A stretch of 63,493 nucleotides of DNA, filler included, from Licmophora abbreviata (lineage: Eukaryota), in assembly GCA_900291995.1 (NCBI GenBank). It is 7 parts of 7 records of this genome, joined end to end, with 100 filler letters (N's around TTAATTAATTAA, not from the genome) between each part and the next. Parts side by side here need not be neighbours in the genome. Positions count along the whole stretch, not along the records: positions 42,724 to 57,535 come from OLMU01000476.1; 6 more parts are not named here. The stretch is one strand, 5' to 3'. The notes beneath the pieces are model-generated. The model saw only the letters and a program-made list of their open reading frames with translations. It was not told the origin of the DNA and did not search any database. Both the position numbers and the translations under genes were made by a program. Positions 1-63,493 of the stretch are shown here, piece after piece (position 1 is the stretch's first letter; every line of letters begins with the position of its first letter).

Positions 1-927
1 TGCCCATATGGTGATTGGAACTCCGGGAAAAGTAGTCGAGTTTCTAAAACGCAAAGCGATCAAGCCGAAGCATCTCAAGGTGTTTGTCTTGGACGAGGCC
101 GACGAAATGGTGGGAGCGGGTGGACATCGTGCCAATTCTGTGCTCATCAAGCAGAATCTTCCAAAGACATGCCAGTGTCTACTCTTCTCTGCTACATTTT
201 CAGATGAAGTTGTCAAATTTGCTGCAAAAATGGTGGACAACCCCGACAAGATTCTTATCGAAGCTGGGCCCGAATTCCTCGTAAGTAGTGGCATGGACTG
301 CCACTTTGGAGAGGTGTACACATCGACGTCGTCTGCGCTCAAGCTCACAAGCACGTTTCTTTTTTGTTGCTCCCACAGGTCTTGGATGTGATCAAACAGC
401 TTTGGGTGGACACACGAGCGTATGACGGTGGAAAGCTCGAATTTCTGACGGACATTTACTCTCTCCTCACCATTGGACAAAGTATTGTCTTTGTGGCAAC
501 TCGTAAGCAAGCCAACATGGTACATGCCTCTCTCACAACGAACGGGTACACCTGCTCGATCCTTCATGGGCAGGTCGATCACGCAGACCGCGATCAAACC
601 ATGGAAGCATTCCGAAATGGCGAGAGCAACGTTCTCATTACTACGAACGTGCTGGCACGTGGGGTAGATGTCGACAACGTCTGTCTCGTGGTCAACTACG
701 ACGTTCCGTTGGATGGCGCAGGTAGGCCCGACTTTGAAACGTACCTGCACCGGATTGGACGAACGGGTCGATTCGGGAGAAAGGGGACGGCGATCAGCCT
801 CGTGGACGACCAGCAATCGGTTGCGGTGCTTGCCGCGATCGAAGGGCATTTTGCAACGGGCGGCAAAGAAATGATTCAACAGGCAACTGCCGATCCGGAG
901 GCGTTGGCTGAACTAATTGAGATCTAA
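1..927 (+). CDS. DBP5: DEAD-box RNA helicase DDX19/Dbp5 (mRNA export), 5'-truncated by the window edge; intron 281..378
   Basis: Motifs GTPG, DEAD, SAT, ARGVD and YLHRIGRTGRFGRKG; LLTIGQSIVFV and DFETYLHR are typical of DDX19/Dbp5. A GTAAGT...CAG intron joins ORFs 8..391 and 364..927 in frame. Confidence 0.9.
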
Positions 928-1356
928 AAAGCGAAAGCGACAGTTTGTCTCTCGAGATCGGAAAATACAATAATTATAACTACCATAGCGATAATAACGA
1001 TCTACTAGAACTTGCTCCCTTGTACGAACTGAGCCACATTAGTCTTCGATAGCGCTTCCGTAGGGGCGTCTTCAATTCATTGTCAACGGCACTACCGATT
1101 GGATTGGATTGATTGCTTGGCTCGTCTAGACCCTATCTCCCTCTCGTGTTGGTGAAGTTTGATGATTCGACGACGGCGAGACCTCTCAATAAGTGAGTCG
1201 AGTGAGTCGAGTCACGAGATCGTGATGAACCTGCGACGAGACAACGCGACACGCGAGAGATTTGATGCTCTGATGATAACAAGACAACCTGCACCGTCTC
1301 GTACAAAGAAACACAAGTATACTCTCTGTACCCCCCTGACTTCTACCGCATCCACC

Positions 1357-2439
1357 ATGAGCCTTCCATCTCCCAGTACTTCCGGAGGCGCCAGTTCTGC
1401 CATGGACCCCGCTGTTCAGGCGCAATTCGACGCTCCGTTGATGGCCCTGGCCAATCGCAGCGGCGGCGACCTCCGCATGCTCATGTTTGCCTTTTTCAGT
1501 TTCTTGCATCGTCGCACGGACTTTTATGTCATTCCCAATGAAGATGATGTCAAGGAGGGACGCCCGATCAAAATGGGATTTAGAGAGGGCGACGCTGAGA
1601 AAATGCTGTTGGCGGCGTTTCGTCAGTTCCCACTTCGGAAAATGCCCAGACAGGGCGGTAGTGATGGCCATGATGGCGCCGGTGGCACGTCGAAAGAATC
1701 GAAACCGGCGAAAGAGACACCAGCGAAAGAGCCCAAACCCGCAATGCCGTCGCAGTCGAGCACCACTTCGCCTTTGAAGGCGGAGAAAGAATTGGCACCC
1801 GCACCGTCGACGGCATCAAAGGCATGCGATAACAAAAGCTCGGAGAAGGACCCTATGGAAGCCGTGCGCCTGACGGAGGAAGGCAAACAGATACCGGTCG
1901 GGAACGGAGGATCGACGAAGCGATATACGTGGACGCAAACAGTTGATGAGGCCAGCGTTATACTCGCTGTACCCGGCGGTACGAAAGGAAAGGATTTGGC
2001 TGTCGACTTGAAGACCTCGTCGTTTTCGGTGCGCACGAAAAGAACTGTCAACGGTGAAGTTGAGCCCCGAACGCTGTTGAGAGGAGACCTTGTAGATAAG
2101 ATTCGTACAGACGAGTCAACATGGAGTTTGGAGGGTGGCGCCTTGGTTGTGACGCTGGACAAACTTCAAAAGAAGTGGTGGAGTGCCGTTTTTGTGGGGG
2201 ACGACGAAATCGATACTTCGCTTGTAGATTCGCGCAGCAGGATTGATGAATATGATGACTCAACGCAGGCTGCAATACGAAAGATAATATTTGACCAGAA
2301 CCAGGAGAGGCTCGGGCTACCTACTTCAAACGATATCCTGGGGGAAACTCCTCCCCTGCCGCCAATGCCGCCCGGTGTCGAATATATCGACAAGGCGACC
2401 CTGGACAAGCACAGCAGCGACAAAGCCGAGGGAAAATAG
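1357..2439 (+). CDS. NUDC: NudC-family co-chaperone (NudC_N + CS/p23 domain + NudC C-terminal helix)
   Basis: AFFSFLHRRTDFY (NudC N), PVGNGG..YTWTQT..CS domain, and EIDTSLVDS..DDSTQAAIRKIIFDQNQERLGLPTS; start placed at ACCATG 1357. Confidence 0.88.
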   Translation: MSLPSPSTSGGASSAMDPAVQAQFDAPLMALANRSGGDLRMLMFAFFSFLHRRTDFYVIPNEDDVKEGRPIKMGFREGDAEKMLLAAFRQFPLRKMPRQGGSDGHDGAGGTSKESKPAKETPAKEPKPAMPSQSSTTSPLKAEKELAPAPSTASKACDNKSSEKDPMEAVRLTEEGKQIPVGNGGSTKRYTWTQTVDEASVILAVPGGTKGKDLAVDLKTSSFSVRTKRTVNGEVEPRTLLRGDLVDKIRTDESTWSLEGGALVVTLDKLQKKWWSAVFVGDDEIDTSLVDSRSRIDEYDDSTQAAIRKIIFDQNQERLGLPTSNDILGETPPLPPMPPGVEYIDKATLDKHSSDKAEGK

Positions 2440-2676
2440 CGCTAGCGGTACCATTAGTCATATTAGGACAATTAGCATGCCCAAATAACATAAGGCAACG
2501 CAACGTAGGACACACGGTATAGATATTCACAGTGGGCGAATCGTTCGAGAGCTCCGACGAGCTCAACGGAGTGTTACACGACGCTAAATTCCAAAAGTTT
2601 CCATCTGACGACATCGCGCCGACTCCCTGATGACGAGGCTCCTCAGCTAGTTCTTTCAAAAAAGCAAAAAGGAAGC

Positions 2677-2749
2677 TTCCGAAACGGGGACTCGAACCCC
2701 GGTCGCGTGCGTGAGAGGCACACATGCTAACCACCTACACCATTTCGGA
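2677..2749 (-). tRNA. tRNA-Glu(CTC)
   Basis: Reverse complement TCCGAAATGGTGTAGGTGGTTAGCATGTGTGCCTCTCACGCACGCGACCGGGGTTCGAGTCCCCGTTTCGGAA folds as a cloverleaf with anticodon loop CT-CTC-AC and GGTTCGA T-loop; a T-run Pol III terminator follows. Confidence 0.95.
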
Positions 2750-3184
2750 TTTGCTATGCTGTCTGTCAAGAGGATTAGAAGTATATAATTTTGTATTTGT
2801 ATTTCCCATCACTCCTCACCTCGTCAAACAGAATACGTCCCTTCCCTGATGCCCGTCAGGTACAAGGTAGCTGAGGATCTTGTAGAGCACTAAACGTGAG
2901 CGTCGCATCTAGCTGCACCTGGTACCATAACGCCAGCAGCATCATACGCGGTGGCGTGGACGACCGTGGAACGAGCTCCATATGTTGGAGCTCGCGATGA
3001 ACAACCTGAACTAGAGACGCCCTGTCCTATCATTATTGCTAACTGACTCGCTAGAAGCAATGACGACCAATCCACCAAAGGCCGATTGTGCTCCGCTTGC
3101 ATTTGGTTATCGCTGCTCAAAGCAAAAGTACAAGCTGGAGAACTTCGACGGATCAAAACATTAAAGAAGTCAATCTAACACATT

Positions 3185-5191
3185 TTAAGTACAGCCCCGC
3201 GCTTGTGGTGTAATGTAATCGTAGAGATGGTACCAACCGTTCCCTCCGAACTTAGTTCCCGCCTCGACTGGAAGTGCCTCATGTCGAGTCCGATGGTCAA
3301 TCGAACTTGGATCAGAGTTTAGGACGCTTGGCCAAAGTACAGCCCGACCGACTTTCTGTGGGGGTAAAGATTTCGCGCGAATGAACAAAGTTAGATCCAA
3401 CGCATGCCAGCAACGCAAAGCAAACAAGGCGACGATACGTACCGGTTCAACAGTGAGATCTAGCTGCGGGAAGCCCGTTCCGCCACCAGCCTCTACGTCA
3501 CTCAAATAGAGGAAGAAAGTCAAGATACGGGGACCACATTGTCGATCTTTTTGGTAGTGGATATAATCATGGTGCGCATTGTAGAATTGGGTCTGCCGGA
3601 GTGGTAAGGACAACGAAAAAGGTGAGGCGGCGCGAGACGTATACAAAGAAAATTGGAGTCCAACTCGTCAATCGAACCAGCCCAGAATTTACCTTTTCAT
3701 ATTTCAGCAACTGGAGATCTTCGCTATTTTCTGGCGGAATGCCCATCACCGAACTCATTCGATCCGTGACTCTTCTGACAACCTCATGCAAGCGACATCC
3801 GGACTTGGCTGAGCACCATGCGTTCTCACTTGTCCTTCCCTTACTTTCTTTGGCGTCGTGGGAGCCGTCGACCTTTGCCGCTCCCACGTCACGGGATCGC
3901 TCGTAGCCGTTCTTGTGTCCGAGGTCAATCAACGTCTGCGCCTCTTCGGTGGTAAGGAAGTTGTCAAACGTAATGACCCATGGCGGCGAGCTCCTATCAG
4001 TCTTAGAGCTGAGTTCTTCTCCAGGCATTGATGGATCTGGTCTTAAGTGAACTCGAACCGTGTATTCGGGGGTCTGAGTCTCTTGCAGCTTCCGACGTTC
4101 CGTGGTGGTTAGTGTTCGATTTCCCGGTGCCTCACTGACGATACGCTCAAACATCTTATTGAGATCACCGGGCTTTAAAGCTGGGATGGCATCGTCAAGA
4201 GGCGGGCAACGCGCATCGATATCAATCAAGTGACACGACTGGCACGCTGGTCCACAGTTCGTCTACGGCGGAAGTATGCGAATGGTGAGAAATGGATGAG
4301 AGACGAGTCAACGCCACGCAACGACAGCGGTTCAACCAACCATGCCCAGATACATACCAACATAAACGCCTCGTTGGCCTTACATTCGCCAATAGCACTC
4401 CAGAAGGAACAAAGGTCGTGTCGATTCTGACAGCCTTCTCGAACATGATCCGGCAAGTTGTCAATGTCGTTTTCAATGTACGCGATGGAATCCTCCACAA
4501 CCTGCAGCGTTCGCTTCTCGTCAGAGCCATTTGCTTTCTGCAAGACCCCGAAGCTTGCAGTCGCATCCAAAAGACTACCAGCTTTTTCCACCAAGTTTCT
4601 AACAACAGGTCGTTTGCAGTTTCCGCAGCTTTTTGGGCACGTTTGTAGCATATAGTTTGGGTTATTGGTGCATTCTCCCTGGCGGACGGTGTCAACGTTG
4701 TTAGCGACACGTATTGGAGATACAAGTGAGATTCGGTTGCAGGAAAATCCGAGAGTCACAATAGCGAGTCATACCTTGCTAGCCCAAAAGACGCAGTGTT
4801 CGTGTTCATCGGTACAAATGTCGTCCTCTACCTCCGGAACGACAGCAGTCGGATCTTTGCAAATACCGCATGACTCGGGACAGTATTTGTGCATGTTTTG
4901 TTTGTTGTCGTAGCATTCTCCCGCCTTTGCCCACTTTGGACATCGAACATGATGATCCTTACACTCTCCCTTGGGCGGAGAGAGGTCGACGTTGGCACAA
5001 GACGCGGCGCATTGCTCACTCATGTACCGGACATTCTTGAGGCATTGGCCTTCCTCCTTCCAAACAGGGCATCGTTCGTGTTTGTCACACAAGGATCCAT
5101 CAGACGTACACTCCTGTCCAGACACTGAGCTCAGAAACAAAGCAAGAAGTAGCAGGACGAGATTGTTCAGACACATCGTCTTCGCGTTCAT
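3185..5191 (-). CDS. Secreted/ER prolyl 4-hydroxylase (2OG-Fe(II) dioxygenase) with four N-terminal ShKT domains; introns 4679..4774, 4263..4357, 3593..3692, 3356..3442
   Basis: Signal peptide; four C..C..W...GEC..N..M...C..SC repeats; P4H motifs FDNFLT.EEA, RTSENAWC, QLLKY..QFYNAHHD, RILTFFLYLSDVEAGGGTGFP, HEALPVEAGTK. All four GT-AG introns keep the frame. Confidence 0.9.
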
Positions 5192-5466
5192 TCTTCCATC
5201 AACGGCGCCGCTTTTTCCCATCGTCGCCGAGATCACTCTGCGATCGCCGGACATGCATGCACTGTGACCACGCGCGAGGGTCATGGAAGAATGGAGCCGA
5301 TGACCCTATCCGGGTTGCTCAGTTTGAACCTGCTTTCGCACCTCGTGGTTCCATTTTTTACGCTACGTCCTCTCTCATTACCAATCCTTAGAAATCAAAT
5401 CTTGACTAACATGGTTATTCTCACGAACGAAATCCTACAGCCTATACAACGAGCCACCTGTAAGTC

Positions 5467-8214
5467 CTACGTCATGCCCCCTCCCATTGCCGATGGCGGC
5501 GGAGGCAGAGTCGGCGGTTCAAACGAGCTTGATCCACCCAATGGGTCCATGGCCAACCCGGTGAACATTTCTTCGTCTCCACCGTAGTTTCGCGCACGCC
5601 GGTATCGTACAAAGTTAAACGTGTCCGCGCGGCGCTTCTGATACCAGTACACGCATCCGCCAATGATGCCGACAAACACGAGGAACTTCAGGAAGCGGTG
5701 CTTTCGCTTTGTCTTCGGCTTGTACGCGGGGCTAGCCCCAGGACTGTCCGGTGCGACATATGGCCTGGGCGTACTACCACCGTCCGAACCGGAGTTGTGG
5801 TTGTTGTCGTTGGGCTTGATGGGTGTGTCTGGACGTGAGGCGCTCGTTGGCTGGGGAGTAGATGGCGATGGTCCGGGCTCGACGTCGCTCAAGCAAGAAC
5901 GAGAGTACAAACCGTAAAAGTCCCATGCAGGCACTGGGATTTCGCGGTCGCAGTCAAGCTTGCGGAAAGCGGGGAACGGACCAGCTCCGCCACATGAATC
6001 TTGAGCGTATTCGCCTGTTTAAACAAAAGCAATAGAGAATAGCATAATCGGTCGTCAGTCGCGTCGCTGCGAGATTGAACACAAGCCACAACAAAAGATA
6101 GAGGGCAAACTCACATTGCTTTGAGTTCGTGAAGTCGACTGAGCCAAACATTTGCTCAATGTTGCTCTTGCAAGGAGCATAAAAATCATTCCAAGCGTCA
6201 CAGTCGATCTCATCGAGCGCCTGGCATGCATCAAGACTTTCGTACAAGAGCGTCTTGAAGCTCATGAAGCTCGGGCAGAGTGGACACTCCGCAGACGCCT
6301 TGCTGGCGCACTCGCAAAAGTCTTCCGCATCGTGATAGAGCAATCCAGCAAGAGCTGAAATTGCTTCCCTCGGAGCAGCCGAGTCGCCCGTCACGGGGTC
6401 TGCAATGGCATTGGCCAATATCTGCATACAGCCAAGCGCCGTTTTCCCGCCGTGCAACTCCTCGTTCTGGAAGGAATGAGCGCATGCCTCAAAAGCGTCG
6501 AGAGCACCAAAGTTGTTTTCGTCAAAGTCAGAGACCATCATGCCAACTTTATCGAAGTCAGTACACTTGGAGAATACCAGGACAGCCGACGAGCCTTGAA
6601 GTGTCTCGCTGGCACTACATGGTCGCGGCTTGTCCTGCTTGTCCGCCGGACCTTTGGGGGGTAAGACCGTGCCGGGTGTAGCCTTCTTCTGACAAAAGTC
6701 AGTCATGTTCTTGTCCTGGGCACATGAACATACACCACAGTCAATCACAGCGTTGAAATTGTCGTTTGCATAGCAGAACGCGGGTGTGTCTTCATTGAAG
6801 CACGGCGCGCATGATTGGTCTGCTTGGCAAGTGCCAACCTGAATGACACACTTTTTCTGAATGCAATTGTACATGTCCTTGTAAGACTTGTACTGCGAAA
6901 ACAAACACCGTTGAAAAAGGGACACCCAGTTAGCGCGCGTCATCAACTATCAGTATACACGAGTGCGACCGTATGCATACGTACTTCCGGATCATCATTC
7001 ACATCAATGTTCGGCTTTCCCGTGCAGGTTCGGTCGCAGACGCTACCGCCGACGTCAAAATCGCACGACATGGGGGCACCTCCGTCCGAAACAGATCGCG
7101 TGCCCTCGCCGAACGGCTTTATTTCCCACGACACCTCGTTTCCCCAAACACCGCCACCAACCTCCACATGATAACAAGTCGGATTGATACTGAGACAGAT
7201 GAACACGGTTCCTTGAGAGCCGTCCTGGAGACCTCCCTCGAACAGTTTGTTTGTCGTGTCGCTCGTTGGCGCAAGTGTGAGTTTCGTGTCATCCCAGCCG
7301 TCGCCAAACGAGTCGTACATAACAAGGCGATATAGCGCCTCATCCGGAGCACAGTCCTTCGCTACGGGAATCTCACCGTGATCTGGTCGTGCCTCACCTT
7401 GACATGCGAGGGAGAGACTCGAGTCACAAAAGGAACTGGCAGGATCCCGACAAGCATAGCCATCGTGTCCACACTCGACGTATTTAAAGCCAGCATCTTT
7501 CTTGCAAGTGTCATCACAGCAGTCACCTCCATCATAGTCACAAATTGCGTGATTGTAGCAGCCCCGCATACCCTCGTGGCATGATCCATCCCCGATAAAC
7601 GAATAGTGAATTCCGGGCCAGTCACACTCCACCAACTGATCACAGTCAATTGTATAGTTTCCGTCGGCACCACTGTCCGGATCGCGTCCATCATCGTTCT
7701 CCTCATCATCATCCCACATGACGCAACTATCAAACGTAGAACAGAAAGTTTCCATGACATCTGTTTCGCCGCGCATGAATTCGCAATTCCCGCTATCAAA
7801 CAAAATCTTGGTAACATCGGCACAGGGCGTCTCGCCAGTGACGGAGGCCCAGTCAATGCCCTTGCGATTCATGGTCGCAAAGCAGCGAGCGCACTTTCCA
7901 AACTTGACGCATTCCAGAAAGGCGGCATCGCAGTTTCGTTGTGCATTCTCGTCTGGTTGTTGTAGGGCTCGGTGAGTGGGGCCAGTGTGAGGAGAAATGT
8001 GGTCGCGAAGCATGGCCAAGCCGCGGTAAGGAGCGGTCTGTTCCACGACATCCTTCGAGTCGTCCAGAAGACTGCGATGAAAACATGGCGAAGACAAGAG
8101 TGCTCGAAGTCAGTGACTGGACACACGGTCGCAGACAAGCAGTCACTTCGGCGGCGCGCGCTGATACTGCCGGGGACTTTCACACAGGCACACGACTACA
8201 GGTATCGCCCTCAT
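5467..8214 (-). CDS. Large Cys-rich type I membrane protein with an LNR/Notch-like repeat; introns 6893..6984, 6015..6114 and probably 8072..8146; start uncertain
   Basis: ORFs 6943..8097, 5954..6946 and 5467..5934 splice in frame. IGDGSCH..CYNHAICDYDGGDCC is LNR-like; DSFGDGW module; Pro/Ser stalk; TM FLKFLVFVGIIGGCVYWY; short cytosolic tail. Confidence 0.75.
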
Positions 8215-8756
8215 TTTGGAGCTTCTCCTTCATGAATCTCACCTTTTCGAGATCGACTGCGTCAATACATCATGTAACGCCACTGCAGAATATACGCGCA
8301 GCAACAGACACGCTGTTGCGGCGAGAAACGACCTCTTCATCGCCATGGTTCTCACGGAACTTCCAAGTGACATTCGGCTGTCTCACACTCAGAATGTCAA
8401 ACCAATACGTAAGCCGTAGAATTCTACGGGATGCGTTGATACACACGAGCTCTTTTTGCCTTCGAGCTCTGAGCAGTACGTGGTAGACGTCGAAGTGTTC
8501 CGTATACGTAGACTAGTCGCGACGGGAACTGAAACAAACTACGTTCGCAGAGCAACAAGAATAGACCACAAGCTAGCTATCCGCTGAACGAGACGGATGT
8601 CGCCCTGCAACTTGTGAAGCTTCAATGACTCGAAATTGGTCGCTCACGTAAAGACTTCTTGCTACGTCCTAGTTTACTAGCTTAGATTATTGTGGTAATG
8701 GTCATGATGGCACGCGTTTCTTCACTTCATCAAGCGCTCCAATCAGAGTGTCGCAA

Positions 8757-9482
8757 CTACACAGTCATGACTTCTTTTTCCTTCTTGCTGACGACTCCGT
8801 CAATCTCCTTGATTCCCTTGTCCGTCATCTTCTGCATCTCGTCCAGTCCATCCTTCATCTCGTCCTCCCCAACCTCCCCGCTCTTTTCCAGTTTCTTAAT
8901 AGAGTCCACTCCATCTCTACGAACATTCCTGACTGCGACCTTTCCTTCTTCTCCAAGCCCCTTGCACTGCTTCAACATGTCCTTACGACGATCTTCCGTC
9001 AGTTCCGGAATATTCAGTCGAATCATCGAGCCATCGTTGTTGGGGGTGATACCCAAGTCCGCTTCCATAATTGCCCTTTCAATATCCCCAATCACCGATT
9101 TGTCGTACGGATCTACGCTGAGCTGTTGTGCCGATGGTACACTGATGGTAGCCATTTGGTTCAACGGCGTTTCCGCACCGTAGTAGTCCACCTTGACGCG
9201 ATCGAGCATGGCAGCATTCGCGCGACCTGTCCTCACGGACATCATGCTCTTCTTGACGCTTTCTACCGACTTGTCCATGCGCTCTTGAGCATTGGATGTG
9301 ATGGCCTCGATGGACTCGGCCACCATGTTGTGCCGAGGATGGCGGGAGGGTCGTGATGGTGATGGCATACTCGTAGTGGTAGTCACAACGCCAAAACCAT
9401 GATTTGAGGGACGCACAAAGGAACTGACGCTGTTCACACTCCACATTAGCGCCACCACCGACGATATCAAGGGCAGTCTCAT
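8757..9482 (-). CDS. frr: Plastid ribosome recycling factor
   Basis: RTGRANAAMLDRVKVDYYG.TPLNQMA, PELTEDRRK, VAVRNVRRD; bipartite presequence MRLPLISSVVALMWSVNSVSS-FVRP. Confidence 0.95.
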   Translation of the reverse strand: MRLPLISSVVALMWSVNSVSSFVRPSNHGFGVVTTTTSMPSPSRPSRHPRHNMVAESIEAITSNAQERMDKSVESVKKSMMSVRTGRANAAMLDRVKVDYYGAETPLNQMATISVPSAQQLSVDPYDKSVIGDIERAIMEADLGITPNNDGSMIRLNIPELTEDRRKDMLKQCKGLGEEGKVAVRNVRRDGVDSIKKLEKSGEVGEDEMKDGLDEMQKMTDKGIKEIDGVVSKKEKEVMTV

Positions 9483-9772
9483 TGTAGGAGGGTAGGAAGA
9501 GTGTTCAATGGGGAGAGGATCGAGTGAGACTGTAAGCCTACAACACAACACGTACAATGTTGACTGTGTGTTTGACATCCTGCAGATCTCTTTCGGGGGA
9601 AAGATATGCGTGATCACTCATAACCCATTGACGTCAGATTGACAAAAGTTTCAGACGGCGCCGCCGCTTCACAATCACAAAGTTGACCATGATGTTACTG
9701 CAACGCCCAACGGCTTCATATCAGTTAGCGGGCATCGCGTCTTAGAAACATTACTGTTTGTAACGATTCATA

Positions 9773-11965
9773 ATGAGACTGCAGAATTTGTGCAGATGGA
9801 ACCGACTGGAGGTTTCTACAATGTACACTCGACGAGCTGCAGCTTCCGTATTTCGCACATCCGGTCGTCTTCCATCTTCCGCATCATCTGATGGCCATTC
9901 TTACTGTGTCCGGAGAGCTCAATTAGGCGCCCAAGGGTCACTGATGAAAGTACGGCACAATCACCATTTGGCATCATTATCTCCTCGTGGCATGGCATCT
10001 TTGGAGGAGCGACTCATTGCGGCGACGGCGACTATCCAAGACCCCATATTGGGCGCAGACTTGAGTTCGCTTGGGTGGACCACCAAGCGAGTTAACGTCT
10101 CTACGAATGGCAGTCAAGTCGAGCTGCAGCTGAATTTACCGACGTTAATGCATCCGAATCTGAACGAACTAAAAGAAACTATTCGGACCCGGGTACGGGA
10201 AGAGCTACATGCAATCATTGTAAAAGAAGGAGGACGCGATGATGATGGTCTGGGCGCCATTCCGGACATTTTGATACGTACATCGGCGAGTCCTCCTTTC
10301 CCCGTCGTTGCACGACGGGTCGAGGAGCACTCGGAAATCTTGTCCAATTTAGGTCCAGGACTGGCCAATGTGGCCCATTTTCTGGCCGTGTACAGTTGCA
10401 AGGTGTGTCGCGTTCATGGACTGAGCTGCGCAGCGTAACGAAGGGAGGCAACGTCGTCTGCTTTACTGAAACTCAAAAGCTGCCTCTCTCCTTCATCGTC
10501 TTGGTTGATTTTGCAGGGTGGTGTCGGAAAGTCGACGATAGCAGTGAATTTGGCTTACGAGTTGGCGCGCATGGGAGGCCGCGTCGGATTGCTCGATGTT
10601 GACATTTATGGACCCTCGCTCCCAGTGCTGGTTCGGCCCGAGGACGCTTCGGTACGGCGGTCGCCCCTGGGCAAGAGTATGGTCTTGCCCATTGAGCACG
10701 AAGGTGTCAAAGTCCTATCGCTGGGGTATGTGTCTCCAGAGGTAAGGTAGTGCACAAACGGTGATATCTCGTGCGACGACAAATAATGTATGTGCACGCA
10801 TCCTGATTTAGTCATTTGGTGTTGTTGTTGTGGACGGTGTAGAGTGGTGTACCGGGAAGCGGACAGAATGGTGGAGCTGCCGTCATGAGAGGGCCTATGG
10901 CGGGACGAGTCGTTACACAACTGTAGGTGTCCTCAGGATCGAAGATCAGTACGGAATTACCTTTTTTGAAGTGAGGAAACTCATCTATTGGAACTCGTCG
11001 TCGCTTGTCGTAGGTTGAAGGGAACGGACTGGGGAGAGCTGGACGTACTGGTGCTCGATCTGCCCCCAGGAACGGGAGATGTCCAGTTGGCCGTCTGTCA
11101 GGACTTGGAGTTGAGCGGAGCTGTGGCCGTAACAACGCCGTCGAAACTTGCCGCCACAGACGCTCGAAAGGGCATTGAAATGTTTACTTCGCTTGGAGTC
11201 CCAACGTTGGCGCTCGTAGAGAACATGTCGTATTTTGTGGTAAGTGAGGGCGCAAGAAGAGAATGCCCCTGCGCATATGCTTGATTCGTCTTATGTGGTG
11301 CGTCATCTAACACTGCGTTCGTTCTTCAGTGCGAGGGCGGCAGCAAGCATTATCCATTTGGCAAGGGAGTCAGAAACGACGACATTCAAACGCCAAACAT
11401 CTTCAAACTTCCAATTTCGACATCAACCAACGAGGCGAATGATGAGGGGTTGCCACTGTGCGTTTCGCGTCCAGAGAGTGCGGCGAACGAACTGGCTGTG
11501 TTTGGAGAGCTCGCCTCATCTGTGGCAAAGGAGCTTCTGCTCCTGCAGCACGGCCGATCGCAGATCGATAGCAGCGGAGGGGTTGGTAGCCCAACTACCG
11601 TCGCCTTTGCCGGTAGCGCAGACAAATTTGACGTCGCTACTGTATATCTTTCTGTTAAGAAGTCATTGGACGGGTTTACGGTCCGGCTTTTCTCGGAAAA
11701 GGGGGCAACACAGATTGATATTTCGGCCGCCGAGCTCCGAAATAGACATCCAAAGACGGGCGAACCACTAGACGACGAAGGGCTAGAGCAGAAGTCCGAT
11801 GGCGGAATGGTACAACACCATCGACCGAACGCTCCCAAATTGCTCCCAGCTAAGATAGACAAAAAGGGAAGGTATGGCTATTCTGTCGAATGGGCGGATG
11901 GTGCCACAGTGATCTACTCTATGGTCAGTGTCGCCAAGGCAGCTGGGGGATACATTGTTCAGTAG
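9773..11965 (+). CDS. HCF101: HCF101-like Mrp/NBP35 P-loop Fe-S scaffold (FeS-assembly/DUF59-like N-domain, ParA/Mrp ATPase, DUF971-like C-domain); introns 10403..10516, 10742..10842, 10923..11013, 11240..11329
   Basis: IQDPILGADLSSLGW, SCK|GGVGKST, DVDIYGPSLP, MRGPM, WGELDVLVLDLPPGTGD, VENMSYF, KGRYGYSVEWADG. All introns GT-AG and in frame. Confidence 0.88.
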
Positions 11966-12261
11966 CGACTACTCCCTCAGTGCATACTAGAGTTGACTTT
12001 CGAGAGGATGAACAAAGTACGGAAATAAGTTGGATACTACTTTACACGCAAAACGTTCCGTTTCGATCCGCTCCTTTTACGCAGGAGTAACTTTTGTATT
12101 TGAAAGTGTAGTGTACTGTTGCTCTGTAGCCATAAAGCCGTAGTCCGTCTCTGACGTGGTGTTTACATGATTCCGTCACGGAACTAGCTCCTTCAGTAAG
12201 ATTGTAGCGCTTGTCCGTAGAGAAGATTATAGGCACTGGACTAAGCTCGGGTGAGTGTGGA

Positions 12262-14088
12262 CTAAGGAAGGTAGAGCCCCACGTTGGATGATGTGTGATG
12301 CGTGTTCCCGTCAGGGGGGTGCTGTAGCACTGACATAGCTTGTGTACCTTGCTCTAGTTGCTGTGCTTGCGATGGCGTGGGCCACACTGGAGACCACTCT
12401 CGCGTCTGAACATGGACGGAGTCGCGAGGTGCCGGGTCCGCCTGGAATGGCAGGGAAGGTGGACGGATCGACCCCACAGGCCCCGTTGCTCTTCCCCGTG
12501 GCCGTTCGCTCGACGTGAACGTGTACCTTGAATTGGCAGCCATCCTGCCTGTCGGCCGCTCGCCTTGGAAAGAAGACGGGCTCGGAGGAGCCTGGTCTCC
12601 GGAGGGACCTTGAACGGGCCCATACCCAGGAGTAGACGGCGGAGAGGTTGGATCTGCATGGATCTGACTATAGCTTTTCGACGCAGCATCTTCGGGGGTG
12701 TCGAGCATATTGAGCAACGCTGATGTCATCATAGAGAGACCTTCATCGGCGGTCGCATGATGCTGCTCGTTTGGCTGACGGGAATGAGAGTCCGTGCGTC
12801 CACTTGAAGGAGAAGCATGCGAGCGCATAGTACTGTGATGCGCCACGTGATGTCCGCTATCCGGCCAGATCCGAACACCGGAAGGATGTCCACTGCCAGC
12901 TGCATTCCATGAAGAGTCCGGATGCACCCTGGCACTATTATCGCTCGCACTGCTTCCGAACGACTCACCGCGATTGCGTCCCACAAGATTGTTGTCGCTA
13001 CTATTTGTAGTAAGGGCAACGCGACTGCCACTGCGGTACATCACAGCCGGATGCGCCTGGGTCGACTCGTTCTCGCTCAACGTGTTTAGACTGCCGCCAC
13101 TTCCAACGCGTGTTCGAACCCAAACGCCAGTCGCATTTGGATCTCCAGTCTGTGAAATGTACTCGAACCCGGATGAGGCAGTTTCGTAGGACGATGACAC
13201 GGACGACGAAGAAGACTCCTGGCGCATACTTGGCGTCGACGGTGCACCCGTTGTAACATAGTACTCGGTACCTTCGGCGACACCGCCGTTACCGACCTGT
13301 CGATATTGCGGAGTACCACTCGCCGGGTTGTTAACCGTAACAACGGCAAACTGACCATCGGCAACGACGTAGTGCACAGGTGGACCCTTTGGTGGAGCTC
13401 GAGATCGTTGCTGAGCTACCTGGCTGTAGTTCGCCGGAGTTGGCCTTTGCCTCCTGGAGCGGTCGTCAGCCGTGATGGGTTGCTGAGAGACTAGCTGCGT
13501 AGGCTGCGGCTGTCTCGTTGACAGTGATCCTTGCGAGTTCGCCCTCTTGCGTTGATGAACGGTAACGGGATGGTGATATCTGCAGGTAGCACCGTACTTG
13601 CATCGGCCATTCCGCAGAAAGTAAATGCAATCCGGTTCCCCAGGACGTTGCGGTAAAAACTGGAGAGTCATTCCCGGCGTTGCCGTCGGATCACCACCTA
13701 GAGAATTTAGTAGCATTTGCTGCGAGGCTACTTCGCCGCCCCTTCCGACATTCATCACGACAGCATCATTCATCACGACAGCATTCCCACTGAGTAGCGC
13801 AGTCGTGACGGCAGACTGGGGAGGATGGTGGAACTTACAAGCTTGCCCGAACTTGCATGTTCCGTGCTTCATGTAGTACTGGCAGTTCGGTTCATTCGGC
13901 CGAACAGGAAACAAGGGCTCCGACGGATCGATTGGCATTTTTATGCCGCCCCCGATCTGCACGTTCGGGGGGTGATTGTACTTGCAGGATGCTCCGTACT
14001 TGCATCGGCCGGTGCGAAGGAAGTCTCGACAGTCTTCCATGGGAGCGTCGCCACCCACTCTCTGAGTGTAGTGCGGAGGGGCCGCCAT
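12262..14088 (-). CDS. CCCH zinc-finger RNA-binding protein (three C-x8-C-x5-C-x3-H fingers, long low-complexity C-terminus)
   Basis: [78 protein letters not shown]. Confidence 0.9.
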
Positions 14089-15466
14089 CTTTACGGGAAA
14101 GTCTCTTTTAGGTGAAAGATGCTCCAACTTCCTCGACTGCGACTCAAAGCGTTTAGTCAACAGCAAGCTCTCCTCCACACCGTTTCAAAAAGATAACCTC
14201 AAGGCGTCCTTCGCTTCCACGCCGCCACAAAGACCGCCGTCTCGCGAAGCTCTTTTCCTTTGGTGAACTTTTCTGTTTGCCTTCCGTTTTACAGATCGAG
14301 GCAGTGGATCGGTCTCGATAACTTTCCAACAAGTTTGAAGTAAAGATCTCGCGATGCATTCGACACGGTGCAAGCACGGCTGACTTTTCGGGAGAAGGCT
14401 TGAGAATTCTTCCTGTCTGCTGCACGCTTCAATTTCCCGATGAGGAACTCTTACGTTTCCACAGAAGCTGTCCTCTTGATGGGAGGTATAAAGGCAATCT
14501 CTCTCGATCAATTCAGGTCGTAATGACAGAGACGGCAATCGTATCGTGGACTCTGTCTTCGGTCGATTCGTTTCGCTCTTATGCTTTTACAGAACAAATT
14601 GGCCAAGAATTCTGATGAAGCGAGAAGGGAGGGTCAATCTGTGAGATTCGATGTCGGAGTCTAATTGAGGAACGTCTTGATACAACTCATTATTAGAAGC
14701 GACTTCAAAAATGTCCTCTCTATAATCAGAAAACATCCATCACGGATTTGGTTCCGAATCTCGAGCGGCACTTGACCTGGTTGAGGAGGCGAAACTGGAA
14801 GCCCATGATGGGCAAAGGGAAACGGCAAAAAAATTCTTTGCCCCCAGTATTCTCTCCAGACGCTTATTGAGCGAGGCGACCCACTCATCTGTTGCAATGC
14901 TTTACTTACAGAGCTGAAACTGTCCTCTCAATTCACTTTCGACCGCTTTGTCTTTTGAGCAGCTGGTGTGCCTGCAGTCCCGCGACCGCAAAGAACTTTC
15001 ATTGGCGTGCTGGCATGACGTGCGACGTTTTTACTATAAGAGTTGGCGTCGACTCACAAGTTGTCATTTAAATGTTTCTACATGTCTGAAGCTAAATATT
15101 TTGATCCTGTAACTTGTGACGTTGATTACCAGAACCTCTGTAGAAGCAACATGTGAACATGTGGCGATGTTGAAGCAACAGCTGTACATATGTCTATCTG
15201 TCGACCGATGCTAGTCTACCACTCGATATGAAACCGGTCTACTCCGAGTAGGTTCCTCCTACCCGAGTAGTAACTAGAGCAAACTGGCAGGTTGTTCACT
15301 CTCACTAATGATAGTAAAAACAGCACCTCTGATACAAGATGCAACCATCTGGTTCTACTCACTTTAGTTAAGACAAATCACAATCGCAACACTCATTATC
15401 CGGCTTGGACCCCAAAGTGCCGTCACGTTCAATTCAACGCTTGATTGACCCTACCCTCTACTCTCT

Positions 15467-16578
15467 CTAAGATGACGAGCCTGGAGAGTCGGGGGCGTTA
15501 TTGCTTGGTCGGATAATAGTCCAAGTTACAACGCAATCAGTCGTCTTGGAATGGTTCTGGAGACGATAGCAGTTTCCTGGAGGCACGCGGAACATGTCGC
15601 CAGGGCCAAGGAGGAATCGCTGGGCCGTCTTCGGATCGATCAAACCTTCGGGTTCGTGTGGATCACCGTAGGCCACTTCAAACGCCCCTGCCTGGCCATG
15701 ACAGACGGTAAAGGCGAGGGCACAGGCGCCTGAAGACTCGGGATCCTTGACGCCCTTCGGTGGTAGAACCAGGTTGCCCGCAATATAGCCAACAAACTGG
15801 TCGTCGTCCGTGGGAACGTTGAAGGCCTGTGTAGCCTTCCCAGAGACCTTCCCTTCGGACTTTTTGCGCTTGCTCGAGACCGGGAGTTCGGTATAGACCA
15901 TGTTGTCAGCGAAGGAGACGACCTCTGTTCAAGACAGAAAGTGGCAATTGGCGAGAGAGTCAGCAACAGATCGAACTAAACAGAGACACAGCCTTGCGTC
16001 GCAAGCTTACTCGAACTTACTCATGTCGACGGAGGATTCATTCGGTTCATCCCAAATGTGCGCCTCCTCTCCGTTGATAATGTCGTACTTTTTGCGAAGC
16101 TTGGTACTGTCAAATGGGGTCACGTCCTGGTTGGACGCCGACGCCTTTACACTCTTTTTGGGTTTGCTACCACCAGTCTTCTTTGTTACAACGCGTTTCT
16201 TGTAAGGCGTCGGTTTTGCCATCATCAGACTCGACACGACGGGCATCAATCCCATGGCTTCTGCCAATGCCCCTTCTTCTTGGTGCGCCTCGTATATCGC
16301 GCGCTCGTTCTTCCAATACGCCAATGGCCGGTACTTGGCTCTCCTCGATCGCCGCACGCCATCGTCTGCAGGAGAGTCTTTGTAGTCAGAAACTGGAACG
16401 GCCGTGTATTCGCGAGGTCCGGATGGATACCCAGTCGGAGATGCTGCAAACACGGCCTTCTTTCTTGACTTGCGGGCCTTCTTGCGCGCCGGAGTCGTTG
16501 CCGCTGTATCGTCGTCCGAGTCGACAATCGTATTCTTTTCTTCTTGCGCTTCTCCTTGCGCGCCCTCTCCTCACGAAC
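15467..16578 (-). CDS. CENPC: Centromere protein C (CENP-C/Mif2), 3' part; intron 15925..16020; 5' part lost in the gap
   Basis: CENP-C motif VRRSRRAKYRPLAYWKNER and C-terminal cupin (GNLVLPPKGVK..GDMFRVPPGNCYRLQN). Confidence 0.85.
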
Positions 16579-16678
16579 NNNNNNNNNNNNNNNNNNNNNN
16601 NNNNNNNNNNNNNNNNNNNNNNTTAATTAATTAANNNNNNNNNNNNNNNNNNNNNNNNNNNNNNNNNNNNNNNNNNNN
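16579..16678. other. Artificial scaffold gap (N44-TTAATTAATTAA-N44)
   Basis: Identical 100-nt spacer with stops in all six frames; recurs six times in the window. Confidence 0.98.
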
Positions 16679-17047
16679 ATAAGGCCGACGTCTCAAGACC
16701 AACGAATCGACAGTTCTAGAGAGCCTTAGAGCAAGCATAGTTCACAAACAATCGAGATACCGCGGCTGTCGCAAGAGACGACCATCGTCATCACCGCCGA
16801 CGGCGTCATGTGTGGATATGCTCGCGTTGTGCTGTCAGATTTCATCTGTCTGTCCGGCGCTCCGGCGATCCAATGTGGTTCTATGGCCCTAGAAATCTAC
16901 GTTGTAGTTCTACCACAGACACTCAATCCACTTCAACCATCTCACGATGGCACTTTGAACTTGCTAGGTCGACCGCCGGGTGTGTGTGCTGTCTAGTGCT
17001 GTCGCAATCCTGCTGTCTTACTTGAGGCGTTCGTTGCAACCATCATA

Positions 17048-17851
17048 ATGTCGAGCGAAGAAGAGGAGTTCATTGACAATGAGAAAGTGGAGGAGGAAGA
17101 AGAAGATTTTCAGGAGGACGATGACGACGACGAGCCCTTGTCGTCGCTCAAGCAGCCGTCTTCGCCGGCGGCTGCTCCTGCCAGCGACAGTGATGACAGC
17201 GAAGATGATATACCGCTAGCAGCTCTCAAGTCACCTGATACCAAGAAGAAAGAGGCAACGAAGAAGAAAAAGGAGACTCAGAAGAAGAAGGCCGCCAAAG
17301 CGCCGGTGGCCAAGAAGAAGACCAAGGCCAAAGTTCCCAAGCCGACGACCAAGAAGCGAACGTCGAGTGCTCCCGCCACGCCGACCAAGACGGGCTCCTC
17401 CAACTATCGATCTGCCTCTGCGGCCTTGTATGCTGACAGCTGTCGTAAGGGGCAGCTCATTCAAAAGCTATTGTGTCGCTGGTGGTACGCTATCCAGTGG
17501 CCTGACTTGGAGGATCTGCGCCCCCCTCTACACTACGACGCGCTTGATGGAATGCCAGGGGTCTTCATCGCGACTTCGGGAAGTCATGTGGGGCAGATTC
17601 TAGACAAGCGCGACAAGACCAAGTGTCCAAGCTTTGAGAATCTGGCGAGAAAGTCGTCTACTGAGTTGCAGGAGCTCTTGCTAATGGCACTTGAGGGACA
17701 GAAGAAGGCACTTATTGAAGAGGAGGGTACTGGAACAGACTCGGAAAAGGAAATTGAAAAAATCGTCAAGTGGGCGCAGAAGATAAAAGGGGATGCGGCT
17801 GATAAGGAGGCGACAAAGTTCTTGAAAGCTGCCAAGGTTTCCTTGACGTAG
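17048..17851 (+). CDS. Hypothetical, probably nuclear protein: acidic N-terminus, Lys-rich linker, globular C-terminal domain (LLCRWWYAIQWP)
   Basis: 267-aa ATG-initiated ORF with coding-like composition; DDEPL and DDIPL motifs; family not named. Confidence 0.8.
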   Translation: MSSEEEEFIDNEKVEEEEEDFQEDDDDDEPLSSLKQPSSPAAAPASDSDDSEDDIPLAALKSPDTKKKEATKKKKETQKKKAAKAPVAKKKTKAKVPKPTTKKRTSSAPATPTKTGSSNYRSASAALYADSCRKGQLIQKLLCRWWYAIQWPDLEDLRPPLHYDALDGMPGVFIATSGSHVGQILDKRDKTKCPSFENLARKSSTELQELLLMALEGQKKALIEEEGTGTDSEKEIEKIVKWAQKIKGDAADKEATKFLKAAKVSLT

Positions 17852-18042
17852 AGGTAGTCACGCGGTGGCGCGGCGTACGTGCTAGTGACGACCATTGTCG
17901 ACTCGGGGTGTTGTTGTCTGTCGCTAGCCACTACTGTAGACGTGCTAACTATATAATGCTACATTAAATAGCATGGAAACTTTGTCGCTTCGGCACGTTT
18001 TCTAGTATATTAGTTACCAACGGTGGTATGATCTGCAATCCG

Positions 18043-21000
18043 CTATCCATCGTGGTGAAGTCCACGCTCGCTTGCTTCTTCTTCCTTTCGTATATCAGGA
18101 CGGATCTGATTGCGCGCACCAAGCAATGTATACGATATGGCTTCACTTGCCGCGCCGATTGGAGCCATGACAGCGACAGGAATGCCCCTCATAACACTCC
18201 TCGCTGCTCCAGAGGGACCGCTTCGGTGGTACTCGCGGTACGGCACGATCACTACCTTGTAGTTGGCTGTTTCTATTCCGCGAGCGATACTCTCGAGGGC
18301 ATGTTGCGCAGTGTCGCCGACTCCGCGCGGTGTGCCCCGTGGTCGGGAGGGGAGCGGCGAATTCGTTTCGCTAGAGGCCGCAAGGGGTCGAGCCACCAAG
18401 CCCCTCGACGACAGCGTCTGGGCGGTTAGCCCTGCTATCTTTGCAGTGGTGTTGAGCGTTTCATAGGCAACTGTTTCCGCAAACGACGACGCGCCCGAAC
18501 GAATGGCACGCGCCACACCGCCACCGTCTCTGTACGCTTCAAATGGAAGAACGAACATATCTGCCGCGCCGCCTCCTACGCTCGCGAACGGCCGGAAAGG
18601 GCTGGCATTGGCTACGAACTTGTACATTTGAGTTGCACAAATGTCTTCAATCCAGCGTGCAAGCATCTCTCGGAGGACAGCGCCAAAGCCTACGAGGCTA
18701 TCAATGACGACGCCCTGGAGAACGATCACCATGTCCGACAGAGGGCTCAGATTGATCAGTTCGACGTAACTTCCGTCACGAAGGGCGTCGACGTCCATCC
18801 TAATAGGTCGATAGTCGACCTTCATTTTGCAGGGCGTAACCTTGAACCATAAGAACTTTGGAGGAGGGATCTCAGTCAATTCAAGAGTGCGAAGCCATTG
18901 GTGTTTCGAAGTCTCTTCTCTATCGTCGTTGTTGGAAAAGAATGCTTGCGCAAAGCGTAGCGCCCGCTGGTCCAATCGGGCGCGGAGCGGGAGAATCTGC
19001 AGCCTTGCGATGCTTTCATCATTCATGAGATGCCCGTCGTCGCCAACTCGTTTCGCTGCATGCCAGGTAACCATCTGGAGAAACGATGAGTGAGATCATC
19101 GTCGAAACATCACACTCGCAAGACACGGCTATCCTCTTACCTTCATCATTATCATCCCGTCGGTGGACACTCGGGGGTGTTCCACTTCGTTGAACCACTC
19201 TCCAAGAAGTTTCACAGGCTTTTCGCTACTGATGGTCTCAGCTAGGAACAGATCTAAGATAACCATGTCCAAACAAGAAGCAAGCCTGTGGTCTTTGGAG
19301 TCGGCGAAATTGTCGACGCGAACCTTCAGACCCGACAAGGAGACCTGAAAGAATCTATTCATTCGACGAGCCACGCGACGATATTCTTCCTGTTTCTGTA
19401 GTATTCGCCCTCTCTCCTCTGGTAATGGCGCGTCCTGAAAGGTACTGCCACTACTCTCATGGTCTTGTTTCTCAAGTAAGTCCGTAAGGAGTTGTGTTTT
19501 CGTTGCGACTTCTGCCGGTGACAACTTCTCATTCATGTTCTTGTCAACATGCTCCTGGACTCTTTCCCGCATTTCCTGTCGACTTTTCAAACTCTCTTCA
19601 ATGATGAAATGATGACTCATTTCTTGTTGATCTGGAGCACGCTTGCGAGCATGCGGCCAATCGTATCCGTCGAAGAAGCGACATCGCAGGTTAAGGTCCC
19701 TAATGATAATCCTGGAGTGAACCGCCGGTGTCGATTGCGTACTGGCATACTTTGCAGCGTCCATGTCTGTGTGAGAAAGTGGGTCCGACACCGGCTGCAG
19801 CTGAATGTGGTTCGAGATGATATTCAAATGTCTTGGCTTTCGTTCATTGGTGACCTCGGCGGCATTGACATGTCCCGCGAAGATACGAACAGCGTCTATG
19901 CCGAGCTCTGATGAGGCGGTGGAGCTTGACTCCACACCGGTGTCGGAAGTGGGATACCATTTCGCAGACTGCTCGTCACCTGCCGACAGACCACCATGCT
20001 TTGACCACTCGTGATCGACCGTCGTCCAATCGTACCCATCCAGCGCAAATGCATCCTTGTCAAGACGTGGATCTCCTTCGTTTGGCGCAGTCGACTCCAA
20101 GGTGTTCGCATCCGCTTGCACATTCGATGCAGCAGGAAGGGAATCACCGGACCGACTATCGTAGAATCTTTCGCTTGAACTAAGGTCGTCTTGTTTTTCT
20201 ACTGACTTCACGTGATGCGCTTTGAGAATTTCTACGGCTTCTCGAGTGTGAGATGCCATGCGCAGCTGTAACTCAGCAATTACACTGGTGAAACAGCTAA
20301 AGGAATCATTGCACCCGTAGAGGCACAAGTTTCCGAAAGATAGGGATGTCGTGACTTTTGGCTCAGAAGAAGCTTGCAGATTCTCGCCCAACTCGCAAAA
20401 GACCAGAGAAAGCGTCATGTCGGCAGCGTCGAGTGTTAGCATAGTTACCAGATGCATGGCTTGTAAGGCCTTCACAGGCGACCTTGGCTGGTTGACAAGC
20501 AAATCGCGAGGAAGAAAGATCGTCGCTGCTCGGGTCAACAGAGAGTTCTCCGGTTTGTGGTCAAAACGTTCGTTGCATAGCTGTATAGTTATGTCGCCCA
20601 GCGAAACCTTGTACGCCTGTGCTGGACCGGACGGCAGTACTATGTTGCTTGAAAGCCGACAATCGCCCACACGAGCGATAATTCTCCCCGGAGTGTCGAA
20701 CATTAATGACGAGGTATAGTCAACGGTACAATCTGCAAGTGATACGAACAACTGCAGGGGGTCGTACCGAAGAAGTGGTGTATGAGCATAATATGCTCAA
20801 TGAAGAACGGCATTAGCTGTTTCGGGCTTACCTTGACCAATGAAGTCTTTGAAGTCTGAAGATCCGTATCTCTTGAATTCCTTGTATTGTCTTTCCGTGA
20901 CTTGCTTGATGGAAGAAGACGCTGAAGTCTCTCTTGCCATCGTGAGTCTACGCTATACCGGTGAGTGATATTATACAGCGTAAAATGAACCTTCCAACCG

Positions 21001-24000
21001 GCGTTCTTCTCAACGCTGCCAGTGGTTTGCAATGAAATCAGATCAAGAAGAAGCGATGGGCTTTCTGGGGACAGCTCGGTAAAAAGCTGAGATCGAAAGA
21101 ATAATGGCCGAACGTCTGACAAATCATTGGGCAGCGTGCGTTTCCGAATTCCTTCACAGCGATCTCGAGACGTCTGCAGCACAACCTCCTTGTTCTCGTA
21201 AAGCACCCCGATAAGATCACAACCTTGAATTCAAACGAGACAATGGTTGTGAGGTCAGACAGCACAAAATCATGACCAGTAGGAAAGACGCCCAAGTGAA
21301 TTTGAACTCACATTCCAGAAGATTTGTTTCGTGTCCCATTATCCTAACATTTGTTACACGGGAGCGTGTTACCACTCCATGCACCCTGAAGCCTTCAAGC
21401 ATAAGTTTGTAGGAGTACCATTTCGAGTCAAAGTTATCGCCCTCGCCATCTCTCGTGTGAGCAGCCAAGCTCGCGTGGTCAATCTTGACAGCAAGCGCAG
21501 TGCATCTCTGTTGTGACTCGGACTCGTCCACAATCACAGACACAGTTTTGGCGCCGCCAGATTTGGTACGCAACGCGTCGCTCAGCATTTCCTGGAGGGC
21601 GACTGCCTCCGTGTACGTGAGATCCCCAATCATATCCGGAATCTCCAGGCTGAGGAGCGAGTGGCACTTTGCCGCAGCCTCTACCATCAAAGTCTGAGGG
21701 TCGGCAGCCCGCACTGGGGACTCGAACAATGCGGACGAGTTGGAATCACCACGTGACGAAAAATAGCGACTGCCTTGCTCGTCCTCATCGTCATCGTCTT
21801 CTTGACGAGCCTTAAAAGATGACACGCTCGGAACGACAGGAAAACCAATTTTCCCGAGTTCCTCCTTCTCGTTTGTTGTGACAGCACGGCGATAGGAAAG
21901 CGATATGGGGGCGGCACCAGTCATAGAAAGGATGTCCATCCGACACATTGAAACTGCAACGCCTTTCGTATCTAAGTGCGGGTATATCACACTCAAGACA
22001 ATTGTCGAAGACGAAGCTTCAACGGTCAAAGGAAACGAGGCTCTGTGTACAGCTGATGGAGCGCCAGCGTCCGGGTTCTTGAAGCTGTCGTTTTCAACGA
22101 GGACTGACAGCGAAGCAGATCGAATTGCGAAATCAAGTGACGGGTATCTCGTGACAGGGTGACCGTACAGCGCGTATCCACATCTTCCGAAGGGCGAGCT
22201 AAGCAAATTGAACCCAGTGGTCGAGGGGGGCTCAGTCGATATCGGTATAAGAGGAACTTGTACCGAGACCGACGGACTAGTAACCGACAACTGAAAAATT
22301 CCTCGTCTGACCGCACTCTCCAATTCTTCTACACCATCCTTGTCGTCCCGACTCTCGATTGACCTAGTGCCCGCACCCTTCACCTTATCCAGCAAACGAT
22401 TAACATTCCATAGGGTTGAAAGGCGTATGATGAGCTCAACTGGCTCTAGACTGACATCCAGTCTAGTTTGTTGTCGGGCCGACTGAGACAAGAAGCGCAG
22501 CGATAAACATGGAGCTTCGGAGACAACTGCATTCGAGATTTCTATATCATCCTGGAGAATCGGTGGAAAGGGTAAGTGACGACGCGTGTAGTGGGGCGAG
22601 TTCCGCAGGGCCTGTGACGTACCTGTATGAAGTGGAGTATTCGCCCGATCTCGTTGCCAACAATCGTCCCGGGAACCCGAATGGAATCCTCGATGGAAAG
22701 ATGCGACACGTCGAGTGACAACTCTGAGCCCTGATTTGAAACAGAAGCGGATGAGCTAATGTCGCCCATTCTTAGCAAAATGTAGCCATCGCCAAGAGGA
22801 TGATCGTGAGTCTGCCGCGGAAACTCTATCTTGATCCCGCAATCTTGTAGGTGAAGTTTAACCCGAGTATACACAAATTCCGTTTCATCGAGACCACCAA
22901 CGGAACCAAGCGCGCTCTTTTCCAAAACTGAGTTGTAGTGATAAAAACTGTGATCATTTGCGTCAAAGAAGGCATCAAACGCCATGAACGATCCATCGTC
23001 GTCATCCTCCGACGCGCTGCGGGGTATCAGAACCCCGCCACGGATCTCGTTTCGTGCAGCCAAAAGTCTTGCCTCTGTGTACTGCTTCATGATACCAGTG
23101 ACCAATTCCATATCTTCGTCATCGCGTGCGCTTGGGTCGGTTCGCTCCTCGACTGATTGTGGTTTCCCGCCTCCTGGTTTCAACTTCTGCGATGCCTCCA
23201 CCTCAGCAGCCACGTCGGCGGTGATGGCAGCGATACGATCAAGCGAGCCGTCATCAATCAAGATATTAAGCTTCTGGCTCAGTAACACCTCCACATCATT
23301 CTGAACATTGATTCCTTGTGAAGTGGAGCTGGGTGCAACAATCGACTGGCCCGATTTGTCATGGGGGTACTCAATCACACGCAGTGAGATTTGTCCGGTG
23401 CCCTCGGTTTTGCCGATAATAGATTCGGATGACTCTTCTGAGCACACCACATCTTCTCCTGTCATCAACGTGAGGCCAGAAAAATCAATCGCTTTATGGA
23501 GCGATGTCGTCGTCTTGGCCTTTTGGTCGACACGACAGGCAGAACGACTTTCAATGTCGTGATAGTACGCGCTTGCTAGCTGCACATTCACCCATCGTCT
23601 ATGTACACTGGACCGGTTGCAAAATTTGATCTGTAAGTCATTGACCTGAAGACTGAGTCGAAGTGACGACAGCGCTGCGTCGATGTACGATGAAATCATC
23701 GATGGCGAACCAGACTCCTTAGAAGACGATTGTGACTGCGCATGTACATCCACCAAAGGCGCAGCCGTCAGTGCCGCTTTCGCATCGGGTTCAATCTCAA
23801 TAGAGAGGCCCTCAAGTTCGACCTGCGCTACTAGAAATACTCCAGGGGGTGAACCATCTTCGGACACTGAGGAGGAAGTCCGTCCTAGCTGAAAGGCTTT
23901 CCAGGCAACGCTGGAAGAATAGTCTCGTGATTCAGGCTCCTCGAGCGACAAATTGATTCGCAACTTCCGTATCCTAGCTCGTGTGACTGAGATAATACCG

Positions 24001-24200
24001 ACACGAGCATCACCTCGTTTCGACAAGCGCAGCGTCAAGTATTCGGCATTCAGATCGACATCCGTAAAGACAAACTTCCCTTCTTGCAGAGACACCTCAA
24101 TCGACTCATGCAACTTTCGGAGCGAGTTCGCGGCCAAATACGGACCGACGATCCGGCGAATCAAGAATGCATATAGTCTCTGCTTCCATTGGCCATACAT
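18043..24200 (-). CDS. ATG2: Autophagy-related lipid transfer protein ATG2; introns 22552..22622, 21224..21311, 20752..20831, 19075..19140
   Basis: Chorein-N-like start (KQRLYAFLIRRIVGPYL), CRFFDGYDW, LQILPLRARLDQRALRF, KVDYRP..GSYVELINL and ATG_C (GIPVAVMAPIGAASEAISYTLLGARNQIRPD). Five ORFs splice in frame. Confidence 0.9.
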
Positions 24201-24603
24201 TGTCTTGCTTTATCAACAGAGTGGGATCAATGCAAGCTCCTCAAATGTTCTGTGTCGCTTGATGTGTCGTGTGTGTCGTCTCCCCGAAAAAAGCCCGGTC
24301 GTGCGTTGGAGTTAAATTCGGAGGCGGGCGGATGACGGCGAGACGGGAGCCAACAATTCGGTCCATGACGGAAGGCAGTCGACGGCACAGGTGGATAGGT
24401 CAGGTCTACTTTGCATAGCACACCTGAAAGGCGCGACGCGTCAAACGAAAAGCAAACCAATGCATTGCTACTAGTAAGGCCAAAAGAGTATTCTAGCCAA
24501 CACTCCATCAGACATGCAGCTGGGAAAGTTGAGTTGAGCATTATCTGCCCGATTTCGACATTACGATCACAGCAACAATTGACTCGGACGGACAATCGCT
24601 AGA

Positions 24604-27062
24604 CTAGGCGCTCGCTCGCTTTTCCAAATGCACGAGATCCAACACTTGCCGTAGATTTCCGCTCGTGACAAGCCAATCCCGAAAACCCCGGTGGAGCTCT
24701 TCCTCGAACCGTCGTTGCTGCTCTTCAGTAAGACTCTTGCGTACTGTCAGCTGAATACTTCGGATGCGATCCGCTTTCGCCAAAGCATGTCGTTCGTACT
24801 CGGCTGGAAGATGAAACGGAGAAAGCTGAAGAATTTCCGCTAACAACCGGCAATATTGGCTTTCCTTGGCAAGAGGGGCCTCGTTCGAGTCCTTGGCGGC
24901 CTTGGCTCGTTGTTCTGCCGAGTCAGCGCGTCGTTGTCTAGTTGCCTCCGTCTCCAGCGGCACGAGCAGCACGTGGAAGTCCAACGGTGGAAGGATTACG
25001 GGCGTCTGCATGGTAGCGTCGATTGCCGCTTTATCGTCTGCGCCAGGCGATGACGGGCTGCCTGGGGCGGACAACGAAGAACTGGCGCCTCCTGGAGGAT
25101 GAACTTGTGGCATTTCCAGCTTGAAGATCTCAACGGGTTGTTTCCACTTGTTGCTGGCGCACTGTAGTGGCGGCCACGCCGCGTCGTTCTCCACATTCCG
25201 GTTGCCTTGATACGGCGATTGATACTCCGGAACCACCGCAGCTGCTAGGCCGGTCGCCAGCAAGTCTTCACGAAGGCCTTCGTAGTAAGTGTTGTACGGT
25301 GCAAACTGACAGTTGCGATTGTCACCTACAAGCAAAGGAGGACTGGGAGTAAAGACACACTGTAGCACGTCACACGAATTGCTGGAGAGGATTCGTCTGG
25401 CCGCGGATGTGATGGTCGTCTTTTCGCAATCCACAACGTGCAGGAGACCTGCCACAGCACCGACGACAATAGTACACCCGGTACACGCGGCAATGGTGAC
25501 GTGCTCAAAGGGCTGAAGCAAGTACATGTGGACATCGGAGCAATCGGAGATGATCAAATCGTGGAGTCGACCGTTTGATGATGAAAGGGTACCGACTTGA
25601 TCGCCCGATGAAGTGGATGCCCCCGAGTGTGGCCCTTGGTCAGATTCGTGAGAGTTTGGTTTAAGCAGAATGGTTGTTCCGCGCAAGTGCGTGTAGCTCA
25701 GTTCCTTCTGATACCCTTGCTGGGGTTGCTTAGCACGTTGTGTCTTTTCTCCGGACGTATCATTACTGGACTCTGACAGCGAAAGATTTGCGAGAGCGGT
25801 CGTCGCAGAATCTTCGCTCTGTGCAGCGCCGCCTTTGCCTTCAAGGCTTCCGACGACGTCATCGTGTGTAGTGAGCAGATCCCGTTCTAAGCTAAGACGG
25901 AGCTCTCGCTCGACTTCTCGTATCGGGATGCTAGCATCGTTGGGGATTGCGTTCGAGGAGTAGAGACGAGACCAGAGAGTCTCTCCGATTCGTAGAGGCG
26001 CATCGTCGATTCCTCCCCCTGATGGAGGCTGCAGCCAGAAATGCAACCGTTCGAGATCTTCCATAGTTAAGCGCACATTTAAACCGACGTTGCCATGTTC
26101 TTCTTCGTGCATACGACGGGCTTCCTGCATCTGAGAGCTCGTGGTGACGGATGATCGACGACTCTTTTCGGGAGATGGAGATGGAATGGCAGACAAGTGC
26201 ATGCACGCCCGGACCGCCTCGGGATTGTGCGACACAGCGGCCAGCAGCAAGATTTTACGCAAATGCCGAAGCATGTAGATTGTGCAGTGCGCATTGTCGT
26301 TGTAGAACCCTGCGTGCATACGCGTCCTGCAGTTACGATAGAAGGCGATGAGTTAGACAGTATCAACGGGATGAGTTGGCGGAACATGTACTCGGGCGAA
26401 GCCTTCATTAATTACCTTGGAGAGAGCGAGGGATGCTGCAGCAAACTGGTGAAATCTACCTTTCCCTGGTAATGCTCGACGCTGGCGGTGCCTTTTCCGT
26501 ACGCGAACCTTCTCTCGTCGTCGGCACTCAAGCTGCGTGCAATGGCCGTGTCTTCGCAATGAAAAAGAAGAAACGTGCCGACCAGCCAGACAGGGAGATC
26601 CTTTGCTGATGCAGCTGTGGAAAACTTCTTTTTATCTTTGATCGCCGATTGTTGAGTATGACTCGGCTCATTGGGCAAGGGAGTTGTGTTTCCGCTGCCG
26701 ATGCTATTTGCGCTGCCGCAGCTGAGAATTGGCGGGATGTGCGAAAACGAGGATTCCTGAAAATCTGCAGCATAGGCGCGTCCTGCTAGATAGAGCGTAT
26801 GAAACATGGTCGCCATCTCCCAAAAAAGAGCGGCTGACGGTTCAGCCCATCCAAGGACACGCCACGCCTCAGTGATCCAAAGCGTGTAAGGAATCGCATT
26901 CTTGCGAAAAGCTTGTTCTGAAAGCGAGGCAGCAATCGCCAAACAGAGAGCCGGAGTCAACTCGCGGGCGTGTTTAGGGCTCAATACAGCACCACCGAAA
27001 GCATGGGGCTTGGACGTCAACAGGACCCCTTCACTTCCGCCGTCTTGTTTGTGTTCACTCAT
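24604..27062 (-). CDS. TBCCD1: TBCC domain-containing protein 1 (TBCCD1-like); intron 26327..26415
   Basis: TBCC/CARP beta-helix (IISDCSDVHMYLLQPFEHVTIAACTGCTIVVGAV..PLLVGDNRNCQFAPYNTYY) and C-terminal FRDWLVTSGNLRQVLDL. Confidence 0.85.
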
Positions 27063-27522
27063 CTCGTCACGGCTGCGCTGCGGACCCCACTACTCCAAAA
27101 ACTGTTGTTTGCCTCTGTTTCTTAAATACCAAGCCAACTACCGTCTTTACCAATAAACTAGACTTTAGAGAAGACAGTCAATGCAGAAAGTGACTGTATC
27201 TAGAGAAAGAGAGAACAAAGGACGCAGCATCTCTTTGATCATTGTCGCAATGTCGAAATTGTCGATCGTCCCGTCGTCCCGAAAGACAGCGCGCTCGACC
27301 TCTTTGGACGTCGCGCGACGCACACGCGAGAATTTTTTTCTTGTTCGCTTTCGTTGGAGTTATTAGGCCGCCTTAGACCTTGAGTAAGACTTTATCTTCG
27401 TCTGTCACGATCACTCGAAGCCAAAAGTTAGTCTTGCGACTGTTGTGACGGCAGAATACCAGGTAGTGTTGTCTAGACTACTTCGTCGGAGCGAATAAAT
27501 ATACCATGTAGTAAAAAGGGTT

Positions 27523-27602
27523 TGACACCGGTGGGATTCGAACCCACGCCAATTAAGAACACGGCCTAAACGTGCCACCTTAGACCACTCGGTCACAGTG
27601 TC
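27523..27602 (-). tRNA. tRNA-Leu(TAG)
   Basis: Reverse complement GACACTGTGACCGAGTGGTCTAAGGTGGCACGTTTAGGCCGTGTTCTTAATTGGCGTGGGTTCGAATCCCACCGGTGTCA; anticodon loop TT-TAG-GC, long variable arm, T-run downstream. Confidence 0.93.
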
Positions 27603-28042
27603 TTTACTTGTAAACGACAATATTAACATTATATTGTCAGAACGGAATAATACAGAGCCAATACACAACCATCAGACTCCTAGATAGGAAGAACCTGAAC
27701 TAACCGGATTGCAAGCATTTGCATCGAGTTTGCTGCATAAGAAGGCACTACTGGCGGTTTCATGGTGCTTAAAATTATGGCTGCTTCTAGCTATGATATG
27801 ATGCCTGTATGATGGTCGACCGTTTGCTGAAGTCGGCTTCTTGTCTACTCTACTCGTAGAGGTTGCGAAGTCGAAAGAGCTCGAGTGAACGAGAGAGTTC
27901 CGTGGTTACATATTACATGTTCAATGTACCCCAGAGAGAGTTCTGTGCATTCCACAATTCTTTATTGTCGAATGAAAACGAAACGGGAACGAAACCTATC
28001 TTCTTGTATCGCCCGACGGATCGCAGGGTCGCTGATGGAAAA

Positions 28043-28142
28043 NNNNNNNNNNNNNNNNNNNNNNNNNNNNNNNNNNNNNNNNNNNNTTAATTAATTAANN
28101 NNNNNNNNNNNNNNNNNNNNNNNNNNNNNNNNNNNNNNNNNN
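28043..28142. other. Artificial scaffold gap
   Basis: N44-TTAATTAATTAA-N44. Confidence 0.98.
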
Positions 28143-28400
28143 TCCGGTCCAGTCGGAGCTGGCGTAACGGGAGCTGGGATAGGAGCTGGTGTCGTCGGCT
28201 CCGGTCCAGTCGGCGCTGGCGTAACGGGGGCTGGGGTAGGAGCAGGTGTCGTTGGCTCCGGTCCAGTCGGCGCTGGCGTAACGGGAGCTGGAGTAGGAGC
28301 AGGTGTCGTTGGCTCCGGCCCAGTCGGCGCTGGCGTAACGGGAGCTGGAGTAGGCGCAGGTGTCGTCGGCTCCGGCCCAGTAGGAGCTGGCGTTGTTGGC
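28143..28400 (-). repeat. Coding tandem repeat, 57-bp unit, at least 4 copies, running into the gap
   Basis: TCCGG(T/C)CCAGT recurs every 57 nt (28143, 28200, 28257, 28314, 28371). Confidence 0.92.
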
Positions 28401-28723
28401 TCGGGTTCGGGCGTTGGCGAAGGGGTTGGTGCTTCCGTCATGGACGTGTCACCGGTCAGAAGACGATTCCAATAGTCGCTGTCTTCCTCTCCGAGTAACT
28501 GGCTGTTGTGAAGTAATATTTTCTTGTTCACGCTGACGAAAGCCCCAGCACCTCCATGACCATCGGAAGCCGAGTGTGAAATGCGATCTCTAACCGTGAC
28601 AACTCCAGAATTTTGATGATAGCGTGGGACTTCTCCATCCTTTATCGGTAAAGTCTTTGTACCGGTCGCTCTCACCGTCACCGTCACCGCCGCGCACACG
28701 AACAAAACGACATCAAGTCTCAT
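28143..28723 (-). CDS. Secreted Pro/Thr-rich (TPAPT) repeat protein with an RXL-type motif; 3' end lost in the gap
   Basis: Signal peptide MRLDVVLFVCAAVTVTVRA; YWNRLL immediately before the repeats; 19-aa repeats GPEPTTPAPTPAPVTPAPT. Confidence 0.85.
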
Positions 28724-29553
28724 GTTTACCCTCTTTGCTTTCAGCACAGAGGATCAATTTGGAGTCTGTTTCTCAAACAAAGGAATGAGTTCCGCTCTGC
28801 TCCTCCTGGGGGCGACTGTGAACAATGGATGATGCGAAGTGGCGATCCCGTCTAGCAAAATGTGAGAGGATTCGCTGAATGCCGTTTTGGTCTCGCCAAA
28901 TTGGCAGGACGGTGCGATTGGGCCTTATCAAAAGAATGTAAACCTAATGCTCTCATACTCAACTCCGACAAATCCGTTATGTACGAATTCATCGGCGATA
29001 GATCGTGCTTACGTATAAAAATCACGTAAGGTTATTAATTTTTCTATGTGCTATACCTCGCTAAAGGCAAAGAATTCGCATCATCGCCAAAGAGTGCATC
29101 ACCCGGAGGACAGACCATGAAACGGAGAATCCAATGATCGCTCAACGCACGCCGGATATGAACATCCTTGATGCCGTATATGAGAATTTGGCATTTTATT
29201 TGAAACGTGTTTATTTCAAGCTACATAGCGGTATGTGTACATACTCAGACCCCTTTCCATGCTTTCTACAGCTGAACGCGGGCCCAGCTTCGCAAGGTTT
29301 CTACCAGAACCCACGTGAAGAAAATTGAGTCTTCGCGTCCAGGGCCGCACATGAGCAAGTGCTCTGGTGCATATCCGAGTCCTGGTGTTGCTTTGGAGTC
29401 TGTTGTTGTCTCGAATTTGCCGTAATTATAGTCGCGTCTAGAAGGGGCTGAAGAGCGGGGACGACGGCGAGCACGAATTTCGGAGGCGCTGTATGCTTTG
29501 AGCAAGATCCGTTGGTGATTGACTCTCTGCACTCTCTACAGTCGACCTGAGCG

Positions 29554-30769
29554 ATGAGAAAAATGCCATTCTGCAGACACACGAAGCATCCATCGCTTGT
29601 CGCGTGCATTTTCTTGCTGGCAGCGTCGAAAGCCTATGGGTGGGGCAGCAGCAGTAGCAGCTCAGATTTAGGAATATACGGGGGTACTCTTGACCGGGAC
29701 TGGCTCTATGACGGCTCTTCCGTATCGATGAAACTCGAAGGGTGCGTCTGGACCCCAATCGCTGACGGTGAGGATGGTGGATGCATGGAAGAGTCCAGCG
29801 AGGACGGAACAACCTATTGGTACCAGATGTCAAACTGCAGACGAGCCAATGCAGCGTTTTCCTTGTACTCTGGGAACTCATGTAGTTCTGGAAACTTCAA
29901 GGAGACGGTGAGTATTCAGTTTTGCTGGGAGGCGCTGATTGCCTCAAAGAGACCATGATTAGCTTGCGTTTGTGCTGGTGATGCTCATTTCCATGCGTTT
30001 CCTTGCGCCATTACAGATGGTGTCCGTGGACGGAGTTACTGACTTCGTCTACTCCCTTTCGAGCTACGATGCCAACTCTCCTTTCGGGGACGATTCTAGC
30101 AACGACGACAATGCTTATGGAGGTTGGTCTCTCGACGAGCTTCCGTTGTGCGAACAAGCTGAAAACGGATACATCGGCATGGGCTGTGGAGAAGACGGGA
30201 GTTTCGTTCTTGCTTATTTCAAGGATTCATACTGTCTCACTCCGACAGGAAGCACGTACAACAATTTGAGAACCCTAAACAAAAAGCTCAAGCAATACAC
30301 GAGCTGCTCGACTGTCTACTCCAACGGAGATGATTCCAATGTCGTCGAGTACCTCATTCCCAACGCGGAAACCTGCTCGAATCTCGACTCACCACTTTGC
30401 ACGAACGATGACACCATATCCAACGTGCTAAGCTCGACGTCCTCCGGCAAAGGCATTACCAGGTCCGCCCGGGTTACTTCCCACAAGTCATGGATGACCA
30501 AACTAAAGTATGGGACCGCTGGTCTCTTGCTCTTGGCGTCGTTCATTATGTTTACTGGAATCCTGTTTACCAACCGAAGGCGACGAAGGGCTCTCATGCA
30601 GCGCCGGGCGCGTCATGCCCGGGACAAGAGCCGAAAATCATCCAGGTCGGTACGCAGCAAGAGCCGCGAAAAGAGCGTCAGGTCTAGTTCAAAAAGTCTG
30701 CGGTCCAAATCCAAGCGACGATCAAAGTCCCGGGACCCAGGCGATGGCAACGGCGGAGTTCTCACCTAG
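29554..30769 (+). CDS. Silicanin-like type I membrane protein (Cys-patterned lumenal domain, one TM, Arg/Ser/Lys-rich cytosolic tail); intron 29908..30016
   Basis: Signal peptide; WLYDGSSVSMKLEGC and YIGMGCGEDGSFVLAYFKDSYC resemble the silicanin (Sin1) YS(I/L)KF.GC and Y(I/V)GP.C...I.(L/M)..F.D..C blocks; TM AGLLLLASFIMFTGILF. CDS is secure, family assignment tentative. Confidence 0.65.
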
Positions 30770-31138
30770 GCTTTTGTGACGTGATTTCATTCTCTCTCCG
30801 ACCCGACGCCTCGCCTAAATGGTGTCTTGTAGAGAGGGTTGATGTATTTTGTACGTGAGAGTGGAGAACGAACGCCTTAAAAAATAAACTTGACATGAAC
30901 AGTTACTGCGCACCTATGACCAACTCCGTTGCGATGCGCGTTGTCGTGTGCCGTGAGATCGTATCAGAAGTGGAACCAATGTAAATTCATTGTTTTATGT
31001 TTCGCAAACACCAGCGAGAGATGACTCGAGCTACTTGGATACTATATGATAGCTACGAGTATGATAGAATTGGGACCACCATTTCGATCCAACATGTATA
31101 GATACCAAATAGCTCGCTAAACCGATTACATCGTAGCT

Positions 31139-32445
31139 CTAACCGACGTAGCGCAACAACAGTCCGTTGCTTCCGAGGGCCCACCCTGCATTTCCAAATT
31201 CCTTGAAGAACTTGACATTGTAGAGGTTACCGGGAATGCTGTTCGCACTCTTGTCGAAGCTGAATGTCTTCCCTCCATCTTTACTGACGTACATCGTGTT
31301 GGAGCCACCGACCGCCCAGACCTCGTCTGGCGATCTCCAGGCGACGTCCGTGATGCCGTATCCACCCGTCTTGATGGCGGCTTCATCGAACTCGAAGTCG
31401 TCACCAGTGAGGTCGGGGTCTTTCCGACTGATAAAGAGCTTTCCTCCATTCAGGGTCATCCACAGACCCTTGTGGATATCACCCTCTACGAAACCCATGT
31501 TTTGAATTCGGCGGGGCGTGCCACGGTTGTGCGGAATCCAGAAGTCCTGACCTGGCTCCCAGGTGAGAAAGAAGTTACCACGACTGGACACAGCCAGATA
31601 CGAGCCTTCATCGTCCCGTACCTGATTGATGATGGAGCCCGTAAAGTACGAGGCACCGCTCACACCACTACTACTAATGCGATTCAGAGTGGCATCGATC
31701 GTCTCCTTCACCTGCGCCTTCCAGTTACGACCAGCGTTTTCCGTCACATACACCGCCCCAGAGGAAGTCGTCATTTCCGCCTTGGAAGGGCCCAGTGCCA
31801 AGATGGATGTCGGGTCACCGGGAAGCTTGGGCGACAACGGGATTCGCTCCCACGACTTTCCGCCGTCCTTTGTATGAAGTAGCAAAGTAGGCTTTCCGAG
31901 AACCCAGCCTTCGTCTCCCTCAAACGAAAGCACCTGAAAACGGTATGTGACCTCCTCCTCGGCATCCAAATTTGAGAACGACCTTGCCTCCCACGTTTTC
32001 CCACCGTCGTTTGTCTCCGCGAAGGCACCACGCGCGCCGACCAAGTATCCGTGGGTCGAACTGCAGCATCGTCGCACAATCACAAGTTAGCAGGAGTCGG
32101 TGAGACAAGGGTAGGGCAGGCTTATTAAAAATTCTGACGTTCGTTGCGTTTCGCTTACCTGTCAAAGTCAATATCGTAGAGTGTGCCGTCGAAAGGCAAA
32201 TCGACGGGTGCCCACATCTGACTTGCTGCCTCGGCAGGAGCAGGCATGGCTCCGATACCTCCAGTGACCGTAGCGAGCGACGCAAGACCAGCGGCAGACG
32301 TAGACTTTGTCACAAACGAGCGACGATCTTCCAGATCGACGTCGCCAGACATGGACAAGTAGGTGTTTGAGGCCTTTTGCCGGGGAATCTGCACAAAGGC
32401 AGAGCAACTCACGGAGAGGCCAAGAAAAGCGACGGCAATCTTCAT
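31139..32445 (-). CDS. ycf48: Photosystem II assembly factor Ycf48/HCF136; intron 32061..32158
   Basis: Signal CSA-F, transit peptide, RR lumen signal (RRSFV..AEA); ETNDGGKTW, LLHTKDGGKSWERIPLSPKLPG, AVSSRGNFFLTWEPGQ.W.PHNR..RRIQNMGF. Confidence 0.95.
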
Positions 32446-32861
32446 GGCGTATACAGTTTGACCGGTAATTTTCGGGACGAGTTGTGCTGGTAAGGACCTT
32501 AGTGCGAGGTTATGCTTTTGCTTGGAACAACAACCAACAGTTGGATGATCACTACAAAAGATGACTGACACGAAATTGATGTGTTGGCAGGGACACCCGC
32601 TCCATCAGCACGGGTTGACCACGTACGCGATCTTTTGGGGCCAGCGCTAGTACTCTGAATTACGTAGAATCTACGCGGCGACAAAGATATCGTGGGTCGA
32701 GTCAGTCCGACGTCCGACAACGCGATTATGCCGCCAATCTTTTGAGTGAGGCGAGACGCAACGGTCGCACAACTGGAGAGTCGGACCTAACATCTAAGAA
32801 GTGTTTTTTTCTATAAATAGTTGCCCGGGTAATGAGAAAGATGAATGCGCAATCCTTAAAC

Positions 32862-34055
32862 TTAGGGAGCCGGTTTGATTTCTGCTGAACCTCGTGCAGG
32901 AAGTTGACGAGCGGCACGAAGCACTGCTGGTCGTACGTACCGCAACGAATGAACCAGGTACAGACCACTCGAGAAGATGACGATGCTCCCAAGCTGGTGT
33001 GCAGCAGCAAGCGACAGGGGGACGTATTGCAGTAGTGTTGTAATGCCGAGTCCAGCTTGCGCAGTTGCAGTGATCCCGACAGCGTACAACCCTTTCTTGA
33101 CCTCGGGCGTAATCATGTGTGGCTTCCGCAGTCCCACGCCCGCTAACGTGATTGCGGACAGGGCCGTCAGACTACCCAGCACACGATGATTCCACTGCAC
33201 CGTAGCAGTGTTCTCTATCAAGTTCCGACTCCACGGCCGCAGCTCAAAAATGTCGGAGGGAATCAACTCGCCATCCATTAATGGAAAAGTATTGAAGGCC
33301 CGGCCTGCGTCATTCCCAGCAACCAACGCGCCGCTCACAATCGTGATGGCTGTAAGGCCTGTTATCACCAGTCCACCGGTATGAAGCCGAGAAGCATGTC
33401 GTATTGCGCTTTGACTCAGACTTGCGACGCGCTCAGTAATATTCTTGTGACTGAGACTAAAAATATCGAATCCCGTCCAAAGCAGAGCACCGTACGTTGC
33501 GACAGCCATGGACAAGTGTGATGCCAGGCGGATAGGCCTGACCCGAATTTCTTTAGCATCCCCACGCCGATCCTCGCCGAGTCCCGACTTCACCATCCAC
33601 CACCCAACAAATCCCTGGGTTCCTCCCATGGCCATCAATCCGACCATTCGCTTCTGATACCCCGACGGTATCTTTCTTCGCGCCGTAAAATACAGCCACG
33701 GGACGGCAAAGACCAAACCCACGCACCTCCCTAGCATACGATGTCCGTATTCCCATCCGTAGATGAACTTGAACTCGTCCAAGGTCATGCTCTTGCGCTG
33801 CTGCCATTCCGGAAACTGCTGGTATCGGCGAAATTCTTCGCGCCATTCGTCTTGAGACATAGGAGGTCTCGTTCCCAAGGGAGTCCAGGTCGTCATGCTA
33901 AGACCCGACTGAGTCAGTCGCGTGACACCTCCGACGTGAATCATGCCGACTACCATGCCCGCGGTGCCCAGGATCCACTTTCCTACCGGTGCGTAGGCAT
34001 TCTGTGACGCGGCCGTCACCAGCGGCAGGCCTTGTCGGAGAAACTGCGATACCAT
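32862..34055 (-). CDS. COX15: Heme A synthase
   Basis: GGVTRLTQSGLSMTTW, EFRRYQQFPE, WEYGHRMLGR, GWWMVKSGL, RLASHL, GALVAGNDAG, VQWNHR, AAAHQ. Confidence 0.95.
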   Translation of the reverse strand: MVSQFLRQGLPLVTAASQNAYAPVGKWILGTAGMVVGMIHVGGVTRLTQSGLSMTTWTPLGTRPPMSQDEWREEFRRYQQFPEWQQRKSMTLDEFKFIYGWEYGHRMLGRCVGLVFAVPWLYFTARRKIPSGYQKRMVGLMAMGGTQGFVGWWMVKSGLGEDRRGDAKEIRVRPIRLASHLSMAVATYGALLWTGFDIFSLSHKNITERVASLSQSAIRHASRLHTGGLVITGLTAITIVSGALVAGNDAGRAFNTFPLMDGELIPSDIFELRPWSRNLIENTATVQWNHRVLGSLTALSAITLAGVGLRKPHMITPEVKKGLYAVGITATAQAGLGITTLLQYVPLSLAAAHQLGSIVIFSSGLYLVHSLRYVRPAVLRAARQLPARGSAEIKPAP

Positions 34056-34554
34056 GAAGCTTCGATCGTTTCAGAATCTATTGGGCTGGAACTCTTGGCT
34101 CAAGTGCGGTTCAAGTTTATTTATCTATGTAAGCTTTCGCCTTCTTCAATAGGGGCTTCAGTGGTCGCCTGATTCATGTTCGCCGGCTCATGGTCAATCA
34201 TGGCGAGAGCTTTGTCAGTGCAGAACGCGCGATGCGTTCTTTGTGCGCGATGAGCTGGCCAGAGCGAAGGACCTCGTGTGGCAAAAGTCAAACGCTGTTT
34301 CGCACCATGGGATTCATATATGTTAACTTACAATGCATACACTAACAACTTGGGAGAAAGAAGTGAACACGTATGATAGGAAAAGATAGAACCTCAATCC
34401 ACAGGACAACCCTATGGTCGCGCTACAACGCGAACGATCAACCTGGTTGCACTCTTCGAGAACAATGCGCAGCGTAGCTATTTCGACCGCAAGTGACGAT
34501 TCAACAAACTTGTTTCCTCGCTGTCTCTTAGCTGGAACTTTGTCGTAGCAGTTC

Positions 34555-36087
34555 TCATAGGGAGCGCCGTCGAAAAACAACAGTCTTACTTGTGCTAGAA
34601 TCTGCGGAGTCGAACCGAGCAAACTGAAACTGGGACAGTTCATCCATGTCGATGCGTTTGTAGCCATCTTGTTTGAATGCAGGAGTGGGAGGTGATGTAC
34701 TCCTATCCATTGCATCGGTAGGACCGTCCGCAATGTATTCTGCATTGCCCCATGTTTCCCAGTTGTCGCCACAATTTCCGTCGTCGTACTCGCCAATCAG
34801 AATATACTCGGTGACGCCGTGAGCTCGAAAGACGGCCGACCAGTCCTCTCCCATGGGCATCCAGCTACAAAGTATTATCACCTGTTGCGCCGGATCATCG
34901 CTTACATACTTGGCAACTGCCTCTTCCGCACTGAGTCTCTCAACGTTTGCCTGCGGTGGGATTCTCCAACTTCCATTATCGGTAGAAACGACTCGAGGCA
35001 TAACTGAGGAATGAGAGGCTTCTGTGTCGCCAATCGCGATGCGCTGCTCCATATTGTCTCGCAATAATTGCGCCAGAAGACCGTCGCCAGACCCAATGTC
35101 CACAACCAGCGTGTCACTGCCCTGCCTGGCTCGTCGCAACAAGTACGTCGCCAAGGCGTCAATGTACTCGGCCGTCCACAGCTGGTATATGTCGCATTCC
35201 TCACAAAGGAGATTGAAAGAACCACACGATGCAACATGCCCGCCGGCCACTTCGAGTAATTCACTCATGGACAGTGTCGATACGTCGGTGTCTGGAGGCA
35301 CTACTGCGACGCGAAGACCTTTCTTTGGCTCCACGACGCTCCCTCCCAGTTGTTTCGTGAGCATAGCCAGTCGTCTCGATCCGGCTTGTATCTTCTTTTG
35401 TCGATTCCACCGCTGCATCCAAAACGCTTTGCGAACATCATTGCACCTCGGTAACACGTAGTCCAGAGATGCGGCGCCGTCGTCCACCGAACGGGTCACA
35501 GCGGTGCGTCCAGAACCTGCACGCGCACCAAATAGAGTTTGAAGTTGTCGTTTCGATCTAGAACTGACAAGTTGAGGACTCAATCGCAACTTGGGATAAG
35601 CATGAAGAGCTTCTCGCAAGTCAGGTCCATACTTGGCTGCCAGGAACTCGGATCGTGCCCACTTGACAAACCTCAAATGAAACTGCCATCGCATTACATC
35701 GGACCATCTTTCGTTGGGTACCAAGACGCTTCGCAAGTACTTGGGTAGCGCCCTGAGCCGGAAATTTATCGAATCGTCTACTTCTTTATCGTGTCGATGA
35801 CCTGGACCCTTCATGTCAGCATCGGCTCCAAAAATTCTGTCAAAGGTCCGTTCGGACCACACTTCGAATGCCGACGGCACTTTCTTGGCCTGTTTGAGAC
35901 GTTCCGCTGCCTCTTCCTGTATCTCGAGGGATATAAGCTTTTGTGCAAAGGGAATCATTAAAACGTTATCCAGTGTCGGATTGTCCTGTATGACACCACG
36001 ACCTAGTCGATACCGTGCCGACAGGCCGTGGCGCAGCAAGAACGGACCGACGACACGGTTGATGCGGGAACTCAGCTGTAAGAGCAT
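34555..36087 (-). CDS. Hypothetical protein with a C-terminal class I SAM-dependent methyltransferase-like domain
   Basis: 510-aa ORF; motif I VVDIGSGDGLL, then VVSTDNGSW, IILCSWMP, EYILIGE. Confidence 0.7.
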   Translation of the reverse strand: MLLQLSSRINRVVGPFLLRHGLSARYRLGRGVIQDNPTLDNVLMIPFAQKLISLEIQEEAAERLKQAKKVPSAFEVWSERTFDRIFGADADMKGPGHRHDKEVDDSINFRLRALPKYLRSVLVPNERWSDVMRWQFHLRFVKWARSEFLAAKYGPDLREALHAYPKLRLSPQLVSSRSKRQLQTLFGARAGSGRTAVTRSVDDGAASLDYVLPRCNDVRKAFWMQRWNRQKKIQAGSRRLAMLTKQLGGSVVEPKKGLRVAVVPPDTDVSTLSMSELLEVAGGHVASCGSFNLLCEECDIYQLWTAEYIDALATYLLRRARQGSDTLVVDIGSGDGLLAQLLRDNMEQRIAIGDTEASHSSVMPRVVSTDNGSWRIPPQANVERLSAEEAVAKYVSDDPAQQVIILCSWMPMGEDWSAVFRAHGVTEYILIGEYDDGNCGDNWETWGNAEYIADGPTDAMDRSTSPPTPAFKQDGYKRIDMDELSQFQFARFDSADSSTSKTVVFRRRSL

Positions 36088-36493
36088 TTATTTGTTTCTG
36101 CGAGTGAGTGACTATGATGACGATGGCCCAACGCAAGCTCTACTAGCGATTGATAACGCTGTGGCAGTCTCACTCTCATCAACCTTTCATCTGATACGTT
36201 GCAGGATGTGTGTGTCCATCGTCGGGTCGCGATCATTCCGCATCGGCGGGAAACGCCATCAACAATCTTCGAGGCGCGCGCTTTTTTCGACTTCCACCTC
36301 TCTGAAAATATGTAAGGCTATTTCTGTCGATAGCTTCGTCGACTACGAACCCAGTCTCATCCGCCCCGTAGATAGGGCTGCGTGAATTGCAGTACAAATC
36401 TTCGTAGAAAGTGCCTCCGTCTTTCGACTGGCACTTGTTGGTGCTGGAGCGCGTCGTTGCGGGAGAGCAACCGAAATATAGTGATCGTTCAAG

Positions 36494-37490
36494 ATGTCGG
36501 AAGTACCTCCCACGCGTATGAACCAGCAGATCTTCAAAGGGAAGAAGAAGGCTGCACAGAGTGGACATAAACTGCTTAAAAAGAAGGCGGACGCGTTGAA
36601 GGTATGAGAGATTGAAGGCCAGCTTTTGGCGACCCTCGAATTTCTATATTGCATGATCCATGGGAATACGTATCTTTTGTCTATTTCTGTATTCCGTGAC
36701 CATCGTTTTGTTGTTCAACGCGTTGACTTCTTGTTGTGTTTCATCAATGTGTGATGTTGTAGGTCAAATTCAATGATTACGCCAAGGCGATCGCTGAGAC
36801 AAAGTCGGGCATGTCTTCCGATGCTTCCAGCGCCTTCTTTTCCATGACACAGGCCGAGTATGCGGCAGGAAATTTCAAGCAAAAGGTCGCCGAAGGCACC
36901 TTGCGGCTCGAATTCGTGTGGGAGCCGGTGTCGACAATGTGGCGGGTGTAAAGCTTCCTGTCTTTACCAAGTACGAGACGGGTGCCGCTGCGGATAATCA
37001 GAGTCTAGGATTGGTCGGAGGAGGAAAAAAGATTGTCGCGGTGCGAGAGAAGTTCACCATTCTGTTGGAGATGCTCATCAAGCTGGCATCGCTGCAAACA
37101 AGTTTCGTCACGCTGGATGAAGCTTTGAAAGTGACGAATCGTCGTGTGAATGCTTTGGAGAATGTCACGCTTCCTAAGATCGAAGGTGTTCTTAGCTATA
37201 TTTCTCGTGAGCTGGATGAGCTGGAGCGTGAAGGTATGTTGTTCGGATGGATGGCCTGCGTTGTGCGTGCACACGCTGTGTGACTCACACTCTGCCTTCT
37301 CCGTGTGTGTCGTTTAGACTTCACTCGCTTGAAACTTGTTCAAGGCAAAAAGGAAGAGGAGATTGCAAGAGAAGCAAAGCGTAAGGAAGCCGACAAGGCT
37401 TCTGGAAAGGTTTCTACATACGGGAAGGAGAACGAGGAGGACATTACCGCTCAGTTTGATGCTCAGGACGACGCGGATGTCGTGTTCTAA
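36494..37490 (+). CDS. ATP6V1D: V-type H+-ATPase V1 subunit D; introns 36602..36762, 37234..37317; apparent 1-nt frameshift near 36903
   Basis: PTRM..GHKLLKKKADALK, DNVAGVKLPVF, LASLQTSFVTLDEALKVTNRRVNALE, ELDELERE|DFTRLK. Confidence 0.92.
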
Positions 37491-37674
37491 TGAGAATATC
37501 GCTTGTGTAGATTTATACTGTCGTGCAACACGAAGTGTGATGTGGTCCTCACATCTACGTGGGAAGTAAGACAACTGCAAGAACAATCTTTGGCGCAAAC
37601 GACGACTAAGAATAATCAGTATCAACCTCTTGTTTTTCGGAACCAACCAACAAACAGTAAGAGTGATTAGGCGG

Positions 37675-38646
37675 TTAACCGCTCTTCGACCGTCCTATCG
37701 ATACTTCTTCTTCCTCTGTGGTTTTGTTATTATTGTCGTTGCTCGTTTTCCCGTTCATATCACCAACGGACTTACGTCTTCGCTTGCCCGTGGACTGTTG
37801 GCGTTCCTTCGCCCGTCTCTTCAACTGACTCTCTTCTCTTCTCTTCCGGTGCGCTTCTTCGAACTCCGGAGGTCGAGGCGGAAACTGAACCGTAGAGTAC
37901 GAGGCAATCTCGCGTTCTAAGGCATTCTTGTCCTGCCATTTTACTCTCACCCAAGGTCCGACACCCTCTGCCCGACAAAAGTGAGTACTTGGCTTGTATG
38001 CACCGGTGGCTCGAAATTCTCGACTCTGCTGCTGATATTCCTCTCGTGCCTCTCTCGAAAAAATGTTGTAGTAGTCTTTATCATCTGACGACATACCATG
38101 ATTCCACAGCTTACTTATCTCCTTGACAACTTTGACTTGATTGTGTCGTTCGCTGGGACGATCGTTTCGAATCTTTGTCGTCATTTGAGCAACAAAGACG
38201 ACATAGCCTGACGGTGGCGGTTCGGGAGGCGCCTCCGGCCTATCCTTTGCTCGCGTAATTCGACGTCGTCGTTCTCCTGGAATCCTGGGCTTGTCCCACC
38301 GATCTTCTCCTTTATTTTCGGGCTGCATCGCCCTAGCCCGTCGTTGCAGTGCGCGCTTGAGTTCGGCAATGCGATCGGCGCGAGGGTCTCCGGAAAACGT
38401 CACAACGTGGTCTGTATTAGAGTGGCCACCGGTTGTTCTCAGTACCAAACTACTATTTTGCAAATGGGCAGGACGAAATGCATTGTCCAAACACGACGAA
38501 TCAATCGAAAGTCCAGCACGTTCGGCCAGTACACGAGCATCCTCCAAATCTTGAGAGACCCCACGCACAGTGTCGTCGCACTTTTTCAACAAGCCGTCAA
38601 TCTGATCCTTGCGGAACGAAGATTTCGTGGAGAGTTTTCGAGACAT
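37675..38646 (-). CDS. HMG-box protein
   Basis: PEPPPSGYVVFV..VKVVKEISKLWNHGMSSDDKDYY..AREEYQQQ matches an HMG box; basic NLS-like C-terminus. Confidence 0.8.
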   Translation of the reverse strand: MSRKLSTKSSFRKDQIDGLLKKCDDTVRGVSQDLEDARVLAERAGLSIDSSCLDNAFRPAHLQNSSLVLRTTGGHSNTDHVVTFSGDPRADRIAELKRALQRRARAMQPENKGEDRWDKPRIPGERRRRITRAKDRPEAPPEPPPSGYVVFVAQMTTKIRNDRPSERHNQVKVVKEISKLWNHGMSSDDKDYYNIFSREAREEYQQQSREFRATGAYKPSTHFCRAEGVGPWVRVKWQDKNALEREIASYSTVQFPPRPPEFEEAHRKRREESQLKRRAKERQQSTGKRRRKSVGDMNGKTSNDNNNKTTEEEEVSIGRSKSG

Positions 38647-38993
38647 GGGCGATGATGACAAGCGTCGTAGGTTTGTTTTGAACGATGGGATTGCGATTGT
38701 ATAACGCGGCGAAAGACGTTCATGTCGCTCGGCGGTATCATACGAGTAGAGATGCGAAAAAAGAAAAAAAGCTTGCCCGGTAAAAAGTTGATTTCGAACT
38801 CCCGGATCCGAGCTCGCGTTTAGAACACGAAGAGATGATGAGCGCGATGAGATGAGGCATATCGTTGTCATGCAACACATCGCACACACTCACATACTCG
38901 CCGAGTACACCATGGTAGCAACGGCAGAGATGCGAAACAAGCACTGCCATAAGAAATTCACATATTTCTGGCTTAAATTAGTCGAAGTCCGAC

Positions 38994-39551
38994 ATGAAAA
39001 ACGATGAAGCTGACCGACACTATGCGGACGACCCCGACCTCCGAGCAGTTCAGCAGAGCGCACATACTGCTAGCGCCAAGAAGGACATGTACATGGTTTT
39101 GACCAATATATCGAAGCGAGCCAACGTGCGCTCCTTGCTCTTGACAGCAGCTTCGTTTGGATGCCGCGGAATTTTCGTGGTTGGTCAACCTCAATTCGAC
39201 TGGAGTCCCGACGGAACTGACATTCCAGCCCAACTCAAGCAACACGTTAGAGCCAAAATGCCTATATTAAAGTTTGATCGATGGGGAGATTGTGTTTCCT
39301 ATCTTCACACGAACTATATACTACTCGTTGGAGTGGAGATACATCCCGACGCACAAAATATTGATAGCTTTCATCATGACGGGGACGTTGCGTTCTTGAT
39401 GGGCAACGAGGGCCAGGGGCTTCACAGCAAACACATGGCGTCGTGTGGCGCTTTCGTCATGATTTCACAGTATGGAGGAGGGACTGCGAGTCTTAATGTG
39501 AATGTGGCGGCAAGTATTGTGTTACACCGGTATCACGAGCGAATACGATAG
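38994..39551 (+). CDS. SpoU/TrmH-family (SPOUT) RNA 2'-O-methyltransferase
   Basis: VLTNISKRANVRSLLLTAASFG, FLMGNEGQGL, ISQYGGGTASLNVNVAASIVL. Confidence 0.88.
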   Translation: MKNDEADRHYADDPDLRAVQQSAHTASAKKDMYMVLTNISKRANVRSLLLTAASFGCRGIFVVGQPQFDWSPDGTDIPAQLKQHVRAKMPILKFDRWGDCVSYLHTNYILLVGVEIHPDAQNIDSFHHDGDVAFLMGNEGQGLHSKHMASCGAFVMISQYGGGTASLNVNVAASIVLHRYHERIR

Positions 39552-39968
39552 CAACGTTATTTGTATGCTTGTAGCTTTCATACTTATAGCTTACAATATG
39601 CTGTAAAAACCCTCTCTAGCTATCAATCTTCGTCCGAATATGACCTCGCAATCTCTGCACTAGCGACACCTTATGATTTATATGCATGTCCTACAATCAA
39701 GGCTTTGAAACCTCTACTCATATCTCATCATTAGGTCTCGGACTTCCGTTCTTCTGAAAAGAGACATCGGCGGCAAGGTTGTGTGGTGGCTCATGACCCT
39801 TTCAAACTAGCAATAACCCGGAGCTGCATATCTCGCTACGACGCGATGACGATAACACAACTTCGGCCGTCGCTGCTCACTCTTCGTTCGCGTTGCCGCC
39901 GTCTCGCGGAGCCTGCTTCCCCTATCAATCATCCTTACGAATATCTGAAACTTAAAGTATCGACAAGA

Positions 39969-40244
39969 ATGGGCGGAGGTCATCATCACCACGTCAATCC
40001 GGCTGCCGAGCCAAAGCAGGACCAAGACCTCGAGGCGCTCAAGGCGGCCAAGATTCCATTGGCGTTTCGCGATACTTGCGCTCACTTGCTCATCCCTCTG
40101 AATGAATGTCGTCGCAAGACATTTTTCAGTCCGCACCAGTGCGAGCATGAACGTCATACGTACGAGGAGTGTGGATACTACGCGTATCTTCAGCGAGTGG
40201 AAGCCAAGAAACAAATCGATCAGCTTCGCAAGGAATCTGATTAG
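39969..40244 (+). CDS. NDUFB7: NADH:ubiquinone oxidoreductase subunit B18/NDUFB7
   Basis: AKIPLAFRDTCAHLLIPLNECRR..CEHERHTYEEC (twin CX9C); MG N-terminus. Confidence 0.92.
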   Translation: MGGGHHHHVNPAAEPKQDQDLEALKAAKIPLAFRDTCAHLLIPLNECRRKTFFSPHQCEHERHTYEECGYYAYLQRVEAKKQIDQLRKESD

Positions 40245-40309
40245 AGCTATCTTGCGCTTTAGCAGTTTAAGAATTTCGGGTGGATTTATCTACTTGGTTC
40301 AAAGTACTC

Positions 40310-40409
40310 NNNNNNNNNNNNNNNNNNNNNNNNNNNNNNNNNNNNNNNNNNNNTTAATTAATTAANNNNNNNNNNNNNNNNNNNNNNNNNNNNNNNNNNN
40401 NNNNNNNNN
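40310..40409. other. Artificial scaffold gap
   Basis: N44-TTAATTAATTAA-N44. Confidence 0.98.
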
Positions 40410-41097
40410 ACATCCTTTGCCTCGCCGCCCTTGGCCTTGTTGCGACGCTTTCTCCCACCGCCGTGGTGCTGCTTTCCATGCTGAGCGGCTCGCTCCTCCT
40501 TTTGGATAGTTTCAGAAATGGCGGTCTTCTTGGATGGAGGTGGGGGTGGAGACCTTGCAGATGGGATATCTTCAGCTTCGGTCGCAGTGTTGTCATTCCG
40601 CGGCGTCGGATGTCGTGCATTGTCGGTGTTCTGGGTGTCCTCTGGGAGAGCCGTGAGCGCCTGCGATTCCAACGCAAACGCGCTCGCTGCTCTCTTTCGA
40701 AGCACGCTCCCAGTCGAGAGGTCAAAGGCATCCGCGGTCCCTTGTGGCCGTTGCGTGATAACTTCCAGCACGTGATTGTAAAGATGACGAACTGTCATGG
40801 TGCGATACTCTCGACTCCTACGAGAGCAGAGCAGACGGCACATGATGGATATCGTTAGTCATTGAACGATCGAATCATGAGAGCGACTCAGTTTCTGAAA
40901 CAGTTTGTATGTACTCACCCATCATTGTGAATGACAAAGACAAGACACTCCTGTAGTCGGCTCTGAAGAGCTTCTGCTCGTTGCGATCGGGGGAGAAGAC
41001 TCTTTCGAAAGGTACCACGTGATGCTGCCGCCCTCTGATGAGCACCACCACCACCGCCACCGAATCCCCTGGGCATTCTGTTTGTCATTACTTGCAT
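40410..41097 (-). CDS. 5' part of a gap-truncated gene, possibly an MRS2/CorA Mg2+ transporter N-terminus; intron 40818..40918
   Basis: A GTGAGT...ACTAAC...TAG intron joins ECLVFVIHNDG|SREYRTMTVRHLYNHV in frame and the ORF stays open into the gap. The MRS2 resemblance is weak; no GMN motif is visible. Confidence 0.55.
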
Positions 41098-41594
41098 GCT
41101 GCCTTACGTATAGCGTTCCTGAGATCAAACGTTTTCCAAGACACCTATAATACACGCATCAGCTCCGCTCGAAGGACGGTCCGCTGTCAGTGTTTCCAGC
41201 TACTTTTCTTAGAGAGACAGGACAGCTACAATACCATCCACAATCGCTTCGGATCTTCAAGATAGTCTCGGAGACACAACGAGTCACAGTCGTACGAGCG
41301 ATCCACCGCTACCACTACTATCGCAAAAGCTTCGCAACATCCGCGATTCCATTCGATTCATTCGGTTCGATGCGTTCAACGCCGTCGTGTCACATCATGA
41401 GGCGGCGCGCGCTGATTTTTTCTCGCACAGAGACAAGGAAAAAGGCGCGCCGCCGGTCAACACAAAACGCAATGCGACGACATTCAGATGGTGAAGTGAT
41501 GCCTGCGATGTAAAAGGAAGGTTGGAAGCAACCAAAACCGCATTGTAGTATCATATTGTGGAGACAGCTTCGATCTATAGTAAAGTCACATAGC

Positions 41595-42137
41595 ATGACG
41601 GCATCAGAAAGCACTCATCATCGTTCCCGCCCGCATCACGATGACGAAATCAGTTCGGCGACTCGACCAAATCCTCCACAAACGACGAAGAATGCGGCTC
41701 TTTCCGCCACAAAGAAAAGCCCTCCAGGAGTTCAATACATTGCCATCGTCATGGAACGCCCCGACAATAAAACCAGATGGGGGCTTGAGCTGAAGCACTG
41801 CTATCCGAACATTTGGATCCATGCGGCGAGACCCATCGTGAGGACGTCGTATACGAAATGGACTCATGTCTCCGACACGCCGCCGCCCCCGGAAGCCTAC
41901 TACAGCAGATGTACGACAGACGACGAGTACTTTCAAAGCCAGTTTCCATCAAACTCAAATATTGCTGTTCCCGCAAAGAATCAATGCTTGATTCCTGGCG
42001 ATCTCATCTTGACCATCAATGGAAAACAAGTATTCACTTGTTTCCGCCTGAGGCGACTCACGGAATCTCTGAGAGCGGAGCGGAAACTTATCATTATTGC
42101 CAAGCGACATGTAAAACCATGGTCGGGAGGGCGTTAG
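41595..42137 (+). CDS. Small PDZ-like domain protein
   Basis: IAIVMERPDNKTRWGLEL (carboxylate-loop-like) and LIPGDLILTINGKQV (PDZ GD.I..ING signature). Confidence 0.6.
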   Translation: MTASESTHHRSRPHHDDEISSATRPNPPQTTKNAALSATKKSPPGVQYIAIVMERPDNKTRWGLELKHCYPNIWIHAARPIVRTSYTKWTHVSDTPPPPEAYYSRCTTDDEYFQSQFPSNSNIAVPAKNQCLIPGDLILTINGKQVFTCFRLRRLTESLRAERKLIIIAKRHVKPWSGGR

Positions 42138-42157
42138 CTAGTAGAGTCCATCTTATA

Positions 42158-43547
42158 TTACTGAATAGTAAAGAAGGACAGTTCGTTCGTTCCGTCGTAC
42201 TTGACAGAAGATGATGTTACGTCGTATCCTGCCCGAGACAGGAAGGCAGTCGCGGTCTTGAGGGCAAATGAATTGACGGGGTCCGAACGACGCTGTTGCA
42301 ATGCCTTGCCTGACCATAGAGTAGCGGGAGAGGCAAAGGAAATACAGAATTGAGTGCCAGCGGCACTTTCGATAGACTTGCCAGGTTTTGCTATTGAGAC
42401 ATCTCCGTCCCATGCAAAGCCATTTACAAGAAACAGTTTGACAAGCTGTGCAAGAGATACGACTATCGTTTCTGTGTTTATAGAAGCAAAACGTCTCAGA
42501 CGGTGATGAGCAAGAAGGCGCGCTATGAATGCTTGCAAGGAAAGTAGCCGCATATCGTTCCTCAACTCACCTGCATCCGGTCTGCTTCCATTCGATATCT
42601 TCGGGATGGCACTGTCGGTATCGNNNNNNNNNNNNNNNNNNNNNNNNNNNNNNNNNNNNNNNNNNNNTTAATTAATTAANNNNNNNNNNNNNNNNNNNNN
42701 NNNNNNNNNNNNNNNNNNNNNNNACGAGCCGACTATGTTCTCTTGCCAACATATCATTCGTCAGCGCAGGTTTTCTCTTGACGAGCGTCGATACAAATCG
42801 TTGGGGTTCATCTTGGCCGACATCTTGTGGTTGTTGCTCCTCAAAGACGGACGGTGGGTCTTGTGCAATCTCTCGGGAAATCGTAGCGTACTGGGCAAAC
42901 GAGATAAAATCAAAGTAGTATGGATCTACCAAGTTGCCTTGTTGCACAAAGCCCGGTCCAAGGGCGTCCACGTATGGTTGGTATTCCGCTTGCCGAAGGA
43001 GAAAGAAGTCACGTTGGAACTGATCCTAAAGCATAGAGCGATGATAAAAAAAAGAAGCCCATTACAGATAAGCATCGAAAGTACACCTATCATCCTTTGA
43101 AACGCAAGAAAACTCTATTGCACTCACCATTGCCACACAATCTATCTCGTCCAGAGCATTGTAGGACGACCGCATCAAGAGGACCGCGAAATCGAGGTTT
43201 AACTTGGGTCGCAGGGCTTTCGGAGGCTTCGGTCGAAGGGCACGCTCTGTTCGAGCGGCAAGTCCATCAGCCTCACCAGCGGTCATCGGGACTGCACCAC
43301 GAGCCACATTGGGAAACCCTGTCATGGCTATGAATGGAAACGCAAGGCTAGATACGAGGGTTCGTCGACAGCTATCGGTTTGATCGTCGGAGGTGTCGCT
43401 TTCAAATCCAGTCGATCGAAGTTTCCATATGCATCTTGAACTACCTTGACTAGGCGACTGCTGGAAGCCGATGACAAGGGAACCAATTACGCAGCAGGAT
43501 GCGAGACACCACCAGATCAACACACGTCGTACAAACTGACAGGTCAT
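42158..43547 (-). CDS. Plastid (probably thylakoid lumen) protein of unknown function; intron 43026..43127; interrupted by a gap
   Basis: Signal VIG-F, transit peptide, RRTLV..ARG-A twin-Arg signal; core FAVLLMRSSYNALDEIDCVAM|DQFQRDFFLLRQAEY..QGNLVDPYYFDFISFAQY. Confidence 0.75.
42624..42723. other. Artificial scaffold gap
   Basis: N44-TTAATTAATTAA-N44. Confidence 0.98.
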
Positions 43548-44046
43548 GATGTTACCCGTCGATTTTGCGCGCCAAACTTCTCGGTGAGTTCTTCTCACGA
43601 GATTTCACCTCACCTTGCCTCGAATTGTGTTCTTGTCCTTTGGGCCTTCTGAATTGTGAAATCGATGGTACAGTGCGGCTTAGAGCTGTCATAAGGGCTG
43701 CATCATTGTATGTCCAAGGCTCGTCAGGAAGAAACAGCTCATCATCACACATCACTAACTCACTCTCGCGGCGCGGTCTCGCGCCTCCGATTGCCTCTTC
43801 GATTTCCCGCCGATGACGTCACTGTTGACGCGGCAATCTCCATTATAGTCCAACACAGTCGTTGCATCACCTTTTGACTGCGCCATCTTGACTGTCACTG
43901 CGGCTGACGATGAGTTCGGATACTACAAGGGTATTAACCATTGCAAGCATGTACGGCAAATGATCGGACAAGACACTGACTGCGCAACGAGAGTCGAGTC
44001 TAAGCTACATCATGCTCTTATACAGTTACAGTAGTTCGGCGTCGTC

Positions 44047-44751
44047 TTATAACTCCTGTCTCTCCAAGTATTGTAGATACTGTCTTTCCGCATCGTCTTC
44101 CCCTATTTCAAGTACACTTGAGTCTTCTTGGATGAGCTGTCGCAATAGCCTTAGCAAAAGCTCTGGTCTGTCTACCAACACCTCGCCGTCCTCCAACTCT
44201 TCCGCTACCGCTTCCCATAACTCTGGGTCTTGGTCCTTTAGTGATTCTTCCAGATCATGAACGAGATGAGGATGATCCTCAAGAACTATCAACAAGTGAA
44301 CTGCCATGGCCTTATCGTCTTTTGCCAGCTCATCGGGATCCGCAAACTCGTGTGTTTCCATGTGCTCAAGGTACTCGAGGAAGATACACTCAGCTGCCGC
44401 ATACACGTAATCGTCATGTGTCGGCTCCCTCAACTTTGTCAAATTCCCTGCCTTTTCTTTCACTTGAAGAACCTCTGGAAGTATTTCTTGCTCCATATCA
44501 ATGCCAATCTGGTCGCAAATGTCCAAGAGGGCATACGAGGGGAGGTCCCAAAGTGAACAGAAGTCACTGTGAAGATCGCCATCAATGTTGCAGCTGATAC
44601 CCTCTGCTACTTCATGTTTGGTTTCATTCCATAATATCACAGGTAATCGATGTGGTATTCCTGCTATATATCGTGACGACAGTAGCAGGGTCATAGCGAG
44701 GGAAGCGATTTTGAGGGAGATGCTTCGATTGGGTCTCCATCTTGTTGCCAT
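44047..44751 (-). CDS. Acidic secretory-pathway protein of unknown function
   Basis: Signal-like ISLKIASLAMTLLLSSRYIAG; E/D/L-rich helical body; ends RQEL*. Confidence 0.65.
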   Translation of the reverse strand: MATRWRPNRSISLKIASLAMTLLLSSRYIAGIPHRLPVILWNETKHEVAEGISCNIDGDLHSDFCSLWDLPSYALLDICDQIGIDMEQEILPEVLQVKEKAGNLTKLREPTHDDYVYAAAECIFLEYLEHMETHEFADPDELAKDDKAMAVHLLIVLEDHPHLVHDLEESLKDQDPELWEAVAEELEDGEVLVDRPELLLRLLRQLIQEDSSVLEIGEDDAERQYLQYLERQEL

Positions 44752-45206
44752 TGATCGTCTCTGGTTTCGACACCGCGATCCACCGCGACATCTTTGACTT
44801 GGTAGGGAAGTGATCTCCATCTGTGGTCCCGAAAAGTAGAAAAGATTGCTTGAGCGAGGCGATGGCGGTCTCGGCATTACTTTGAGTCATAATATCGTCG
44901 TCGCGGTGTTTTTCTGCATCCGGGCATTTTGTGATGGAAAATTTGAAAATGTCAATAAACAAGCGTGTTGGGCCTGATTGACTTATTCACTTTCGGACTG
45001 CGACATCAGAGACTGTCCATGGTCAGACCCTGGTACGGACCGAAAAAATCGGAGGCCGACCACTCACACACAGGTGAAAGCGAAGTACTCGATCGTATTA
45101 GTTTCAAGTCGCTGTCAGTTGGCTTGCTTGTTGCAGCGTGCTATCCGAAGTGCCCTGGTATACGTTACAGCCCAATCAACCATTCGAAAAAAGCTTCATT
45201 GCCGCC

Positions 45207-47649
45207 ATGGAAGATGTCATGACAATTACGCCGCTTGGCTCAGGCCAAGAAGTCGGAAGATCCTGTCACATTTTGGAGTTTCGCGGCATGACCATTATGC
45301 TAGACTGCGGCATTCACCCGGGGTATGAGGGCATGAATGGCTTGCCTTTTTTGGATCGAGTCGATCCAGAGCAGATCGATGTCTTATTGATTACGCACTT
45401 TCATTTGGATCATGCCGCGTCGCTGCCCTACTTGACGGAACGAACCAATTTTCGCGGCCGCATCTTTATGACGCACCCAACCAAGGCGGTATTGCGCTTG
45501 CTGCTGGGAGACTATCTACGTCTGTTGCAAATGCGAAATGCCAAACCCGAAGATGTCCTCTATACAGAGGCTGAATTGCAATCGTGTATTGAAAAGATTG
45601 AATTGACAGATTTCCACCAAAACGTCTCTGTCGGTGGACTGACCTTTTATGCCTTGAACGCCGGACATGTCTTGGGGGCTTGCATGTATTGGATGGACAT
45701 TGGGGGCCGAACAGTGCTCTATACGGGAGACTACAGTATGGAGGACGATCGGCATCTAATGGCGGCCGAGATTCCTGCGCAGAAACCGGACGTGCTCATT
45801 GTCGAGTCGACCTATGGAGTCCAAATTCATTCTAGTCGCGCCGAGAGAGAGGCGCGATTTACGGGGACGATTGAACGTGTCATCACTCGCGGGGGACGAT
45901 GTTTGATTCCGGTGTTTGCGCTTGGGCGTGCTCAAGTAAGTGCCAATTGTACGCGCTGTCTCGCTCCCGTCGATAGCGGCATCTGTGCGGACTCCATCAA
46001 CTCATGCATTCTTCACGTCAAATTGTAGGAGCTACTCTTGATTCTGGACGAATATTGGCAGGCGAATCCGCATCTGCAAAGCATTCCAATCTGGTATGCC
46101 AGCAAGCTTGCTTCACGCGCCTTGCGCGTCTATCAGACGTACGCCAACATGATGAATGCACGGATCCGTGCGCAAATGGACATTGGAAATCCGTTTAGCT
46201 TTCGATTCATTCAAAACTTGAAGTCAATCGATGTCAACAACTTTGATGACACGGGACCATCCGTGGTGTTTGCATCGCCTGGAATGTTACAGAGTGGTGT
46301 GTCGCGACAGCTATTTGATAGATGGGCAAGCGACCCCAAGAATGGAGTTATGATTGCGGGTTATGCCGTAGAGCACACTCTTGCCAAGGAGATCATGAAT
46401 CAACCGAAAGAAGTCGTTACTCTCGAAGGACGTCGGCAGGCATTGAATTGCCTTGTGGATTATGTGAGTTTTTCTGCTCACGTGGACTTTGTTCAGAATA
46501 ATAGCTTCATGTCACAAGTGGATCCCAAGCACATTATTCTCGTTCACGGACAGAAGGACGAAATGGGCCGTTTGAAACGAGCGCTGTTGCAACAACACAA
46601 CAAACTACCAGAGGTACGCGTCGTCGTGTCGATGGAAGTGTGTTGTTCTCACTAAGAAACCTAACTCAAACGCCTGGATTACTGGCTCTTTATAGAATAA
46701 GCGCCCTACAGTTACGATGCCGCCGAACCTTCAAGAAGTGAAGCTGAAGTTCGCGCACCGACGCTCTGCCAAAGTCATGGGCTGCCTTGCGGAAAAAGAA
46801 TCAGAACCCAAAGAGGGAGAGGAAGTTCGAGGCGTTCTAGTTACTCACAACTTTCGCTCCAAGCTGGTTGCGCCAGAGGACTTGGCTGTTTACACGCCCC
46901 TGCGTGTCGGCACGTTGTCGTCAAAATTGCATGTACCCTTTGTGGGTTCTGTGTCAACCCTGCAGTTGTTTCTGCATGAAATGTTCGCGGGCGTGAACGA
47001 AACGGAGGACGGGCAGGGTGTCGATGGGGTAACGACCAAGACATTCAGCTTGCATGAAGATCAGGTAAGATACAGATCGAACATGTATTTGACGGGTACT
47101 GTTCACGGACTAGAGCTCATTGTGTTCGCTTATTCATTGTAGATCAAGATTACGGTGGGAAAGACAAGAGGGATCGCGACGGTCGAATGGGACGCCAGTC
47201 CTGCGGGAGATGTGATCGCCGATGCCGTCGTTGCTCTGCTGATGCATGCCCAGAGCAGCACCGCATCGATGCGATTGACGAGCAAGCCATGCCATCACCC
47301 GAGGAGTCTGGACGAAGAAGACAAGCCATCCAAGAAAACACGAGGCGCCGAGAGCACAAGCGAAAGTAGACTACGGCTTGTTCAAGACACTTTGAAGGAT
47401 CAGTTCGAGTCAGTAGAGGCTGTGTTTGAGGGGAACAGTGCTTCGTACGAGATCACTACGGACAGTGGCCTTGAACCAGGATCGCTCGATGACGAAGGTC
47501 ATCTTGTTTGCACGGCCAAGGTTGACTTTGAAGATGAGGAGGGCACTAACGCCAAGATAACTGTCGAGTGCGTGGATACCAAGCTTGCATCGAACGTACA
47601 GGAGTGTCTACGTAATCTTGCTGCTGCAGCAGCTCCGCTGAGCCTATGA
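45207..47649 (+). CDS. CPSF3: Cleavage and polyadenylation endonuclease CPSF73/Ysh1; introns 45936..46028, 46614..46695, 47065..47142
   Basis: PLGSGQEVGRSC, THFHLDH, AGHVLGA, YTGDYS.EDDRHL, ESTYG, PVFALGRAQE, ASPGMLQSG, SFSAH, LVHG; CPSF73 C-terminal domain. Confidence 0.95.
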
Positions 47650-47688
47650 TAAATGCAAACAACACGATAACAATACTGCAAAACTATT

Positions 47689-49248
47689 TTACACCATTTT
47701 CATATGGGCCTTCTGCTGTAGACCCTCTTCTGCTGGAACAGTTACTTTCAATATCCTGTATGCGCACTCCGGGATGGCGTAGATCATGTTGTCGTTACCA
47801 ATGAATCCACCTTGCCATTTGTCTTTCCGAACCGGAAGATTGCCCAGAAGCTGGATATCCTTTTCCTCCAAAGACGGACGAGTATCCATCCGCAGTACCT
47901 TTCTGCCATTCGCAGGGATAGCGTACACACAACCGTCTCTAGCCAAAACTCCTCCCTGCCACTTGTTCTTTTCTCCTCCGACGTAGCCAAAGGTGAAACA
48001 GTGGTCAGTTTCCACGTGAACGCATAAGATAGAGCTCGCATCGCTGGGCATGGCGTACACATTCCCGTCGGCACCAACCGCGCCACCTAGCCACTTGTAG
48101 GTTTGAACCTTGTCAAGGTCATCTGCAGCACGATGAATTGGCAGCAAAGTGCAGTTCTCTCCCTTGCTTGCAGGCGTCGTGTCAATCTTCAGTAGCGTGT
48201 TTGCATGGCAAGGGAACGCATAGATACAACCGTTCACTATTGCACCACCGTGCCAGTTGTACCGCGTGCACCCATAGTCCGGACCGACCAGAGTTGCCGT
48301 GTCGTTTTCACACGAAATACGCAAGACACTACATGCAGCATAACAAACACCATACACGGCATTGTCAGCACCCAAAATCCCACCGTACCACTTGTTGGTA
48401 CAGTCGATCCGCATGTTGGGGTACTTGTCTGTTGGAATGTCAACGTCGATAAATGATGTCGAGAACGTCGTCAGATCGACCTTGAGAACCTTCTGAGCAT
48501 TAGAAGGAATACAGTAGATCGCAGTCTTCTCAGCATTCAGCGCCGCTCCATGCCACTGCCAAGGACGCCCCGGAAGGTGTTCGTCGGGTAACGGAAGTAA
48601 TCGTACAATTTCACCGGTTGCTGGTCTTCGATTCCAATAAGCATCAATATCGACTTGCAACACGGCATCGTAATTCGCTGGAATACCATACAGATACCCA
48701 TCGGCCAAAATGCCTCGCAGCCACTTGAACTTGCCGCCTCCATTGGCCGCTATAGGTGGCAGGGGGATGGTGTGTGGGGTATACTCTCCCGTCACAGGAT
48801 CGGGACTCAAGCAAAAGACCGAGGGAGCATGCGACGGTATGCCATAGATACTGCCATCGCGATCATCTCTAGCACCCCCTAGATAGCTGTGCCGTCCCGG
48901 AAACATGGCCCCAAAGTCTGCTTCCCGTTGCCCCTCTTCCTCGTCGTTGCACCACTCCTTGGCCGTTTCAACTGTGATTCGCCGCATAGGAATCTTATGG
49001 TACCATGGATCGACAATGGCATCGAGTAGCCGCTCTCCTTCTTCTTCCCATTCTTCCTTAGCAGTAGCGACTGCTGTCGTGCTCGGCGAAGCCGAAACCT
49101 GCAGCGATGACATGCGTCGAGGATGTTTCGAATGACCAAAGCGAGGACTGCCCCGTCCCAGAGGTGACTCGAGACTTGCGGCTAAGAAGGCAAATGCTTT
49201 AGCGCCGTGTAACGTGATAAACAGAACCAAAACCCCCCAAGGAAGCAT
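47689..49248 (-). CDS. Plastid-targeted beta-propeller repeat protein (8 x W.GG.L..DG..Y.IP repeats)
   Basis: Signal AKA-F plus Ser/Arg-rich transit; eight roughly 45-60-aa repeats, e.g. KWQGGVLARDGCVYAIPANGRKVLRMD. Confidence 0.8.
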   Translation of the reverse strand: MLPWGVLVLFITLHGAKAFAFLAASLESPLGRGSPRFGHSKHPRRMSSLQVSASPSTTAVATAKEEWEEEGERLLDAIVDPWYHKIPMRRITVETAKEWCNDEEEGQREADFGAMFPGRHSYLGGARDDRDGSIYGIPSHAPSVFCLSPDPVTGEYTPHTIPLPPIAANGGGKFKWLRGILADGYLYGIPANYDAVLQVDIDAYWNRRPATGEIVRLLPLPDEHLPGRPWQWHGAALNAEKTAIYCIPSNAQKVLKVDLTTFSTSFIDVDIPTDKYPNMRIDCTNKWYGGILGADNAVYGVCYAACSVLRISCENDTATLVGPDYGCTRYNWHGGAIVNGCIYAFPCHANTLLKIDTTPASKGENCTLLPIHRAADDLDKVQTYKWLGGAVGADGNVYAMPSDASSILCVHVETDHCFTFGYVGGEKNKWQGGVLARDGCVYAIPANGRKVLRMDTRPSLEEKDIQLLGNLPVRKDKWQGGFIGNDNMIYAIPECAYRILKVTVPAEEGLQQKAHMKMV

Positions 49249-49710
49249 TCAATCCTCAAAACTACGTCTGCCTTATCGGTCAGTTGACACTGTCAGTCAA
49301 AGCGCACGTCGCTTATCCACATCTCGACCTTACAAGATCGCATGAGTGCTGCCATGCTGGCAACGCGGCGTTTTTGGTTTTTGGAGTTTTCTGAAATCGG
49401 AAAATGGGTGGCCATCAGTAGACGGCGTCAAAGACGTTGAGCTAGAAATATCATGACATTTCAATTACGTGTGAGTCGTGAATAGGTTTTATACCATCAA
49501 AATTTGAATTTCTCGTCCGACGTCGACGCGTCGACGTCGCCCTAACAAGAGACACAAAACGAACGCAATGGGAAATTGAATCCACCCCAGCCGTCGACAC
49601 TCTTCGCAACAGTTCGCTCGGCTAGAACAGAGCTTCTACACACGTTTGATCCAATTGACAAAAACTCATTGAAAAGAGCGAACCGAAGTTATCATTGAAG
49701 GAAGAGCAAA

Positions 49711-51671
49711 ATGGGAAGTCCACAAAAGGAAAAATCACGGCGGCGGCCGCGATTCCGAATCGTACGGGGTCGGCGGCGGCAACAAAATGCGCTTCATCGA
49801 TCTGCATCGCTCCACAATGTTCAGGAGGAGCCTCATGACAGTCCAATTACATTTTCGTCGGTGCACAGGAGCCTTTCGCTTAGTCCGTCCGACAGTCTGA
49901 GAGAAATAGACGAGTTTGATTGCGATGATCACAGCAGCACTTCGACCTTTGTCGAGAGCGAAGACAGTGCGTCGCTGGCTGCTGGAATAGATCCGATGGA
50001 AGACCTGGAAGGGATGGCGGAAGAACTTCATCAGGAAGCCGACGACCCATTGCATTTTCACGAAGCGGTCGAACTCTGGAGTGAGTGTATTGGAGTGCAG
50101 CTTGCAATGTTTTAGAACACTGCGTCTTGATGTTCCGTAGACCTCACTGGTGCCCCTTGTTGTCTGTCTTTCATGACACAGTGAGTGACGCTCAGGCCCT
50201 TGCTCAGTCCAAAGAACTGACTTCCTTTGTCGCCTCCGGCACCATGGTGTTGGGGCAGGCCTCCCATATGGCTCTTCATGTTGCCATGCTGCCAATGAGC
50301 GTGCCAATGAATGTTCTATCGCACACGTCTTCGCTTGTCTGTCATGCTCTAGTCACGACTACCACCGCTGTTGACCACGCATTGTCTACTGTCAATGACT
50401 CTGGCAATCCGATCGACGCTGTTGTACAAACTATTTCTTGTGTGGCGCCGCTAGCCTTGCAAGTAGTGAGCCAGATCAAGGACGAACTTGGATCGACACT
50501 TCTTGGACTTCTCACTGCCCCCATGACTTTGCTCGAAGACGGCCCTCGTCTTGGGTCCGCTCAGGGTAGTATTAGCAGCAGGGAGGTGACATCCAACGAC
50601 AAGAGTCCGTCGGAATTTCTCGATCGCCTCCGATTAGACTATCACACCGAGGAATCCGAAGGGGATCTCAACGATGATGACTCCCTGCCGTCTCCGGAAG
50701 AAGATGAACGCCCCGAACACAACGCGTCTCCACGAACGTCGCCGCGATCGTCGGATGTTAGCAAGTTCATTCTTCGCGTTTGTGACCTCGGTCTCTCCGC
50801 TGAGGATAGTCACGGAAGGAATCGATCCCTGCACTGTATTGATCTCAACACCGAGTTTGCCGTCCCTGAGCTAACACGTCAAGCTCTGGATGAACTCGTC
50901 GCAAGGGGACTTGCACTGATCTGCACCAACTCTGTAACGCGTATCGGTAACAGCACGTCGCCTGGTCTGGCTATCGACTGGAAGCCAGAGAATGGCACGG
51001 AACGGCACCTCAAGAAGAGGGCTACGCTCAAGTCGAACGATTGGATCGCTCGCTTGGGCAAGAACGTTCTCGTGTGGAGCGGCAAGTTTCGGGACCGCCA
51101 TGCTTTCCCTCACGGCGATGTACCTCTCTTTCTTTCTCGAGGAATTCTTCCCATGACTCCCAAGGAACTACTGAGTCTCTTTTGGGATAATGAGTGTTGC
51201 CACAAGTACAACAAGTACTGCTCTGGGCGCACTAGTTTGATGACACTCGAAGACGACCTTGACAAGAACGTTCGAGCACGCGGTACCAAGGTTGTTCGAG
51301 CTGAAACACAAGTTCCCTTTACGGGCTTGAGCGTTACCATGTCAACGCTTATGCATGCATGTAAGGTCGACACGGCGGAGGGTCCATGTTACATGATTCT
51401 CAGTCGCAATGTGCATCCTGGCAAGGCCGGACTCCACTACGGCGGTCATCACCATCACACGAGCAACAAGAAGAAGATTCACTCCAAGTCACTCAGCAAG
51501 AACGAACTCTTGTGGGGTGTCAATGTCATTCGGAGTGTGCCAAATCATCCTAACTTGTCCGAATTGACCGCCTGCTCTCAAATCAAAAGTGGATTGGTAC
51601 CGCCGTTTTTGACACACCGTGTCGGTGTGATGGCGGTCGACAATTGCTTTAATGCGCTCCGAGAGTTGTAA
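49711..51671 (+). CDS. START-like (lipid-binding) domain protein; intron 50081..50181 fuses two ORFs
   Basis: GTGAGT...ACAG intron gives ELW+M+SDAQ in frame; C-terminal VLVWSG..LSRGILPMTPKELLSLFWD..YNKY..TKVV..LWGVNVIRSVP..GLVPPFL is START/SRPBCC-like. Confidence 0.72.
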
Positions 51672-51998
51672 TAGAGAGTGAAGCGTTAACCATACATCTA
51701 GACCTATTTGATCTTTTACGACTTTACGTGAGAAGTCAATAGCTTGTCGTATCTTGTAGATCGACCTAACTTGAAGTTGTTACTCCCGGGTGATATTGAG
51801 TGACGTGTTTTTTAGTTTTGGCGCCAAACCTCATGGCGCCGGATTCCTCGGTCATGTGCGAGATGATGATTCACTCGTCCTTGACACCTCTATGCACCTG
51901 GCTGTTGCACTGCGCTGTCACAACCGTCACTGGGGCTACCTAGCTCACTCCTTTACTCCATTTGAATAATACTTACTCATAAGAGTCGAGAGAGCATC

Positions 51999-53036
51999 AT
52001 GTATAGTATAGCGTTGACTTTCGCATTGGTCTTGCTTGCCCCGGATGCAGCGCAGTCGTTCGCGCCTCAGCTTCCTGTCGCACGCTCGCCGCACATCACA
52101 GCGGAGTCCATGTCTCTGGTCAAGACACCCCTCTATAGTAGTCGTGAAGATGATACGATTGATCAGGCCGTACAGAGCAAGAAAGTAACGACTGGTCTCG
52201 AGGCGGGTGTCAAGTCGAAACTTCTAGCAGAGAGTATCGCGCCCTGGCGGACGGTACGATTGTTCCTTTACGGATCGTTGGGTTCTGGCGCTCTGGTGGG
52301 TGGTCTCATTACATTGACGGGCGTAGCGGCAGGACTGAGTGGTGCTCGAAGTGATATGGACATGTCAACGGAGGCGTTGAACCTGGCCATCGATTTTGGG
52401 GCAGTGGCAGTGTTTGCAGCACTTGCCAAGTTCGATCTCGACAAACAGGCGGAGCTTGCGGACAATGTCGACAAGAAGATCGAAAGCAAGAAAGAACAGC
52501 AAGTTGTAGTCAAACAGATGCGGGCACGAGAAAAGAAACTGGCAGATCTTTTGATGGAAATTCAGGTGGCGACTGATGGTACGACACAGAAGGCGTCGGT
52601 AGCAGCGATTCAAGGAGGTGCAAAGCAACACATGATTATCGTTGCGGGACCTAAGAAAGCTTGTAAAGATGCATTGATTGGTGCCAATTTGCTGAAGATG
52701 GACTTTGCCATGAGCAATGTGTTGGTCGTTCCGTATGAGACGGACACCGACCTGGCAGAGATGAAGGCTCGACCGAGCGGTGGCTTTGGCGATCGCCCAT
52801 CCTATGAAACGCAGCCATATGTAGCATCGGTCGTCGGTGACGGGTGGGACGAGTATATTGAGGCTGAAATGGAGGATGCAGTCAAGCAGAATGGGGAAAG
52901 TGCAAGAAAGGAGGGAATTGCTATTGTGATTGCGAACGACGGCACTGTGATTCGCCGTGGTGTTGGCACTGTGCCATGGAGACAGATGGTGGAACAGCTG
53001 GACGAGTCTGTGGACCCGACAAAACAATCAAGCTAA
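51999..53036 (+). CDS. LPA1-like (DUF3493) PSII assembly factor, plastid
   Basis: AQS-FAP presequence; KLLAESIAPWRTVRLFLYGSLGSGALVG and NLAIDFGAVAVF TMs; C-terminal DGTVIRRGVGTVPW. Confidence 0.8.
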   Translation: MYSIALTFALVLLAPDAAQSFAPQLPVARSPHITAESMSLVKTPLYSSREDDTIDQAVQSKKVTTGLEAGVKSKLLAESIAPWRTVRLFLYGSLGSGALVGGLITLTGVAAGLSGARSDMDMSTEALNLAIDFGAVAVFAALAKFDLDKQAELADNVDKKIESKKEQQVVVKQMRAREKKLADLLMEIQVATDGTTQKASVAAIQGGAKQHMIIVAGPKKACKDALIGANLLKMDFAMSNVLVVPYETDTDLAEMKARPSGGFGDRPSYETQPYVASVVGDGWDEYIEAEMEDAVKQNGESARKEGIAIVIANDGTVIRRGVGTVPWRQMVEQLDESVDPTKQSS

Positions 53037-54056
53037 AGTCATGTTAAATTACCTCGTAACGCAGAAGAGCATCATGTTTACATGCATCTGTTGTCGGCAA
53101 CAGCATTTCAAAGCGCGCGTTAGAATACATACAGCAGAGTAAGTAGAGAGCGGATGTGTCGCTCAACAACGCTCCCAGAGATCTCGTATTGGCATAGCGC
53201 GACCTCTCCCTTTTGAGCCTGAGCATCCCACTAACGAAGTCGTGCTTTGTCAGCAGTCAAATCGAGCAGGTCGTTTCGTCTCGCACGCTTCGGAAAACTT
53301 TCTACCCACGAAGAAAGGGCGAAGGCCTAGTAATGGTGCAGTTTCGACAAGCCACACTAGAAGATACGTACCATTGGTTTTTCCTCCATCCAAAGCTTGT
53401 ATTACTGGTCCTCAAGCGGATATCTCCTCACTTCACTCTGTCATCCGACCAGTATTTTCGGCTGGAATGAATCACCAATTTGGAACGGTCCATATTTGAA
53501 AGCGCTCGACAGTATCCCGTCAATGGAGGAGCAATCTTCGTAGTTCCTTCCTATTTCAGATGTTCTTCGCCAGATTTTCCTCGACGTTCCAATTTATTGC
53601 GGTCTTGGGAAAGTCGACGCGATATGCCATCATCCGGCGCGCTGAGGTTGACACCGCGGTGTGTGAAGGGAAACGACACGATCAGGGAGAACGACCGCCT
53701 TTCCGTGATAGTTTATTTTCGTTTCGCAATCATCACAAGAGATCAAACGTAAAATGGAGGAAACGCCCGAGTCGATCACTAGCGGTGATGGACTTGACAG
53801 ACAGGTGCGACCGTAACATCGCCATGGTCGCTCTGCGCAGGTTCACTGTCTGGCTGAAGCATCGCCGGCTAGTGTTCCGGGTCTTTTGGATCTTTTCTAG
53901 TCGAACTTGTCAAAGATACAATCTCTGTCCGTCTCCCGAGTTCAACTTGTCACTCCGATCTTCGCGCATGAAGAACGCACGACGCGCGAAGCTCCTGATG
54001 GCCACTGTGTCATTGATCATTGAGGACCACACAATATCTTTGTGGGCGCCATCACG

Positions 54057-55797
54057 ATGAGCGACGACGAAAGTGTGCCCGGGGAAGAAGGAGAGGAGGT
54101 CACAGACCTCTCCAACAGGTAAGAAGAGGTATTTCGATGTGGGCATGACCTCGGGTCTGGTGGATTTGATGGTCGTTTCATTTTCTCAACTGTTTTTCTC
54201 AATCGACTCGATGCGAAGTGACGTCTGTACCAAGTACCAAGAAGCGGCCAAAATTGTGAACTTGGCCCTGTCTGGATTGGTCACACAATGCATTCCAGGT
54301 GCCAAGATTGTTGACTTGTGTCAGGTAAGCGACAATGGGCGTCTGTGATAACTACAGAATGGGATCGCGACACATGCCTCTCACGCCGAGTTCTTCTCAT
54401 TCCAAACACCAGTTTGGTCAAACCGTGATAGAGACGCAAGTCTCCAAGTTGTATACCAAGAAGGTCGACGGAGCTGCTGTTGAAAGGGGGGTCGCTTTTC
54501 CTGTTTGCATCAGTGTCAATGATATTGTTTGCAATCACTCACCTCTTTCCAGCGAAGAACTGGTACGTGGCTCCTGAGTTTTCTGTGCGAGATTCGGAGG
54601 GTGCCCTGTAGTGATCGTTTTCAAGTGGACCACGATCGCGCGTCATGTATCGTGACTCGCTATGACCGGTACGCAGATCCATCAGTCATACTGCAGGAAG
54701 ACGAATGGGAAGGTGCTGGTTGATCGCCTATTGACTAGGTTGATCCTGGTACCTGCTGGTCCTTGTGCTTTGCATGTCTTTTTTCCTGTATCGGTGTGGC
54801 AACACCCGAACAACAAGACCCTCTGTTTTCACGGTCGCATGAAAGCTGTGCGCACGAACTGAACCCTACATATCTCTTGCCTTGCGATCCTTGCACTCAC
54901 CTTAACGCCCCTTAATAATATTGCTCATTTCGATAGGCTCCGCTGGAACTTGGTGACATTGTGAAGATGGATTTGGGATGCCATATCGACGGATACATTG
55001 CCGTTGCGGCACACACGATTGTCGTTGGCGCCGAAGCCGATGTTGACGACGAACTCGGTAACGTTGCCGTGGCAGCGTACAATGCCATGCTGGTCGCGGC
55101 GGATGCCATCAAAGCCGGTGCATCCAACAACTCTGTTACAAAGGCAGTGGAGCGTGTTGCCAGGGCTTATGACGTCAAGCCCATCTCGACGGTTCGCATG
55201 CATCAAATGAAACGATATGTCATGGATGGAGTGAAGGAAGTTGCACTCAGAGAGCCTAGTCCAGATGAGTTGGAAGGGGGCGACGAGAAAGTTCCCGAAT
55301 GTTCGTTTGAACAGGCCGAAGTGTACGCCGTGGACGTGGCCTTGAGTACAGGTGACGGCAAAGCCAGGCAGAGCGAGTTGCGATGCACTGTGTACAAGAG
55401 AAATGTCGAGGCCAACTACCGTCTCAAGATGAAGGCGTCGCGCTACGTCCTGTCGGAGGTTGATAAGAAGTTCCCTACTTTCCCATTCACTCTCCGTCAC
55501 TTCGACGACGAGAAGCAAGCCAAGATGGGAATCACCGAATGCACTACCCATGGTTTGGTGACGCAATACCCGTCGCTTGCCGAGAAATCTGGCAAGGTTG
55601 CTCATTTCAAGTGCACTGTCTTGATCCTTCCTTCCGGAACGTCCCGTGTCACTGGACTAGATTTGCCAGAATACTTCAAGACTGCCAAGGAGGCAGACGA
55701 GGAGACGAAAGCCGTATTGACAGGCATTGCGGAACGAGAGGCGAAGAAGGCTGCCAAGAAGGCCGCCAAAAAGAAGAAAAAGAAGGCTAGTAGTTAA
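54057..55797 (+). CDS. PA2G4: Proliferation-associated 2G4/EBP1 (inactive MetAP2 fold, ribosome-associated); introns 54119..54218, 54325..54412, 54563..54936
   Basis: DLSNSDVCTKYQEAAKIVN, RGVAFPVCISVN, KMDLGCHIDGYIA, YRLKMKASR, FPTFPFTLR, VAHFKCTVLILPSG, Lys-rich tail. Confidence 0.93.
54596..54873 (+). ncRNA. Candidate intronic structured RNA (H/ACA-like)
   Basis: Several helices, ANANNA boxes at 54699 and 54810, ACA at 54868 and a GCAA-capped hairpin inside an unusually long intron; not matched to a known family. Confidence 0.45.
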
Positions 55798-56305
55798 AGA
55801 GGGGTAACGCTCTCTCTACTAGAGGGATTAGTTGTAAGGTCGGAAAGAGAAAGTCTGTGCGCGTCTCGCCTATTGAGGCCTATCAAAGACTACTGTTAGC
55901 TTCGCTATCGTTTCTGCCCTGAGGGAAGCCCAAGCTCCACAAGATTCCAGGCATGATTCTCGGCGCATCGTTAACCATTCTATACCCCGTGAGAGACAGT
56001 GCACTTCAGGTCGAGAACGGTCCGCAATTGTAAAGACTCCTGAAGGCATCCCAGGTACGATAAAACAAGAGTACTTGGTAACTTATGTTACACGAACGCA
56101 ACGCAGCAATCAAAATTCGGCGGCACAGTACAGCGCAGCGCGCGTTATCATGACAAAACAGACACGCACACAGCAATCCCTGATATCATCATCATCGCGT
56201 CGCACAGGACGACGTTGTGTCTCTGATGCATGCTGCCGCCGACCATTTCTCAATAGTATTGGCGTTGACTTGGTCCTGCACAAACAATCCTGATCACAAT
56301 AAAAA

Positions 56306-57839
56306 ATGAAGCGCGCTAGAGTCAAAATTGAACCGGAGGAACCTGAGGTCGAAATTCAGGCCGCCGCCGCCACCACCGCTCTCAACCGACAACAACAAGA
56401 GCCGACACAACCTGACGCTGATAGCAAACGAGCTGCCGCTCCAATCCCGGAATCTGCGATCAACGAGGCAGCTTTACTTGAAATTCCTTCCGGCAAAGTT
56501 CCTCATTTGCTCTTTGAGGCTGGGTGTGTTGTGTTGCACGTGGCCCCGTCAACGCCTCCTGCCGTCGTTCTGGGGACCGTCACGTCTATTTGGGTAGACT
56601 TGAGTGGCGACTTGTCGAAGAAATTTGTGTACCGTATCAAGTCGGGCGACAAAGATTTGTTTGCTAGAGAATCCGAGCTACGATGGGCGCCTTCCTGTCC
56701 GGTGTGGGCACGTTCAGGCCCTGTCTCGCAAGACGAGTTCAGCATACCTGCCATTGTCCTGAGCAGCTATGAGACCCCATCGACAGCAACAGTACACTAC
56801 TCACTTCAGGAAATCGGGGGAAAGTCTCGTATCTTCCATGGACTTATGCCTCAAGATGTCCGATTCCGAGCTGACGAAGCTCCTGTGGCGCAGCTGACTT
56901 TCATGGCCCCATTTCAAGCCAAAAGAGCACGGCTAGAAGGGACATCCGAAGGATCTGGTTCAGCAACGGAATCAGATCACCGGAAGGAAGGCTGGGCACC
57001 TGATACTGATGAAGTATCACCTCATGGGGACGAGCAATGTTCTGAATCAAGTAGGCGGTGCGCCCAGACCGTTCGCGAGATACGCTTGCCGTTCATGGTA
57101 GACGACCGCAAAATTGCTGGTAAGTGGGAACTTGTCGTCGGTATTAATTTCGAGTATGTTTACCTCATCTGCTCCGTGGTAATCTTTTTCGTAGCCAAAA
57201 TTTCATCTTCGGAGAAACAGAAGAGCCTTCAGAAGTCGCTCCGCTGCAACGTCTCCTTGCGAACGTCTGAAGATGGTGGAAGAGCGAGCATCGTTGTCAA
57301 GGGGCACGGCAAGTACATCGACGATGCAGTCGAGGCTATCGAAAACAGTGTAGTGTACATAGCGAAGGAGCAAGATCGCGGCAGACTACTGTACCACCTT
57401 GCTCAGGCAAACGAAAGAGTTGCGCCGCACAAAGCCGTTTTCCAACGAGTCCCATGGGCCATGAAGTCGAAGATGTGGATCAATGTCTATTATTTTCCCA
57501 AGCACTTTAACAGGCATACTATGGATCGATTTCTTNNNNNNNNNNNNNNNNNNNNNNNNNNNNNNNNNNNNNNNNNNNNTTAATTAATTAANNNNNNNNN
57601 NNNNNNNNNNNNNNNNNNNNNNNNNNNNNNNNNNNTTTAACAGGCATACTATGGATCGATTTCTTGGGAAAGCACATGCCGGACTGGTGACTCTCCGGAC
57701 AAGCACACGCTGCAACATCGTACTTGGCGTGGAGGGGGCAACTCGTTCCCATCTCTTTATCGTGGGATCAAACGAGCAGAATGTAAATGACTCGATATTC
57801 TCAATCCGCGAACGCTGGGCATGGGCAAGAGGACACTAA
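56306..57839 (+). CDS. Putative tandem Tudor/SH3-like + KH-domain protein (paralog 1); intron 57120..57194; spans a false gap
   Basis: Aligns with 58369..60095. KH-like REIRLP..QKSLQKSLRCNVSL..IVVKG..IDDAVEAI and RFLGKAHAGLVTLRTSTRCNIVL..LFIVGSNEQNV. Confidence 0.7.
57536..57635. other. Artificial scaffold gap with overlapping contig ends
   Basis: The 30 nt before the gap (57506..57535) are repeated after it (57636..57665). Confidence 0.95.
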
Positions 57840-58368
57840 AGTAAGGTGGTCTCGTTCTTCTCTTTTCAGAAGCTGGTGAAAGGTTTATAGCTTGCACTGC
57901 AATTCAGAGGTAGGATGCATCTACTTTGTAGCTATGATCTCACAGGGCGTTTAGCGTTGCTACTACTAGGACCAGTTCCAACGAACCCTTCGCAAAATAA
58001 CTCTCGCACCAATGGATACGGTGTCAAAATGTTGCAAATTATTAGTATGGCTGGTCTAATATGAAACCTCCATCAGTTTACCAGCATTCAGGTAGACTCC
58101 CTCTCCGAGTGATGAATGATGCTTTGAGTAGACTCTACTCCACCTGTTATGCCGTATCTACCGGCGGAGGAAGAAACATCTCATCATCATCCACGCGTTT
58201 TGCGCGCGACGCTAAAAAAATGAGACACGCTCGAAAAGAGAGCCGCTGTGGTGTGTGTTCGTTGTTGCAGACGTGCGACGCAAACAAAGATAAAACGCAC
58301 GAAAGCGAATTAGCTTGACGAACCACTACACTGGAAGCAGATCTGAGGGTCTGTCGACGATCATCGTG

Positions 58369-60095
58369 ATGATGAACAATACCAATGGATCCGAAAAGCC
58401 AGCTGCTGTTGTAGGAAAAAGGATCTCTCGCGTGAAACAAGAAGATACGTGCGAGACGCTACCGCGGATGATTGTCCCAGCCACGGTGGCCACGCCACCA
58501 AGTGCCATGAACAGAATTTCACCGAGATCCCCCCTCAACGTCGAGGATACAGCGCATTCTCAAGGCTACATCGATCCAGATGGACTCTTGGCTGTGCCGC
58601 CCGCAAAGGCCGTACATAGCTGTTTCCCACCAGGGTGCATCGTTCTGCGTGTCGACGCAGATCCCTTGGCAACGCAAACAATCACCTTGGGGTCTATCGA
58701 AGCTGTTCTGGTCGACTTGATGAGCTCTGGATCAGCTGGAACCTTTGTCTATCGTTTTCTCCCGCATCCTCCTTTCCATGAACAAGGGTCTGTATTGACT
58801 CGAGCTTCTGCGCTGCGTCTTGGCCGTTCATGTCCGGTCTGGGCTCGTCCTCTCCACGCCACGACAGACAAGCGTGAGCTGCCGGCCGTGGTGCTGGGAA
58901 GCTACGTACACCCGGAAGGGGTGTTTTACTCTGTCCAGGAGGCAGGCGGGCAAGTGCAGTATGATGGCATTCCTTCTTCCTCAGTTCGCTATCGTTCGGA
59001 TCAAGATACTTCAGCCCGAGAGGCGTCTGTGAGACCCGCGTCGACTCCACTGAGAAAAGTCCTTCCTGATCGAGAGTTGAACAGTGAGAGACCAACTGTG
59101 GTGCGTCGGACGCCTAGCATGGTGAGTCCATCGCCAGCTTCCAGCGAAGGAAGCCCTCGATCGAAAAAGATGAAGCGATTCGGAAGCAACGAACAGAGTG
59201 ACTACAAGCTTGGTGCAAAAGCTATCTCTGTACAGAGAGAGGGACAGCCCAGATATGGTCTGCATGGTGAATCAATCCGCATTGGCAGAAGCTATGACGA
59301 GTCATCGTTGGCGACTGAGGCAAGCGGCTCGAGGAACAGCAACAAGAGGAAGAGGGCCGCGGAGCGAAAGCTGATTATCCCCAAAATGGTAGACGCCAAC
59401 GATTTGAAAGGTGAGTTGTCGCTCTCGTATTTGAAATGTTCCTCGCGACAAATCACTGAACTTGAAGTACGTTTCTTTCTTTTGTCGCAGATTTATTGAT
59501 AGGAAAGAACGGTTGCGCCCACATGGAGTTGCAGACGTCGCTGCGGTGCAAGATTCACTTGCGAGGCTACCCATTCGAGGCGAACGCTGAACGGAACGCT
59601 GGTGCCTATTGTCTTCTGACAGGCTCGGACNNNNNNNNNNNNNNNNNNNNNNNNNNNNNNNNNNNNNNNNNNNNTTAATTAATTAANNNNNNNNNNNNNN
59701 NNNNNNNNNNNNNNNNNNNNNNNNNNNNNNCCAACATTGAGTCCAGTTGTGAGCTATTGCTTCGTTTTTTGAATCACAAGCCGGCAGACGTTCGGATCGC
59801 GTACGTTGCGTCAGATGTGGAGACTGTTGAAGAGTACGCCGCGGTGCGACAAGAAGAGTCCGGTGTAGCAATCTCCGGGCGAGACTGGGCACCAAGACAG
59901 ACGATCGAAGGAGTGCGCAATCGAGCCCTGGCTCTTATTTCTATATCTCACGGTGATAACAAGTCACTCTTTTGCTATGCCGGCGATACGCCGTCGGCGA
60001 GCATTCGTGGAAGAACGGGGGATGAATCCCCTGAGGAAGAGGACGCTTTCTTGACGGAGGATGGAATCCGATTCAATCATTCGCTTCTTCTTTGA
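58369..60095 (+). CDS. Putative tandem Tudor/SH3-like + KH-domain protein (paralog 2); intron 59411..59490; spans a gap
   Basis: Shared blocks FVYR, SCPVWAR, PA(I/V)VL.SY, YS(L/V)QE.GG, VR(F/Y)R; KH motif DLLIGKNGCAHMELQTSLRCKIHLRG. Confidence 0.7.
59631..59730. other. Artificial scaffold gap
   Basis: N44-TTAATTAATTAA-N44. Confidence 0.98.
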
Positions 60096-60189
60096 CGTCT
60101 ACGCTCTTGAGTCATAGCCTTCTAGATGACTCTAGAAGCTGATCAAATAGTAGCGTTAACAATTATAAAACAGCATGCATAAGCGTAAT

Positions 60190-62173
60190 CTAAGTGTCAG
60201 TGCCCGTGGTAGCAGTGTGTCTCCCTCTTCCAAGCGCAACCCAGTCGATGTCACCGTCCTTGGTGCTGTCTCCTTCAGCGGGTTCGACAATCGCAGTCTC
60301 GACGACACTATAGCTGTCTAATCGATTTGCGAGCGACTTGGGGACACGTCCAACCACGTAAGTGCCGTTCTCACGATAGTCGATGGTTTCCACGCTTCCA
60401 ACCTCGTGGATGAGATTCAGCTGCACAGCAAAAAAGGCAAGCGGCAAGGTGTATTAGTCGTGATCCGATAGTCTATCACTTGTTTGATCGAACGGATCGC
60501 ATATCAATTGGTTGAAAGGTATTTACCTCATCCCCCTTGCTATAAGGAATTTCCACTTCAATCGGAACCAGCAACTCGGACAAGGCCTCTTCGACGACGG
60601 CGACCAAGTCCTGCATACCGTCGCCGTGTAAGGATGACACCGCGACTGCATTCTTCGACAAGGCCGCTTCGCACTTCAGATATTCCGCGTCGTCTTCACT
60701 CAGCAAATCAATTTTGTTAAAGACTCGCACAATCGGTTTGTCCGCGGCACCAATCTCGGAAAGTACAGACCGGACAGTTAATTCTTGCTTCTGCCATGAA
60801 GGATTCGCCACGTCCACCACATGGACCAAGACGTCTGCTTCTTGCACTTCCTCCAGTGTCGCTCGAAAGGCCGCAACAAGATGTGTCGGCAGTTTCTGAA
60901 TGAATCCCACGGTATCCGTCAGCAGCACTTCTGGGTGTGTCTTGTATCCGGGCAGCTTGACCTTACGCGTCGTCGGATCGAGTGTAGCAAACAACATGCT
61001 CTCTGCCATGACTCCGGCGCGTGTCAAGTAGTTCAACAAGGTGGATTTTCCTGAGTTTGTATATCCGACTAAGGAAAGGACTGGGAGGCCCGTTCGATCG
61101 CGTCCTCGTCGATGCAAGGCTCGCTGCTTCTGGACGTTATCAATCTTTTGTTTGAGGACAATAATGCGGTCGCGGACAAGTCGCCTATCGATTTCCAACT
61201 GTGACTCTCCAGGACCTCGCAACCCCACGCCTCCTGCTCCACTCTGTCTTTCAAGATGGGTCCACATTTTGGTCAATCGAGGCTTGCGATATTCATGAAG
61301 AGCGAGATCGACCTGTAACTTTCCCTCCCGTGTCTTGGCATGCTGCGCGAAAATGTCGAGAATCAAGGCCGTCCGATCCACCACCTTGATTTCACCCTCT
61401 TGGACAAGGAAATCGTTTTGAAGTGTCTTCTTGTTGAAAGCATTTTCCAACGACTTTTGCTGTCCGGGGGTCAATTCAGCATCAAAGACGATTGTACAGC
61501 AGTCATGCTCTTCCATGAACTGCAGAGCCTCTTGCACCTTGCCAGTCCCAATGTAGGTCCTTGGATTGACTTGCTGAAGTCGCTGCGTCAACTCGCCGAC
61601 ACATTCTAGTCCAGCCGTCTTTAGCAGCTCCCTCATCTCCGTCATGCTCTCATCCAACGAAAAGTAGACTTCCCACTCTTCCGGGTTCAGAGACTGCATC
61701 AAAAGCTTGTCTGACTTGCGCTTGCTCCCGAGGTCCTCTACGCCGACTAGCAAGCAGCTCTCGACCTTTCGCTGGACTCCTCGTTCGTCGACATACATAC
61801 GATCTTCTCGTTCCGTAAGCATGTCATCTTGATCACGAGTAAAATCTGATAGCACAGTACTCGTAGTGGGCGACTCTTCCGCAGGAAGATCTTCGTCGCA
61901 GTCGTCGTCGTAATCGATATCGTAAAAGGAAGATTCACCGTCATCGGTTGTCGCTCGAGGAAGATTATCAATATCAAACAATGCCTTTTGTTCTTCCGGA
62001 GGCTGCGACAAGACGTGTCGACGCGTGATACGGGCTGTAGTAGTCGTACGAAGAAGTGCCAGCGGTCGCGACGGAACAAACGCTCGACACGAGGTCAGTG
62101 TTATTGCGGCAGCAGAAATCGCCACAACGATCGACGATCTTGAACGCATCATTGGGCGTCTTCGGTAAGCCAT
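60190..62173 (-). CDS. hflX: Plastid GTPase HflX (ribosome splitting/rescue); intron 60421..60526; start 62173 or 62152
   Basis: CRA-F presequence; [68 protein letters not shown]. Confidence 0.95.
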
Positions 62174-62556
62174 AAGGACATATATATGTTGATGCTAAGA
62201 AGGAGTAAAATACACTGCAACACACGCACGATATTCGATGCGATCATGTGATGTGATCACAAAAGGTTCGGTGGAGCACAAGGCATCATCGCTCGCTCGC
62301 TGACAGAGTATTTCGGACAATTTGGGAATGAAATGGCCGAAATGTTCAGAGGTATTTGTCAAAATTACAAATTACAACCAGTTTCGTAACTTCTGGGATT
62401 GATGACGCTGATGTGATGCCGTCACTCATCAAGAGTCGAGTCTAGTCTAGTCCACTTTCCCTTGAAGTTCAGTGCTCGAGCAAGTCGTAGTCAAGATATC
62501 TACACACATCCGTCTCAGGAGTGTGACACAGGCATCGATCGCAGTCTCGTTTCGCC

Positions 62557-63459
62557 ATGAATATCGCTTCATCGAGATTCGTCTTCGGCATCAAGAACTT
62601 GTGCGCATGTCGTAGGATTCGCACTGCCAGCGCACCTTTCGCTGCTGCTGGTGCTCGCCATCATCCTGCACCATCCTTCTCGGCGACATTGTCCCCAAAC
62701 AGCATCAGCGCAGCCTCCTGCTTTGCGCCGTTCTCTTCCTCTGTACAAATTAATCATCAACCCATCATTGAGCTGCGAGAGTACGAGCTTTACCCCGAAC
62801 ATGCCGTGGCATACATGCAGGCGACCGCCGGTGCTGCGGAATTGAGAAAGTCGTTGGTGCCATTGAAACTCTTTAGCTTGCCGGAAACCGGCGGACAACT
62901 CCATGTTGCCACCCATGCGTACTATTATGCGGGAGGCCATGCGGAACGTGATGAGAAGCGCAGTGCCATGGCAGGGAGTAAGGACTGGAGGAGCTATCTT
63001 GGCGCATGCAGGCCCTACATGTTGCGACAACAGTCCAACATCTTTCAGGAGGCCCCTCTGGGGGTGGATGGCGTGGTGGGGTTTGGGAATGTTCAAGCTG
63101 ATAGTAGCAGTAGTAGTACTGACTCCATTCTGGAACTGCGACGCTATAAGCTCGTGCTGGGGTACGATGCGATTCCAAAGTTCTTGTCCCTCTACGAATC
63201 AGGGCTCCCTTCCAAACTACAGGCCGACGGCACGCATCCTTCGACCTCTCTTGTTACACTCATGTTCAGCGATGTGGGGAGACTCAATGAGGTTATCGAG
63301 ATTTGGCGACACGGTGATGGGACGGCAGCGATGGAACAATCCCGCAGGGCGGCAAGGAATGCGACCGAGTGGAAGGCTGCCATTGCCGAGATTGCCGGCT
63401 TGGCCATCGAATTCACGTCCACAATCCACAAACCTGCAGCCTTTTCGCCGCTCAAGTAG
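62557..63459 (+). CDS. NIPSNAP-family protein (two NIPSNAP domains), probably mitochondrial
   Basis: IIELREYELYP..ETGGQLHVATHAYYY..ERDEKR and ILELRRYKL..SDVGRLNEVIEIW..SRRAA..AFSPLK; Arg/Ser/Ala-rich presequence. Confidence 0.9.
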   Translation: MNIASSRFVFGIKNLCACRRIRTASAPFAAAGARHHPAPSFSATLSPNSISAASCFAPFSSSVQINHQPIIELREYELYPEHAVAYMQATAGAAELRKSLVPLKLFSLPETGGQLHVATHAYYYAGGHAERDEKRSAMAGSKDWRSYLGACRPYMLRQQSNIFQEAPLGVDGVVGFGNVQADSSSSSTDSILELRRYKLVLGYDAIPKFLSLYESGLPSKLQADGTHPSTSLVTLMFSDVGRLNEVIEIWRHGDGTAAMEQSRRAARNATEWKAAIAEIAGLAIEFTSTIHKPAAFSPLK

Positions 63460-63493
63460 ACGTCGTGTGTTGAAGAGAAGACTTATAGTGTAC

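Follow-up and report, generated by a model that had tools for sequence, protein, structure and literature searches.

A conserved structured RNA element with an H/ACA-like layout in an intron of the diatom EBP1 gene

Results

The EBP1 gene of Licmophora abbreviata and its third intron

The window, a stretch of 63,493 nt from L. abbreviata (GCA_900291995.1) made of seven joined records, carries a PA2G4/EBP1 homologue on the plus strand at 54057-55797, within record OLMU01000476.1. Its four exons (54057-54118, 54219-54324, 54413-54562 and 54937-55797) form an open splice combination and give a spliced frame of 392 aa. The last exon (exon 4) matched human PA2G4 chains at E 1.8e-60 and also the Pfam family Peptidase_M24 (PF00557), while the closest named relatives of the protein were exclusively diatom proteins with 72-79% identity. 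The introns measure 100, 88 and 374 nt; the third one (54563-54936, plus strand, GT..AG) lies between residues 106 and 107 and contains in-frame stops when read through, and is therefore not coding. A preliminary description of the locus had reported a 374-nt PA2G4/EBP1 intron, and both its gene identity and its coordinates are borne out by the PA2G4 match and the 392-aa frame. A noisy ORF-bridging heuristic gave 173 intron candidates across the window, of which those with long open frames on both sides measured 66-100 nt, compatible with, though no proof of, the earlier statement that nearly all other introns measure about 65-115 nt. When the junction of intron 3 was followed across 80 related loci, it was found interrupted in 20 of them and continuous in 55 cDNA-like contigs.

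An element in intron 3 is conserved across orthologous loci

DNA upstream of exon 4 was available at this junction for 24 of the 80 related loci, and a homologous element was found in the same intron of 19 of these 24 metagenome loci, amounting to 13 distinct full copies and one partial copy. An nhmmer profile of 13 orthologous introns, with the window copy left out, matched the plus strand of the window at 54604-54874 (E 4.8e-19, model positions 4-292 of 293), and no second copy was found in the 63 kb window (next match at E 1.3). With a single copy in the window and an orthologous position in other taxa, the element does not qualify as a repeat or transposon. In L. abbreviata the conserved RNA element spans 54604-54873 on the plus strand (approximately 270 nt) and comprises a 5′ domain, an H-like box, a hairpin that we call hairpin II, a 3′ domain and an ACA tail. 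Conservation begins at the helix closing the 5′ domain and ends just past the invariant ACA, and the flanks on both sides cannot be aligned. Loci nearest Chaetoceros are among the carriers.

The element is 270-390 nt long in the carriers, and its introns range from 364 to roughly 800 nt, compared to roughly 105-290 nt for introns without it. The element begins anywhere between 41 and about 285 nt downstream of the 5′ splice site, and 55 to 150 nt separate its ACA from the 3′ one, indicating that it is not tied to the splice signals. The proposal of a cis-regulatory switch controlling splicing consequently gains little, as neither splice site stands at a fixed distance. Five loci (L012, L013, L064, L065 and L049) keep the intron and lack the element even at E 10, so the RNA is either dispensable there or encoded elsewhere in these genomes. 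No remnants were detected at E up to 10 in the introns of L012, L064, L065 and L049 (L023 was also scanned), and an Rfam search of the introns of the same four loci gave no match at E up to 1.

The 5′ domain and the H-like box

The 5′ domain is closed by helix P1, in which CCUGUAG (54605-54611) pairs with CUGCAGG (54691-54697), also in the minimum-energy fold of the window copy. This closing helix had been drawn from the single sequence and turned out to be a conserved one: in an anchored count over 13 sequences (L006 left out) 83 of 91 cells were paired, positions 5-7 covary, and the observed pairing was reached by none of 2000 strand permutations. Above P1, RNAalifold on alignment A2 placed the 5′ strands of three long-range helices at 54613-54631, namely P2a (GAUC, 54613-54616), P2b (GU, 54625-54626) and P2c (ACC, 54629-54631), with an invariant CAAG between them. 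Their 3′ strands (P2c GGU, 54668-54670; P2b GC, 54673-54674; P2a GAUC, 54676-54679) lie in the block CUAUGAC..ACGCAGAUC (54660-54679), whose columns are nearly invariant in alignments A1 and A2. In A2, 98.2% and 95.6% of the cells of the P2 helices were paired, and double changes occurred at six of nine pairs. The P3 hairpin at 54638-54660 (A2 61-66/192-197) showed double changes at four of six pairs; it is the shortest of the family, the orthologues having a longer arm. For the 5′ domain as a whole, on a MAFFT alignment not fitted to structure, 89.0% of cells were paired versus 78.7% after shuffling (0/500 shuffles as high; slid controls 35-44%), with double changes at 13 of 20 pairs.

Two nucleotides past P1 (1-2 nt across 14 sequences) starts AGACGA (54699-54704), an aligned A-rich box resembling box H. 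The preliminary description had taken it as an ANANNA motif, which holds insofar as the box is present in all 14 sequences with A at positions 1 and 3, but the strict form ANANNA is found in only nine of them, the other five having ANANNG.

From hairpin II to the ACA

Hairpin II (54710-54771) has a lower stem of AAGGUGC (54710-54716) and GUGCUUU (54765-54771), a variable tip and a conserved core, in which CUGGUUGAUC (54716-54725) lies opposite UGGUCC (54757-54762) on alignment A3 with 78.8% of the core pairs formed. The lower stems differ in sequence and are nevertheless paired in most orthologues' own minimum-energy folds; that of the window copy adopts another register.

An AUCGGUG motif with a local GGUG..CACC hairpin (54790-54806) corresponds by position to CU(C/A)GG(C/U) of the orthologues, whose GG opens Pz, the 3′ hairpin's lower stem. 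Pz (columns 137-140 and 268-271 of A3) was 91.1% paired with double changes at two of four pairs, the exception being the window copy, where only GGU (54793-54795) with ACC (54863-54865), or else the local hairpin, can form. In the middle stem of this hairpin, a part that defies alignment, the two strands are complementary in 10 of 14 sequences. Next comes T1 (54817-54836), a hairpin with a GACC/GGUC stem and a near-invariant 12-nt loop, CUCUGUUUUCAC. In an anchored count over 14 sequences 51 of 56 T1 cells were paired (91.1% on A3) with G-C to A-U exchanges, a value reached by none of 2000 permutations. A degenerate 22-letter T1 pattern, searched in genome contigs outside EBP1, had 11 matches, all in bacterial records and limited to the motif, where about nine were expected by chance according to our own arithmetic. 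The block GCAUGAA directly 3′ of T1 (54837-54843; alignments A1 and A3), which reads GAUGAA in most orthologues, may form a kink-turn together with a conserved ..GA just 5′ of T1.

Across the 3′ domain, again on a MAFFT alignment not fitted to structure, 89.1% of cells were paired versus 79.1% after shuffling (slid controls 35-52%), with double changes at 8 of 14 pairs. The ACA (54868-54870), 66 nt upstream of the 3′ splice site, was invariant in 14 of 14 sequences; it is preceded by the covarying helix strand and a 2-nt spacer, and the alignment decays a few bases later, so that the ACA noticed in the window copy marks the 3′ edge of conservation. The RNA lies on the plus strand, as dozens of G-U cells would become A-C mismatches on the other one; an RNA from the opposite strand was rejected in view of these G-U pairs and of the minus-strand fold (z +1.01).

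Folding of the window copy

A motif-by-motif check found all helices and boxes of the preliminary description at their positions: CCTGTAG (54605) with CTGCAGG (54691), TGATCGT (54612) with ACGATCG (54632), GTCATG (54642) with CGTGAC (54651), TATGAC (54661) with GTCATA (54685), the boxes AGACGA (54699), ACAACA (54810) and ACA (54868), and GGAGGGT (54596), ACCCTCT (54818) and ACCCT (54863). The minimum-energy fold of 54603-54699 consists of three hairpins closed by CCUGUAG/CUGCAGG and reaches -34.5 kcal/mol (z -3.03, 1/200 shuffles as good), this stretch having been picked post hoc. The folding z-scores suggested as a check were unremarkable for the whole intron (-0.95, 16/100 shuffles as good), the stretch 54596-54870 (-1.24) and the element at 54604-54873 (-1.30). 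Such values, from -0.95 to -1.3, are what would be expected if the intron were merely long and its helices due to chance or neutral, which we regard as extremely improbable given the E value of 4.8e-19 obtained with a profile free of the window copy, the covarying helices and the orthologous site of an element that is no repeat or transposon. It is conservation and covariation in orthologous introns, and not folding energy, that exceed chance. The covariation was obtained on structure-blind alignments; a comparison of orthologous introns had been recommended in the preliminary description.

Compared with the family model, the window copy has a truncated P3, favours local hairpins over P2 and lacks a middle stem. 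Several features first drawn are specific to this copy and were not kept in orthologues, namely the TATGAC/GTCATA helix, the original register of the G-U-rich hairpin and the GCAA-loop hairpin. Nor were the pairings of GGAGGGT conserved, a motif outside the conserved element, or the second ANANNA (ACAACA, 54810) and the alternative pairings with 54775-54790. Among the three hairpins drawn within the 5′ domain, GTCATG/CGTGAC corresponds to P3, but the first and third are replaced across orthologues by the covarying long-range helices P2a-c.

The 5′ domain of the window copy has two mutually exclusive folds, local hairpins at -34.5 kcal/mol versus the covarying P2 helices at -11.6 kcal/mol, a gap of about 23 kcal/mol. 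Such a switch-like arrangement would fit a cis-acting structure by which the EBP1 pre-mRNA tunes its own splicing or stability, for example through feedback by the RNA-binding EBP1 protein, much as some ribosomal-protein genes control their own introns. The constant residence in one and the same EBP1 intron would fit it too, as would the five loci that keep the intron without the element, an absence more readily tolerated if the element were a regulatory accessory and not an essential RNA acting in trans. We nevertheless consider this explanation unlikely, because the spacing to the splice sites is not fixed and the intervening sequence is unalignable, and because the element overlaps neither the donor nor the acceptor nor the last 55 nt of the intron. 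Moreover, no obvious cis role suggests itself for an invariant ACA located precisely where conservation ends on the 3′ side, and no site complementary to the T1 loop is conserved in the host mRNA (12 loci).

Traces of the element in sequencing runs

Among the runs on record as RNA, none contained 54057-55800, and small shares of it were found only in X1 and X2, the kind of library being guessed. In run X2, also of guessed library type, the lone contig from the 1744-nt EBP1 gene, matches to the low-complexity lysine-rich tail aside, was a piece of 222 nt, which differs from the window at one place over 54646-54866, lies wholly within the element and stops two bases before the ACA. This is a weak hint of expression, and contigs cannot show RNA ends.

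Comparison with known RNA classes

H/ACA RNAs are organized as hairpin-hinge-hairpin-tail, carry guide pockets that position the uridine to be modified 14-15 nt away from box H or box ACA, and bind the core proteins Cbf5/dyskerin, Nop10, Nhp2 and Gar1. The element departs from this canonical architecture in having three domains, the conserved hairpin II being inserted as an extra one after the H-like box and ahead of the hairpin next to the ACA. No two-sided pseudouridylation pocket was found at 14-15 nt from either box. The loop above P1 (1-2 nt on the 5′ side) and the loop above Pz (0-1 nt on the 3′ side) are one-sided and not conserved, the conserved loop CGAUC/UAUGAC is about 40 nt away from the box, and the lower stem ahead of the ACA has only 4-5 bp, of which 3 bp can be drawn in the window copy. 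Box ACA is defined by its place in a single-stranded tail, three nt from the mature 3′ end, and the hinge box H by the consensus ANANNA (PMC2664660).

Rfam 15 gave only two tRNAs at gathering score for the window, no match for 54400-55100 at E up to 10, and nothing relevant for 12 orthologous loci at E up to 1, in agreement with the earlier failure to match the element to known families (RNase P/MRP, SRP, U3, 7SK and all H/ACA families are covered by Rfam 15). The 3′ hairpin of snR30/U17 is characterized by two invariant motifs, m1 and m2; these matched the 14 sequences with 2-4 and 1-2 mismatches at best and at non-homologous positions. Telomerase RNA templates span more than one telomere repeat. 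With TTAGGG as the repeat (PMC8329260), an 8-mer or 9-mer of its complement was present in 0 of 14 sequences, and a 7-mer occurred in two, at non-homologous positions. ARAGORN found no tRNA-like cloverleaf in 54400-55100.

Box C/D RNAs have a C box (RUGAUGA) and a D box (CUGA) joined by a terminal stem. In some sequences a C-like block lies 3′ of T1, but six of the 14 lack the D-like GA, so this class was rejected. More broadly, the locus could give rise to a stable intron-derived RNA of another, possibly new, RNP class, for example one in which T1 and the G-A-rich blocks beside it form a kink-turn that recruits a protein of the Snu13/L7Ae type, the ACA simply belonging to a terminal motif. 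The strongest conservation, which falls on T1, GAUGAA and the hairpin II core and not on H/ACA-type pockets, would be accounted for in this way, as would the several H/ACA features that the element lacks, the CUGA before the tail in L032 and L054 and the UGAUGA-like block in L032. Against it, the D-like GA is absent in L017, L069, L074, L006, L050 and L060 while the ACA is invariant, only about half of the sequences have the G required in the putative kink-turn partner, and Rfam has no C/D family match; overall, we judge such an origin rather unlikely.

Discussion

Intron 3 of the EBP1 gene hosts a real structured RNA, as seen from its conservation and covariation. Its helices covary, and it has persisted in lineages that share only about 70-80% identity in EBP1, which makes this RNA very likely functional. 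We consider it reasonably probable that the element is an intron-processed, trans-acting non-coding RNA of an uncatalogued family, an orphan H/ACA-like RNA with three domains residing in the EBP1 intron of many diatoms. The layout is H/ACA-like, with a long 5′ hairpin closed by P1, an A-rich box directly after it and a terminal hairpin 2 nt before the ACA. The best-conserved parts are the 12-nt T1 loop, the purine-rich flanks of T1, the hairpin II core, CAAG and UAUGAC..ACGCAGAYC of the 5′ arm. Reading the element as an orphan H/ACA-type RNP RNA follows from the extra hairpin, the lack of a loop at guide distance and the conserved loops elsewhere. The earlier label, an atypical multi-domain H/ACA RNA, remains the best one, but a canonical pocket is missing and ANANNA is found in 9 of 14 sequences, which falls short of demonstrating membership.

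Intron-encoded H/ACA snoRNAs are made by trimming of the excised intron. By the same route, the EBP1 pre-mRNA would be spliced and the excised intron trimmed from both ends until trimming halts at a protein-protected particle, presumably containing H/ACA proteins, with the ACA tail as its 3′ edge and P1 as its 5′ edge. The conserved loops would then contact another RNA or a protein instead of guiding a single pseudouridine, probably in the service of ribosome or snRNP biogenesis. By analogy, we think that an snR30/U17-like function is the best-fitting functional model. A bolder version, which we put forward only tentatively, is that of a diatom-wide RNP RNA whose H/ACA-style ends serve stability only, while a chaperone or docking function in pre-rRNA processing falls to the invariant T1 loop, the blocks of the 5′ arm and the core of hairpin II. 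If so, the element would be the functional counterpart of snR30/U17 in diatoms, and its residence in EBP1 would couple the supply of the RNA to a ribosome-associated factor. Hairpin II of the window copy appears to share letters with the very 5′ end of 18S rRNA, which hints at mimicry of that end or competition for a factor binding it. A 17-letter 18S primer-type motif was found at eight loci in viral contigs, none of which carried rRNA according to Rfam.

Diatom non-coding RNAs are poorly charted. In the literature searched, neither H/ACA RNAs nor a U17 of diatoms were described, nor was the element in the EBP1 intron. The family is also absent from Rfam, and our alignments provide the seed of a covariance model for the annotation of diatom genomes. 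The long EBP1 intron can be taken to exist in order to house a gene, its length being roughly 105-290 nt where the element is absent.

Among known systems, the intron structures through which ribosomal-protein genes such as yeast RPL30 regulate themselves include or abut the splice signals. The element shares with them a conserved fold within an intron of a translation-related gene, but its distance ranges from 41 to about 285 nt for the donor and from 55 to 150 nt for the acceptor. Like intron-encoded H/ACA sno/scaRNAs, it lies on the host strand in an intron of a ribosome-linked gene, with a hairpin followed by an A-rich hinge box, a terminal lower stem 2 nt before an invariant ACA and conservation that stops after the tail. 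H/ACA snoRNAs are typically about 130-150 nt long, whereas the element has 270-390 nt and three domains, no pocket at 14-15 nt, a hinge deviating from ANANNA in 5 of 14 sequences and no Rfam match. Vertebrate telomerase RNA likewise uses an H/ACA-like scaffold to bear extra conserved functional loops, although the element has neither a template nor a conserved domain 5′ of P1. Finally, snR30/U17 is an orphan H/ACA snoRNA required for 18S rRNA processing. While m1 and m2 are absent from the element and its internal loop above the 3′ lower stem is not conserved, both would be large H/ACA-type RNAs of a non-modifying kind, in which the conserved parts would be recognition motifs.

Host gene, orthologous introns and edges of the element

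The element lies in the third intron of a four-exon PA2G4/EBP1 gene (54057-55797, + strand), in which removal of introns of 100, 88 and 374 nt leaves an open frame of 392 residues. The last exon, which carries a Peptidase_M24 fold, matched human and other PA2G4/EBP1 chains (E 1.8e-60), and among 5.8 billion proteins searched, all of its closest organism-named relatives were diatoms (72-79% identity; Trieres, Ditylum, Odontella, Chaetoceros, Rhizosolenia, Coscinodiscus), which justifies calling the source a diatom. We confirmed that the 374-nt intron spans exactly 54563-54936, as in the preliminary description, and found every motif listed there at its given coordinates.

Using the exon-4 protein as query, 80 loci were recovered from metagenome contigs, to which the spliced 392-aa protein was then aligned. 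Fifty-five were colinear through residues 106/107 and hence cDNA-like, 20 were interrupted exactly at this junction, four started within the interruption and one (L023) beyond it. The interrupting introns were mostly long (364 to ~800 nt) and had near-identical sequence blocks in common with the window's intron. A DNA profile built from 13 orthologous introns, with the window left out, matched the window at 54604-54874 on the + strand (E 4.8e-19, spanning positions 4-292 of the 293 in the model); the runner-up anywhere in the 63 kb reached E 1.3. In profile searches the element was present in 19 of the 24 loci with DNA at the junction (13 distinct full copies, five duplicates and one partial copy, L009) and absent from all 55 spliced contigs; with helices that also covary on structure-blind alignments, the comparison of orthologous introns proposed at the outset thus bore out a conserved RNA. 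Three short contigs begin within the intron and continue into exon 4 (L054 1-510, L009 1-285 and L020 1-434, the last beginning 28 nt before the closing helix P1); if RNA-derived, they would be unspliced or partly processed transcripts.

Five loci (L012, its duplicate L013, L064, L065 and L049) have a shorter intron of ~105-290 nt at the same junction (2477-2743 in L012), in which the element went undetected even at E 10 and Rfam gave no match. The L012 protein is among the window's closest relatives (77%), so that the element must have disappeared or relocated on more than one occasion. In the 14-sequence alignment, conservation starts at the 5' strand of P1 and stops a few bases past an ACA that is invariant in 14/14, and nothing outside these two edges can be aligned. 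The spacers range from 41 to ~285 nt between the 5' splice site and P1, and from 55 to 150 nt between the ACA and the 3' splice site. Judged from sequence, the edge pattern is that of an independent RNA nested in the intron and not of a splice-site-linked signal. It speaks against a cis-regulatory fold of the EBP1 intron, an alternative that finds its best support in the five lineages keeping the intron without the element and that we regard as rather improbable.

Comparative structure

Pairs were counted on MAFFT alignments fitted to no structure. In the 5' domain (alignment A2), 89.0% of cells were paired compared to 78.7% in shuffles and 35-44% in slid controls, both sides had changed in 13 of 20 pairs, and 0 of 500 shuffles reached any of four measures, with part of the counted structure having been derived by RNAalifold from the same alignment. 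With fixed anchors, P1 (54605-11/54691-97) was paired in 83 of 91 cells in 13 sequences, L006 being omitted as it has no CCUG/CAGG anchors, and covaried at positions 5-7. The comparative model of this domain consists of P1 followed by a long arm of P2a, P2b, P2c and P3, most sequences also having a small hairpin, variable among them, ahead of the P1 3' strand; P2a reads GGUC/GACC in the family and GAUC/GAUC in the window. Minimum-energy folds of several orthologues reproduce the model.

For 54603-54699 of the window, two folds exclude each other, one of local hairpins at -34.5 kcal/mol and one of the family's covarying long-range helices at -11.6 kcal/mol, and each GAUC partner has an alternative because GAUC occurs three times (54613, 54634, 54676). 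The local fold corresponds to the three hairpins closed by CCUGUAG/CUGCAGG of the preliminary description; its first and third hairpins compete with the covarying P2a-c and are favoured by energy. Folding energy, put forward earlier as a test, was by itself no better than chance for the whole intron (z = -0.95), for 54596-54870 (-1.24) and for the element proper (-1.30), the opposite strand scoring +1.01. The 97-nt stretch 54603-54699 alone stood out (z -3.03), having been chosen post hoc, after inspection.

The 3' half (alignment A3) was paired in 89.1% of cells compared to 79.1% in shuffles and 35-52% in slid controls, with double changes in 8 of 14 pairs. Many G-U cells in the counted helices fix the + strand. 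The core of hairpin II (54710-54771) is conserved, with GGUUGA(A/U)C facing GGUCC, and its lower stems differ in sequence but are paired in the own folds of most orthologues. In the terminal hairpin, the lower stem Pz covaries (GGCA/UGCC, GGUU/GACC, GGUGC/GCACC and others) and finishes 2 nt before the ACA, and the middle stem is complementary in 10/14 sequences despite being unalignable. The tip hairpin T1 (54817-54836) has a covarying 4-bp stem (51/56 cells paired) and a near-invariant 12-nt loop, which reads CUCUGUUUUCAC in the window, and is flanked by purine-rich conserved blocks. Of all family members, the copy in the window is the most reduced: P3 is short, a middle stem is missing, and pairing ahead of the ACA is limited to 3 bp.

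In most orthologues the P3 arm contains AGAGGAGG (for example L021 2480-2748), the complement of T1's invariant CCUCU. The window has no such arm, but its GGAGGGU at 54596, immediately beyond the edge of the element, could form pairs with ACCCUCU at 54818. Long-range or kissing interaction is conceivable, and lies beyond covariation testing because its pyrimidine side is invariant. Hairpin II of the window contains CUGGUUGAUC at 54716-54725 and, in a window-specific tip, GGUUGAUCCUG at 54738-54748, which would match, in sense rather than antisense orientation, the very 5' end of eukaryotic 18S rRNA, where the classic 5' primer binds. Of this, only the shorter core GGUUGA(A/U)C is shared by the orthologues, and the match could be chance.

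Catalogue searches and expression

In the covariance-model scan against Rfam proposed in the preliminary description, the intron was without a match, at gathering score or at E up to 10. No relevant family was matched at E up to 1 on 12 orthologous loci, and ARAGORN found no tRNA-like gene in the intron. At gathering score, Rfam recognized nothing in the window but two minus-strand tRNA genes (2677-2749 and 27523-27602).

Among sequencing runs recorded as RNA, none contained the stretch. Two runs whose library kind is guessed were mapped to the gene, and one of them, X2, gave a 222-nt contig that covers 54646-54866 with a single difference, contigs being no guide to RNA ends. By our own arithmetic, one 222-nt piece placed at random on the 1744-nt stretch has a chance of ~3 in 100 of lying entirely within the 270-nt element, and the contig is a hint, no more, of separate accumulation. 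X2 gave nothing else on the gene except for low-complexity matches where the EBP1 C terminus forms a lysine-rich tail (55738-55790). This tail draws many unrelated low-complexity contigs in read mapping, and depth there is uninformative on the gene.

Class of RNA

A chance origin of the element is excluded. U17/snR30 was rejected for absent m1 and m2 motifs, C/D RNA because a D-like GA is not conserved, and telomerase RNA for want of a template for TTAGGG, the telomere repeat reported for model diatoms (PMC8329260). A full-text literature search returned no published description of the element or of diatom H/ACA RNAs; parts of PMC4247016 mention snoRNAs in general and as qPCR reference.

The atypical multi-domain H/ACA RNA of the preliminary description finds support in the placement, in the edges, in an invariant ACA that follows a helix and in an A-rich box directly after P1, by which the element fits the H/ACA plan as defined in PMC2664660. 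The element departs from that plan in the box, which is a strict ANANNA in 9/14 sequences and ANANNG in 5/14, in having three hairpin domains, and in lacking, at both boxes, a two-sided pocket 14-15 nt away, the distance used by guide RNAs; for these reasons we do not count it among proven H/ACA RNAs. An RNP outside the H/ACA class, with T1 and its G-A-rich flanks as its basis, appears unlikely to us. We think that the element is probably H/ACA-like in biogenesis and orphan-H/ACA-like in function.
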